From Eledone cirrhosa (lineage: Eukaryota), in contig OZ024743.1 in the NCBI GenBank assembly GCA_964016885.1, forward strand, positions 122,202,001-122,266,000: a stretch of DNA of 64,000 bases, in the 5' to 3' direction. Below are positions 1-64,000 of this stretch, piece after piece (position 1 is the stretch's first letter; each line of letters opens with the position of its first letter). The translations under genes and the position numbers were made by a program. The notes beneath the pieces are model-generated. The model was given only the letters and a program-made list of their open reading frames with translations. It was not told where the DNA came from and did no database searches.

Positions 1-626
1 GTAATATACGTGAACGACAAAGCATAAATGAATTGAGAGAGAGACTGAGCATAAGAGGAATCAAATGCTGCGTGCAGGAGAGGCGGTTACGCTGGTATGG
101 ACATGTGATGCGTATGAAGGATGACAGCTGCATAAAAAGGTGCAGAGCACTAGAAGTTGATGGAAACCGCGGAGTGGGGAGACCCAAGATGACTTGGGAT
201 GAGGTGATAAAAGCCGACCTTACCCAACTACACCTCTCAAAGTCAATGACACACGACCGTGACTTCTGGCGTCACGCAGTAATACAGGGTACCCGACCTC
301 CCATGGGTACATGCTGAAGCATATAAACAATATGCCCCCCCCCCCCCACCGCAAGGTGGTCGTGGAGGTGCCACGGCAAAAAAGCACCCAGCCCACACTG
401 TAAAGTGGACGTGTAGGCGCCACGAAAAAGCACCCAGCACTCACTGTAAATGAGGTTGGTGTTAGGAAGGGCATCCAGCTGTAGAAATCAAGCCAGATCA
501 GTTCCTGTATGAGCAAGGCATGGTCAGCCGACCAGACACTGCCCACAACAGGACAACCCGTCTAACCCATGCTAGCGTGGAAGAACGGACGTAAAACGGT
601 GATGATGATGATGATGATGATGATGA
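1..626 (+). mobile_element. 3' end of an RTE-clade LINE (RT C-terminus, 3' UTR and (GAT)n tail)
   Basis: ORF 33..317 has RRLRWYGHVMRM...GRPKMTWDEVIKADL...DRDFWR, typical of RTE C-termini; ends in (gat)n at ~600-626. Confidence 0.85.
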
Positions 627-1314
627 CTGTGTTCAGGTGCACTAAAATGCTGACACAAATATGAATGCTGAGCGTCTAATTCAAATTACAGAAGATATCA
701 ATATATAAATGAAGCATATGGATCAAAAGAGTAGGAGATTGATCAAGTGGGAGTGATAGAAAATGAGAGAAAAAGAAAGACAACGAAGGAAAAAGAGGAG
801 AAGCAGGAGAGTGGAAATAGGATGTTGTAATAGTATAAAACAGAGAGTGTCAATCAAGTAATTTAAAATAACACTGAAAATAAAAAGAAATGACAATGAT
901 GGAGTGGACATTGTAATTGTTAGATGTCTTTTGCAATGGCATTATTGATGCCTTTCATCTTTCCGACCGATAAAATAATTAACAGTGAAATCCTGTTCCG
1001 ATCGATATAATCAACAGTTCCCTCCTACTGATATTTCTGGCCTTATGCCTATGTAAAAAGTATACAATCACAATTTTAAGTTAAAGAGAAGCAAAGCATG
1101 CATGCTGACGGTAAGCAGAAACTGAAAGAATAAGATATCAAGTGGGAGACATAAAAAGTAAGAGAGAAAGGTAAGACAAAAGATGTAAGATACAGGAACA
1201 GGTAGGAGAGTGGAAATAAAATACAGTAGCAATATGAGAGAGGAGGGGGAGGAAGGGAGAAAGAGTGTGAATAAGAGGTGGTGTAGTAAAATATATATTC
1301 AGTCTCCAGTAGTA

Positions 1315-1359
1315 GCAGTCTGATGACCCTGAGAGAAGCAGGTGAAACTCCAGAATAAC
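1315..1359 (+). ncRNA. Degenerate hammerhead ribozyme motif
   Basis: CUGAUGA 1320-1326, stem II ccug/cagg, GAAA 1344-1347; stems III and I poorly paired. Confidence 0.4.
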
Positions 1360-1494
1360 AAGACTCAGTATTTAGCCTTTATGTAGACAATTATAATAGA
1401 CACAGAAACATGTTAAAGCAAATAAATTCCTAATTTCCTTCATGATGACGTTTTATTTTTCTTGGTGCAATACTTGCTTATATATATATATATT

Positions 1495-1672
1495 AAATAT
1501 TAATAAAATAGATGTTCTTGTGATCAATTAAATTTTATTATACATATTTCAGAGGTCATGTATCATTTTATTTTATCTGATGAGGACGTACTATTGAACT
1601 TGATTCAAGTACCTCTGAAATATGTATAATAAAATTTAATTGATCACAAGAACACCTATTTTATTAATATTT
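1495..1672. repeat. Fold-back inverted repeat (62-bp arms) beside (TA)n, containing an HHR
   Basis: 1495-1556 is the near-perfect reverse complement of 1611-1672. Confidence 0.9.
1570..1635 (+). ncRNA. Type I hammerhead ribozyme
   Basis: auuuuau / CUGAUGA (1577) / stem II ggacguac..guaccucu / GAAA (1617) / uaugua UA / auaaaau; 7-bp stem I. Confidence 0.75.
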
Positions 1673-1778
1673 GAATTTAATATTAATAACTCTGGAAAAT
1701 ATCTTTCTGTAGAGTGATTTCAATCTACTGTAAAACTCATTCTTTGATGTACTCATTGGATGTTGTTTAACTCTTAAA

Positions 1779-1809
<31 letters not shown>

Positions 1810-1993
1810 TATACAACACCACCTGCCTCTTTGAGGTCAAATACCAACCCTACTAGTATCTACAAACTGACCAATGAGAATTAAGACTATTCTTGCTGAC
1901 AACATTAAATTATTCCTAACAAGCTCATATGTCTCAAGGCTCTGATACCATCAACACTATAAACACATAGCTGGCATATCTAAGAAATGACTA

Positions 1994-2049
1994 ACTGCCT
2001 GATGAGGTCATAACCATTCAATGGCTATCATCGAAATATATATAGCAGT
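1994..2049 (+). ncRNA. Type I hammerhead ribozyme with palindromic stem III
   Basis: acugc / CUGAUGA (1999) / stem II with auaaccauu..aauggcuau / GAAA (2033) / uauaua UA / gcagu, followed by AATAAA; inside an insert bounded by (TA)n at ~1790 and ~2095. Confidence 0.8.
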
Positions 2050-2114
2050 AAATAAAGGATTATGAGTTCATGCAATTGACTTATGTTTCGTCACTATATA
2101 TATATATATATATA

Positions 2115-2372
2115 TCATCATCCTCATCATCACCGTTTTACGTCCGTTTTTCCACGCTAGCATGGGTTGGACGGGTTGTCCTGTTGTGGACAGTGTCTGG
2201 TCGGCTGACCATGCCTTGCTCATACAGGAACTGATTTGGCTTGATTTCTACAGCTGGATGCCCTTCCTAACACCAACCTCATTTACAGTGAGTGCTGGGT
2301 GGTTTTTCGTGGCGCCTACACGTCCACTTTACAGTGTGGGCTGGGTGCTTTTTTGCCGTGGCACCTCCATGG
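2115..2372 (-). mobile_element. Copy of the LINE/SINE 3' tail seen at ~363-626
   Basis: Near-identical reverse complement of 363-620, with a (cat)n tail. Confidence 0.85.
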
Positions 2373-2375
2373 CCA

Positions 2376-2960
2376 CTTATTCCTGAGAGGGTCGTGGGAG
2401 TAGAGACCTCAAACACTCCTTCCAACAGGTCTTGTCAGAAGCAACCATCTCCAACTGATCCGGTTGGATCCCTAAGCGAGACCAGCCAAGCTCATGGATG
2501 TCATCCAACCATCTTGCTTGGGGTCTGCCTCTTTCCTAAGACATTCTTTCCTAAGACATTCTAAACACATGCCCATAGTATTGGAGCTGTGATCTCTCAA
2601 TTCGGAGAAGTAGCAGCTCCACCTGGAATCTTTGCTCTCTGATCTCCGAGCTAGGCACACTATTGAATAACATTACTCCAAAGACCCTTTGGAGGAATCC
2701 CATTTCAGCTGATTGTATTCGCGATCATATACTTTCAGTCATTATCCAGGATTCATGACCATAAGTAAGGGTTGGCACGAATACTGAATTGAAGATAGTG
2801 CGTTTGGCCTTTACATCTACTTCTCTTCTGAATGCTGAAGCTAGTGCATTATTGCACCAGCTCCTGCAATTCTTGCACTTAATTCAGCCTCCTACCTTCC
2901 ATCAATTATGAGATACTTGAACTTCTCCACCTGCTTCAGTGGAACTCCATTCATGTAGAG
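2376..2960 (-). mobile_element. Degenerate RTE LINE fragment
   Basis: Homologous to 14790-15195 and 17275-17590; minus frames give RTE-like C-terminal sequence (IERSQLQYYGHV). Confidence 0.7.
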
Positions 2961-2979
2961 TGCAGATATAACTTTATCA

Positions 2980-3670
2980 TACCATCATCATCATCATCAT
3001 CATCATCATTGTTTAATGTTAGCATGGGTAGGACGGACTGTCCCTTCATGAGAGATCAGGTCGGAGGACCGTGTTTTGCTCACACAGGGCTGATTTTGCC
3101 TTGGGTTCTATGGCTGGATGCCTTTCCTAATGCCAACCATATTTAAAGTGTGCTGGGTGCTTCTTGTCATGACACCTACACAACCACTTTACATCGTGGA
3201 CTGGGCGCTTTTTTTCCTGTCGCCGACACGATCACTTTTCAGTGTAGAATGGGCACTTTTTGTCATGACTCCTACATGACCAATATATATATATATCATC
3301 ATCATCATCATCATCGTTTAACGTCCATCTTCCACGTTTGCATGGGTTTGGACGGGAATTTTCCCACTTGAGGCAAGATTGGTTGACTTGCTCGTATAGG
3401 ACTGTCTGGCGGGTTTTCTACGGCTGAATGCCCTTCCTAACACCAACCACGTTTACAGTTTACATATATATATATGGTTGGTGTTAGGAAGGGCATCCAA
3501 TTGGAGAAACTAAGCCAAAATACAGATCCGTATGAGCATGACATCGTCTCTGGACCTGACATGTCTCATAATATGACAACCCGTCTTACCCATACAAGTG
3601 TGAAAAAAATAGACATTAAACAATGATGATGTTCGGAGCATGGAACAGCAGATGTAAAATGATGATGATG
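2980..3670. mobile_element. Cluster of older LINE/SINE 3'-tail copies with (CAT)n tails, both orientations
   Basis: Repeated motifs atgcccttcctaacaccaacc and catgggt..gacgg shared with 363-626. Confidence 0.7.
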
Positions 3671-4204
3671 AAAAATTACAATGATATTATATATGTGTGC
3701 ACGCGTGTGTGTGTGTATGTTAAAAGCAAAAGCATACAGTACAATGAAAATATTAGTTTAATGTTTGATCTAGTAGGAAATGAGTCTTAACATTTTGGAC
3801 GTTACATATATGTAAATGTATGTATCCCAAATACAAATTAAAAAATGTAGGTATCCCAAATACAGAAAATAACTAAGCACAGTCGATTGTTAGAAGTAGT
3901 AACTTGGAAAATTGGTTAAAATATCCTTGTGGACAGAAAAAAGTGACCAGCATCTGCTATGGAGAAACAGCTGCTGGCCATTTTTATTTGTCCATTGGGG
4001 GTATTTTCCAAGCTATTATCATTAGCAATTGACTCTGGTTACAGTTATTATCTATGTTTGGGATTTCTACACTTTCTAAGAATTTCAAATACAATCCAAT
4101 GTGCCGATAATTAATATAGTACACACACACACAATATGTGTATGCAAAAAGTAAATGGAAAGAACAAAGCAAATATCACACTTGATATAGTAGGAGAAAA
4201 GAGG

Positions 4205-4238
4205 CTTTATGTTTCAGACACTAGTCCTTCATCAGAAG
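4205..4238 (-). ncRNA. Minimal Penelope-type hammerhead motif
   Basis: Minus strand: cuu CUGAUGA aggac uagu gucu GAAA cau a aag (ACAU probably a CpG-decayed ACGU palindrome); same family as 53615. Confidence 0.55.
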
Positions 4239-4645
4239 ATAGAATGAGAAGAAAGATAGCAAGTGAAATGAGAAAGGAATGAAAAAAATCTTTTTGAGAA
4301 AAAACATGTATGTATGCTAGTCAACCATTTTGGAGAGAGAGAGAAAAATATATCTAATATATATTTGTGAAATGGGTGTGGTTGAAATTAAGATGTGCAC
4401 GGTTAAATGGTAGTAGACGTGGTCGGGTGGACATGAAAATTTACACATCTATGTAAAAAGTGCCAAGGAAGCAAATAGACGAGGTTTCAAAGCTCTAACT
4501 TGAAAAATGTGGACCCTAGGGCCCCCAAACGGTCTATTTACTATCGAGTTATTTCCCCACTGTTCTAATACTTAATTGAGTTATTTACAATTTCATACAA
4601 ATTTTTAAACTCATCAACGTTCTTTTGCTGTTAACATACAGTACC

Positions 4646-5110
4646 AATAATTTGAAAAATATTATTGAAAGTTTATTATAAAGAAGCAGTTTCAGGAAAA
4701 AAAATAGAAATATGCACTTGGGGCTGGACGGCGTACAATGAGAAGTGGAGCGACGTGAAAAGCGTTGTTTATTAACAGTGAAATAGCAATGTCGATTATA
4801 TGCAATTTTGAAAATGCAGATTAATAAATTGTTGCCTTCTACAGTACGTTTCATTTTCATATTTCAATTACAGTTGCTCCATATTAAATTTAAATACTTC
4901 TATAACGATCATACAGTACCGTTTTATGAAATTGATTCTGCAGTAGAATTTTACGAAATGCCAAATCGAAAAAGGTCACTGTTTTCTAACAAAAGAAATA
5001 AAACCCTTACCTTCTCATTGTACGCCGTCCAGCCCCAAGTGCATATTTCTATTTTTTTTCCTGAAACTGCTTCTTTATAATAAACTTTCAATAATATTTT
5101 TCAAATTATT
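4646..5110. repeat. 100-bp inverted repeat with 265-bp spacer
   Basis: 4646-4745 is the reverse complement of 5011-5110. Confidence 0.9.
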
Positions 5111-5123
5111 AACTTAATAAAAA

Positions 5124-5156
5124 GTGGCCCCTGGTGCAACCGGGCTCAGCTACTAG
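5124..5156 (+). mobile_element. Helitron-like 3' terminus (GC hairpin plus CTAG)
   Basis: gcccctggtgcaaccgggc hairpin, then CTAG at 5153-5156. Confidence 0.55.
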
Positions 5157-5198
5157 TATATATATATATTAACTAGAAATTGATTGACATATATATAT

Positions 5199-5856
5199 AT
5201 ATGAATAACGTTAGTCCTTCATCAGTGATCTTCCAACTATCATTGGTATTTCATCGCTTTAAAGACCATATACCTCCGGTTGGTGCGAGCAACGGCTAAA
5301 AAAAGTCGTTGGGACACGTAAATAAAGGGGACACGAGAGTGTAAACAAACAAAGATGGTGAAGCAACGAAAAGTGAGGAAGAAAGAATCAAGTCCCAAAT
5401 TTCCATGAATATAAGTTCGGTGAAATCGTGAACAAGAGAGAATAAAGACCATCAAACCTGGTTGGAATGTGAGCAAGGAAGGAATTCCGTACAGGTCTAA
5501 CGGGAGGAAGAAGGAATCTAGTCTGTGAATTCGGTGAACGTAAGTTCTGTGAAATCATAGACGAGAGGGAGAAAAAAAACGAACCTGCCTGACCAAGGGT
5601 GCGAAAGAAAAGAGTTACGCACAGGTCAAATGGGAAGAAGGGGGAGGAGGAGAGGTAGTAACAGAGAGTGAGTGAAGGGTGAAGAAGAGGCTAACAGAGA
5701 GAGTGACTGTTAGAGAGAGTAAAGATACAGAGAATGAGGAAGCAGTAAGAACGAAATAGATGGGTCACAGCGGGGAAAAAATATGTGTAAATATGAGAAT
5801 AAACGTGGTGCGTGGTTGCTAATGGGTTACATATGAATAACGTTAGTCCTTCATCA
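5199..5856 (-). mobile_element. (TA)n-inserted non-coding element with 26-bp terminal direct repeat (pseudo-LTR-like)
   Basis: atatgaataacgttagtccttcatca at 5199-5224 and 5831-5856; minus-strand CUGAUGA overlaps the first repeat; related to 62595-62660. Confidence 0.6.
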
Positions 5857-5902
5857 TATATATATAAAATAAACATGTCTCTCAGACCCTTAATTTAATT
5901 TT

Positions 5903-5952
<50 letters not shown>

Positions 5953-5954
<2 letters not shown>

Positions 5955-6139
5955 CGAGGGAAAAGTGGTAAGGAACCAGGTGGACCATAACGCACCAAAG
6001 TACTCAATACTTAGGGTAGTAGAGTGGGTAATAGGAGTAAGTAAGACCCCGACGGCTGAGCTCAAGCCGTTTCGACGGCTAATTGAGTACAGAATTAGCC
6101 GTCGAAACGGCTTGAGCTCAGCCGTCGGGGTCTTACTTA

Positions 6140-6142
<3 letters not shown>
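5953..6142. mobile_element. Family-B fold-back insert in (TA)n carrying an HHR 3' half
   Basis: Perfect 50-bp arms 6035-6084/6093-6142; each arm reads GAAA cggcu..agccg UC gggg on one strand; homologous to 31300, 41238 and 62838. Confidence 0.85.
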
Positions 6143-6185
<43 letters not shown>

Positions 6186-6188
<3 letters not shown>

Positions 6189-6420
6189 GAATAATCGAGT
6201 ATCGAAAAAACGGCGCACGAGTTCACGATAAACAAAATTGGATATGAGCGGCAGAGGGCTCAATAATTTAGATAAATCAGAGCTATAACTATCGTTAAAA
6301 TACCGTCACACATAGAACAAGTCTATAATCAACCATACGACCGAAAAATTGCGATCTGGAAGATTCGGGACACTCAGATAAAAAATCAATAAATCAATAA
6401 ATCAAATGAATGTAATAGTG
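6186..6420. repeat. Dispersed repeat next to (TA)n; copies at 61863-62090 and 62463-62577
   Basis: Shared tagaataatcgagt...gcagagggctcaataatt.agataaatcagagctataactatcgttaaa. Confidence 0.8.
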
Positions 6421-6572
6421 CCAATCGTATATGTAATATAGAATATGCTTCAATCAATCCCGGTTGGAGCTGTATAAATGAAGTAATTCCGTCGGAAAAG
6501 TCCAGGAAAAAAGAGTGCTCTATGGAGGTAACAGAGCTTAATAGTTATGTAATAAACAACATAAGGCAATTA

Positions 6573-6633
6573 TTTCATTTACCAGTGGTTTCTTAAAAGC
6601 AAAAAAATTTTGCTTTCAATCATCAGAATGAAA
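6573..6633 (-). ncRNA. Type I hammerhead ribozyme (left end of the large inverted repeat)
   Basis: Reverse complement of the 10763-10823 motif. Confidence 0.85.
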
Positions 6634-7300
6634 AAATCCTGGCGTATTTATTGACGTTGGATTTTAAAAACAAAAATGCAATCTATATGAAAGTGAGGCT
6701 GGAAAAGGAAGAAGGAAAGGAAAAATAAAATAAAAACACACATGCAAACACACACACGCACACACAATTATATACATACACATATATATATATGTATACA
6801 TACATACATACATACACACACACATATATACACACACACACACACACATATATATGTGTATATATATACATACACATACATACACACATAAATATCAACA
6901 TATCCATACATACACATACATATATATAATTGGAAATCAGTAAAATCGAATCTCTGGCGGTTTGCAGGTAAATTCGGCCTACTTATATGAAATGATGAGT
7001 TAGCAAAGCACTCGATAAGATAGGGCCTCAGAGTAATAACATACGTTTAAATAGCTTCACAAATCGAACATTGTGGTAAGCGAAACTAACACACAATACA
7101 TACCAAAGCAACGATAGAACTAATCAGGTTGAGAAAAGTACACCTGGACAAATCAAACGAACAGTCGTTTAAAGTGTTTCTTTGAATCCGAAATCAAATA
7201 TCAGACTTACGTGAATGGCAAGCTCGTGGTATTGGTGATCGAACAGAGGATTCAGTTTATCAACAGGTTTTCGTTCTATATATATATATATATATTTTCG

Positions 7301-7361
<61 letters not shown>

Positions 7362-7644
7362 TACACATACACATACATACATACATACACACAATCATAC
7401 GTATATACACACGTACATACATACACACATATATACATGCATACATACGCATGCACAAAAATAGAAATATATACACACACCTCTACATACTCACACACAA
7501 ATAAATATAAGAAAAAACACACGTGGTAAGCAATACACACAAATGCACGTACACATACATACGTAAAAATAAATACACACACACACTCTCACACATAAAT
7601 ATACATATACAAATACATAAACACATACATACGCATACACAAAT

Positions 7645-7681
<37 letters not shown>

Positions 7682-7710
7682 CACACACATACACATATAC
7701 ATATATACAC

Positions 7711-7789
<79 letters not shown>

Positions 7790-8376
7790 TATATATATAT
7801 ACACACACATACATACATAGCCATACAATTATACACATACATATCACAAACACGTACATACAAATACAAACACACATATATATATATATATGTGTAAACT
7901 CATTCTTAGATAATTCATATGAACCTTATTTAACTCTAAAATATATATATATATATATATACACACATACGCATACATACACATACGCATACATACTCAC
8001 ATACACATATATACACACACATATATACACACACATATATACATACACATACGTATGCATACGTACATACACACACACACACATATATATATACAACTCA
8101 ATATATAGATATATATAGATATAGATATATATATATGAGAAAGAACATAATTATTATATATATATAAAAAATTGTATATGTAAAAAAATATTGTATATAT
8201 AAAAATAAAAATAAAAATAAAAATAAAAATAAAAATAAAAATAAAAATAAAAATAAAAAGTTGGGAATACGACAAATAATAAATAAAAAATATATATTTA
8301 GGAAAGGGTATAAATGCTTATAGCAGATTTAGAGCACTCAACAAGTTCCTGGAGGCTATTATATATATACACACAA

Positions 8377-8562
8377 GGGTGGTGAATTGGCAGTATCGGT
8401 AGAGGGTCGGACGCCATGCTTTGCAGCAGAGTTACGTCCCTTTACGAACTCAGTTCAAATCCCGCCGAGGTTAACTTTGCCTTTCATCCTTACTGGGTTG
8501 ACAAAATAAAGTACCAGTAATGCACTGGGTAATTGCTAGCCTTGTGCCAAATGTAGAAACAA
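8377..8562 (+). mobile_element. tRNA-derived SINE with TSD
   Basis: B-box gttcaaatcc; core aactttgcctttcatccttac.gggt.ga.aaaataaagtaccag (resembles the MetaSINE core, from memory); TSD ttatatatatacacacaa. Confidence 0.85.
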
Positions 8563-8883
8563 TTATATATATACACACAAAACCATTATATAAAAAAAAT
8601 TCATATACACGCACAAATATACACACGCCCATACACACACATTAAAGTTATATATACACACATACATACATACATACATACACATATATACATATATATA
8701 TTAAAAAAAAATATATATACACACATATATACACACATACATACATACATATAAATATATACACACACGCGCACGAATACAACAGAAATATATAATATAT
8801 ACGATTATATATACATATACAATTACATACAGATAGATATAAACATACATACACATATCCATATACACACACATATACATACA

Positions 8884-8965
<82 letters not shown>

Positions 8966-9040
8966 CATATACGCAACACAAAAAAATTTAATATCTAGAA
9001 ATTAAAAAATTTTTGGTATGTGAAGAGTAAGGCAAAACTT

Positions 9041-9089
<49 letters not shown>

Positions 9090-10762
9090 GTGTGTATGTA
9101 TGTGTGTGTATATGGATATGTGTATGTATATATATGTGTGTGTATGTATGTTTATATCTATCTGTATGTAATTGTATATGTATATATAATCGTATATATA
9201 TATTTCTGTTGTATTTGTGCGCGTGTGTGTATATATTTATATGTATGTATGTGTGTATATATGTGTGTATATATATATATATATTTTATATATATATATA
9301 TATGTATGTATATATGTGTATGTATGTATGTGTGTATATATAACTTTAATGTGTGTGTATGGGGCGTGTGTATATTTGTGCGTGTATATGTATTTTTTTT
9401 AATATAATGGTTTTGTGTGTATATATATATATAATAGCCTCAGAAAAGGCTTGAGCTCTGCCGTGGGGTCAGACTTTTTACTATGTGTGTGTGTATATAT
9501 ATAGATATATATGTATATAGACGTAATTGTATGTGTGTGTGTATTTCTGTGGTTTGTTTTTTTTTGTGTGTGTCTGTGTATGTATATATATATGTGTATG
9601 TGTGTGTGTATATGTATAAGGGTGTATGTATATGCATCATTACATATAGTGATTTAATGATTTTTTTCATTGTTCTTTTACTCCAGGAACTTGTTGAGTG
9701 CTCTAAATCTGCTATAAGCATTTATACCCTTTCCTAAATATATATCTTTTTATTTATTATTTGTTGTATTCCCAACTTTTTATTTTCATTTTTATTTTTA
9801 TATATACAATATTTTTTAAATATACAATTTTTTATATATATATATATAATAATTATGTTCTTTCTCATATATATATATATTGAGTTGTATATGTATGTGT
9901 GTGTGTGTATGTACGTATGCATACATATGTGTATGTATATATGTGTGTGTAGGTATATATGTGTATGTGAGTATGTATGTATGTGTATGTATGTGTATGT
10001 GTATATATCTATCTATATATATATATATTTTAGAGTTAAATAAGGTTCATATGAATTATCTAAGAATGAGTTTTACACACATATATATATATATATGTGT
10101 GTGTTTGTATTTGTATGTACGTGTTTGTGATATGTATGTATATGTATGTGTATAATTGTATGGCTATGTATATATGTGTGTGTATATATATATTTATGTG
10201 TGTGTATATATGTATATGTGTGTGTATGTATTTGTGTATGCGTATGTATGTGTTTATGTATTTTATATGTATATTTATGTGTGAGAGTGTGTGTATGTAT
10301 TTATTTTTACGTATGTATGTGTACGTGCATTTGTGTGTATGTATGTACGTGTGTATATACGTATAATTGTGTGTATGTATGTATGTATGTATATGTATGT
10401 GTGTATGGCTATGTATGTGTGTGTATATATATATATATATATGTGTGTGGTTGTATATATGTATGTGTATGTATGGATATATTGATATTTATGTGTGTAT
10501 GTATGTATGTGTATATGTATGTGTATGTATATATAGACACATATATATGTGTTTGTCTGTGTGTGTGTATGTGTGTGTGTATGTATGTGTGTATGTATAC
10601 ATATATATATATATGTGTATGTATATAATTGTGTGTGTGTGTGTGTGTTTGCATGTGTGTTTTTATTTTATATTTCCTTTCCTTCTTCCTTTTCCAGCCT
10701 CACTTTCATATAGATTGCATTTTTGTTTTTAAAATCTAACCTCAATAAATACGCCAGGATTT

Positions 10763-10823
10763 TTTCATTCTGATGATTGAAAGCAAAATTTTTTTGCTTT
10801 TAAGAAACCACTGGTAAATGAAA
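10763..10823 (+). ncRNA. Type I hammerhead ribozyme (right end of the large inverted repeat)
   Basis: uuucauu / CUGAUGA (10770) / uugaaagcaaaa..uuuugcuuuuaa / GAAA (10804) / ccacugg UA / aaugaaa; all stems paired, GUA cleavage triplet. Confidence 0.85.
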
Positions 10824-10848
10824 TAATTGCCTTATGTTGTTTATTACA

Positions 10849-10895
<47 letters not shown>

Positions 10896-10943
10896 ATGAA
10901 ATGACAGGAGGCTGGATTTGTGTAAATCCTTGAAAGGTTTATT

Positions 10944-11001
10944 ATACTATGATCATTTCAATGACCGGGTTCCGTATGAATCCGGTGATATCATCAGGTA
11001 T
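10944..11001 (-). ncRNA. Type I hammerhead ribozyme with palindromic stem III (AUGAUCAU)
   Basis: Minus strand: auac CUGAUGA u..accggauuc..ggaacccggu..u GAAA ugauca UA guau AAUAAA; lies in 140 bp (10892-11031) apparently identical to 61609-61748. Confidence 0.75.
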
Positions 11002-11396
11002 TCGAAATATAATACGTGAATGTAATAGATAGATCTGGGTTTGATCCACTGTGTAGCATTTTGGGCAAGTGGCATTTATCAAAGCCTCAGGTCGACTCAT
11101 TCATTGTGAGTGAAATTGGGGAGATGGAAACTGTTTCAAAGCCTGTTGGATGTATTGTAATTATGATTCAATAGTTAAGCCATGCCACATACTGTGTCAT
11201 ACTGAATCTCACTGAAATACTCATGTCTGTGAAATTCTGAGCCATCTACTCATTAAGAGAAAAACAGATATTTCATCATCATCATCGTTTAATGTCTATC
11301 TTTCATGCTAGCATGGGTAGGATTTGAGATTTCAATCCAAATATTATAGATTCATGACTAAAAGCTCGACTGAATATATCTGAAGTAATATATATA

Positions 11397-11560
11397 GGCA
11401 CAGGCATGGCTGTGTGGTTAAGGAATTTGCTTTGTATCCACTGTCTTCAGGTTCAGTTCCATTGTGTGGTACCTTGGGCAAGTATCGTCTACTATAACCT
11501 AGGGTTGACATATGCACACACACAAGTTAAATTTGGTTGATGGGAATTAAGGAAGCCTTT
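11397..11560 (+). mobile_element. tRNA-derived SINE, second family (degenerate)
   Basis: ggctgtgtggttaag A-box, ggttcagttcc B-box, ccttgggcaag core; partial copy at ~11035-11150. Confidence 0.6.
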
Positions 11561-11628
11561 CATATTTCTGGATTTAATATGATTAATTTTTATCTTAAAC
11601 ATTACAGTTATAAATAGATTTAATTATA

Positions 11629-11950
11629 TACACCATATTTGACAGCCAAAAAATGTCCTAAAAATCACCCTGTGTTTTATAAGGTCAGGAGTCAGTTTGG
11701 GTTACTGGCTAGTGGAGTTTTGGTGCTGCAGTGACCCTTAAATTAAATTGCAAACACTTCCTTAAGTTTCAAAAATGTACTAAAATATTACAACTAGAAT
11801 TATAATGTAGAACGATAATAAATAATACTATGTACAAACTTTACATCCTTCACTTGGCATTCAAAGTTTAAACCCATTTATTTTAACTGCCTACCCAAAT
11901 TGAGGAGCGTCTTATAAGTCCATGCATTTTATAAGCCGTCAAATACAGTA
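11629..11950. mobile_element. Degenerate pogo/Tigger-like MITE
   Basis: Imperfect TIRs ccatatttgacag / ccgtcaaatacag with TA flanks. Confidence 0.45.
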
Positions 11951-12495
11951 TATCATCATTATCATCGTTTTTACAACTGCTTTTCCCCGCTTGTATTGGT
12001 TGGAGAGGTCCTTCTCAACACAGCATCTCTCAATTTACCACATTCCTTTGTCATCTCCTCTGTGAGTTTCAGTGATTTGAGATCAGCTCTCACCATAGCT
12101 TTCCACGTCTTCCTTGGTCTACCTCTACTGTGGCTTCCCTCCACTGGTATTTCCTGGCACTTCTTCACCTAGCGATCATCATCCATACGCATCACTCTCC
12201 GTACCAATGCAGTATTCTCTCTTGCACACCACTTCAGATTCCTCTTAAAGCCAGTTTCTCTTTCAGTTCATCCAAGCTTTGCCTTTCTCTCACATATACA
12301 TTGCACATCCAATGAAGCATGATTGCTTCATTTCTCTCCAGCCTACGTATGTTCTCTGCAGTCACTGCCCATGTTTCACTACCATGCAACATCACACTTC
12401 GCACACAGGCGTCATACAGTCATTCTTTTGTATGTAGGGAGAAACCTTTTGTTGTCAACAGTGGGAGTAGCTTTCTAAACTTCCATCCTATCCTT
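11951..12495 (-). mobile_element. RTE LINE 3' fragment
   Basis: ORF 11971..12168 has RGRPRKTWKAMVRADLK. Confidence 0.8.
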
Positions 12496-13219
12496 AACAA
12501 CCGAAGGGAAGTAAATCTTGAAACACACAGAAGAACGCCTACACGAATGATTTCCCTTTGATGGTTATTCTTATCGGTTTTAAAAGTTGCGACGCGATGA
12601 CAAAGTCTCTACTCGAGCACTCGACTAGCTAAAAATACATTGAATAAAATATGTAAATATATAAAGCCAGACATAAAACACCAACGTATTTGAGCTAACG
12701 ACAAACACAAATCTATAATAAGGCATTGCCAATGAAAAAGAATGAAGAAAGTGTAAAATGAAAACAAAACTTCGTACAAATCCTATAAAGATTCGGAATT
12801 GGCACAGCAGACGATAATTACGTGTTTGTGATTGTGTGCGTATGTGCGCGCGAGTGTATAACCGTTCTTCTAATTATTTACTAGCTACTTTGTTCAATAT
12901 GAAAACATGTCATTCAGCCCATATATTAACTCGCTCTTTATCTCCTTTTTATTCACACAGTTTGTTGTCCAAAGGACCAACGAACCAACACACATCTGGT
13001 ATTATGTATTTGTTGTAGTATTTGTTCAGGCTCTTTACGTTCTGTGTTCAATAGAACAGTACTAGTCAAGTACTGGGGGTTGATTTAATCAACCCTTCCC
13101 TACCTTCAAAATTACTGGCCTTGTGCCTATGTTAGACACCATTATGTATAAAAGATTAGTGTTAAAAGTTTAGTAATGTTTGTTCTAGATTCAAAAAGGA
13201 TATTTATATCAAATACAAC

Positions 13220-14118
13220 TACGAGGGAAATACCAAATGTAAGGTATCCAAAGCGATGGGGACACAGAGAAACTGTTCGTACGGCTGTTGTGATTGGTGC
13301 TTCCTTCACTCCCAAACAAGCATGCGCGCGCTTCGCTGGGATGCTCAATCTTGGCTTGGCAGCCGTTGAGAATGGAGCCCCCGTTGAACGCTACCGCCAA
13401 GTGTGAAGTTCGCGCAGTTATTCGGTTTTTGAACGCAAAAGGCGTTGAACCGATTGAAATTAATCGCCAATTGACGGAAGTGTATGGACAGTCGTGCATG
13501 GATGTCAAAAACGTTCGCAAGTGGTGTAGAGAGTTTACAGCCGGTCGTACTGAAATTCACGACGAACAAAGGAGCGGGAGACCGTCAATTTCCGACGAGA
13601 CAGTCGCAATTTTTCCGTTAAAATCCTGTGGATGGTGCTTCGGGAAACCTCAGGAACCAAAATGCAGAGAGCATCCAGAGTGATCTGCCGATCTTTACGC
13701 ATGTTTTCCTCAACCTTTGCGACTGTCTCGTCGGAAATTGACAGTCTCCCGCTCCTTTGTTCGTCGTGGATTTCAGTACGACCGACTGTAAACTCTCTAC
13801 ACCACTTGCGAACGTTTTTGACATCCATGCACGACTGTCCATACACTTCCGTCAATTGGCGATGAATTTCAATCGGTTCAACGCTTTTTGCGTTCAAAAA
13901 CCGAATAACTGCGCGAACTTCGCTCTTGGCGGTAGCGTTCAACGGGAGCTCCATTCTCAACGGCTACCAAGCCAAGATTGAGCATCCCAGCGAAGCGCGC
14001 GCATGCTTGTTTGGGAGTGAAGGGAGCACCAATCACAACAGTGTTGCCAACAGCCGTACGAACAGTTTCTCTGCGTCCCCATCGCTTTGGAGACCTTACC
14101 TTTGGGATTGCCCGTGTA
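13220..14118. mobile_element. Palindromic mariner derivative made of two head-to-head 5' ends
   Basis: Transposase N-terminus (EVRAVIRFLNAK..EIHDEQRSGRPS) on both strands; arms ~13220-13608 and ~13717-14118; TA at both ends. Confidence 0.9.
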
Positions 14119-14454
14119 TATTAGTTTACAACTAGTTAATGTCGACCATTTATTAGTTTCCATGGCCATCTCCACTGACCTATTTTTTAAGCATAAAATA
14201 ATTTCTTGTGAGATTTTTATATTACAAAATCTTTTATTCAGTTGTATAAAAATATAATATAATGCTTACAGAACGAAAACACAAACACATGTAATACATA
14301 CAAATATAAACGCATAAAAGAGAGTTAAAAATAAAACATAAAAAAGAAGAAAAAATGGAGAGGGGGGGGGGGGGGGGGGCGGAAATCATCACTAAGTGCG
14401 ACAATCGGCCGCACATCACATCACATCACATCTTAGGGGTTAACTAAATACTTT

Positions 14455-14512
14455 GAGGCAAGTCAATACGCTCGTAGCATTGCCACGGGTGATGGCGAGG
14501 CTAAGGCGCTGA
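14455..14512 (+). ncRNA. Degenerate HDV-like ribozyme at the start of a probable LINE 5' UTR (14434-~14680)
   Basis: P1 gaggcaa/uugccac, L3-P3' remnant cucguagca, GG for P1.1, J4/2 CUAA, P2' ggcgcuga; the 5' strand of P3 appears deleted. Confidence 0.45.
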
Positions 14513-14789
14513 AACAACCAGGTACCCTTGCGGGTATCACCTGACAACTCCGTAAGGTGAACCGTCAGCGATGACAAGAACTTCGCTGTCAGTGGACCAA
14601 CTCAACTTACTAGGAGCGAAAACAGAACACGGTGAAACACTTAGGGCGGTGCTCTACTTGACGAGTTATCTTGATACGCTCTACGACAAATGTTTTCATT
14701 ATTAACGATGGGTTAGCAGAATTTTGGACATGTTGCGGCAATTAATTACGAAGCTTTATGTTCTGAGTTCACCTTCCACCCCAAGGTCA

Positions 14790-15195
14790 ACATTGTCATT
14801 TCAACAGAACACCAGTGAAACACTGGGATCGACGTTCCTCCTCCTTCTTCGCCCACTATTCCTGAGAGGGTCGCAAGGGCAGTTCTCAAACACTTCCTCC
14901 AGCGGGTCCTGTCAGAAGTAACCGCCTTCAACTGATCCGGCTGGATCCCCAAGCGTGACAAACCAAGCACATGGATGTTATTCAACAATCTTGCTCGGGG
15001 GTCTACACCTGGGTCTCCTACTTATTGGTTTCGCCCGTAAGATCTGTCTAGCGATCCTTTACTGAGACATTCTAACCACATGTTCATAGTATCGGAGCAG
15101 TGATCACTCAATTCGGAGTAGCAGCTCTACCTGGAGTGACTCCCTGATCTCTGAGCAACGCTCTTTATCGAGTAACGTCACTCCAAAGACCATTC
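14790..15195 (-). mobile_element. RTE LINE 3' fragment
   Basis: LGIQPDQLKAVTSDRTRWRKCL; homologous to 2376-2700. Confidence 0.75.
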
Positions 15196-15946
15196 CTATC
15201 CCTCATAATTGCTGGCCTTCTACTTAAATTAGAAATCATTATTAACGGTTTCAATATTTAACAGAGCGTCTCAATAAATTTCTCTCAATTCCGTGTTGCT
15301 TGAGAAATTGACTTTCAAACTCCAAAACAATTTAGTTGACGTTTAGATATGTCAATGCACAATCTTGTCATATAAAAAAGTCCTAATAAACAAAAGCTAG
15401 TATATTTTCACTCAACTATAAATTATTCTTACCTTAATATTTTGTTGAAATCTATAGTTATAAAGTGATAAATGGTGTGTGAACGCGTTTGTGTATTAAC
15501 CATAGCAACGTTGGAAGTCCGCAGAAAATAGGGTTCGGGTTCTTCGGCTTAGATTGTAAAAATAAAAGATTAATTTTGTAGCCATTCATTAAAATTGTTA
15601 GAATAGATTCATTCTATTTCCGAACACAAGAACTTTAATTAGACAAAGCATTAATCTTTTATTAGTTTCCTTTAACAAATGGGAAGTAAATAAAATATTG
15701 ATTGAAGGGAAGTAACTCTTGTATTTACATAACTAGAAAATAGCTATTTATGCATTCTTCGAACATTAAACAACGCCAGCCGTAAATTTTGAATGGTGAA
15801 TATTTTATTGATCCTAGTGACATGAAAGACAAAATCTATCCCGATTGGCTCAGAATCCAGAACTGTAGGGAACGAAACTAGTTTGTATTCAACAAGCGGT
15901 AAATTTATTTAAAAAAAGCACCCGCTGGGGTTCACTAATCTCTCTA

Positions 15947-16995
15947 TCTAGGGCGGGTAAATTCCCGAGATCCATGGACGTGTTCTCTCCAACGGTCTCT
16001 GTCCTTCATCATCCGTGCAAGGTCCTGCGTCTCCCAGAGACCAGTGTCTGTCCTTAGGGCATCAATATATATCAACCTCAGTCTCCCTCATCTAGTGTGT
16101 CCGTGTAGGGGCTCCCACAGAAGCACCGTGTGCAGTGTCAACTGAATGTCGGTGAGCATGTCCAGCTAACCTCAGTCTCCTCTGTGTTACTTTTGGTAGG
16201 CTCCCGTACAGCTCTGAGTTCTTCATCCTCAGTGTATACTGATTAATATTCAGAGCCATCCCCAGCATTTTCGTGTTGCACCCATCCACCATCTGAGTGA
16301 GTTTCTTGGTCAGTGTCCAAGTCTCAGACCCATACAGTAGCACAGACTACTCTACTGTAGCAATGGAGAGACGGATCTTCAGGTCTTTACGAAGGTCCGA
16401 CTTCCACACTGATCTCAAACTCTGGCACGCCACTCAAGCTTTGCTCTTTCTCTCAACCACATCATCCTCTTTGCTCCCAGATACAAGAAGTCCTCAACCA
16501 ACTCTAGCGGCTTCCTGCCTACATTCATAATCTTCTCTGGCTTCTTAATGTTCTCTACCAGATACTTCGTCTTACTCTCATTCCTTCTCAACCCCACACT
16601 CATCAACACAGTCTTCACCTCTTGCATCAACTCCTCTGCCTCCTTCACTGTGTTTGTCACCAGAACTATGTCATCAGCAAATTCAGCATCTGATATCTTT
16701 TTAGCCTTAACTCTCCTGCTCTGAGCCAGTGCTACAGTAAAGCCAGAGTCCTGGTGTTTCTCCAGCGCAAGGTGCATACAATAGTCCACTGCGATGATAA
16801 AAAGTTAGGGAGCCAATGTATCTCCCTGGAGCACTCGAGCCAGTATCTCAAAGAACTCTATCATCCCATCAGGTGTAATGACTTGGGCTCTGGTGTTGGT
16901 GTAGAGGAGTGATATCAGGTCCACTATCTTCTTGGGGATTCCATAAGCCTGTAAAATCTTCATTAGGCAGTGGTGGTCCACAGAATCAAAGGGGT
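15947..16995 (-). mobile_element. RTE-like LINE fragment (family X), frameshifted RT
   Basis: VLQGDTLAP, DAEFADDIVL, LLYGSETWTLT, QRRLRLAGHAHRH. Confidence 0.9.
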
Positions 16996-17274
16996 TTACT
17001 AAAAAAATATTTTTTTCTAGGTTTTTGGTGTATTTTCATCTAATCTGACCTCCCATATACTTGTAATAGACTTTTCCCCCCTGAAAATGGAATTGGGATG
17101 ATGTGGGAGGACTCTCGGATTTTCCAGCATTTGAGATTTCTTCGGTGGAATGGAGTTAGGTGTAAAAGCCAAACTCGCTATCTTCAATTTGGTATTCGTG
17201 CCAACCCTTGGGTAATGATTGAAAGAATACAATCACGAATACAAGTGGCCAAAATGAGGTTCATCTGAAGGATC

Positions 17275-17590
17275 TTTGGTGTAACATTATTCGATAGAGT
17301 GCATACCTTGGAAATCAGAGGGTCACTCCAGGTAGAGCCACTACTTCTCTGAATTGAGAGATCACAGCTCCCATACTATGGGTATGTGGTTAGAATGTCT
17401 CAGGAAAGAATTGCCAGCAGGAGACCCAGGAGTAGACCCCGAGCAAGATGGTTGGATAACATCCATTAGCTTGGCTGGTCTCACTTGGGGATCCAGCTGG
17501 ATCAGTTGGAGTCCGTTGATTCTGACAGGACCCGCTGTAAGGAGTGTTTGTAGACTCTGCCATCATGACTCTCTCAAGAATAAGTGGGCG
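17275..17590 (+). mobile_element. RTE LINE 3' fragment
   Basis: Homologous to 14790-15195 in the opposite orientation; (gaa)n tail. Confidence 0.75.
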
Positions 17591-17879
17591 AAGAAGAAGA
17601 AGAAAGAAGAAGGAATTATTTTTCTTTTCTAGGTTTTTTCCGTTTGTTTTTGACTGATCTGACTCACTCGATAACAATTCTCTTTTCCAAAAATGGAGGT
17701 GGAAGGGAGGGGGACCCTTGGGGTTACAGTTAAGCACCTCTCACTCGTTTAAATGCATATAAAAGCACCCACTGGGAATCGCTTAGAAATATTTTTTTCC
17801 TAGTTCTTTTTTTTTTTTTTTCTAATCTGACCTTCGACCTGTTCGCAATCGAATGTTTTCGGAAAAAAGTCGATTGCAA

Positions 17880-18250
17880 GAAAGTCTAAATATAAAATCC
17901 TTGAGATTGAGATCTTCAGAATGTGAGATGTGGCCGCCCAAACCATACCAGTAGTGATTGGGCACTTGGGTTAATGAAAAAGAAACTGGAAAAATTCACC
18001 AAAGAAATCCCAGGAAACACCACTCTACAAGAACTCCCTAAAACAACCCTCCTATCAACAGCACATATACTACAGAGTATGCTGTCCTGAAAATAACACC
18101 ATGTGCCTTGTATATCCTCACAACCATGGTTCACATCAGGTGATACAAGATGAAAACAAAAGACTCCAAAGTAATAATAATAATGGTGAAGATGATGATG
18201 ATGATGATGATGATGTTGATGAAGATGATGTTGATGATGATGATGAGGAT
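17880..18250 (+). mobile_element. R4/Dong-like non-LTR 3' end with (TAA)n/(GAT)n tail
   Basis: Hand translation TIPVVIGALGLMKKKLEKF..IPG..LQELPKTTLLSTAHIL, typical of RLE-type element C-termini. Confidence 0.7.
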
Positions 18251-18269
18251 AACAACAAAATATTGAATG

Positions 18270-20000
18270 ATTGAGAAATCTGTTTAATGATCTTGGATTC
18301 AATAAGATGCTGCTGAATCTTTGGAATATAGAGAGAATTTGTTTATCAAATGAAACAGCCAAAGTAAACCATGCAATGATATATATGGTATAACCAACTT
18401 GAGAAAGTAAATTAGTGCTTCAGGGTTTCTGGTGGGTGAGTGATTAGGTATTAAGTAAACGGAAAGGAAGAAATGTAAGGAACTCTAGTGGAAGATAAGA
18501 TTGGAATGTAATATAACACAACCCAGAAAATATCCAGGTAAAATGGATGGATGCATGGCATGATGGAAGAAGTGAAACAGCAAATTAAGGCAAAATCTAA
18601 TTGGGTTAGGAACTTTATAGATATATTCAAGAACAATATGAATAGAACAGATTGTTTTCTGCAAATGAGAAAATGTTCTTTAGAACACCGAGGAAAATGG
18701 TACTGAAGAATCCACATAATTTTGGTCAAATTCTTTGGGTAATTACAAAAGAGCATAACAAAGATGTGAGATGGATAAATGAAGTTGAGCATAAGTTATC
18801 TAATGAACCAAAACAGAGATGGGATAGAATTTCAAAGATGTTCAAAGGCAAATTAGGAAAATGCCAAACTGGAAATCTCCTGGACTGAAAAGATTTAAAA
18901 GAATTAATGTAAGACTAAAAGACTGTGTAGTACTAGGAGAAGTTCCAAGTTGGATGGTTGAAGGAAAGACAACTTTGACAATGAAGGATAAAAGGAAGGG
19001 TCCATTAGTTGGAAATTGCAGGTCGATTGCTTGCTTGAATTTGTTCTGGAAACTGTTGACTGGCATCTTTATTAAAAAAAATATATGATCACTTGCTTCA
19101 GAATGAGATGCTACCTGTCAAGCAGAAGGGGTGTAGGAAAAATTCCCTTGGAACCAATGACCATCTTGCTGTTGATCATGAATAATTGCAAAAGACGTCT
19201 AAAGAATTTATGCATGGCTTGGATATACTTTAAGAAAGCCTTTGACATGGTCCCACATTCATGGGTACTGAAATGTTTGATAATGTTTAGGATAGCAGAC
19301 TGAGTTATTAATGTAATGGAGTTTAGCATACCTTTATGGAAGACAAACCTGTATACAGGAAATAAACAGTTAGGTGAGGTCAATATAAGAAGAGGAATAT
19401 TTCAAGGAGATTCCTTCTTACCATTGCTCTTTGGGATTGTCATGATTCTACTATCAATGGTCTTATCGGCGGTAGACATTGGCTATAAGATGGAAAACAG
19501 AAGACCTAAGATCAATCATCAAGCTCTTTGGCAGGAATGAATTTTAGGATGATTCACTGATCAAAACTGTCCACTGATGTGGTTTGGACATTCGGATGGA
19601 GTTTGGTATCGCAAAGTGTGCCATCCTTACTATGAAGAGAGGTAGGCATATACATAAGGGTGGGATTGAGTTACCTGATTGAGAATCAATTAGTGACTAT
19701 GAGGATAGTGGGTACACATATCTGGACATTGGAGCTTGACAAAGTTCTAAATGAGAAGATGAAAAGAAATGTGAAGGAAGTCTATCTAAATAAGTAAGAA
19801 CTGCTGCTGAAAACGAAAATGAATGGGAAGAACTTAATTACTGCTATCAATGTCTAGGTTTTTCCAGTTGTTAGATATAGTGCGACTATTTTGATTTGGA
19901 CCAAAAAAGAAATAGAGAAGTTGGATCGGCTAATGCAAAAGAAAATGGTTGACAATTGTGCATTGCACCCAAAGGCAAATGTCATAAGGCTATAATCTCT
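18270..20000 (+). mobile_element. R4/Dong-like reverse transcriptase, pseudogenised
   Basis: RSIACLNLFWKLLTGI, MAWIYFKKAFDMVPHSW, IRRGIFQGDSFLPLLF in shifted frames. Confidence 0.85.
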
Positions 20001-20559
20001 CTCTCTCTTCCCCTTTAGTGACCACTGGTACAGCTTCAAAAGAACCAGATATATCAGAGTTCTGCTCTCTCATGCCATTCCTCCAATGGACCCTCACCTT
20101 TGAAGACATCAGCAAAACATTTTCCCATTTTATGACAAAAAATCTCTTGAGGAAACACTGGCACCATTTGATTCTACTCTTTTGGTTCAGAAGCTTCTTG
20201 TCAGATTGTGTCTTTGTGGGGCCATTAACTCTAAAATGCACAAAGGCTTGATTATGCTTCTCACACAGTTCTTTGTTAGCTGTTATCTTTAATAATACTC
20301 ACTCCTCTGTTGATGAATAACACGCCTTTCAACTCCACCATAACCTTCTTGCAGACTGCTGACATCCACATCCAACCTAAACACCTCCTGTTAAATCTGC
20401 ACTGCCCCAACAAACCTTGAAAACATTCTCACATGAGCAAATGATAACCTTGCCTTCTTGAACATCACAAAGACATATTTAATGCACTGCACGCACCAAG
20501 GAAACAATATTCTACATTACTTTGTTTAATCATGTATAACATGATTAAAGAAAGTGGTG

Positions 20560-21060
20560 TAGAATATTAGAAACCTCAAACTTATGAAAGCTAAATCTCA
20601 CCGCCTCTCACATATACAACACAACAAAATTTGAGCCCCAAAGACACACTTTCTTCTTTAGAACTAGAAAATACTGTAGACTGCTTATGCTCTACAAGCT
20701 CATGTGAATCTCCCATAATAATACTGTTGGCACATTTGGAATAGTGCAGCTGCTATGCACAAAAACATCCTAGAGCACACTCCCACCAAGTCGTCCAGCT
20801 GATTGGTAAGAACTTAATCAGCAACACACTTCAAGTGTTCACATACATGCTGTCTCACCAATCTTCCGCTTCTACACCTATCAAAGTAGTCTCTGTTCTT
20901 AAGAGCCAGCTAATTGCATGTCACCATCATCCAAAACCTCCCACAAAACATATCTATTTACCAATCCTATTTACTTCTCCTCTACATTATTTTACAATTG
21001 TTGACATCAAGCTGAACATCAACTGTATCAATCTTTACCATTCACAGAGGTTATAGTCTC
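20560..21060 (+). mobile_element. Old CR1/Jockey-like LINE 3' fragment
   Basis: Degenerate LYK..YCWHIWNSAAA motif found by hand translation. Confidence 0.45.
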
Positions 21061-21475
21061 ACAGAGTTATAGTCTCTCGACCATACAAAAGTCATACAAA
21101 AAAAAAAAAATTATTTTCCAAAGGTTGGTCATTATAAATGAAAATAAAACATTAACATGAAAATCTTTAAAGCAATTAACGCCCAAGGTAGATAACTCAA
21201 AAATATTTTTTGTGAGTTATCTCCCCATGTTTTCACATTTCCTGCTTGACAGACATTTTTGACAAGATCTTATGTTTACAGGAAAGAAGAAAGATAGTTG
21301 AACGTTCATTGTCTCCCCGAAAGTGTAAGTATATAAAAAAAAAAAAAATCAACGCTCTTCTCCCTCTCTACCCCCTCGCCCTCCCCACCGCTTTCTCTCT
21401 CAGTATTTAATTTATATATAGTCATCAAAGTTTGTATTCATTGCGTTTACCACACCCAGTTTTAACACCTCTTTA

Positions 21476-22022
21476 CCACGGTCGACGCCAGCTGGTTCCA
21501 GTCGGCTGTGTCGAGGATCCTTCTGATGATATCATTTAGAGCGGCGTGTCGAGGAACCGGCCCGTGCTATGGCAGGTGTAGACCGAACTCATCAACAACA
21601 GCCCCACAACGGCATTTCTGTGGCTCACACACACGCACGGAGGCAGAGACGCTGGGTTACTCCGATGCGAGTGCATTCATCACCAAGAAGGGTATCGGTT
21701 AATGAGAAAGGTACCTAATTAAGCCATGCGCCACTGTTTAGTTGCGAGGGTAATCGAAAGCAGGCGAGACGGTGTTGATCTAAAGAAAACTCAATCTGCT
21801 CGAAGGTGGACCTGCATTTGATGTCGTCCCAGTTACATCTGTATACTGAGGGTAGGAGGCCTTCGTCGGTCCAATCGATCAGAGCTGACTCCAGTGCCTG
21901 GGACGCGCCAGGTTCTGCCGTCTTGCCGAGTACCTCGTTGATGAAAATGTGACTGGAGGAAATTGAGTAGGGATAGGCCAGCAGTGTCAGGTCAGAAGTG
22001 GATTTGAGGTCGAGGCCACCAA
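21476..22022 (-). mobile_element. CRE-clade non-LTR retrotransposon fragment (post-RT, zinc knuckle/RLE region)
   Basis: Minus frames: GLDLKSTSDLTLLAY, SGAWLN, CEPQKCRCGAVVDEFGLH, RHAALNDIIRRIL, LEPAGVDRG. Confidence 0.75.
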
Positions 22023-22569
22023 GAAAAATGTGTCATAGCTCTGTAGATAAGGAATCGGTACATAGGATAGATTTTAGAAGGCTGATTGGTGGTAGTAGTA
22101 GGTGCACCCTCGGTACTAAAAGTAAATACTGAAGTCGGAGCTAAGATATTTTTTTTTATTGTTTAGTCTAGAGGAAGAACAGTGCCCATGGACCCTTTTA
22201 GGGCTTCCGAGACTGGAAGGAGGGAGGGTGGTGTTTTCAAACCGGAAATCTGATCCGAATGCATGCAAAAGATTGGACTCGCTGAAGATATACAAAAGCC
22301 AGTTTTTAGTGTTAAAACGAGGACCAATTAAGTCTACCATTCAGGTATGCCATGGCCTAATTTTAATTCAGAATGCAAAGAGCCTGAACAAATACAGCAA
22401 TTCATCCCATTCGACTCTCTAACGACTCAGTCTGTCTATCATTCTATATTATTTTATCGACTCTTGAAGGATGTAAATCGAAATTCATCTTGGATTTGAA
22501 CTCAGAACGCAAGAAAGCTGGTATAAATCGCTAGATGCTTACGAATTTTCCAACAAATATTAATTTAAT

Positions 22570-22744
22570 TACCGTATTTCCCGGTGTCGAAGATGCTACT
22601 TTTTTCCTAAAATAAGTCTAAAAAAATCTACCATGCATTTTGGAGGCCGAAGGTTGTTTATTATTTATTTTTTCAAATTTTTGGTTGTCAAAATTAGAGT
22701 GCGTCCTCGACGACGAAGTGTCTTCGGCGCCGGGAAATACGGTA
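22570..22744. mobile_element. Tc1/pogo-type MITE
   Basis: TIRs taccgtatttcccggtgtcgaaga / tcttcggcgccgggaaatacggta with TA ends. Confidence 0.8.
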
Positions 22745-23235
22745 AACCCGTAGCGAGGAGGAGAAAAAAACCCCAGAAATATTCTCAGCGTAATAATTAA
22801 TTTTGATCAAGTAATGCACTTAACCTAAATCAGCCATTATACTGATGTCTTTTTGTTCTTGATTGAAATTAATTAATTGATTAGAATTTCTAGGTCCACT
22901 AGATGAAATACGTTAGCATCCACTTAAGTAATCATTTCAGTAGTGGAAACTTCGTTAATTATACATACAAGAACTGGAACTGGGTAAGGGGAGGGGAGAC
23001 AGGACGGGGAGCATAGCTGGCCTTTCCAGTAATTATATTTTTCTCCCTAAACTACCTAAACACACATCTATTTGTATATGCGCTACAATTTATATGCATG
23101 TAATGTTTATCGCATATCGAACTTTTTTATATCTTGGTTGATATTTGATAATAATAGCTAAAGTAATAACAACTAAATTGACCAAATTAGCACCCCCCCC
23201 CCCAAATGCAGAAATGCCTCCACCACCTTTGCAAG

Positions 23236-23271
<36 letters not shown>

Positions 23272-23272
<1 letters not shown>

Positions 23273-23485
23273 CAAGTTGGCAAAATTGGTAGAGCGTCGG
23301 ACAAAATGCCATTGCGGCATTTGTTTTGTCTCTTAACGTTCTGAGTTTAAATCTCACCAAGGTCAACTTTACCTTTCATCCTTCCAGGGTCGGTAAAATA
23401 AAGTACCAGTCAAGTACTGTAGTTAATTTAATTAACTTTGCACTTCCTTTAAAATTGCTGTCCTTGAACATAAATTAGAAACCAC
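23272..23485 (+). mobile_element. tRNA-derived SINE (diverged)
   Basis: Same core as the 8377 SINE. Confidence 0.75.
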
Positions 23486-23869
23486 TTATACATGCAAAGG
23501 AACTTAGCGATGTTATGGGCCTTAGAATGTTAAGTGTTTTTGACTGGAACTCATTGTCGTGCAGAAATAGCGTGTGTATTGCCAAATCGCTGACTATATG
23601 TCAACCCCTTATCCATTTGGTCGTCTGCAGCATAGTCATTTGAAAATCAATTATATTCCTCCCCACTGATGTCATAGCTGTCACTTCATCTTTCCATTGA
23701 CATTCATTGAAACCCATGTTTGAGTTCAATTTTTCTTTTGCTTTTGTAGTCGCCGTCTTCAATAAGATAGAACACAGAAATAATTATTGTAATACAAAGT
23801 GCCCAAAAATCATTAGATCATTTAAAAATAAATAACATTTTAACAATTAATTTTTAATAAATAAAAGAG

Positions 23870-24110
23870 TTATGTTTTGAAATGGCCTCGTGACATTTGG
23901 ACCACCCTATATTAGAGATGTTACCCAATAAACTATATTTTATAGAATCCCCTCCTTGAAACACCCAATTAAAATATAATAACCTTTTTACAATTAATTT
24001 TTATTATAGTTTGAAATGGCTTCGTGACTTTCGGGCCACCCTATATTAGAAATGTTACCTACTAAACTATATTTTACAGAACCCCTCTTTGAAACACCAA
24101 ATTAAAATAT
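23870..24110. repeat. Tandem duplication of a ~135-bp unit
   Basis: tttgaaatggc.tcgtgac..ccaccctatattaga.atgttacc..gaaacacc.aattaaaatataa occurs twice. Confidence 0.75.
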
Positions 24111-24731
24111 AAAATATTATTTTATAGGATAGGAAAAAAACATTTCATTATTCTATATAGTGTCGACTGTATGATTTTTTTTTTGTCAATAAGCTTCAAC
24201 ACATATTTTTGTAATGATAGATGTTTACTGTAATTCAGCAATTCAATTTCTTTGATGTTTAACTGCTAAGTAATGATGAAAGAAAACTTCAAAGCGTAAA
24301 TTTTCTTTTTTCCATTTTTAACAATTTTAGCAAGACGTTTATTACGTACTTCTCTTCTCTCTAAACATACACAAAACGACATAGACTTTGAAGAGTACTA
24401 GTTAAATGACATACAAGTAATCGATATTTTATTTGCATGAGTAAAAAAATAAAGTAGCTATCTGTCTGGTTTTATTTTTATGCACAAAAAAACTGTGTGC
24501 CGTTCCTTATTATGTAATTTAGATATTCCACAGTTGAATTTCACAATAATTTGTACGCTTAAAATATGCCAATAACTATTTTCGTTTGGAAAAATGCTCT
24601 TCATCATTATAATCAGAAATCAAACATTTTGCGTAGATAAAATATTGGACATTTTATTCTATCGTTGAGCTGTGTTACGGTCAATGAAATCCATCGATAG
24701 AAAAACATACTTTATTACTAAAATTCAAATG

Positions 24732-25060
24732 GGTTGGTAGAATTGACAGAGCATCGGATAAAATACTATTGCGGTATTTGTTCTGGTTCTTTACACTTTG
24801 AATTCAAATCCTGCCTAGGCCAACTTTGTCTTTCATCATTCAGCATATTTGTTGACTTGTGCTTCAAGGTCTGGATTCTTGGTTCAATGTTGGCTGTAAG
24901 AGTCCAGTTCTTGCATCTAAACAGAAAGATAAAAGTCACTAGGGTCTCGTACAATTTGAGCCTTGTTGGAAAACTAAGGTACCAGTCAAGTACTGAGGTT
25001 AATCTAATCAAATTTTTCTTCCCCCCAAATTTGCTAGCCTTGTGCATAAACTGGAAATCA
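24732..25060 (+). mobile_element. SINE interrupted by ~120 bp of unrelated sequence
   Basis: SINE head at 24732-24845, 3' part resumes at ~24965. Confidence 0.6.
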
Positions 25061-25175
25061 ATATTAAAGTTCAACAGCAGAATAAACAACAAAAACGTCA
25101 CAAGTGGACTCACATTTCTGTGATATTTATTGCCATAAGATTTACGACTGCAAAATCTTTGCTTTTTAATAATGA

Positions 25176-25394
25176 TTTCTAGTATAGGCACAAGGCCAGT
25201 AATTTGGAGTGGAGGGGGGAAAGTCGATTAAATCGACCCCAGTACGTTACTGGTGCTTTATTTTATCGACCCCGTAAGGATGAAAGGCAAAGTTAACCAC
25301 GGCGCGATTTGAACTCAGAACGCAAAAGACCGTAACTCTATGCTGCAAAGCATGGTGTCCGACTCTCTACCGATACTGCCAATCCACCGCCCTT
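25176..25394 (-). mobile_element. tRNA-derived SINE with TSD
   Basis: SINE core; TSD ttgctttttaataatga. Confidence 0.85.
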
Positions 25395-25952
25395 TTGCTT
25401 TTTAATAATGAAATTACTTTAAAATAACCTCAAATACTAACAATTTGTAATAATAATATTCTTTAATGTACCAACGCCTAATAAAATATAAAAGAAAGGC
25501 ATATGTGACATCTACATTCTTGATAACTTCCTGTTCATTTGTTTTATATATATAGAAAATATTTTTCGGTTGTGGAAATATTTTAAAATATATTCTGCCA
25601 ATGTTATAGGTAATGTCAGTTGGCTTTCATGACAATTACTTTTTCTGTCAGGAGTGACATACATTTTTCTTCAAGTCTGCAGACATTTTATTAATGGAAA
25701 ATCGATTTACAAATTTCATTCAGTGTTTCTGTAAGACATTGTTTAGAGATATCGAAATCATTCATCTCCTCAATCTTGGACAACTGGCAACTAATATTTT
25801 GTTTATATTCAGATTAGAACCATGTCTTTTCGCCATTAATATACTTTGTGTGAGAGAATGGTGTTGGCATGTCGCTTGCAAAACCATTTATAATTGAAAC
25901 AGCAGCTGCTTAGCAGCAAACATAGACATTACTTATTTAGTTAAGATATAAT

Positions 25953-26138
25953 TGTTTCTACTTTTTGGCACAAAGCCATCAATTACCCAGTACATCACTG
26001 GTACTTTATTTTAACGACCCCGTAAGGATGAAAGGCAAAGTTAACCTCGGCGGGATTTGAACTCAGACCGTAAAGGGACGTAACTATGCTGGAAAGCATG
26101 GCGTCGGACCCTCTACCAATACTGCCAATCCACCGCCC
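25953..26138 (-). mobile_element. tRNA-derived SINE with TSD
   Basis: SINE core; TSD tttagttaagatataat. Confidence 0.85.
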
Positions 26139-26667
26139 TTTAGTTAAGATATAATATGTGTGTAAGAGAGAAGCTATTTGCAAATAATATGAGAAAAAGC
26201 ACCCAAACAACGCTATCCCAATGATACGGGCTCGGACGTTGTGGGGGAACGCTCTCTGGCGTGCGGAACCCCAGGCGTAAGCCACGTCGTGTTCCCAGCG
26301 GACAGAATGGTGAAACCGTTGCCCCAGTGGATAGCGAGGGAGATGCATTATACTCATTATACTCCCATGGGAAGTAGTCTCTTTCGAAAAAGAACGGGTG
26401 GAAATGATAGAAATGGACCAGCTTTTCCCCAGGTCATTTTTTAAAATCATATTTATTACCTCTGATGAATATTTGACGTTACATAACAATATTCAATATA
26501 TTTATTTCCCCCTTTCTACTATATTGTTATAGCATAAATATCAGTTAAATTATTTGTATTGAAACATTTGTAAGATATCAAATGATTTAAGAAATATATT
26601 CTATCACTCGAATTTGTTGCATATATTTATATATTTCTATCTATAATGACATAAACACATTGAGCTT

Positions 26668-26995
26668 AAATATATTATTAATTGGCAATTTTGATTCTGT
26701 TTTGGTTAACTCCCTATATATAAGAAAATTATAGTAATTAGCTTATTTACTTAAAGTAAGTAAATTAGCTTACTTACTTAAAGTAAGTAAATTAATTACT
26801 ATAATTATAGGTTTTGTCTTAGTAACTTTGTGGTTCAATGCAAGGGGATGCAGAACAATTATATGAAAAACGTACAATAAGAAAATCATAGTAATTAGCT
26901 TACTTACTTAAAGTAAGTAAGCTAATTACTATAATTTTCTTATATATAGGGAGTTAACCAAAACAGAATCAAAATTGCCAATTAATAATATATTT
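26668..26995. repeat. Fold-back with 85-bp arms and internal palindromes
   Basis: 26668-26752 is the reverse complement of 26911-26995; internal palindrome tacttactt-a-aagtaagta present three times. Confidence 0.85.
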
Positions 26996-27002
26996 GAGAA
27001 AT

Positions 27003-28640
27003 AAGTTCAGAGCGTCGCCCAGGACTTCAGAGATGCATCGATAATCCACCTATTCAAAAACAAAGGTAAAAATCTATCTGCGACAACTCTCGCGGCATCT
27101 CCCTTCTCTGTATTGCTGGTAAGATACCATCCCGTGTCATTCTCAACAGAATTACATCCAGACTTGTTGACGATATCTACCATGAAAATCAATGTGGTTT
27201 CCACTCTGGTCGGGGTACTATTGACATGCTTTTCTCTCTTCGCCAGGTCGCAGAGAAGGTTCGTGAAAGGAGCCAAGAGCAGTTTATGGTTTTTGTTAAC
27301 CTGACTAAGGCCTTTGATACTGTCAATCGCAAAGCTCTTTGGAAAATCTCGAAAAAGCTTGGCATACCTGATAATATGCTAAAAATCATCATAACCTTCC
27401 GTGAGGGCATGGAAGCATCAGTTATGTCAGATGGTGAATGCTCTGAAGCCTTTGCTGTTTCAAATGGTGCGAAGCAGGATTGTGTCATGGCTCCTGTCCT
27501 CTTTGCTTTGTTCTTTTCCGTAATGCTCCTGCATGCATTTGGCGATTTGGATACTGGTGTAAGATTTGAGTTCCGTACATTGGGTGGGCTATTGAACCAT
27601 CAGAAGTTTAAGGCTAAAACACTCACACGAACAAGTATCATTTGCGATTTACTGTTCTCTGATGATACTGCACTTGTTGCAACATCCCTCAAAAAGGCAC
27701 AGGAATTGAGGAACTGCTTTTCGCTTGCCTGTAAGGCTTTTGGTCTAATAATCAGCATCAAGAAGACTGAAGTGGTGCATCAACCAAAGCCACCCCCATG
27801 CATTCAATAGGCGTTAAACAGATGCGGTCAGATGAAAGGAATCTTCTTGCACCCATCACTATTGATGGCAAAGACCTGAAATATGTGAGTTATTTTACTT
27901 ACCTTGGCTGCAAGGTGAACCACTCTGCATCTCTGGAGGATGAGATTGTTAATCGCATCTCCAAGGCAACTGATGCTTTTGGCAAACTACATCACCACCT
28001 ATGGAGTGTCAGAGGTATATCCCTGAAAACAAAAGTTGCAGTTTATCGTGCACTTGTACTGACAACACTCTTATATGGCTCAGAGTCATGGACACTTTAC
28101 CGCACTCAGATCAGCTTGATGTCTTCCACAAACGCTGTCTTCGCTCCGTCTGTGGAAATGCACTTTCTGACAGAGTCTCCAATGCCGAACTGTTCACAAG
28201 GTACAACATTGGTGGGATTGAGTCATTTCTGATACAATCCCAACTCAGATGGGCTGGTTATATCCTACAGATGTCTGAGGACCGCATATCTAAGGTACTG
28301 TTATACAGTAAACTCCAGAATGGTGCGCATAGTGTGAGCAGGCCACTACTCCGATATAAGGACAAACTGAAGTACAATCTTAAGTTTGTCAACGTACCTC
28401 TTTCTTCGTTTGAAGCCGTGACTGCTAATCGTAAAAGGTGGAGAACTGTCTTCCACGAAGGTATAAAGAATTTTGAGAAATCTTGTTTAGCCCACCTCTG
28501 TGAGATACGATCTAACACCAGAGTCCGGTCAGGCATTCCTGCCTGCTTTGTTCAAGATCCTGTCACCTGTACCAAATGCGGATTATAGCTTATTTTTATC
28601 TCAGCGGAAACTAGGTGGATATGCAGTCTTGACAATCATC
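27003..28640 (+). mobile_element. RTE (BovB-like) LINE, 5'-truncated and frameshifted
   Basis: FVNLTKAFDTVNR, GAKQDCVMAPVLF, DLLFSDD, LLYGSESWTLY, QLRWAGY, RPLLRYKDKLK, terminal CxxC. Confidence 0.92.
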
Positions 28641-28777
28641 AAGTGAGAAACAACAAAGGATGTGTGGCGGTGATCATAACTTTAAGAATTCACAGCGGAA
28701 GGGTGTCGAATGTTTTTCGTAAACATCCTGAATACAACACGTGCATATATGTGTACAACGCTATATATATATATATA

Positions 28778-29804
28778 CTAGCAGAGGTACCCGGCGTTGC
28801 TCGGGTATTAAATAATTAAAAACCAGTTGTGTATACCATTTATGTCAATACTTCAGTGCTGCTTCGAAAACTATACTTTTACAAAATCATCAGCTTTTTC
28901 CAAAAGGGGATTCCTGCCACCAGGGGTCCCCTACTCAATATGTGCCAATTCTGAGAGTTCACATTCATCTGTAGGACAAACGTAGCCCATGTGTCAAGTT
29001 TTGTGAAAATCGGTTGCGAACTCCAGAAGTTATGACGTTTTGTTGCATTGCACTGCAGTGCTTCAGTCGACTCCAAGAAAGTGGTTAAAGGGGGTTATCT
29101 GCCGGGAGGCCCTATAATCAATATCTGGAAAAATGAAAGTGCCCATGAAGTAACATATGTCTTAAGTTTGGTGAAAATACTGTAGAAATGCATAAGGTTT
29201 ATACATACGCGCGTGTGTGTGTAGGTGTGTATGTATTTGTGTGTGCGTATGTATGTGTATGTCCGTCGGGGCATACGTATGTACTGGCCTAAATCTTCAC
29301 TATTTACTTTTACTATTTTAATAACCTCTGTCATTTTCGTTTTTAGTTTTATTTACATCATTCTTAAACTCCGCGGCTGGAAATCATTCTGTTATTTTAA
29401 ATAGAATATTAGTCTAACGACTCCATTTATACCATAAACTTGGTCTTGTCTTTGCATGAAATTGTTCTTCTCGGTCCACATAACGACGTATTATCCTCGC
29501 TTTTTTTCCGTTCATTGCCAGGGAACGTCTTCACGAACCAAAATATCGTCTTCCTATTTTCCTTCGGTTGCAACGTTTCTTGAAATATTTACTTCTGCGT
29601 TCACAGATTACTCTCAGTTCAATTTGAATGGGAAATTCCTGTTTCATCGATTTTCTCCGTAACCATGGAAGCTTGTAGCTTGAAAGTCGACCCAACGCCT
29701 CCTCGGGTCATTCGCTGCATTCTACCAAGCCGTTTCGACGTTTATCCGACTACACCTACTTACTTACTTAAATATACAACGTCCGACCACTTCCAATTTA
29801 TATA

Positions 29805-29810
<6 letters not shown>
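28778..29810 (-). mobile_element. Non-autonomous Helitron-like element
   Basis: CTAG at 28778 with subterminal hairpin cccggcgttgctcggg; the other end merges into (TA)n. Confidence 0.55.
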
Positions 29811-29837
<27 letters not shown>

Positions 29838-29841
<4 letters not shown>

Positions 29842-30849
29842 TGTTTTTGTTTGTTTGTTTGTTCACGAACTCCTCCTATGGTTTTGGAGATAGACCCCCA
29901 TAACCATATATATTCTGAAACTACATTGCCCAGGGTACTTGGATAAGTATATTTCATTTTAATCAAAGGGTTCCCCGGGGGCACAAAACCCCGCTGAAAA
30001 ATCTTTCACTTCGATTTAAACCATAGGTAAATGACAAGATATGATGCCTATTCACAAAAATTCAGCAAATTTCAATAATATTAAGACACCGTAATGAGGG
30101 TTAAACCCCTATAGTGAAAATTTTGGTCAATAAATGGAACAAGATGTGTTGTAACAAGATTGCATGAGAACTTTGAAGCAACCATTATATTCGGGGCTTA
30201 CAAAGGTCAAGCTCTTCTCATTCCGAGGATTCCACTTATACCAAATGATAGCGACTTGCCTTTTACATTTAAGAGGCTGCAGTTCCCAGTGAGGCCATGC
30301 TTTGCCATGAGCATCATAAGAGTCAAGGTCAAACTTTCAAAACTATTGGTATAGATCTGACAAACCCATGTTTCAGTCATGGCATGTTTCATGTGGCTGC
30401 TTCAATGACTGGAACTTCAAAAAATCTCTACATTTTAGCCAATCAAAGAAAGACAAGAAATGTTGTTTACCCTGAAGTTCTTCATTAGGACAAAGTATGA
30501 AATATATTTTCATGTATTTATTATGTTAAAAAATAAATAATTAAACTTTGAATTTCTAATTTGAAAATTATGCTTTACACAAAAATGAAATGATCAAGTT
30601 TTGAATTGATATTTTGAAAAATATTATTTACAAGAAGAAAAATAATAAGATTTAATAATGTAATTTTGATTTGATATATTACAAAAAATAATGTTTTCCA
30701 ATTTTTCATACATTACATTTTACGTTGAGTAATATTGAAATGCAGAGTTTATCTCCATAAATAATATCATTGATTTCAAATCAATCATCATTTACTTACA
30801 AAAAAAAAAAAATGTGTGAAACGCAGCAAGGCGCGGGTAATTCGGCTAG
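29838..30849 (+). mobile_element. Helitron with helicase C-terminal remnant, ending in CTAG
   Basis: PIF1-type motifs inside; GC-rich subterminal segment and CTAG at 30846-30849. Confidence 0.75.
30148..30488 (+). pseudogene. Helitron PIF1-like helicase C-terminus (frameshifted)
   Basis: IPRIPLIPNDSDLPFTFKRLQFPVRPCFAMS / KSQGQTFKTIGIDLTNPCFSHGMFHVAAS..RNVVYPEVL. Confidence 0.9.
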
Positions 30850-31299
30850 TATTTATATATATTTCATGAGGGACTGAGGCACGAGAAACGCGATCTTTGT
30901 CTTAGTAGGTTAGAGGGTCAAGGAAGCGGTGGTGGTGTGAGGGGGCTAGTTGTGTTAGTGGGGTGGCGAGGTGTCGGTGTGTGTGGATAGAGGGTAGTGG
31001 TGATAGTAGGGTGAGGGGACGGGGTAGAGGAAGGTGTGGGTGGGTGGATGGTGAGGGGCGTAAAGGTTAGTGCGTTAGTAGGGGGTCAGTGGGTAGACGG
31101 TAAGGCGGGGGTAAAGGGTGTATGTGTACGTTGTTGAGTGTGCGTGGGGGTGGTAGGCGTAGGTGGTGGTAGGTAGGGGTGGGTGATTGTCGGTGGTGGA
31201 TAGTGGTGTCAGTCGGGGGCTAAAGGAAGAAGGGTGAAGAGTCCAAACCGGGGGCGGTGCATGTCTATAGTTGGAATATATATATATAAATATAAATAT

Positions 31300-31490
31300 A
31301 TAAGAAAGACCCCGACGGCTGAGCTCTGGCCGTTTCGAGAGCTAGATCCGAGCTGTCGAAACGGCTGGAGCTCAGCCGTCGGGGCCCTGACTCTTTTCCT
31401 ACTACCCACTCTACTACCCTAAGTATTGAGTACTCTGGTGCGTTATGGTCCACCTGGTATCTTACCACACCTTCTTTGTTCTTTGTTATA
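31300..31490 (+). mobile_element. Family-B fold-back insert in (TA)n
   Basis: Hairpin 31310-31384; GAAA cggcuggagcucagccg UC gggg; tail homologous to 5953-6035. Confidence 0.85.
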
Positions 31491-31514
31491 TACATATATA
31501 TATATGTGTGTGTG

Positions 31515-31593
<79 letters not shown>

Positions 31594-34500
31594 GTGTGTG
31601 TGAGTATAAAATCAATCCATCTTTCTGAATATATACAATAATATATTTTTTTATATAGACCGTTTTTATTCTGTTTCATTTTTCTACATGTTTTTAATGT
31701 ACTTCAGTTTTACATAAAAATGCTACTCAACACTTTTCTTAGTTAACACAATTATTTAAGTGACGATACACCGACGTTTCAAATACAATTTTTAGATGAA
31801 AAAATTCTTCAATACTTGTTGAAATCTCTAATTTCATTAACATACATGGCTTCATATATTGATGAATATTAAATGAATGATACTTCCTCCACTTGTTGAA
31901 GCAATGTTATCATTGGACAATCATAATGATAACCGTAAGCTAAATTCAAAATTCCCACTTGATCTCATGATCAATTTAAATGTAAATATTTATTGATGAA
32001 GCAGCTGTTAAATGTTTCTGTTTTCATCTTAATTTAATTTTCTAATGTTTCAATGGAAAATGCAATCAAGATCGAGCCAATGAGATTGACTTGCTAAAAA
32101 TAACATCAAAATATCTCACGTCCAACCGGCTTTAAAGAAGGAAGATGGAGTCGCAGGGACGCCGTTCTGGGAATTTTATACCTGCCGGGTCCAATCCCTC
32201 TCCACGTCGGGCCACAGACGATTTCTTCCAGAGAGAAAGAATGAACCCCCGTACTGGACTGGCATTTTATTTATCGACCACGAAAGGATGAAAGGCAAAG
32301 TTGACCTCTGCAGGATTTGAATTCAGAGTACAGTGAGTTGGGACAAATACCATGGCATATTTAATCTGATGCCCTAATGACTTTGTCGATAATATAGTTT
32401 GAGTTAGAATAATTACTTTTGATTAGAGTTCTGCTTGATCAGGGCTAACTTGAGCTAAACCACCACAACAACATACAATCTTTTTTGAATTGAATCTGAT
32501 CTTGGTGGAATCGAATATTTAGATTTGGAATGTCTACAAGTTAATTTGTTTTGTTTAAGATATTATATTAATTTCATTCTATCTGTCTGATTTATTTTTG
32601 TAATTATTCCATTGTACAAAGACACCAAGGTCGAATTAAGTTAGTGCGGGGTTTATAACATAAGCCATAAAAGGTTACTAAATTTAAAAGTGCTCCTAAA
32701 TTAGAAACCTAGTTATTCTATCAAATTATAATTATTTTTATGGACCCAACTGCATATCTGAAAGACCAATATATAGCACAAAAGGGGGGTATAAATACCG
32801 GTCGCCATTAGTTTGCTAGACATGTATTCCATTTGAGAGCCATCCATGGGGCGGCCAGCGCGTGGGTCCCCATTTGCTCATAATAGTGAAAGAAGGGGAG
32901 AGCGGGAGAGACGGAGGCAGTGACAGTGGGAGTTTGGTTCCATTGTGTTCGGACCTGGTGTATATTTATTTACCGCACCACAATAACTGTACATTTTTTT
33001 TATGGATTCAATTGCATACTTGAAAGACCAATATATATAGGCTAGCTAATACGGGCTGTGGTAATCGAAATTAATTCAAGGGTTCCACTATTTACTAGTT
33101 TATCTAAAACTTGATATTTATCTCCTAACCATTGTGTTTAAGGCATTTAGAATGTTAGTTTTAAAAAACGACGACTTACACGCGTTAAATTACCTGGTGA
33201 ATTCAAATGACTGAACCTTTCCTATATAAATCCTGATTTCGTTTTAAACTAACCCTACAACATAATTTCACTAATATACAATATTGTTATTCAAGCAAAT
33301 AAGATACACATCCCTAATATAATGTAAATTTGGTTTTGTGGTCTAACGTTAAAAATATGAATATACTAATTTGTTCTTGTTATTTGAGCTATTGTTTGCT
33401 AAACCGCATAAAGTTGAAGCAAAAAGTGTAGACAAAATGTTTCTTATTTGTTTAAAAATCCCGATTTAATTTAATGGAAACAATTGATTATTATTATCAT
33501 TAATAATAAGTTACGTTCATCCGATTTTATTTACGAGAAAATAATAATTGTCCCCAATTAGTGTATGAAGAGTTTAATGAAACGAAATAGAGAAATAGAA
33601 TAGAAAGTTATTAATTTAGCATCCGATAAAAATGAAGTAAATGTGCTAATTTATTGTTGTTATTCAATTTGAGTATTGTAATTTAAAGTATACTGTATCC
33701 CAGAAGTATTCCGAATTTTGGATCAACATTAAACATTCAACTGTTTATAAAAGTTGAAGATAGTTTAGTAAAATTTAGAGCTCCTTTTGTAATGAGTACA
33801 GAGCAAAAACGGTCGATGAAAGGAAATGATGAACGAAACGATCTTGTGACGCCTTTTGCTGAGTTACTTTTTCGTTTATTACCATTTTCCCAGACTCTCT
33901 ATTATACAGACATATCTCCATATAATTGAAAAATAAAATTCCTCTCTTTCTTTTTTAATGAAATAAACTTTAATTTCATTAATCAACAGTACAGAAGATC
34001 CTCGGTATAATTCTCCTTCAATGAAACAATAAGAGTACAATAAACTTTGTTGTTTTCTGTATAGCCTTATTAATTTGCTTAGCCGCAAACTGAATTAAAA
34101 CTATAATTTAATTATCAACACAACGCTTTGAAACTATAGTTTAATTATGGACACAACCTTTTTATAATGCTTAGTGTTTTGCTTCTGGAATTTAATTTCA
34201 GCTTCAATTGAAATTAAAGGCTGTTTTGTCTACATACACTTACTTCTGATACGTTCTTACTTCCCCTTTTAAAGTATTTTCAACATTTGACATATTTGCT
34301 GTTTTCGTTTATCATCAGGTCAGTCCTGATCCAATAGAAGACCTTTGATCAAAGGCATTTCTGCCTTGACCAACACTTCTCTTTGAATATTTAGGAACAT
34401 ATTATTCGATGTACTTTTCCTTTTTAAGATGACATAGTATGGTTTGAACACACTTGATAACTATGTTTTAGAAAATTAAGCGATCACGGAAAGATTCCTT

Positions 34501-34825
34501 CGTTAACTCGTACAATATGACATTAAAATACTAACTAATCTCATGGTTAAGAATTTTCTAAGCATTTTCATCTCACCCACAAATTAGTATAATTTTGACT
34601 CTATCAAAATGTAAACCTAATACTGTTATAATTCTTTTGATGGTGGTTTTAATCTAATATAAAACTAGATATTGTGTACCTGTAAACATATATTTATTTT
34701 TCATAGTGCAATTTTTATAAAATCATTCTTCATAATTTCTCTCACTCTTGTGACTTACTAACAATTCCTATTTTCCTGATCCTCAGACCCTCTGCTGTTG
34801 TGTTGACAGATAGATATATAGTTAG

Positions 34826-34905
<80 letters not shown>

Positions 34906-35497
34906 CGCAATATGATTAGAATATGAATAGAATATGATTTTCATGACGAGAGAAAGAGAGAGTGAGAGAGAGGAAAAAGAGAGAAAGAGGGAAGAAAGAG
35001 AGATATCGAAAAAGATTAAAGAAAAACAGATTACTAGACAGGGGATAGAGAAAGAGAGATACAAGTCAAGTGAGAGAGAGATAGAGATAGAGATAGAGAG
35101 AGAGAGGCGCAGGCAAAGAACGGTAAAATGTATAAAAATAGAACAATTCAGTTTATTTAAATAATTTCCCCACAACGTATATTTAGAAGGATTCCAATGG
35201 CCATTATCGAGGTTTTAAAGCCCGTAGAATCTTTTCCCATTCGAACTGTTACTTCATAATATTTGCTTTCGTAACTAAATGGATATTGCATGGCAAATAA
35301 ATGCTCCATAGAAAGAAGTCGCATTATGAAAACCTTTTGGACAATCAGTCTTTTCTATGGAGCTTGCTGGATCTTCTTTTATTATATATTTACTAGCAAA
35401 AACACCGTTCTCTTGGCGGGTTTCTGCTACTATATATGTTGCTGACATTGTAGAGAGTATGTACACATTTCTAAGGCATTATATAGATTACCTAGGA

Positions 35498-35680
35498 AGG
35501 GGGGATTGGCAGTATCGGTAGAGAGTCGGACGCCATGCTTTGACGCATAGTTACGGCCCTTGCCATTCTGAGTTCAAATCTCGCCGAGGTTAACTTTGCC
35601 TTTCATCCTTACGGGGTCGATAAAATAAAGTACCAGTAATGCACTGGGTAATTGCTGGCCTTGTGCCAAAAGTAGAAACA
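35498..35680 (+). mobile_element. tRNA-derived SINE with 19-bp TSD
   Basis: SINE core; TSD attatatagattacctagg. Confidence 0.9.
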
Positions 35681-36036
35681 ATTATATAGATTACCTAGGT
35701 AAAATATATAAGGTCAGAATAAAATACTCGTATTTAATAATTTGCCTTGAAGTTTTAAGCATTAGGTAGAATGTCTATGTATTGTATACAACACGAGAGC
35801 TGCACATAATGTCGGTAACATGTGTATATGTGTGGTTTCGCAATGCACATATCAATGTATATAGATGTATATAGATGTATAAAAAGGAAAAAAAAAAAAC
35901 TACATTTTTCAAGTGAGAATGATACGGTTCACACCGACATATTTGACTTTTCGGTTTATTAATTCAACAATATTCATTTTCTCCAGAACAGAACAGAACA
36001 GAACAGGAGAGAGAGAGAGAGAGAGAGAAAGAGAGT

Positions 36037-36083
<47 letters not shown>

Positions 36084-36586
36084 TGAGAGAGAGAGAGAGA
36101 GATGAATAAAGAAATATATAATTATATTTGTGGACGCTGACTTTGTCGAGTTGTTAAGACGTTCACAGTTACTAGTTCCTGGGTTCGATCTCCCTGTGTT
36201 TTCACTGTTTAAAATACATTTTCATTTTCAGATTTAAATATATTGGATCGTCAAGTATGAAATTTGTAGAAATTTGTAGAAATTTGTAGAAAAACAAACA
36301 AATTTCTACAAATTACATAGTTGACGACCCAATAATATGTGACCTTTTTTCCCTAGATTCAAAAGGGTACTGGTCGAGTGATTAGACGTTCCTTCTTTCT
36401 CAGAACAAACCAATTTTTCCAACTATTTATATAAACTAATTGTAGACGCCGGCCATCACAAGCTTAATTGCTTCTTGTTATTTACTAGACAAAAATAGTA
36501 TGTTTATACGAGCAAATTGTAAAGAATAGATGCTGAACAAAACAAGGTGGAAGTGGAAATTGACACACGTAGCATTACTATGATAA

Positions 36587-36635
36587 TATTGTTGTTGTTG
36601 TTGTTGTTGTTGTTGATCTTCTTCTTCTTCTTCTT

Positions 36636-36666
<31 letters not shown>

Positions 36667-36760
36667 TTATTATTATTATTTCTTCTTCTTCTTCTTCTTC
36701 TTCTTCTTCTTCTTCTTCTTCTTCTTCTTCTTCTTCTTCTTCTTCTTCTTCTTCTTCTTC
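36587..36760. repeat. Compound trinucleotide microsatellite (TTG)n(TTC)n(TTA)n(TTC)n
   Basis: Read directly from the sequence. Confidence 0.95.
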
Positions 36761-37402
36761 AGTCATCCTGCATACTTGTAGATTTCTCCGCTAACCGGAG
36801 CAGTTGTACCAACCCAATGTCGAATTAATAGTCGATCATCTGCGAAGTCACCGATGTTCACGACACCGAGGTCAACTAATTAAACTGATAATCGCTGTAT
36901 GAGCTACTGCTTACTATGAGATAAGCAGGATTTTTATCGAGACTTACTCCTTTAGATCCGACCTGTTCTGCTTGACTAGACTATGATAGCCATATGAGAA
37001 GTACCTCGTGTAGGATGTAGCTTTTCACCATACAAGTCGGTCTTCCAACTGAGAGAGCCTAGGTGTTTAGCTTAAATGAGCATATATTGCGAGTCATCTG
37101 TTCGCTGGGTGGCATGTTGAACAGACATTGGGACACACTGGTACGCCACACAATTTGATAGGGTTGATGGTTTAGTCGTTGAGAGAGACTATACCCAGAA
37201 GAATGCTTCATAAATGTCTGTTATTTTCTGAACAGAATAATATCTAGACAAATATCAAAAGTATGAAACATTTCAAATATTTTATACACTGACTCTAGAG
37301 ATGACATGATGGCGAACGGAAATAAAATGACAGGAAGAAAATTCACAGAAAAGAGTCACACTTTAGGTTAGGATAAACAACTTTGACAGGAAGATAACTC
37401 AG

Positions 37403-37477
<75 letters not shown>

Positions 37478-37520
37478 ATTAGAATTGGTGCTCTGAAATA
37501 GCGATATATATATGAATGTA

Positions 37521-37803
37521 TATATAGTGTATTTTGCAATACACTGTATGCTTAATTAAAAGCATTTTGAAGACCATACGCTATTGTTTTAAAATAGTGA
37601 AAATGTCACTTATTTAAATTTTCAGCAAACAGGGGAGATAAACTGACAGAGCTCTGTTTCGTACTTTTTGGTACTTATCAAAGCTCACTACTCATCTCTC
37701 CTGTTTGCTGAAAATTTAAATAAGTGACATTGTCACTATTTTAAAACAATAGAGTATGGTCTTCAAAATGCTTTTAATTAAGCATACAGTGTATTACAAA
37801 ATA

Positions 37804-37812
<9 letters not shown>
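37521..37812. repeat. Fold-back with 119-bp arms between (TA)n tracts; HHR in the loop
   Basis: 37521-37639 is the reverse complement of 37694-37812 with a few mismatches. Confidence 0.9.
37640..37686 (-). ncRNA. Degenerate type I hammerhead filling the hairpin loop
   Basis: Minus strand: gagcu UUGAUAA (two changes from CUGAUGA) guac caaaaa guac GAAA cagagcucug UC aguuu; 12-nt palindromic stem III. Confidence 0.65.
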
Positions 37813-37841
<29 letters not shown>

Positions 37842-38469
37842 TTTTAGGTAGAGGAAATTGAAACCCTACCTCCAATCTATACATACTAAAACATGCATAG
37901 ATACACCAGAACTACCTACACGGCCACCTATAAACCAGATCTAAAGGAGTAAGCCTTGATAAAAACCCACCTTATCTCGTAGTAAGCAGTAGCTCATGCA
38001 GCGATCATCGGTTTAATGTGAAGCTTGAAGACCATGGCAATGCGTAATGGACGAACAAGAAAATAAGACGAAGCAAGATGTTATGTGTTACCTTATTTAT
38101 TCATCTATCTTGATATTTCGAGATAAAATCTCTTCTTCGGAGGAATATAACAACTGACCCGTCCGGAACCGGTAAACGCGATAAGGTTTCAAGGCCCAAT
38201 TTTGACCATATACCTAGATTGTAAGGGGATCAAATTGTCTTCAGGCGCTTTATCTGTTTGAAGATACTGTTAAAAATATAGCGTGTTAAACGCTTCAATA
38301 TGAAAATGTAATACTACGAAGGGAAATAAGTTAAAGATGCACATTTTAAATGGCAAAGTAGGTGTACTCCTGTTAGTATGTAGGCAATATAGCAGATGTA
38401 TGGTATTATGTCGTGCTATGTAATAGAGAGATGTTAATATTTATTAAGCTATGGAGTTGACTAGTACAT

Positions 38470-38792
38470 GTGTAACTCCTGATAGAGTCATAGGGGCGCT
38501 GTATTGACATACGGCGTTTCTAGGGCATTTTAAGCATGGCGGAGTCCATCCCTCTCCAGGCCTGAGTACAGTAGATTTATTCCAGAGAAAGATAGAAAGT
38601 GAGAGAGGGAAAATGAGAAAGAGATATAGAGGAAGAATCGACCCCAGTACTTGATTGGTACGTTTTTATCGACATCGAAAGGACGAAAGCCAAAGTTGAC
38701 CTCGGTGGGATTTGAACTCAGAGAGCAAGAGCCGGAACGAATACCATAAAGCATTCTATCCGACGTTCTAACGACTTTGCCAATTCACCACC
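38470..38792 (-). mobile_element. SINE subfamily with extended 3' tail
   Basis: SINE head at 38635-38792 joined to a tail also seen at 32140-32240, 44330-44475, 50025-50180 and 52575-52745. Confidence 0.7.
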
Positions 38793-39400
38793 TAGTATAG
38801 GTGTACCATATTATATAAGTGTGGGCAAAGAAAATATATGAAGAAAGTATATATATCAATATTCAGGTGGTTGAAAATCATTTGAATTTGTTGAATGCTT
38901 CCACTTAGCAAGGAGTTGGCCTTTGAGATGTAGACATCCTCTAAGAATGTCGTTCTTTGAGTTCAAATAATTATATATACTAGCAGAAAACCACCCGAAG
39001 GGTGGTTTTCTGCTAGCATGTGTAGTGTGCATATTGATATTATACGCAAATATACATGCATGTAGATATGATACTTCAAATAAAATTGTAATTGAGAATA
39101 TGCACAGAAATTGAAGAGAGAGACTGTGTTCCACTCTCTTCTGTAAATAAAGTAGTCCATGATACATTAAAAAAAGGCGATATTATATATAAACTGCATC
39201 ACGGTGAAATGTAATGAAAACGAAAATGGAGAAAATTGGCAACGGAAAGTATATAACCGGAAGTGTTGACATTTGAACATTTTAAAAGAAGTGAATCTTA
39301 AAATAAGCAATCATTATATATAAGAATATAAGAATATTTATGTTTAATCAACAACTACGAAATTTAGTACATAAATTATGTAATATTCATTCATTATGTA

Positions 39401-39760
39401 AGAGGGTCGGACGCCATGCTTTCCAGCATAGTTACGTCCCTTTACGATCTGAGTTCAAATCCCGCCGAGGTTGACTTTGCCTTTCATCCTTACGGGGTCG
39501 ATAAAATAAAGTACCAGTAATGCACTGGGTAATTGCTGGCCTTGTGCCTAAAGTAGAAACAATTATGTATTCAGGGGGATTGGCAGTATCGGTAGAGGGT
39601 CGGACGTCATGCTTTGCAGCACAGTTACGTCCCTTTACGGACTGAGTTCAAATCCCGCCGAGGTTGACTTTGCCTTTCATCCTTACGGGGTCGATAAAAT
39701 AAAGTACCAGTAATACACTGCGTTAATTGCTGGCCTTGTGCCAAAAGTAGAAACAATTAT
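39401..39760 (+). mobile_element. Two tandem tRNA-derived SINEs
   Basis: Copies at 39401-39563 (5'-truncated) and 39574-39758. Confidence 0.9.
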
Positions 39761-40327
39761 GTATTCAATGTAATCCAACTTATTTTACTAACGGGATAAA
39801 AAAATATATTCAGGACAGTCTCGCATTCCTCCCTTATTATACTGTGATAACTTCCGATAACTTCGTTAACACACAGACACAAACACACAAACACACATTT
39901 GTGTGTGTGTTGCATTTGTATAAGGACTTTTCTCCTGTGACTTTTTTTCCATATCAGTAGCAGAGCAAAATATGTTATTGATGAGACCTTTAGGATATTT
40001 CACGAATGTCTAACTTGACACTAACACCGAGCTGGGGGATCACTTTATCCAGCAAAATTTGATGACTTTAGAAACCGAATACTTATATACAATTGAAATA
40101 AGTGCTCCAAACTATACACAACTACATGAACACACATTAATATACTAATGCATATGTATATATCTGAAATGCATAAAAAATTGAGATTGTACTTACACCC
40201 TCAGCCTCCTGATTCCTCTCCCCCCACCCCCCTATCCACACACGCACAGACACTCCGACCCACAAAAACACCCCCCACACACACCTTCCTGAACATGCAA
40301 CCCCGTTCTTCCCCCAACCCTCACTTT

Positions 40328-40358
<31 letters not shown>

Positions 40359-40690
40359 CTAACCACACACACACACACGCACACCTAACCACACACACCA
40401 CCTTCAGCCCTCCCCGCTCGGACACCCCGTCTCCCTCTCCCCACTCCACCCGCCACCCCCCACACCCCCCACACCCTTCCACCACCTGTTTACCCCCCTT
40501 TTAATTTCAGTTTATTTTGATCATGCCTTTATTTTTAAATTTATCTCATTCCTTGTATTTTGATCATGCTTTATTTTTATTTTTATTTTTATCTTTACTT
40601 GTTATTTTTTCCTTCGCACCGTTTCCTTTCGCTATATGTCTCTCAACCACTCCCCTACACACCCTTTGAACTCTGTTCCCACACACTTCT

Positions 40691-40724
40691 CACCTGAGGA
40701 AGGGCTTATGCCCGAAACGTCGTC
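40691..40724 (+). ncRNA. Minimal Penelope-type hammerhead
   Basis: ac CUGAGGA a gggc uuau gccc GAAA cgu C gu; ACGU palindromic stem III; AATAAA ~35 nt downstream; end of a C-rich element (~40180-40815). Confidence 0.7.
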
Positions 40725-41192
40725 CCCCACCTACACCCCACTCTCCAGAGCGTGAAATTAATAAACATTTGTTGTACTGCCTCTCTGTTTTGTCCCTGTT
40801 CAAATTTTTCCATTATATACATATTTTTATATATTTAGCGGCATTGGATTATAAATGTTATTGAGACACGAGTAACATAATAATGACGTCAACAGCAGAA
40901 ATTAGAGATGAAATGTATGTTTATTTTTGTTGTAGCACAAATAATGTTGGTTAACTTGTATGGTTGAAGTTACACATAAAATGAGGCTACAAAAGGGAAT
41001 GTGCAAAATCTCACCGTCACATGTACGTGTTGCTGGTTCGAAGTTCCTTGTGCGAGAGGAAGATTCTTCAAATCTTCGCGGGGAATTTCTCCCTCAGGAC
41101 GCGTAGGGATACATCCTCTTCTACTGGCGCTGATTGGCTGAGCTGAGCCAAATCACGCACAGAGAATGTATGTGAGTCCGCGGAATGTAGGT

Positions 41193-41237
<45 letters not shown>

Positions 41238-41370
41238 AAAAAGGTCAGCACCCCCGACGTCTGAGCTCTGGCCGTTTCGACAGCTAGATCCGAACTAAGC
41301 CACCAGTATTAGAACGGCGGGAATCTAGCTGAACTTCTCCTGCCGTTTCGACAGCTAGATACGAACTATA
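41238..41370 (-). mobile_element. Family-B insert with two HHR 3' halves
   Basis: gccgtttcgacagctagat.cgaacta occurs twice; adjacent to (TA)n. Confidence 0.75.
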
Positions 41371-42141
41371 TATATCATATATTCCTCACATAATATGATA
41401 TATAGTCATTTTGTACTACATACAACCTTCAGCACGTCCAGCTCGTTATACATAGGCATCCACCATCAAATGGACACTCCATTGGTTTATAAGTGATTTC
41501 TAACATTTGTTTAAATCTATAGCATTTATGTTATAAAATGTATTTAGATTTATGTTCTAATGTTTGGCACATTTTGTTTTACTGTTTGCAAATACTCGGT
41601 GGAATCAGGTATATGCGTATACAACAAGATTAGCATCACTGTTTTTTGTTTATTCGTGTGTACAGAAACTGAAAATAATGCCATTACCAAAGGAAGAAAA
41701 GAAAACATAGTAAATATTAAATTATAAATGTTTAGCTGCCTCCTGCTTGAAATCAATATTGATTCTATCTAATTGATGATGTCTGGCAAATGAAGTGACA
41801 TCAAAATAGAATATGATTTTTTTAAAAACATCATCAACAACAAGACACATATACACGAACATCCACCCACATACAAAAAAAAATTGCGTTTAGGGTGTAT
41901 GTGTGTATTAGTGAGAGATAAATAGAGACAGAGAGTGGTGTTTCTAGACTTTATTCGGCATGCCTATGGTTGAGCATTTATCGATAAATATATTGTCCTT
42001 GATAGTTATCAGACAGTGTGATTTTACTCTTGTATGTGATGGATAAATAACATAGGCTTGTAGTTTCAGGAAAGGAAGAAAATATGAAAATTGGGAAATG
42101 CTTTGTGAACGTAAACAGTGGCATATTCTAATTATCTATCT

Positions 42142-42897
42142 ATCTATCGTTAAATTTGAAACAGTCCTGCACGCAATTGTACACTGCCCGGGCGTAACCG
42201 ATCTGTGGAACTATGCAGAACAACTGCATATGGGACAAATCCAGTTGACTGCCGAGTCCATAATAAGGATCAAATCGCCAGCCTCTTACAAAAACGAAAG
42301 AGAGGCGGTTTTCCTCTGTACGGTGGCTACGGTGAAAGAAGTTATCTGGTGGACGAGGTTGAGAGGACTGAGGACAGATGCCTTTCTCTCCGGACAACAA
42401 TTGATTCCCTTCTTTAAGTATCACTTTAGAAGGAGAATCAGGGTGGAGAGAGAGGCACTGCACCCCAGTAAATTTACTGAAAGGTGGGTGATGAAGCGAA
42501 AATGGCCCGAGTGATTGGGCCTTCTCTGTTTATAAGCCTGTAGGTTGAAGAAGAGAGCAAAAGGAAGAAAGGAGCACTTGCACAACACGCTCCTGGAGTT
42601 GAGGGTTGTTCTATCGACGGGGTATTAAACAACCCATTTGTGGCGCCTCCCCCCTATTGGGGATTTCGATTGTTGTAATTGTTTGTTTTTATATTTTTTA
42701 CACGACTGTATGTAAAATCCCCGGCATGTCTTTGTATTGTCCCTTTTCTTGTGCGCCCTTGTGGCTAATAAAGAAATATATCTATCGTTAAATTTGTTTA
42801 CACGCTTACATGTAAAACCCCCGCCGTCCCATGGTTTGCAATGTCGCATTTCTTGTGCGTCCCTGTGGCAAATAAAGAAATCAATCAATCAATCTAA

Positions 42898-42928
<31 letters not shown>

Positions 42929-42935
42929 ATAAAGA
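42142..42935 (+). mobile_element. Tx1/L1-like LINE 3' end in a (TCTA)n microsatellite
   Basis: ETVLHAIVHCPGVTDLW (zinc-finger region after RT); aataaagaaat tails followed by (tcta)n. Confidence 0.75.
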
Positions 42936-42936
42936 A

Positions 42937-43032
<96 letters not shown>

Positions 43033-43774
43033 CTCTGTCTATCTATCTAGCCGTCTATCTGTCTGCCTATCTTTCTTTCTTTCTATGTTGTAGAGGGTAA
43101 AACGTTACTAAACTGCTGTTGTTTGATTTCATAGAAGTACATTTATGAAATCACTCAATCTTAGCTAAATGCTAACAAAATATTAAACGACACAAATCTC
43201 GAAATAACAAAGATAGAACCTTGACATCTAGATTCTGGAAATATCGAACAAAATTTTCATATCTTCTGATCAAAGAACAAAGTTATTCGAATGAAGATTC
43301 CGTGACATATTAAATAAATTTACCTGTCACTCGGCCTATGTATTTATCAATCATCAGTATCTTCTCATTATTATTGCAATATTCTCACATTATTATTGAT
43401 GTGCGTAAATCAGAAACCATTATTGATAGCTTTAATGTTACAAAAAATGTTAAATGGAAATTTATGACTTTCACACGCTTCTTTCACGTAGACTAAAAAC
43501 GTGCCATAAAAATTGTAGTAAGAAAAAGAAACTGCACAAAATTCCAATATCTCTTCCTATACTCTCCTGCTAGCTGATGTACTGGCATTGAGAATGACCA
43601 GCTAAAATATTTTGGGACTTCTTTAAGGTCTTTCCTATGCCCATCACTATTGATACTGAGTAGAGAAAATCGATATTTTCCTGGCAACAGGAAGCGGTAT
43701 TAGCAGAATGCATAAAGTTGAAATAGATGTACCGCAAAGCATCTCTTTCGGCACTCTTACACTCTGTGAATCGA

Positions 43775-43922
43775 CCGAACTGGACTGGCAATTTATTTAT
43801 CGACCCCAAAAGAATAAAAGCAAAGTTGACCTCAGCGAGATTTGAACTCAGATCATAGAGAGCCAGAACAAATACCACAAAATATTTAATTCGATGCTCT
43901 AACGACTTCGCGCAGTTCACCG
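43775..43922 (-). mobile_element. tRNA-derived SINE (diverged)
   Basis: SINE core on the minus strand. Confidence 0.7.
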
Positions 43923-44184
43923 CTTATTCGAGTAATAATCATAAATGCAGCTGCTACCCTTTTCATTTATCAGACACAACAATAACAATAAATATAGTTA
44001 ATATTTATTCGAAATCGTTTCAGAGGTTTCGATCTTGTGTTTACAACCAAATCACACAAAGCAGTGGCTGCGTGAAAACATTCTCCAATGGAGCCATGGC
44101 GACCTTGTCTTTTTTTAACGACACACAGACTCAATAAACATACATACGCTGGAAACAGTTTTCGTATCTCACTCTCTCCAGTCA

Positions 44185-44475
44185 AAGGACGTCGGATAGA
44201 ATGCTTTGCGATATGTTTTCGGCTCTTTGTGCTCTGAGGTCAAATCCCACCGATGTTAACTGCGTTTTACTCTTTCGAGGTCGATAAAAAATGTACAAGT
44301 TCATTACTGGCGTCGATTCCTTTTTACTTTGCCTCCCTCATTTTCCCCGCACCCTTTTTCTGGAAGAGATCGGCTGTGTTCAAACCTGGAGAGGGATGAG
44401 CTCCCCATAATTTAAAGTACAAAAAAAAAAGTCGTAATTCACTACGGCGCCTCTACGATTCCACTAGAAGTTACG
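44185..44475 (+). mobile_element. SINE with extended tail (diverged)
   Basis: Reverse-complement similarity to 38470-38792. Confidence 0.6.
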
Positions 44476-45426
44476 AGCATACAGACCTACTCTCTAGTCA
44501 TAAATAAATATTCTTAAATTCTCTTTAAATTGCACGTGGTCTCTCATTGCAGCCTTACATAGAACGTTGCCAAAACTGCTTCCCCAAAACGAGGTTTCTT
44601 TCTATTTTAGAGTCAGAAAATTTTTAAACCTCGATCAGTTATCGATCCTCTACAAAGCTCAAGTAGATCCATAGTGTAATACCACTCATATATATGCGAT
44701 AGTGCTGCTATACACAAAACATTCAAGACTACATCTAAAAGACCATTAAACTGATAAGCAAAAGTTCACTCAACAATAGGTTAAAAATATTAATATACGT
44801 TAAAACGTTCACAGACAGTTTGTTTCATCTGTCTGCCTTTCCTATTACTGCTTCATCGGCCTCTGTTTCTTTAGGCAGCAAGTCGCATATAATTTTTATT
44901 CAAGTACACCATACTCATCTGTCTCTTCTCGTCACGTCTGCTGCGCCTCGCCTTCCAGACGCAAACTAAACCCCTTTTTCCAAACTTTCTTGCCTATAAC
45001 TGCTATCCCCTTCAATTAAACGTCATGCTATCGATTTTCGTCGAGGTATAGATGTCCAAACTGATTATCAACCACATCGATCTCATCAAGAGGGTCTGAA
45101 AAAGTTATGGGTAGTGCCCCTCCTTCTTTGACTAACCCATAACATCATTTACAGGAGAGGTATGTCTGGGAGAAGTGTTCGGAATCATCCATCTCGACAA
45201 GTACAGTTGTATAAATCAAAGCGAAATAAAAAAAAAAGATGTCTTGAATCACATATGCGACAGTAAAAGCCTTTCTATTAATTGGATGGCATGAGAAATA
45301 TTTCTGTCATAAACTTTAAGAGAAAAGATTATTAAAAGAAAAAAAAACTTACGACAGATGTCAACAGTTTAAGAAGTCGACTTAAATCTTGTTTACCTGA
45401 TTTAATTTCTCTTTCTCCAACAGTTT

Positions 45427-45514
<88 letters not shown>

Positions 45515-45785
45515 TATGTATATATGTATATATATTTATAAAGAGAGAGAGATATAGAGAGAGAAGAGGGACAGTAGTATGATATAGATAAAAAGAAAGA
45601 GGGCGAGAGAGAAAAGAGAGACAGTAATGTGATACAGATAGAAGGGAAGATAAAGAGGGATATAATATATAATATATATATAGTAATAATAATAAATGTG
45701 AAGACTAAAATCCAAAGAGGGCTCGAAAAGGATAAATATATATCGAATATATACGAACCATAGAGCAAATATTTATTAAAATAAT

Positions 45786-45896
45786 AGATTAAAGTTTAAG
45801 CAAAGAATCGCTGCTTTCACCTTTAACGGGATCTTCTGAAACTCAGAAAATCCCGTTAAGGGTGAAAGCAGTGATTCTTTGCTTTAATTTTAATCT
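45786..45896. repeat. Near-perfect hairpin beside (TA)n with an HHR-like remnant
   Basis: ~54-bp arms and 3-nt loop; arms read CAGAA(G/A)A u ccc guuaa (g/a)gg u GAAA. Confidence 0.85.
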
Positions 45897-45900
45897 GTCA

Positions 45901-45954
<54 letters not shown>

Positions 45955-46244
45955 GGAGGTGAGTTTTATTGTAGTACAATAAAGCAATGCAGATTATTAT
46001 TTTTTTCTCCCCATCAACGAATTCATTATTAATACATATCAACTCTTTATTCGCATATATTATCAATTCCTTCAATATACAAACTTTAACTTCACATTAT
46101 TTTTCTCAAATCCTTCTACACACAAACCTTAATAATTTTTCTCTTCGTTAATTTTGAAATTGCCACAATACATACATTTCTTTTTTTGACGTTAGAATAT
46201 TCATCCACAATTATTATTTTTTTCTCTCTATCTTCATACATAAT

Positions 46245-46660
46245 TTCCCTTCGTTAATTTTCAAATTCCTTTAATTTATACATTATCTTCCAACGGTTCC
46301 CAACCTCTCTATGTTAAAACAATATATCTTTTTCTCAGTTATAAAAACTATCTCTTTCTCTCTATCACCCATCTCTCCCTCTCCACCTTCACTCTCATCT
46401 CCTCCCCCTTTTTTCATCCTTTCCACCCCCCCTCCCTAAATAAAATATTTTTTCCTCGCACATATCCTCCCTTCGTTAATTTTCAAAATTTTTAATTTAT
46501 ACATTATCTTCCAACGGTTTTCAACCTCTCTATGTAAAACAATATATCTCCTCTCAGTTATAAAAACTATCTCTTTCTCTCTATCACCCATCTCTCCCTC
46601 TCATCTCCTTCCCTTTTCATCCTTTCCACCCCCCCCTCTCTAAATAAAATATTTTTCCCA
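46245..46660. repeat. Tandem duplication of a ~210-bp unit
   Basis: cccttcgttaattttcaaa...taaataaaatatttttcc occurs twice. Confidence 0.85.
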
Positions 46661-46752
46661 ATATCACACATCAATCTAAAACCACTTTTCATATGTTGAT
46701 TTAAAACTGCACTATCCACAAGTGTTTTTTAGCCTTCATATCATGTTCTCCT

Positions 46753-46821
46753 GTTTTATCTGATGAAAACACAAATATTATTGCATGATGATGTTTGTTT
46801 TTGAAATGCGCATAATAAAAT
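46753..46821 (+). ncRNA. Type I hammerhead ribozyme with palindromic stem III (AUGCGCAU)
   Basis: guuuuau / CUGAUGA (46760) / ~16-bp stem II / GAAA (46803) / ugcgca UA / auaaaau; (TA)n ~35 nt downstream. Confidence 0.8.
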
Positions 46822-46852
46822 ACATGGAACTCTTTTAACCATCTTTTGATCT

Positions 46853-46906
<54 letters not shown>

Positions 46907-47063
46907 GTGAGTGAGTCTCGGGCTCAATTGGGGGTAACCATATGAAATGAAGTACTCAATACATTCCTGATGATTTCTGTCGAATGAAACAGTTCTAGTC
47001 CTGTAGAAGCCCTTTCTTCTCTCTCTCTCTACTTTCTCCCTCTCTCTCTCTCTCTCTCTTTCT

Positions 47064-47114
<51 letters not shown>

Positions 47115-47167
47115 CCAAGGGGTGTAACCAACCAATAAACGTAATGAAGGAGTAACCATTCGTCTTT

Positions 47168-47246
<79 letters not shown>

Positions 47247-47689
47247 TTCCAGAAAAAGCCAAGAACGAAAACAAAAATGACATCTGTGGAAGTAAATTAG
47301 TTTATACAAATCAATTTAAGAGACAGCAATTATTTCACCCACTTAAACTGGTTTCTTCGTTGTAGTATTTCCTCGCTTCACTTATATTTCACGTTGGTTG
47401 ATAAATACTATAATAGAAAACTTGTATTTAATATCTCATACTACCAAATATATTGCAATAAAAACAGTTAAGAAATTGAATGATTTCACATAGGATTATG
47501 TTGGACGGCATATTTGCAATTTTAGGAATTGTTAAAATACTTTTGGAGGACCGTAGGGGTGGGTTTTAAAATATACATTACATTAAATCATCATAGAATA
47601 GTTTCTTTTTTATTTGTTGTGTATGTATATCAGATATAGAGGAAGAGAGAAAGAAAGAGACACAGAGGAGGGAGAGATAGATAGATATT

Positions 47690-47721
<32 letters not shown>

Positions 47722-47733
47722 AGATAGATAGAT

Positions 47734-47781
<48 letters not shown>

Positions 47782-47793
47782 AGATAGATAGAT

Positions 47794-47846
<53 letters not shown>

Positions 47847-48093
47847 TGCATACAAAGGTATAGATTAGAAAACATACAGAACAGAAGAAAATAGGAGGGA
47901 TGAGAAAAATAATGACATTTACAGTAGATATACAACATATTGGAACACAGGCGGAAAGGGGAGCTTGAGACTGATAGACTAGCAAAGTTGAGAGAGCGAG
48001 AGAGAAAAAAGAAGAAATAAAGGGAAGGTAGACAGACAAACAAAGACATGAACGAGTGGAAAGAGAGGGAGAGGGAGAGAGAGGAGGAGGAGG

Positions 48094-48124
<31 letters not shown>

Positions 48125-49128
48125 AAAGAAACGATTTGAATATATCAACAAGAAAACAAAGTCTGTGGTATAGATCAAAAGAGTCTAGAAGAAAATGTTT
48201 TACATACCGTATCATACCTCTTGACGTATTCTATGTAATACACATGCTTGTCGGCTGCTTAATAAAAGATACACACATGAGTTCCCAATCAGGAAATTAA
48301 GCAAAGCGCTATGTGTAGAACATTGAAATTCAGTTTGATATTATTTTTGTTTGATAACGAGCTTGAGGACACTAAAATCGCTAGGAAATGAATCACTTAT
48401 TCTAATTCTAAAGGTTAACATATTTCTCATTTAGTTGAAGAGAGCAAAAGAGGTCAGATTTGCACTCTCTTGTGACTGACTGCGCTCAGCAGAGAAATAT
48501 ATTGGCTTCAGTTATTGTTAATAGAAAATAACCTGCGGGAAAGTAATGTCCGAGATGATTTTAAATGTCCGTGCGTGTGAATACCCATAATAAGAAATGT
48601 TTAACGCAAGAGAGAGTAAGGAGAAAGATAGATATTTATTAGAAATAGCACTTTAAGATCTAATGATCATGATCTGCATTTATTATATGATAATGTAAGA
48701 TAAGAATTAGGAAATATGAAGTAAAACAAATTTCATTATAGCAACTAAATAATAATTTCAATATTTTGTCTCATCGCCCTCAAATATTTCATTAAAAAAA
48801 ACAGTCTTTAGAAAAATATGGGTTCCTTACTGCAATAATAAATATCAACTAGAGTAGTGAATAATTTAACACGCTCTTAGGAATTTTAGAGTAGATGTTT
48901 TAATTCATTTTATTTGCAGATTACCTTGAGCGTTGAAGACGAACAATAATTGTCCAAATCGTTGTTTCTGAGTTAAAATAAACTTCTTCATAATCCCCAG
49001 ACAAAAAACACTCTGTGTAGTGATGCGACAACTTGACAATTCTTAAAAATCTTTCTATTAGTAATTGCCAAAAATATGTTCCACCCAAACAAATAAAAAA
49101 CACACACACACAGCGTATAAAACGAAGA

Positions 49129-49191
<63 letters not shown>

Positions 49192-49407
49192 GATGTGTGT
49201 GCGTGTGTGTGTGTGTGTGTGTGCTTGTATACACACATATGTACATAACCATACACATATTCTCACGGATACACATACAAAAATAAGCGTAAATGCCATC
49301 CGGAAAGAGACTACTTCCTGTAAATATTAATTATAAAATCAGTACGTATTCGGCTATACATAAACATCTATCCACCCAACTCTCTTTCTCTTTCTCTCTC
49401 TGTCTCT

Positions 49408-49475
<68 letters not shown>

Positions 49476-51343
49476 TTGTATATATTGATGGAGGTATTTT
49501 ATTTAAATATTCAATAACATTGCATGCAAAGTTTCGAACTTTCGAAGCGCTGAGGGGTTATTAAGTTCATAGAAAATGTAAGAAATTCAGATGCCGAAAA
49601 TAACTGTAAACACAGTTTATTGTAAATCAGTAGTTCTCAACCATTTTTTTTTACCCATGGACCACTTTTACTGTTCGATGTCAGTGATAGTAAAAAATCA
49701 CCCTTTTTCACAATGTCGAGTCTATTACGGGCTTTTGATAGTAAGTGAGATACACGACTAAAACCTGATTCAACAAGGTAAGATGGTGGAAAAGAAATAA
49801 CATAGAGCTGTGCTTTTCCCCAGAGTAATGGATATTTTTAAGCAGTGTTATTTGTCTTCCATATATTACACTTTCGGTCTTTGAATTTTGCTTGCAATAT
49901 TTCATCACTCTGCAAATCAATGAGGGTCTCCTGCAAAGAAATGTCTACATCGGCAGCATTAACTTCAAAAGGAATTGTCACTCATGATGGTATATCCATC
50001 ATGGTATGTTATGGCATGGACCCGTAACTTCTTAGGAGTCGTAGGAGCGCCCTATTGACATACGGCGTTTTTAGGGCATTTTAAAAACCTGGCGGAGCCC
50101 ATCTCCTCTCCAGGATTGAATACAGTAGATTTCTTCCAGAGAAGGATAGAGAAAGTGAGAGAAAGGAAGGGAGAAAGAGATATAGAGATCACCAATCCAA
50201 GTTTGCATATCTTTGTGCAAATGTTTCAAATGTTTACCATACAATGCATCGTGCAAATCGCTGTTAATCGAGGCCAAACAAGGAAACCATTCAAATGCAC
50301 GATGTTCGATATTAATTTTGTAGAACTCCAGTTTTCTTAGAAAAGCAGTAATAGCACCACTACAGGATATGAGATCAGAACTATTTCCTTGGAGCTGTTT
50401 ATGAAGAAAATTTATTTTTTCAAATATATCACATTTAGTTGCAAGCAATTGTTCTCTGAGCAGGCTGTTAGCCAAAAAATGAGACAATAGAGTCCCAAAG
50501 TGTAATAAAGCGATGAAGACAATTCCCCTTCGATAGCCACCTCACGTCAGTATGCATTACAAGGCGTTCAAACTCTTCGCCATTTTGACTACAGAATTCA
50601 TGAAAGAAGCGGTCTTGTAGAGAATTTGATTTAATATATTTAACTACTTTTATCACAATATTAAGGGTATCGTGCAGACGTCCACCCAATTGCTTTCCAA
50701 CTGACGGTGTAATACGCAGTGTATGAAGCCTTTTTAAAGTGTGCATTAAAACCCCTGTACCTGCTTATCATGGATGGAGTACTACCAGTAGCACAAGCAA
50801 CTATATTTTTGAGTGGAATATTGCTTTCCTTGAAATAAGTGACAACTTTATTGAAAATTGTTTCTCCTTTTGTGTCTGTTCTGAGACTTCTGACAAAGAG
50901 CATTTTCTCTCTGAGTCTGTTATCTATCTATATACTACTAAAACTGTGATTGCTTGCTTGCTTGCTTGTCTGTACTGTAATACAGCCAAAAGGGCGCATA
51001 ATGGTGAATACTTTGAAAGGAAGTTGCCCATGAAATGGGAATACAAATGGAATAAAACAAGTTTCGCGTAAATCGAAGCATGGGTTTCCGAGATATGGGG
51101 TTTCTGGGTACTATCATAAACAGAGAGAGAGAGATGGATAGAGAGAAAGAGATAGTGGTTGTGAGAGAGTAGATTGAAAGAGAGACATAGAGAGAGGGAG
51201 AGGAGACAGAGAAGGAGAATGGAAGAGAGAGAGAGAGAGCTGATGGTGTTGTGTACATATATATATATGTGTGTATATATATATGTGTGTGTGTATATGT
51301 GTGTGTGTGTCTATGACCAGTGTATATAGATCACAGACACCCA

Positions 51344-51377
<34 letters not shown>

Positions 51378-51398
51378 TATATGTATACAAACACACAC

Positions 51399-51439
<41 letters not shown>

Positions 51440-51526
51440 GAAGTTATATCTAATTTGTTGGGATACAACAAGCAACTATTTTTATAACTGATATAAAGCA
51501 CTCAACACATTTTTGGAGTAAAAATA

Positions 51527-51799
51527 ATACAATATATTAACAAATGGAAACTATATTTATAAAACCATATTTATTTCATTATACATATTTCAAGGACACC
51601 AAAGCAAATTATGGTGACTATCCGGGAGCTTCCAACAGAAATGGTCGCATTCTTTAAGGGTATGTCAATATTTGTTTATAAAACTGATCTATATTATATT
51701 TTATCTGATGAAAGCGCACCATAATTTGCTTTGGTGTCCTTGAAATATGTATAATGAAATAAATATGGTTTTATAAATATAGTTTCCATTTGTTAATAT

Positions 51800-51806
<7 letters not shown>
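51527..51806. repeat. Fold-back with 90-bp arms beside (TA)n, containing an HHR
   Basis: 51527-51616 is the reverse complement of 51717-51806. Confidence 0.9.
51698..51760 (+). ncRNA. Type I hammerhead ribozyme (related to 1570 and 46753)
   Basis: auuuuau / CUGAUGA (51705) / aagcgcacca..ugguguccuu / GAAA (51742) / uaugua UA / augaaau. Confidence 0.75.
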
Positions 51807-51838
<32 letters not shown>

Positions 51839-52155
51839 GCACGTATATATATGGGCTTTCCAGTTTCATTTCACATTATATACATGTCTATGTATATTTT
51901 AATTATTTAAAAATTATTTTAAAGTGAACATGATTTAAAAAATAAATATTTTGAAGTGAACGTGACCCAAGGGGTCACGGGTGGTCTAGTCATCTATAAA
52001 TCTCACTTACGTTAATATAATGGCTTCATTGGTAGCTTTCAAGTTGGCTATTAATTGTTTTTCTACATCATCCGGCATTTTATCAATGCGTCGCGACACA
52101 GATGAGTTGCTTTAAAGGGATGAAATTAGTAATTTCACTTGCATATTGTTTCATA

Positions 52156-52396
52156 CAGAGGAGACTGAGGTTAGCTGGACATGCTCACCGACATCCAGAG
52201 TTGACATTGCACTCAGTGCTCCTTTGGGAGCCCCTACATGGACACACTAGAAGAGGAAGACCAAGGTTAACGTATGTTGATGCCCTAAGGACAGACACTG
52301 GTCTGTTGGAGACGCAGGACATGGCAGCGATAATGAGGGACAGAGACCGCTGGAGAGAACTCGTCCATGGATCTCGGGAATTTTACCCGCCTTAGA
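52156..52396 (+). mobile_element. RTE family X 3' fragment with TSD
   Basis: QRRLRLAGHAHRHPE..HGSREFYPP; TSD attgtttcata. Confidence 0.9.
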
Positions 52397-53614
52397 ATTG
52401 TTTCATAGCTGATGAAATTATATAACAGACACTGCTGGCAAAATTATTGTTTCACCAATATTATGGGGTTTTCCAGTCTTTGCTATTATTTTGGAAATTT
52501 CATAAGATGCCAGTAAACCATCATTTATTTTACTTACAATGTTTCATGTTGTCATTTGAAAGTATGGTATGGTCCTGTAACTCCTAACAGAGTCGTAGGG
52601 GCGCCGTATTGACATACAGCGTTTCTTGGGCATTTTGTTAAAGCCTAGTGGAGCCCATCCTTCTCCCAGGCCTGAGTACAGCATATTTCTTCCAGGGAGA
52701 GGAAGAATCGACCCAGTACTACACTGGTACTTTTTTTATCGACCTCGAAATGATGAAAGTATATCCATACATATGAGGCTCATTGGTTTCGTTAGATTGT
52801 GTGGTGATGGAATAAATCCGTAAGACAAATATTCAACAGAATACTGTCAACACATCTTCGTTGGAGCAGCCATGGGTGATCTGTAAAAAAACAATGATTT
52901 ACAGACGTTGATAAGGTCCATATCCTTGCATTGGTGAGTGAAAATGTGTCAGCAAAATACCAGATTTCTACTAGAATAGCATTAATGTTGATGATAGCCC
53001 TTAAAAGAACCAAAGTTACGTGAATAGTTCTATTTTTAGTATTTAAATGTGACATAGATTACTGTATAAATTCCAATTCTCAATTGTAACAATCATTCCG
53101 AAGTGAAATTGTTCTAAGGACCACTGGAATATTACCGTAGATCCCAGTTAGGTATTTATTTTGTGTGGACCTTTAGTAATGTCACATGGATCCCCAGGGT
53201 CCATATGGACTCCGATAGAGAACCACTGTTGTAAATAATTGGTTAGAAAATCGGGTAAAAAACCCCTTATGGACGGAAAAAGAGGCTAATGGTCAGTGGT
53301 CATATATATATATATATATAAGATAAAAATACAAATACGAAAAACGTTTGGTTATTTGGAAGCCCGACAATGCGTGTTTGGTAAAAATGCCAAGGTAATA
53401 AGAAGCAGAAGACAAGAGAACACAGTGAAGTAAAGTAGAAGAGTGAGAACGATAGGAAGTTACCTTACCAATTTTTAATAATTCATTACCTTAGCCTTTT
53501 TACCAAACACGCTTGTGTTTTCTCCTCTCTTCGTTTTCTTCTGTTTTCATTTTTACTCACCACTACCATCGTTTTTCCTCTTTCTCCCATACACTCTGCT
53601 CTCTCTGTTTCTAA

Positions 53615-53648
53615 TTTCCGATGAAGAACTAGCGTCCGAAATGTTAAA
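53615..53648 (+). ncRNA. Degenerate minimal hammerhead
   Basis: uuu CCGAUGA agaac uagc gucc GAAA ugu u aaa; same family as 4205; upstream inverted repeat 53372-53399/53485-53512. Confidence 0.4.
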
Positions 53649-54230
53649 ACTCTTTTCCAACTCTGTTAAGCGCTATGCCAATGTACTGTTATAGTATTGT
53701 ATTGTTCTCTGCTTTTTTTCTTGTTGACATTTGGCTTAGAAATGGCTATAAAGAAACCTTAAATTGACGTATTTTTATTGATACCAAAAGATTTAGCCAA
53801 TAGTATAACATTTTCAGATCACGTGACATAACAAGTGTAGCGGTCTCTGTTACGTTTGTAGGTTATGCCGTGAAAAATTGAACGTGTCTGGTGAGTTGGT
53901 TTTATAATTAGTTTGTTGTGTCTGTATGTTTGATTAGTGAAAACGTAATATTATGCATTGTTGGAAGTATATGTATGTAGTAGTAGAGAGGTATAAGGCA
54001 ACCGAAGTATGGAAACTCAGATACATACATTCATGCAACCAAAGTATGCAAAGCAAAGATACATACATTCATGCAACCAAAGTATGCAAAGCAAAGATAC
54101 ATACATTGAAATGTGAAAGATGAAATACACAACCTTTATCTTTTTCTTAGCAAACTATTACCAGAAATCTCTTAATATTTTGATGATTTTTTCTCATTAA
54201 TACGAGGCATTAGTTATTTTGGCTTCCTGA

Positions 54231-54305
54231 TTTTATATAAAACTTACTTCTATTTCTTCCGTAACCTTAGGTTACGGAAGAAATAGAAGTAAGTTTTATA
54301 TAAAA
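54231..54305. repeat. Perfect 75-bp palindrome (37-bp arms, 1-nt centre)
   Basis: ttttatataaaacttacttctatttcttccgtaacct t aggttacggaagaaatagaagtaagttttatataaaa. Confidence 0.95.
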
Positions 54306-54669
54306 GTTACATTTTCATAATTAATATTTTCTATTCACCTTGCTACTTAAGGTTTTAGGTGACTAACCTTATCTATCATTCTGCTCTATCGATTATGTCT
54401 TGTCAATTATTTGAATCCAAGTATAAGGGATTTTCTTTAATCTACACTGACCCCTGGCAAGAAGTTGTCTACTTGAATGACAATGGATAGGAAAATGTTA
54501 TAAAATAAAATAACGGGAATAAAGTTTCAATAAGGAAATAAGAAAGAAAAATTAGAAAAATAAAATGATAGATAGAAAAAGAGAGTGAAAAGGCGAGAAA
54601 GATAGACTGCCAAATGTGGAATGGAGAGAGAGAGAGAGAGAAATGCAGTTAGAAAGAGAGTGTGAGACA

Positions 54670-55255
54670 GGCAGGATTAGAACTCAGAACGCAGAAAGTG
54701 ATAAATAAATACCCTAAAGCATTTTGTCGACACTCTACCAATACTGCCAACCCACCACCATACAACAGGTAACAACAATAGCAACAACAATGGGTTTCTT
54801 ATATCGACACAAGGCCAGCAATTTTGGGGGGAGGGGAAAGTCGATTAAATCGACTCCAGTGCATGACTGGTACTTTATTTTATCGACCCCGTAAGGAGGA
54901 AAGGCAAAGTTAACCTCAGCGGGATTTGAACTCAGATCATAAAGGGCCGTAACTCTATGCTGCAAAGAATGGCGTCCGACCCTCTACCGATACTGCCAAC
55001 CCACCACCCTAGAACAGGTAACAACAATAACAACAATAACAACAATAACAACAACTTATTTAGGAACAAGGCTAGCGATTTCTAGTGGCGAGGAGATCGA
55101 TTAAATCGATCCTAGTACTTTATGTTATGGAACTCGGAATAATAAACGACAAAGTTGAACTTGGTGGGATTTAAAATCAGAATACAAAGAGCCGGAACAA
55201 ATACCGTAAAATATTTCTTCCAATACCCTAAGTATTCTGCCAATCCACCACCCGA
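54670..55255 (-). mobile_element. Cluster of three SINE copies
   Basis: Partial copy 54670-54760, young copy 54792-55008, old copy 55060-55250. Confidence 0.8.
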
Positions 55256-55633
55256 TATAAAAGCAATAATTATTTATCCTATTTTAATATAGTTACAGTA
55301 AGGCTTTTTATCTGATGCGTTAACGATTCTGCTAATCTGGTTTCTAACATAGACACAAAGTCACAAATTTGACGTAATTATAACAAGTTCAGAGCAAGCA
55401 GAAAGAAACACTCAAGAATACCACCCCAAGCCCACTCAGTAGCAACATACATGTATTCAGTAGTATTTAGCATATGTATATAGATATTTCACACATATAT
55501 ATGTGTAGATAATAACAAACATAAACATGTGAAATATGGGATCACTTAGAAAAAGTAAACATTGATGAGCTATCAAGAAATGGAAGAAATGAAGTGTTAA
55601 ATATAAATTGATGGAAATAATATTTATGCCAAT

Positions 55634-55845
55634 AATTGTTTCTATTATAGGCACAAGACCAGCAGTTTTTTGGGAAGGGAAAGTCGATTAAATCGACCCC
55701 AGTACGTTACTGGTACTTTATTTTATCAACTCCGTAAGGATGAAAGGCAAAGTTAACCTCGGCGGGATTTGAACGTAAAGGACCGTAACTCTATGTTGCA
55801 AAGCATGGCGTCCGACCGTCTCTCGATATTGCCAATCCACTGCCC
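55634..55845 (-). mobile_element. tRNA-derived SINE
   Basis: SINE core; flanking repeat atgccaataat. Confidence 0.85.
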
Positions 55846-55899
55846 TTATTCATGCCAATAATAGCAACAAAAAAACACTAACTAAAATTAAGCCTTCCC

Positions 55900-56170
55900 C
55901 ATCACTAAGAACAATCGCTCGCTCTGATTGATCGACAAGATCCCAGACCTCATTTGCTTGCCGAGTTGGGTGGACCGCGTCAAATTGGACCAATGTTTTC
56001 ATTGGTTTTTCCATTGCTGATACTATCTACCGGTCGCAACTCCTGGCAGAAGGAGTAACGTGAAATAAAGAGTCTTGCTCAAGGACACAAAGCATCACCC
56101 GGCCCGAGAATTGAACTCGCAACCTCACGATTGCAAATCCAAATCTCTCGCCAATAAGCCACGCACCTTC
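55900..56170 (-). mobile_element. tRNA-derived SINE, different family
   Basis: Minus strand: ggtgcgtggctta..gagttcaattc..gtgtccttgagcaagac. Confidence 0.7.
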
Positions 56171-57027
56171 AATAACACTGGTAAATTATTACATTAACAC
56201 AGGACCCCAAATTTCAACGGGAATCGAATATAAGTATACTACTAGTAATTATTGTACTGACACCAAATCAATGAAAAGCAGAATACACCTCAATGAGATC
56301 TAAACTCAGAACGTAATAGAACATCTAAACTCAGGCAGTTTTTTGCGTGATATTGTGTGAAATAGCAAAGGAAATCTATAAAGATCAAGGGAAGAGAGAT
56401 AAAAAGAAGGAAGAGTACGGTGGTAAGGAATATAGATGACAGGCTATAGAAGACTTGGAGATACTGGCAGAAGAATATAAAGAGATTAGGAAACGTGAAA
56501 AAATGTGAAAATAAAGGGTGAATCGAAACGTGCTGATCGTTCTAGGCAGTAAAAAAGTTAAAATGCTCTGAGAAAGAATAACACTATTGCAACCATCGAT
56601 CTATTATATGGAGCAGCACTTGTCACAGAAATATCAGGGTTGGATAAAAAAAAAAAGAGAAAAGGTTTTTAAAGTACAAGTAAAAATATTAAAAACTGAT
56701 GCGAGTCATATGTCATTTTTATTTACAAAAAGAATATAATATTAAACATTTAGTATCATAAAAAGAATTAAAAAAAAAGTCTACAGATAAGACAAGGAAT
56801 AAAGACAAAAACAATCATGAAATATATATAGATATCTATTGCGGATAAAACATGAATAACATGATGAAAATAGAGGGCCAGATATAGATGAATCAAAATT
56901 TAGATTAACCATCCGTAACAGTATGCACACGCACTTGACAATATTCCCTGTTCATTGCCTAACAGAAGTACAATCATTGATGGCAAAACGAAGAGTACTT
57001 ACATGATTGTCACAAGTTTATTATTCG

Positions 57028-57213
57028 GTGGATTGGCAGTATCGGTAGAGGGTCGGACGCCATGCTTTGACGCATAGAGTTACGGCCCTTGCCATTCTGA
57101 GTTCAAATCCCGCCGAGGTTAACTTTGCCTTTCATCCTTACGGGGTCGATAAAATAAAGTACCAGTAATGTACTGGGTAATTTCTGGCCTTGTGCCAATA
57201 GTAGAAACAATTA
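57028..57213 (+). mobile_element. tRNA-derived SINE
   Basis: Near-identical to the 35498 copy. Confidence 0.9.
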
Positions 57214-58935
57214 TTGATATGTTATATAGTTGATCACACACAGAAAGAATGACGTTGAAGATCATAGGCTGCAGATCACTTAGTGTATATTAACAACGAA
57301 CTATTGTATACTGCTCCTTAACACTAACTATATTACTCGTGACTATATAACTATGATTGTTCAAGGGTGAGATTTTCTCTAAGGACAAGAGTTCATGTGA
57401 ATCTGAAATAAAAAGGCATTCCATACAAATAACAAAAACTAAGTTAGAAATTAATAATTCGCAGATTCTAGCTAATACGTTGTTAAAAACAATACAATAA
57501 ACTGGAAGTTTATAATATGTTTATCATAATGTGTCAAAAATAGGCTTAATATATTATTCTATTATTTTTAACTGGTTTTAATCATTGCACTGAGGTCATG
57601 TATAATCAATAAAAACAAACCTTTTATACGGTTCATTATTAATTCACATATGGTTAATCATTTACACTTTATTTTAAATTTAGAATCAATAAACATAAAT
57701 GAGAATTCAAATTTTATGATACTCGTAGCCTGTCCTTAACGAGGTTATCTAATATTGATACCGATACGTTTGTTGGAAGTTGATCCTTTGATCATATATT
57801 TGTAACAGGTATCCGTAAAAATCAATGACTGGAGATGCGTCAGAAAAGTGAGAGACCTTCTAAAGATTGCAATTAATTGTAGGTTAGCAAGGTTGATAAC
57901 GAACTAATATTAACAAAGAAGCACATAGAAAAATATCTGAGTCTTTGAATAAAAAGATCACACGAATACTCGGTATGAAACATACTACTAGAGACAATTA
58001 GCATTATGATAATCAATGTCCATTAAACCAACCACAACACCAAAATAAAAAAAAACACATGATTTAGATACTGCAAATACAACATTAGCAATATATAGAG
58101 TTAACTACGTATTTAATCAAATTTTATCAGCTTAACTTAAGGGTTGGAAAATATTTCAGTATTCGATAAAATAAACAAAAATTAAGTGTCTTGAAAAATG
58201 GACCAAGCACGAAATAAAAAGAAAATATATAGTCCTATACTAAAAAAAAAATGAATGTATATTTCCAGTCGATAATTTGTGAGTATTGCTTTTTTTAAAA
58301 ATTTTCTATTCATTATATAGAACAAATAGCTCGGCTAACTTAGTATGGTTTTAGAGAAATGGTTTTATAAGGTAAATACAATAGCGATAAATATAAATAA
58401 CACACGCAAGAACTTCCATAAAAATCAATCGTAAACTCATTTTTCAAGCAATAGATAGAAAAAATTTTCAAGTGTGCTGTTTTATGGACGCTTGAACATA
58501 AAATAGCGTTAAGAATGTGCCAGCGGGAAATTAGTTTATATTTGTCATAGAAGAGCTGAAAGCTGTTGAATAAAAAAACAAACAAACAAAACCTAAACAA
58601 AAAAATTCAATAAAATAAGAAAGGTATTCGTAAAATAGAAAGTGTAACGATTGTCTCCGATGATTGTTACATTAGTGTTAGATATTTTTATAGCAGTAGC
58701 GAGTTTTTACACCACTTCTCTCTATAGTATACTATACACATAACATAAGAAAAGATTTATAATCCAGATATGTGTTTATCTTGTGTACTCTAGGAAAAAA
58801 AAATTGTTTATTGTAAAAGCTCGTAAGGTATATTTCATTAGGTTTTGCATTTTCTAAAATTTGTAAAATATTACTGTTATTCACATTATGTTTGTATATT
58901 TATAGTTCTACAATAGTTTTCACTATATACATAGT

Positions 58936-59844
58936 TACGAAGTAGTGTCAAAAAGTTCCCGGACTAGTTATGTTTTTTTAAAATATATTTATCTAAGAAT
59001 ATATTTATCTAAGTTTTAACATTATCTCCTTCGAAATAATCTTCTTGCACAGCAATACACTGGTCCCAGCGTTTCTGCCTCTTTTGGAATCCGGTCTGGA
59101 AGTCGTTTTCCGTAAGGGAATCATAAACCTTCTGCGATTCGCTCTGGATCTTGGCAACGGTGTTAAAATGGTGCCCTTTGAGCTGCATTTTCAGTTTGTA
59201 AAAGAGACGGAAGTCCGCAGGTGCTAAATCTAGCGAATAGGGCGAGTGCGAAAGCGATACAACGTTCTTTTTAGCGAGAAACTCACAAGTGAGGAGAGCT
59301 CGGTGACAGGGTGCATTGTTGTCGTGAAGAATCCAATTCTTCGTGCTCCACAGATCCGATCTCTTTCGCCGAACGACTTCCCTCAAACGCATCAAAACAT
59401 CTGCAATATCGTTGATTGTCCCCCGACGATCCTCATGTACAAGCTGATTAAGTTTCTCCACATTTCCGGGTGTGACACTCGTGGCAGATCTTCCAGATTG
59501 CTCGTCATCTGCCAAGGACGTTCTTCCGCTTTTGAAGCGCCTGTGCCTTTGGAAACATTGCGCATGATTCATTGCCGAAACATGCTCAATTTCTTTGTAG
59601 CAGACCTCCCAAGCTGAATGCAAAATTTCACGTTGGCTCTTTGTTCATGACAAAATCGCAGGCTACAGCATACATGTAATCACAAAAACACAAATTTCAC
59701 AACTTGCGAAATGAAAACAGCGATGTCACTCGGCATACTGGCGCATGAAGCTCACTGTTAGCTCTCACTGTGCACGCAACCGTGTGTCGCCATCTGTTGG
59801 CGCGGTATAGAACTAGTCTGGAAACCTTTTGATAACACCTTGTA
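58936..59844 (-). mobile_element. Internally deleted mariner transposon
   Basis: Imperfect ~33-bp TIRs with TA ends; ORF 59009..59623 joins the HTH (DDEQSGRS) directly to WILHDNNAPCH and SPYSLDLAPADFRLF, lacking the first catalytic Asp region. Confidence 0.9.
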
Positions 59845-60523
59845 AATCTATTCTTCCAAAGTATGCTTGTAATGCAAGTGCAGATTTATATTTTACTCAA
59901 TAAATGAGAGTAAATAATTAGTATATAAGAGCTTCTTAAGGTTATTAGTTATTTATTCAATATTTGGTTGAATAGTACAATATTTCTTGTATTTGTAACT
60001 TCCTTAGGGATTTCATCGTGTCAAAATAGCTTGATTTATTGTAAAGACACAATTAAAGTTTTAGCAAGGCTGATACATAATCGAAAGAAATGACTTTAGT
60101 AAACTATTAGTAATTATTTATTGTCTTCCCTTCCGAGGAATGAAATGATAATACAGCCTTGACAGGAGGAAACTAAATACAGTAATGTATTTAATTTGGT
60201 GCTGTACTGCTTCAGCCGCTCTCAACAATTTCTACATATACACATATATATATGTATATACTATAGTACAAGTTTGCTAGAAATATTCAAGGCTTTGTTT
60301 ACATAGCAGGCTGAATGAGTTGGGGGTTTACATAACAGGCTGAATGAGTTAAGTACCTGTATTTGTCATTATTGTAACTAATTATATATATATATATGCG
60401 CAGAAGGTTCAGTAAGTCCGAAAAAAACTGGTGAGAGTACCAAAGTCAGCATTCAATGCAGAGCAGAGTGCATATTAATAAGAACAAAGTGGAGGTGTTA
60501 CATAAGAGATCCATTGCTCAATC

Positions 60524-60594
60524 CTGGCGAGAAATGTTTCACAAACAGCTGACGTTCCAGACCAGATTCCAAATTTGCTTGATCCTTAGACCAG
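60524..60594 (-). ncRNA. Degenerate inverted copy of the 60708 hammerhead
   Basis: Minus strand: cuggu CUAAGGA ucaag...uuugu GAAA cauuuc UC gccag. Confidence 0.5.
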
Positions 60595-60707
60595 CCTTAT
60601 CACAACAAAAACTGGTTAATTCTTGGTCCGTGATTGGTCGTTCTATACACTTGTTTGTATCTGGGTATCTTGTCCACAGATACGATGTGGTTTTCGTTAT
60701 GATATCA

Positions 60708-60795
60708 CTGGTCTGACGATCAAGCAGATTTGGAATCTGGTCTGGAACGTCAACTCGAATCACGAGCCAGCTACTTGTGAAACATTTGTAACCAG
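60708..60795 (+). ncRNA. Type I hammerhead with long branched stem II
   Basis: cuggu / CUGACGA (60713) / u caag[hairpins]cuug u / GAAA (60779) / cauuug UA / accag. Confidence 0.7.
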
Positions 60796-60996
60796 GATTA
60801 TTACATACACTTCCTCCTCACCAATTCCACGGACCCTACCACTCTGGTTACACATTCGGATATCTACGAAGATTACTACCCGGACCTTCGCTATCATTCT
60901 ACACACACACACAGACCGAAAAACCATTCAGGAACACAAACACACACAAACACTTATACCATTTTCGCACACACGCAACCATACATTCCCACGTAT

Positions 60997-61075
<79 letters not shown>

Positions 61076-61267
61076 TGTATCCTCACATACACCCACTCCA
61101 CCTCCGGATTCCGCACGCTCTCCCCCACCCCATCCGACCCCTATCCACCCACAAGCACACGCACACACAGACTTACACTCCACCCCAACGTACACAATGG
61201 TTTTCCAAGTGAAACTAATACTAATATCATTTGTACTGCCTCTCTGTTTTTTGTTCTCCGTTTATAT

Positions 61268-61332
<65 letters not shown>

Positions 61333-61394
61333 GTAGAACACTGGAAGATAATATCCGTAGTGGTAGAGCACTCAGTCCATGGGACGAGTTAGGT

Positions 61395-61513
61395 AGAAGT
61401 GGTAACACAACAGTTAGTTCACCATACCGAGAACAATTGTTTCACCTTAGCGGATCCTCAGCTAAGGTGAAACAACTGTTCTCGGTATGGTGAACTAACT
61501 GTTGTGTTACCAC

Positions 61514-61517
<4 letters not shown>
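61395..61517. repeat. Fold-back with 57-bp arms and 9-nt loop centred on an HHR core
   Basis: 61395-61451 is the reverse complement of 61461-61517 (1 mismatch). Confidence 0.92.
61427..61463 (-). ncRNA. Hammerhead core with stem I 5' strand lost at the fold-back
   Basis: Minus strand: ag CUGAGGA u cc gcuaa gg u GAAA caauug UU cucgg; palindrome ACAAUUGU. Confidence 0.65.
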
Positions 61518-61551
<34 letters not shown>

Positions 61552-61565
61552 CTCTCTCTCTCTCT

Positions 61566-61614
<49 letters not shown>

Positions 61615-61660
61615 GAAATGACAGGAGGCTGGATTTGTGTAAATCCTTGAAAGGTTTATT

Positions 61661-61718
61661 ATACTATGATCATTTCAATGACCGGGTTCCGTATGAATCC
61701 GGTGATATCATCAGGTAT
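61661..61718 (-). ncRNA. Type I hammerhead, same sequence as 10944-11001
   Basis: Apparently identical 140-bp block adjacent to (TA)n. Confidence 0.75.
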
Positions 61719-62656
61719 TCGAAATATAATACGTGAATGTAATAGATAAAATCCATGGGGCTGAAAATCGAGGACTCGAGGGCGACCGCTATCCTGCTCC
61801 TTCAACCTCAGCCGGTCGCCCTCTATCCAGTGGTGAACCTCAAACCTGAATATATATATATATAATAGAATAATCGAGTTTCGGAAAATCAGCTCACGAA
61901 TTTACGATAAACAAATCCGACATGAGTGGCAGAGGGCTCAATAATTCAGATAAATCAGAGCTATAACTATCGTTAAAATACCAACACACAAAGATTATGC
62001 CTAAAATCACCCATGCAGCCGGAAAAGAACGACCAGGAAGATTCGGGTCACTCAAATAAAATATCAATAAATCAATAATTTATATGAATGTAAAAAACTT
62101 ACCCGAACCCACTAGATAGGTGGTAAATCTAGCTTCTTGGGTTTCTGCAATTCCTTAATCCGCCCCTATCAGCCCACATAAAAATATATAAGACTTCTAG
62201 GGAGCGGATGGACCGGAACACTTTATCAACGGGTTATGTCCAACGGATAAAGAAGTTAACTTTAGCTAGAACGCACATGGAGTCCAGCAAGGGAGATAAT
62301 CTCTATATTCGCGAAAAATTATCGGTAATGTGGAAAACACATATCGAATTAGAGTGCTCGATAGACATGTTAAAATAAACAGGAGCTATTCATCATTCAA
62401 TAGAATCGACAAAAAATGAACAATAAAATTAACTGGTCAATAGCTAAGTCTAGAACTAAATATAATAGAATAATCGAGTATCGGAAAATCAGCTCACGAG
62501 TTTACGATAAACAAATCCGACATGAGTGGCAGAGGGCTCAATAATTCAGATAAATCAGAGCTATAACTATCGTTAAATATATATATATATATATTGGTCT
62601 TTAAAGCGAAGAAATACCTGTGATGGTTGGAAGATCACTGACGAAGGACCACTTTA

Positions 62657-62735
<79 letters not shown>

Positions 62736-62837
62736 GTTTAAATAGCTTGACAAATTGAAAATTGCGGTAGGCAAAACCCAACCATACAATAACAAAGCAA
62801 TGAAAGAACTAATCAGGTTAAAAACAGAATATATATA

Positions 62838-63164
62838 TATAACAAAGAAAATGTGGTAAGATACCAGGTGGACCATAACGCACCAGAGTACTCGATACTT
62901 AGGGTAGTAGAGTGGGTAATAGGGAAAAAGTCAGGTTCCCGACGACTGAGCTCCAGCCGTTTCGTTAGTTCGCATCTGGGAAAAATGTCAAGACCCCGAT
63001 GGCTGAGCTCCGGTCGTTTCGACAGATATATCCGAACTAACGAAACGGCTGGAGCTCAGTCATCGGGGACCTGACTTTTTCCCTATTACTCCCTCTATTA
63101 CCCTAAGTATCGAGTACTCTGGTGCGTTATGATCCACCTGGTATCTTACCACACTTTCTTTGTT

Positions 63165-63167
<3 letters not shown>
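62838..63167. mobile_element. Family-B fold-back with ~135-bp arms
   Basis: 62838-62972 is the reverse complement of 63033-63167; the loop holds a third HHR-half copy; flanked by (TA)n. Confidence 0.88.
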
Positions 63168-63196
<29 letters not shown>

Positions 63197-64000
63197 CTAA
63201 GGCGGGTAAAATTCCCGAGATCCATGGACGAGTTCTCTCCAGCGGTCTCTGTCCCTCATTATCGCTGCCCTGTCCTGCGTCTCCAACAGACCAGTGTCTG
63301 TCCTTAGGGCATCAACATACGTTAACCTTGGTTTTCCTCTTCTAGTGTGTCCATGTAGGGGCTCCCACAGGAGCACTGAGTGCAATGTCAACTCTGGATG
63401 TCGGTGAGCATGTCCAGCTAACCTCAGTCTCCTCTGTGTCACTTTTGAGCTGACTTTTGGGATGCTCCCATACAGCTCTGAGTTTTTCATCCTCAGTGTA
63501 TACTGATTAATGTTCAGAGCCATCCTCAACATTCTCGTGTAGCATCCATCCACCATCTGAGTGAGTTTCTTGGTCAGTGTCCAAGTCCCAGACCCATACA
63601 GCAGCACAGACTCCACTACAGGACTCTGGCTTTACTGTAGCACCGGCTCAGAGCAGGAGGGTTAGGACGAAAAAGGTATCGGATGCTGAATTTGCCGACG
63701 ACATAGTTTTGGTGACAAATACAGTGAGGGAGGCAGAGGATTTGATGCGGGAGGTTGAGACTGAGAATGAATGAGACTAAAACAAAATATCTGGTAGAGA
63801 ATGTTGAGAAGCCAGAGGGGATCACTAATGTAGGCGGGAAGCCGCTAGAATTGGTTGAGGGCTTCCTGTATTTGGGAGCAAAGATTGGGAATACGGAAGA
63901 TGATGTGGTTGAGAGGAAGAGCAATGCCTGGGCGGCGTGCCACAGCTTGAGATCGGTGTGGAAGTCGGACCTTCGTAGAGACCTGAAAGTCCGCCTCTTC
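63197..64000. mobile_element. RTE family X LINE with 5' inversion
   Basis: Minus ORF 63197..63616 (VESVLLYG..HGSREFYPP) abuts the upstream RT part on the plus strand (QDSGFTV..FADDIVL..WKSDLRRDLKVRLF). Confidence 0.9.

What the first reader, a model, noticed from the sequence alone, without database searches (positions are those of the whole stretch)
6541..10855. 4.3-kb nested inverted repeat capped by two outward-facing intact hammerheads
Seen: matching, fully paired HHRs at 6573-6633 (-) and 10763-10823 (+) lie ~30 bp inside each end. The outer arms enclose a second inverted repeat (8352-8965/9045-9441). The arms are mostly degenerate (CA/TA)n but keep unique anchors, and differ by microsatellite slippage and by insertions in the left arm only (SINE 8377; block ~6928-7330). 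This divergence argues against an assembly artefact. Inference: a very large version of the small fold-back insertions, copied from a long microsatellite-rich UTR; if transcribed it could form kilobase dsRNA with a ribozyme-defined 3' end.
Basis: partly seen in the sequence, partly recalled or inferred. Interest (0 to 1): 0.75.

Follow-up and report, generated by a model that had tools for sequence, protein, structure and literature searches.

The report
Back-to-back Penelope retrotransposon ends
This 4.4-kb mirror repeat is two cut-short copies of the rear end of a common protein-coding jumping gene (Hydra-type Penelope element), joined back to back as is usual for these elements; the one unusual trait is a very long, microsatellite-like rear end that likely grew by swallowing scraps of other jumping genes.

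Summary
The inverted repeat and both hammerhead motifs are real. It is one interrupted repeat (6417-10855), not two nested ones. Each arm is a 5'-truncated 3' end of an abundant family (1,349 candidates, 40 scored, 97-100% identical). Longer copies carry a Penelope-like RT plus C-terminal GIY-YIG ORF with the Hydra-clade motifs I could check (RWK, DKT, CxCX5C, CxxC/CxH, no CCHH cysteines). Inverted partners flank 10 of 20 ORF-selected copies, a layout described for Penelope-like elements. The family has three fixed 3' ends (0, +62-70, +124 nt); 24 of 26 inverted pairs, this one included, join one short and one long end. All ends lie 39 nt or more past the predicted cut site, so the ribozyme does not set the DNA end; its 1-nt-loop stem III is the dimer type. 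Departures from published Hydra families: a 1.3-3.3-kb simple-repeat 3' UTR holding stubs of other TA-targeting repeats, and longer tails. No expression or long-read evidence was obtained. The scan found this class before on other pieces of this genome. Verdict: new member of a known kind, low interest.

The parts
6417..9037 (-). Left arm: 5'-truncated copy of the element's 3' UTR, HHR and 124-nt extension; no ORF
9038..10855 (+). Right arm: 5'-truncated copy of the same 3' UTR and HHR, ending at the short family end
6417..6540 (-). Tail plus 5' UTR (124 nt past the short end, about 58 nt short of the ORF's ATG); the same end recurs in 8 other loci, followed by (TA)n-like sequence
6573..6633 (-). 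Type I hammerhead motif, short palindromic stem III
10763..10823 (+). Type I hammerhead motif, predicted cut after A10816
9017..9046 (.). Centre of symmetry: 9-bp inverted pair around a 12-nt spacer; the left copy reaches 12 nt further 5' than the right
6928..7280 (-). Later insertion in a (TA)n run of the left arm: truncated copy of another high-copy repeat (3,418 candidates, 40 scored; 621-bp tandem unit at L127)
8377..8561 (+).
9442..9683 (+). Family UTR segment kept in the right arm, deleted from the left at a CTC microhomology
7430..7541 (-). Family UTR segment partly kept in the left arm, absent from the right
9436..9485 (+). UTR anchor resembling the end of the fold-back family at 6096-6146 (likely captured stub)
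9681..9776 (+). UTR anchor with free-standing relatives next to (TA)n at L037, L125, L128 (likely captured stub)
10021..10085 (+). UTR anchor resembling, inverted, the terminus of the HHR family at window 1577-1795 (likely captured stub)
10853..10895 (.). (TA)n run at the right end, the likely target

Best explanation
The repeat is two 5'-truncated copies of the 3' end of a Hydra-clade Penelope-like retrotransposon, facing outward and likely laid down in one insertion event. Shown: the unit is HHR, tail, 5' UTR, a 2.1-kb RT/GIY-YIG ORF, a long simple-repeat 3' UTR and the next HHR; copies end at three fixed sites next to (TA)n; inverted pairs almost always join a short and a long end. Inferred: the endonuclease cuts both strands at a TA site, each free DNA end primes reverse transcription from a different fixed start site downstream of the uncut ribozyme, both cDNAs stop early in the UTR and are joined at their 5' ends. 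Afterwards a SINE, a second repeat, two deletions and slippage made the arms differ. The locus has no ORF and is likely inert.
For: Family and ends. ORF and Hydra motifs. Inverted upstream copy in 10 of 20 and tandem pLTR in 5 of 20 ORF-selected loci. 24 of 26 pairs short+long (my hand tally; 18 of 20 without the six picked for the long end). Arms within a locus closer than between loci: 0.026 (20 pairs) vs 0.052 (4,075). Inverted 5'-truncated copy and one-sided tail described in PMC8557442 and PMC3846280; both-strand extension, two RT start sites and HHR cleavage dispensable in vitro in PMC11167929.
Against: No read evidence for this locus. The priming mechanism comes from a Poseidon-clade element, not Hydra. 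The window arms share no private variant in the 205-nt block, and one arm has 16 closer copies elsewhere; loci chosen for likeness to the window may shrink within-locus distances. One pair is T+T and one S+S; four more were dropped. Pfam gave 0 families for 4 ORF pieces. None of 20 ORF loci had an unbroken ORF. The near-symmetric centre also fits fold-back copying.
Confidence: 0.85

Rival explanations
1. Same element, but the second arm is a fold-back copy of the first cDNA (self-priming), stopped at the short end.
For: 12-nt offset at the window's centre; five short pairs start within 0-8 nt of each other; a copy cannot be longer than its template, which gives short+long; palindromic junctions read as self-priming in PMC3846280.
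Against: Many ORF-bearing pairs have 5' ends kilobases apart; the arm reaching further 5' carries the long end in only 7 of 11 informative pairs (hand count); no priming microhomology at the window's centre.
Confidence: 0.35
2. Two independent insertions, or a later DNA-level inverted duplication, happened to give the mirror.
For: No shared private variants; each arm has its own deletions.
Against: 5' ends meet within 12 nt; the two 3' ends are different fixed family ends, which a DNA duplication would not give; 24 of 26 pairs follow the rule.
Confidence: 0.07
3. A functional locus making kilobase dsRNA with a ribozyme-cut 3' end.
For: Arms 97% alike would pair if transcribed through; both cores intact; core intact in 73 of 91 copies.
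Against: Structure fully accounted for as a standard insertion; antisense arm would bury the HHR, monomer fold has 0.03 probability; related HHR needed protein to cleave; no host exon recognised among the window's long ORFs.
Confidence: 0.06
4. Assembly or fold-back read artefact.
For: No reads span the centre in what I could lay (junction skipped as repeat).
Against: Arms differ by an insertion with target duplication, a second insertion, reciprocal deletions and 3% substitutions, and end at different family ends.
Confidence: 0.02

Closest known systems
Hydra clade of C-terminal EN+ Penelope-like elements, incl. Hydra-1_Obim (Craig et al. 2021, PMC8557442)
   Same: Single RT + C-terminal GIY-YIG ORF with RWK, DKT, CxCX5C, CxxC/CxH; (TA)n target; type I HHR near the 3' end; stem III acca-c-tggt vs acca-a-tggt in Hydra-1_Obim. 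Penelope-13_HM is listed with an inverted 5'-truncated copy.
   Different: Distinct family (clearly homologous but different protein, by eye). Unit 4.1-4.7 kb in 3 measured tandems vs 1.1-3.0 kb listed; 3' UTR 1.3-3.3 kb of simple repeats; 12-bp stem II.
Inverted pLTR insertions with one-sided tail of EN+ PLEs (PMC8557442 Fig. 2; PMC3846280)
   Same: Inverted 5'-truncated copy, palindromic junction, extension at one end only.
   Different: Arms of 1.8-2.6 kb rather than about 200 bp; extensions of 62-70 and 124 nt rather than 30-40; three end classes.
PLE minimal/dimeric hammerheads (Cervera and De la Pena 2014, PMC4209133)
   Same: Type I, short palindromic helix III, long helix II; opposite-strand HHR pairs noted there 100-700 bp apart.
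   Different: Here 4.2 kb apart; activity untested.
Non-LTR retrozymes (bioRxiv 10.64898/2026.07.22.740005, abstract only)
   Same: PLE-related type I HHR.
   Different: Retrozymes are tandem non-autonomous units; this is an inverted pair from an ORF-bearing family.

Membership tests
Hydra-clade PLE | Single ORF, RT with C-terminal GIY-YIG EN | tested here: met
   ATG-to-stop 2,113-2,143 nt in 7 loci; RT (FDIVDFYPS, YRDDG) then EN (VVY...YVG) in broken frames, joined in L052 and L056. Pfam silent.
Hydra-clade PLE | RWK motif; GxKF/Y not conserved | tested here: met
   KRMRWKAM in L054, L070; no GxKF/Y seen by eye
Hydra-clade PLE | DKG changed to DKT | tested here: met
   VLSDKTKNLF
Hydra-clade PLE | CxCX5C linker; CxxC and CxH around E and N | tested here: met
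   CSCRKPDEC, CSLC-TTEK, LN...CPH
Hydra-clade PLE | No CCHH motif in EN | tested here: met
   no cysteine between VVY and YVG (by eye)
Hydra-clade PLE | (TA)n insertion and canonical HHR | tested here: met
   flanks; HHR
Hydra-clade PLE | Generally short (<3 kb) | tested here: not met
   units 4,102, 4,251, 4,657 bp; a stated tendency, not a diagnostic; the excess is all 3' UTR
Hydra-clade PLE | RT phylogeny groups with Hydra; no IFD | not tested
   published Hydra proteins were seen only as paper text; no tree built
PLE complex insertion | Inverted 5'-truncated copy; tail at one end | tested here: met
Type I hammerhead ribozyme | Conserved core and three stems | tested here: met
   stem III minimal; predicted dimer -32.6 vs 2 x -11.8 kcal/mol; below Rfam thresholds
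Type I hammerhead ribozyme | Self-cleavage | not testable with these tools
   needs in vitro assay
Naiad/Chlamys | N-terminal EN, no canonical HHR | tested here: not met
   EN is C-terminal, HHR present
Non-LTR retrozyme | Non-autonomous tandem HHR units | tested here: not met
   ORF upstream of UTR anchors in 20 of 20 ORF-selected loci; arms inverted

The most novel reading that the evidence does not exclude
A Hydra family whose 3' UTR is full of its clade's own (TA)n target has become a cargo trap: it doubled in length by catching ends of other TA-targeting elements and now spreads them and kilobases of CA/TA microsatellite through the genome as long hairpins. It uses three fixed RT start sites, with each paired insertion taking one short and one long site, the footprint of an asymmetric enzyme dimer.
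Probability: 0.3. Interest if true: 0.5.

Novelty: new member of a known kind. Interest (0 to 1): 0.22.

Why it matters
Mostly an annotation lesson: long 'degenerate microsatellite' tracts in this genome can be the conserved UTR of a retrotransposon, so the family exports simple repeats and kilobase inverted repeats. The three fixed ends and the short+long rule give a ready genomic readout for how Penelope-like elements build inverted insertions, which PMC8557442 names as an open question.

Tried and rejected
Rfam: nothing at gathering score; 109 weak matches, mostly miRNA models on simple repeats, none a hammerhead. Pfam: 0 families for 4 ORF pieces. Genome search with 10896-11031 gave 0 candidates though the window holds it twice, so it is a filter blank. 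Look-up of earlier notes by sequence gave one unrelated note. Rejected: 'nested' repeat; 6186-6416 as part of the element (tandem copies go on differently after 6417); 6928-7280 as an ORF fragment of this family (separate repeat); longer arm always carries the tail (7 of 11). Dropped from the pair tally: C14:22112257/22114178 (a stub copied inside both arms), C19:14602126/14608834 (78% subfamily), C8:39102282 (broken partner), C8:27780128 (odd end); counting the first two as short+short gives 24 of 28. C3:203761907 was read as short by eye. No family description turned up in five paper searches; Repbase, Dfam and subscription journals were not searched, and bioRxiv supplements were closed.

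Full report
Observation. Self-BLAST and repeat scans confirm an inverted repeat with pairs 6541-6929/10451-10855, 7316-8354/9681-10627 and a self-inverted 8564-9429. A motif scan found type I hammerheads at 10770-10816 (+) and 6626-6580 (-) with 7-bp stem I, 12-bp stem II and ACCA-C-UGGU stem III, and four more in the window. Rfam does not call them. Aligning the arms end to end shows one continuous mirror with indels: 47 substitutions in 1,482 columns, 3 of 205 in the HHR block; the CA/TA body is in register far above shuffles. The centre is a 9-bp inverted pair around 12 nt (9017-9046).

Family. The HHR block has 1,349 candidates in the 3.0-Gb own genome; the 40 scored are 97-100% identical. 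Upstream of the UTR, longer copies hold an RT and C-terminal GIY-YIG ORF. A search with that ORF gave 2,885 candidates. I fetched the 20 best of the 39 other loci: all 20 show UTR anchors after the ORF, 13 reach the HHR within the stretch and 4 more in extensions, 10 have an inverted upstream copy and 5 a tandem HHR-tail-ATG junction. ATG to stop is 2.11-2.14 kb in 7 loci; stop to HHR is 1.3-3.3 kb in 11 of 12 measured (one has an inserted HHR stub at 325); three units measure 4.1-4.7 kb. No copy had an unbroken ORF.

Clade. Craig et al. 2021 (PMC8557442; sections 6 and 11, passages, and parts of supplement file 1 read) define Hydra by RWK, DKT, CxCX5C, CxxC/CxH, loss of CCHH, (TA)n targeting and canonical HHRs. 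All of these are present here. Their HHR table shows the same 4-bp palindromic stem III in most Hydra families. Hydra-1_Obim (2,507 bp) is homologous but a different family by eye. No tree was built.

Ends. Copies stop at three sites: short (50 ends), +58-74 by my class limits, observed 62-70 (34), and +124 (8 classed by script; 9 loci), nearly always into (TA)n or (CA)n. The window's right end is short (10855) and its left end is the +124 site (6417), joined to an older repeat at 6186-6416. By hand, 24 of 26 outward pairs join a short with a longer end, one is long+long and one short+short; four were dropped (see Tried and rejected). Chance would give about half. Paired arms are closer than unpaired copies (0.026 vs 0.052; 11 of 20 pairs in the closest tenth), with exceptions, and the window arms share no private variant.

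Later changes. The left arm took a SINE-like insert with a 19-bp duplication and a 353-bp piece of another repeat and lost 9442-9683; the right arm lost the segment at about 7430-7541. These offsets created the look of nesting and argue against an artefact. Reads gave no direct test.

Mechanism. Shown: anatomy, ends, pairing rule. Inferred: both target strands are cut, each primes RT at a fixed site downstream of the uncut HHR, and the cDNAs are joined at their truncated ends. In vitro work on an anole Poseidon element (PMC11167929; passages and second half of the main text) found extension on both strands, two RT starts bounding the tail, and HHR cleavage not needed. The rival is fold-back self-priming (PMC3846280, passages), which fits the 12-nt offset here and five near-symmetric short pairs but not the 4 of 11 pairs whose shorter arm has the tail. 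Percentages for these two overlap: both keep the same identity of the element.

Ribozyme and dsRNA. The monomer HHR fold has probability 0.03; two copies fold into a cross-paired dimer at -32.6 kcal/mol; the arm duplex is -281. PMC4209133 (first quarter of the text) describes such dimer-type PLE HHRs and opposite-strand pairs. A read-through RNA would hold one sense HHR paired to its antisense. The core is intact in 73 of 91 copies, with column divergence 1.3% vs 3.2%, which speaks for the parent's function, not this locus's.

What is unusual. The UTR is about 60-70% TA/TG dinucleotide with 3-14 (TA)6+ runs. All three unique anchors I tested resemble ends of other TA-flanked repeats: 9436-9485 the 6096-6146 fold-back, 10021-10085 the terminus of the HHR family at 1577 (0 of 100 shuffles each), and 9681-9776 free stubs at L037, L125, L128. 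Growth by capture is inferred from this. I found no description of this family in five searches; an octopus repeat annotation lists 31 recent Penelope-like families without detail (PMC13282606, passages). The host is called an octopus in earlier scan notes; I did not establish it.

Earlier notes, read after I had stated the Hydra reading, report the same class on other pieces of this genome and gave the leads to Hydra-1_Obim and PMC3846280.

Verdict: real, explained, new member of a known kind; interest 0.22.

Noticed in passing
window 10896-11031 (-) and 61568-61748: A second hammerhead-like end of another family faces the same (TA)n run from the right; 99.4% identical to a copy at 61568-61748. 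Genome search gave a filter blank.
   Followed up: partly
window 6928-7280; L127:1480-2471: High-copy repeat (3,418 candidates) with a 621-bp head-to-tail unit ending in (TA)n; no HHR match to this family; could be a non-autonomous PLE-like unit.
   Followed up: partly
window 5960-6146; 62829-63199: Small fold-back family with a one-sided 71-nt extension, seen beside many loci (L032, L034, L039, L047).
   Followed up: partly
window 1577-1628, 1999-2044, 46760-46814, 51705-51753: Four more type I HHR motifs of other families, each ending in (TA)n shortly downstream.
   Followed up: no
L034:2989-4630; L049: Other PLE ORFs with the same CxCX5C and CxxC/CxH motifs inserted inside or near copies of this family.
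   Followed up: no
G000:C14:22112257 and 22114178; C13:26744819: A short-end stub of this family sits inside its own UTR and was copied into both arms, i.e. self-insertion carried along.
   Followed up: no
L043:5429-6688: A 420-aa open frame with sulfotransferase-like wording (VHKAGST; label recalled, not tested), probably a host exon.
   Followed up: no
window 13212-13963, 27070-28585, 59012-59644, 63200-63999: Decayed mariner-like and LINE-like ORF pieces (labels recalled); no host exon recognised in the window.
   Followed up: no
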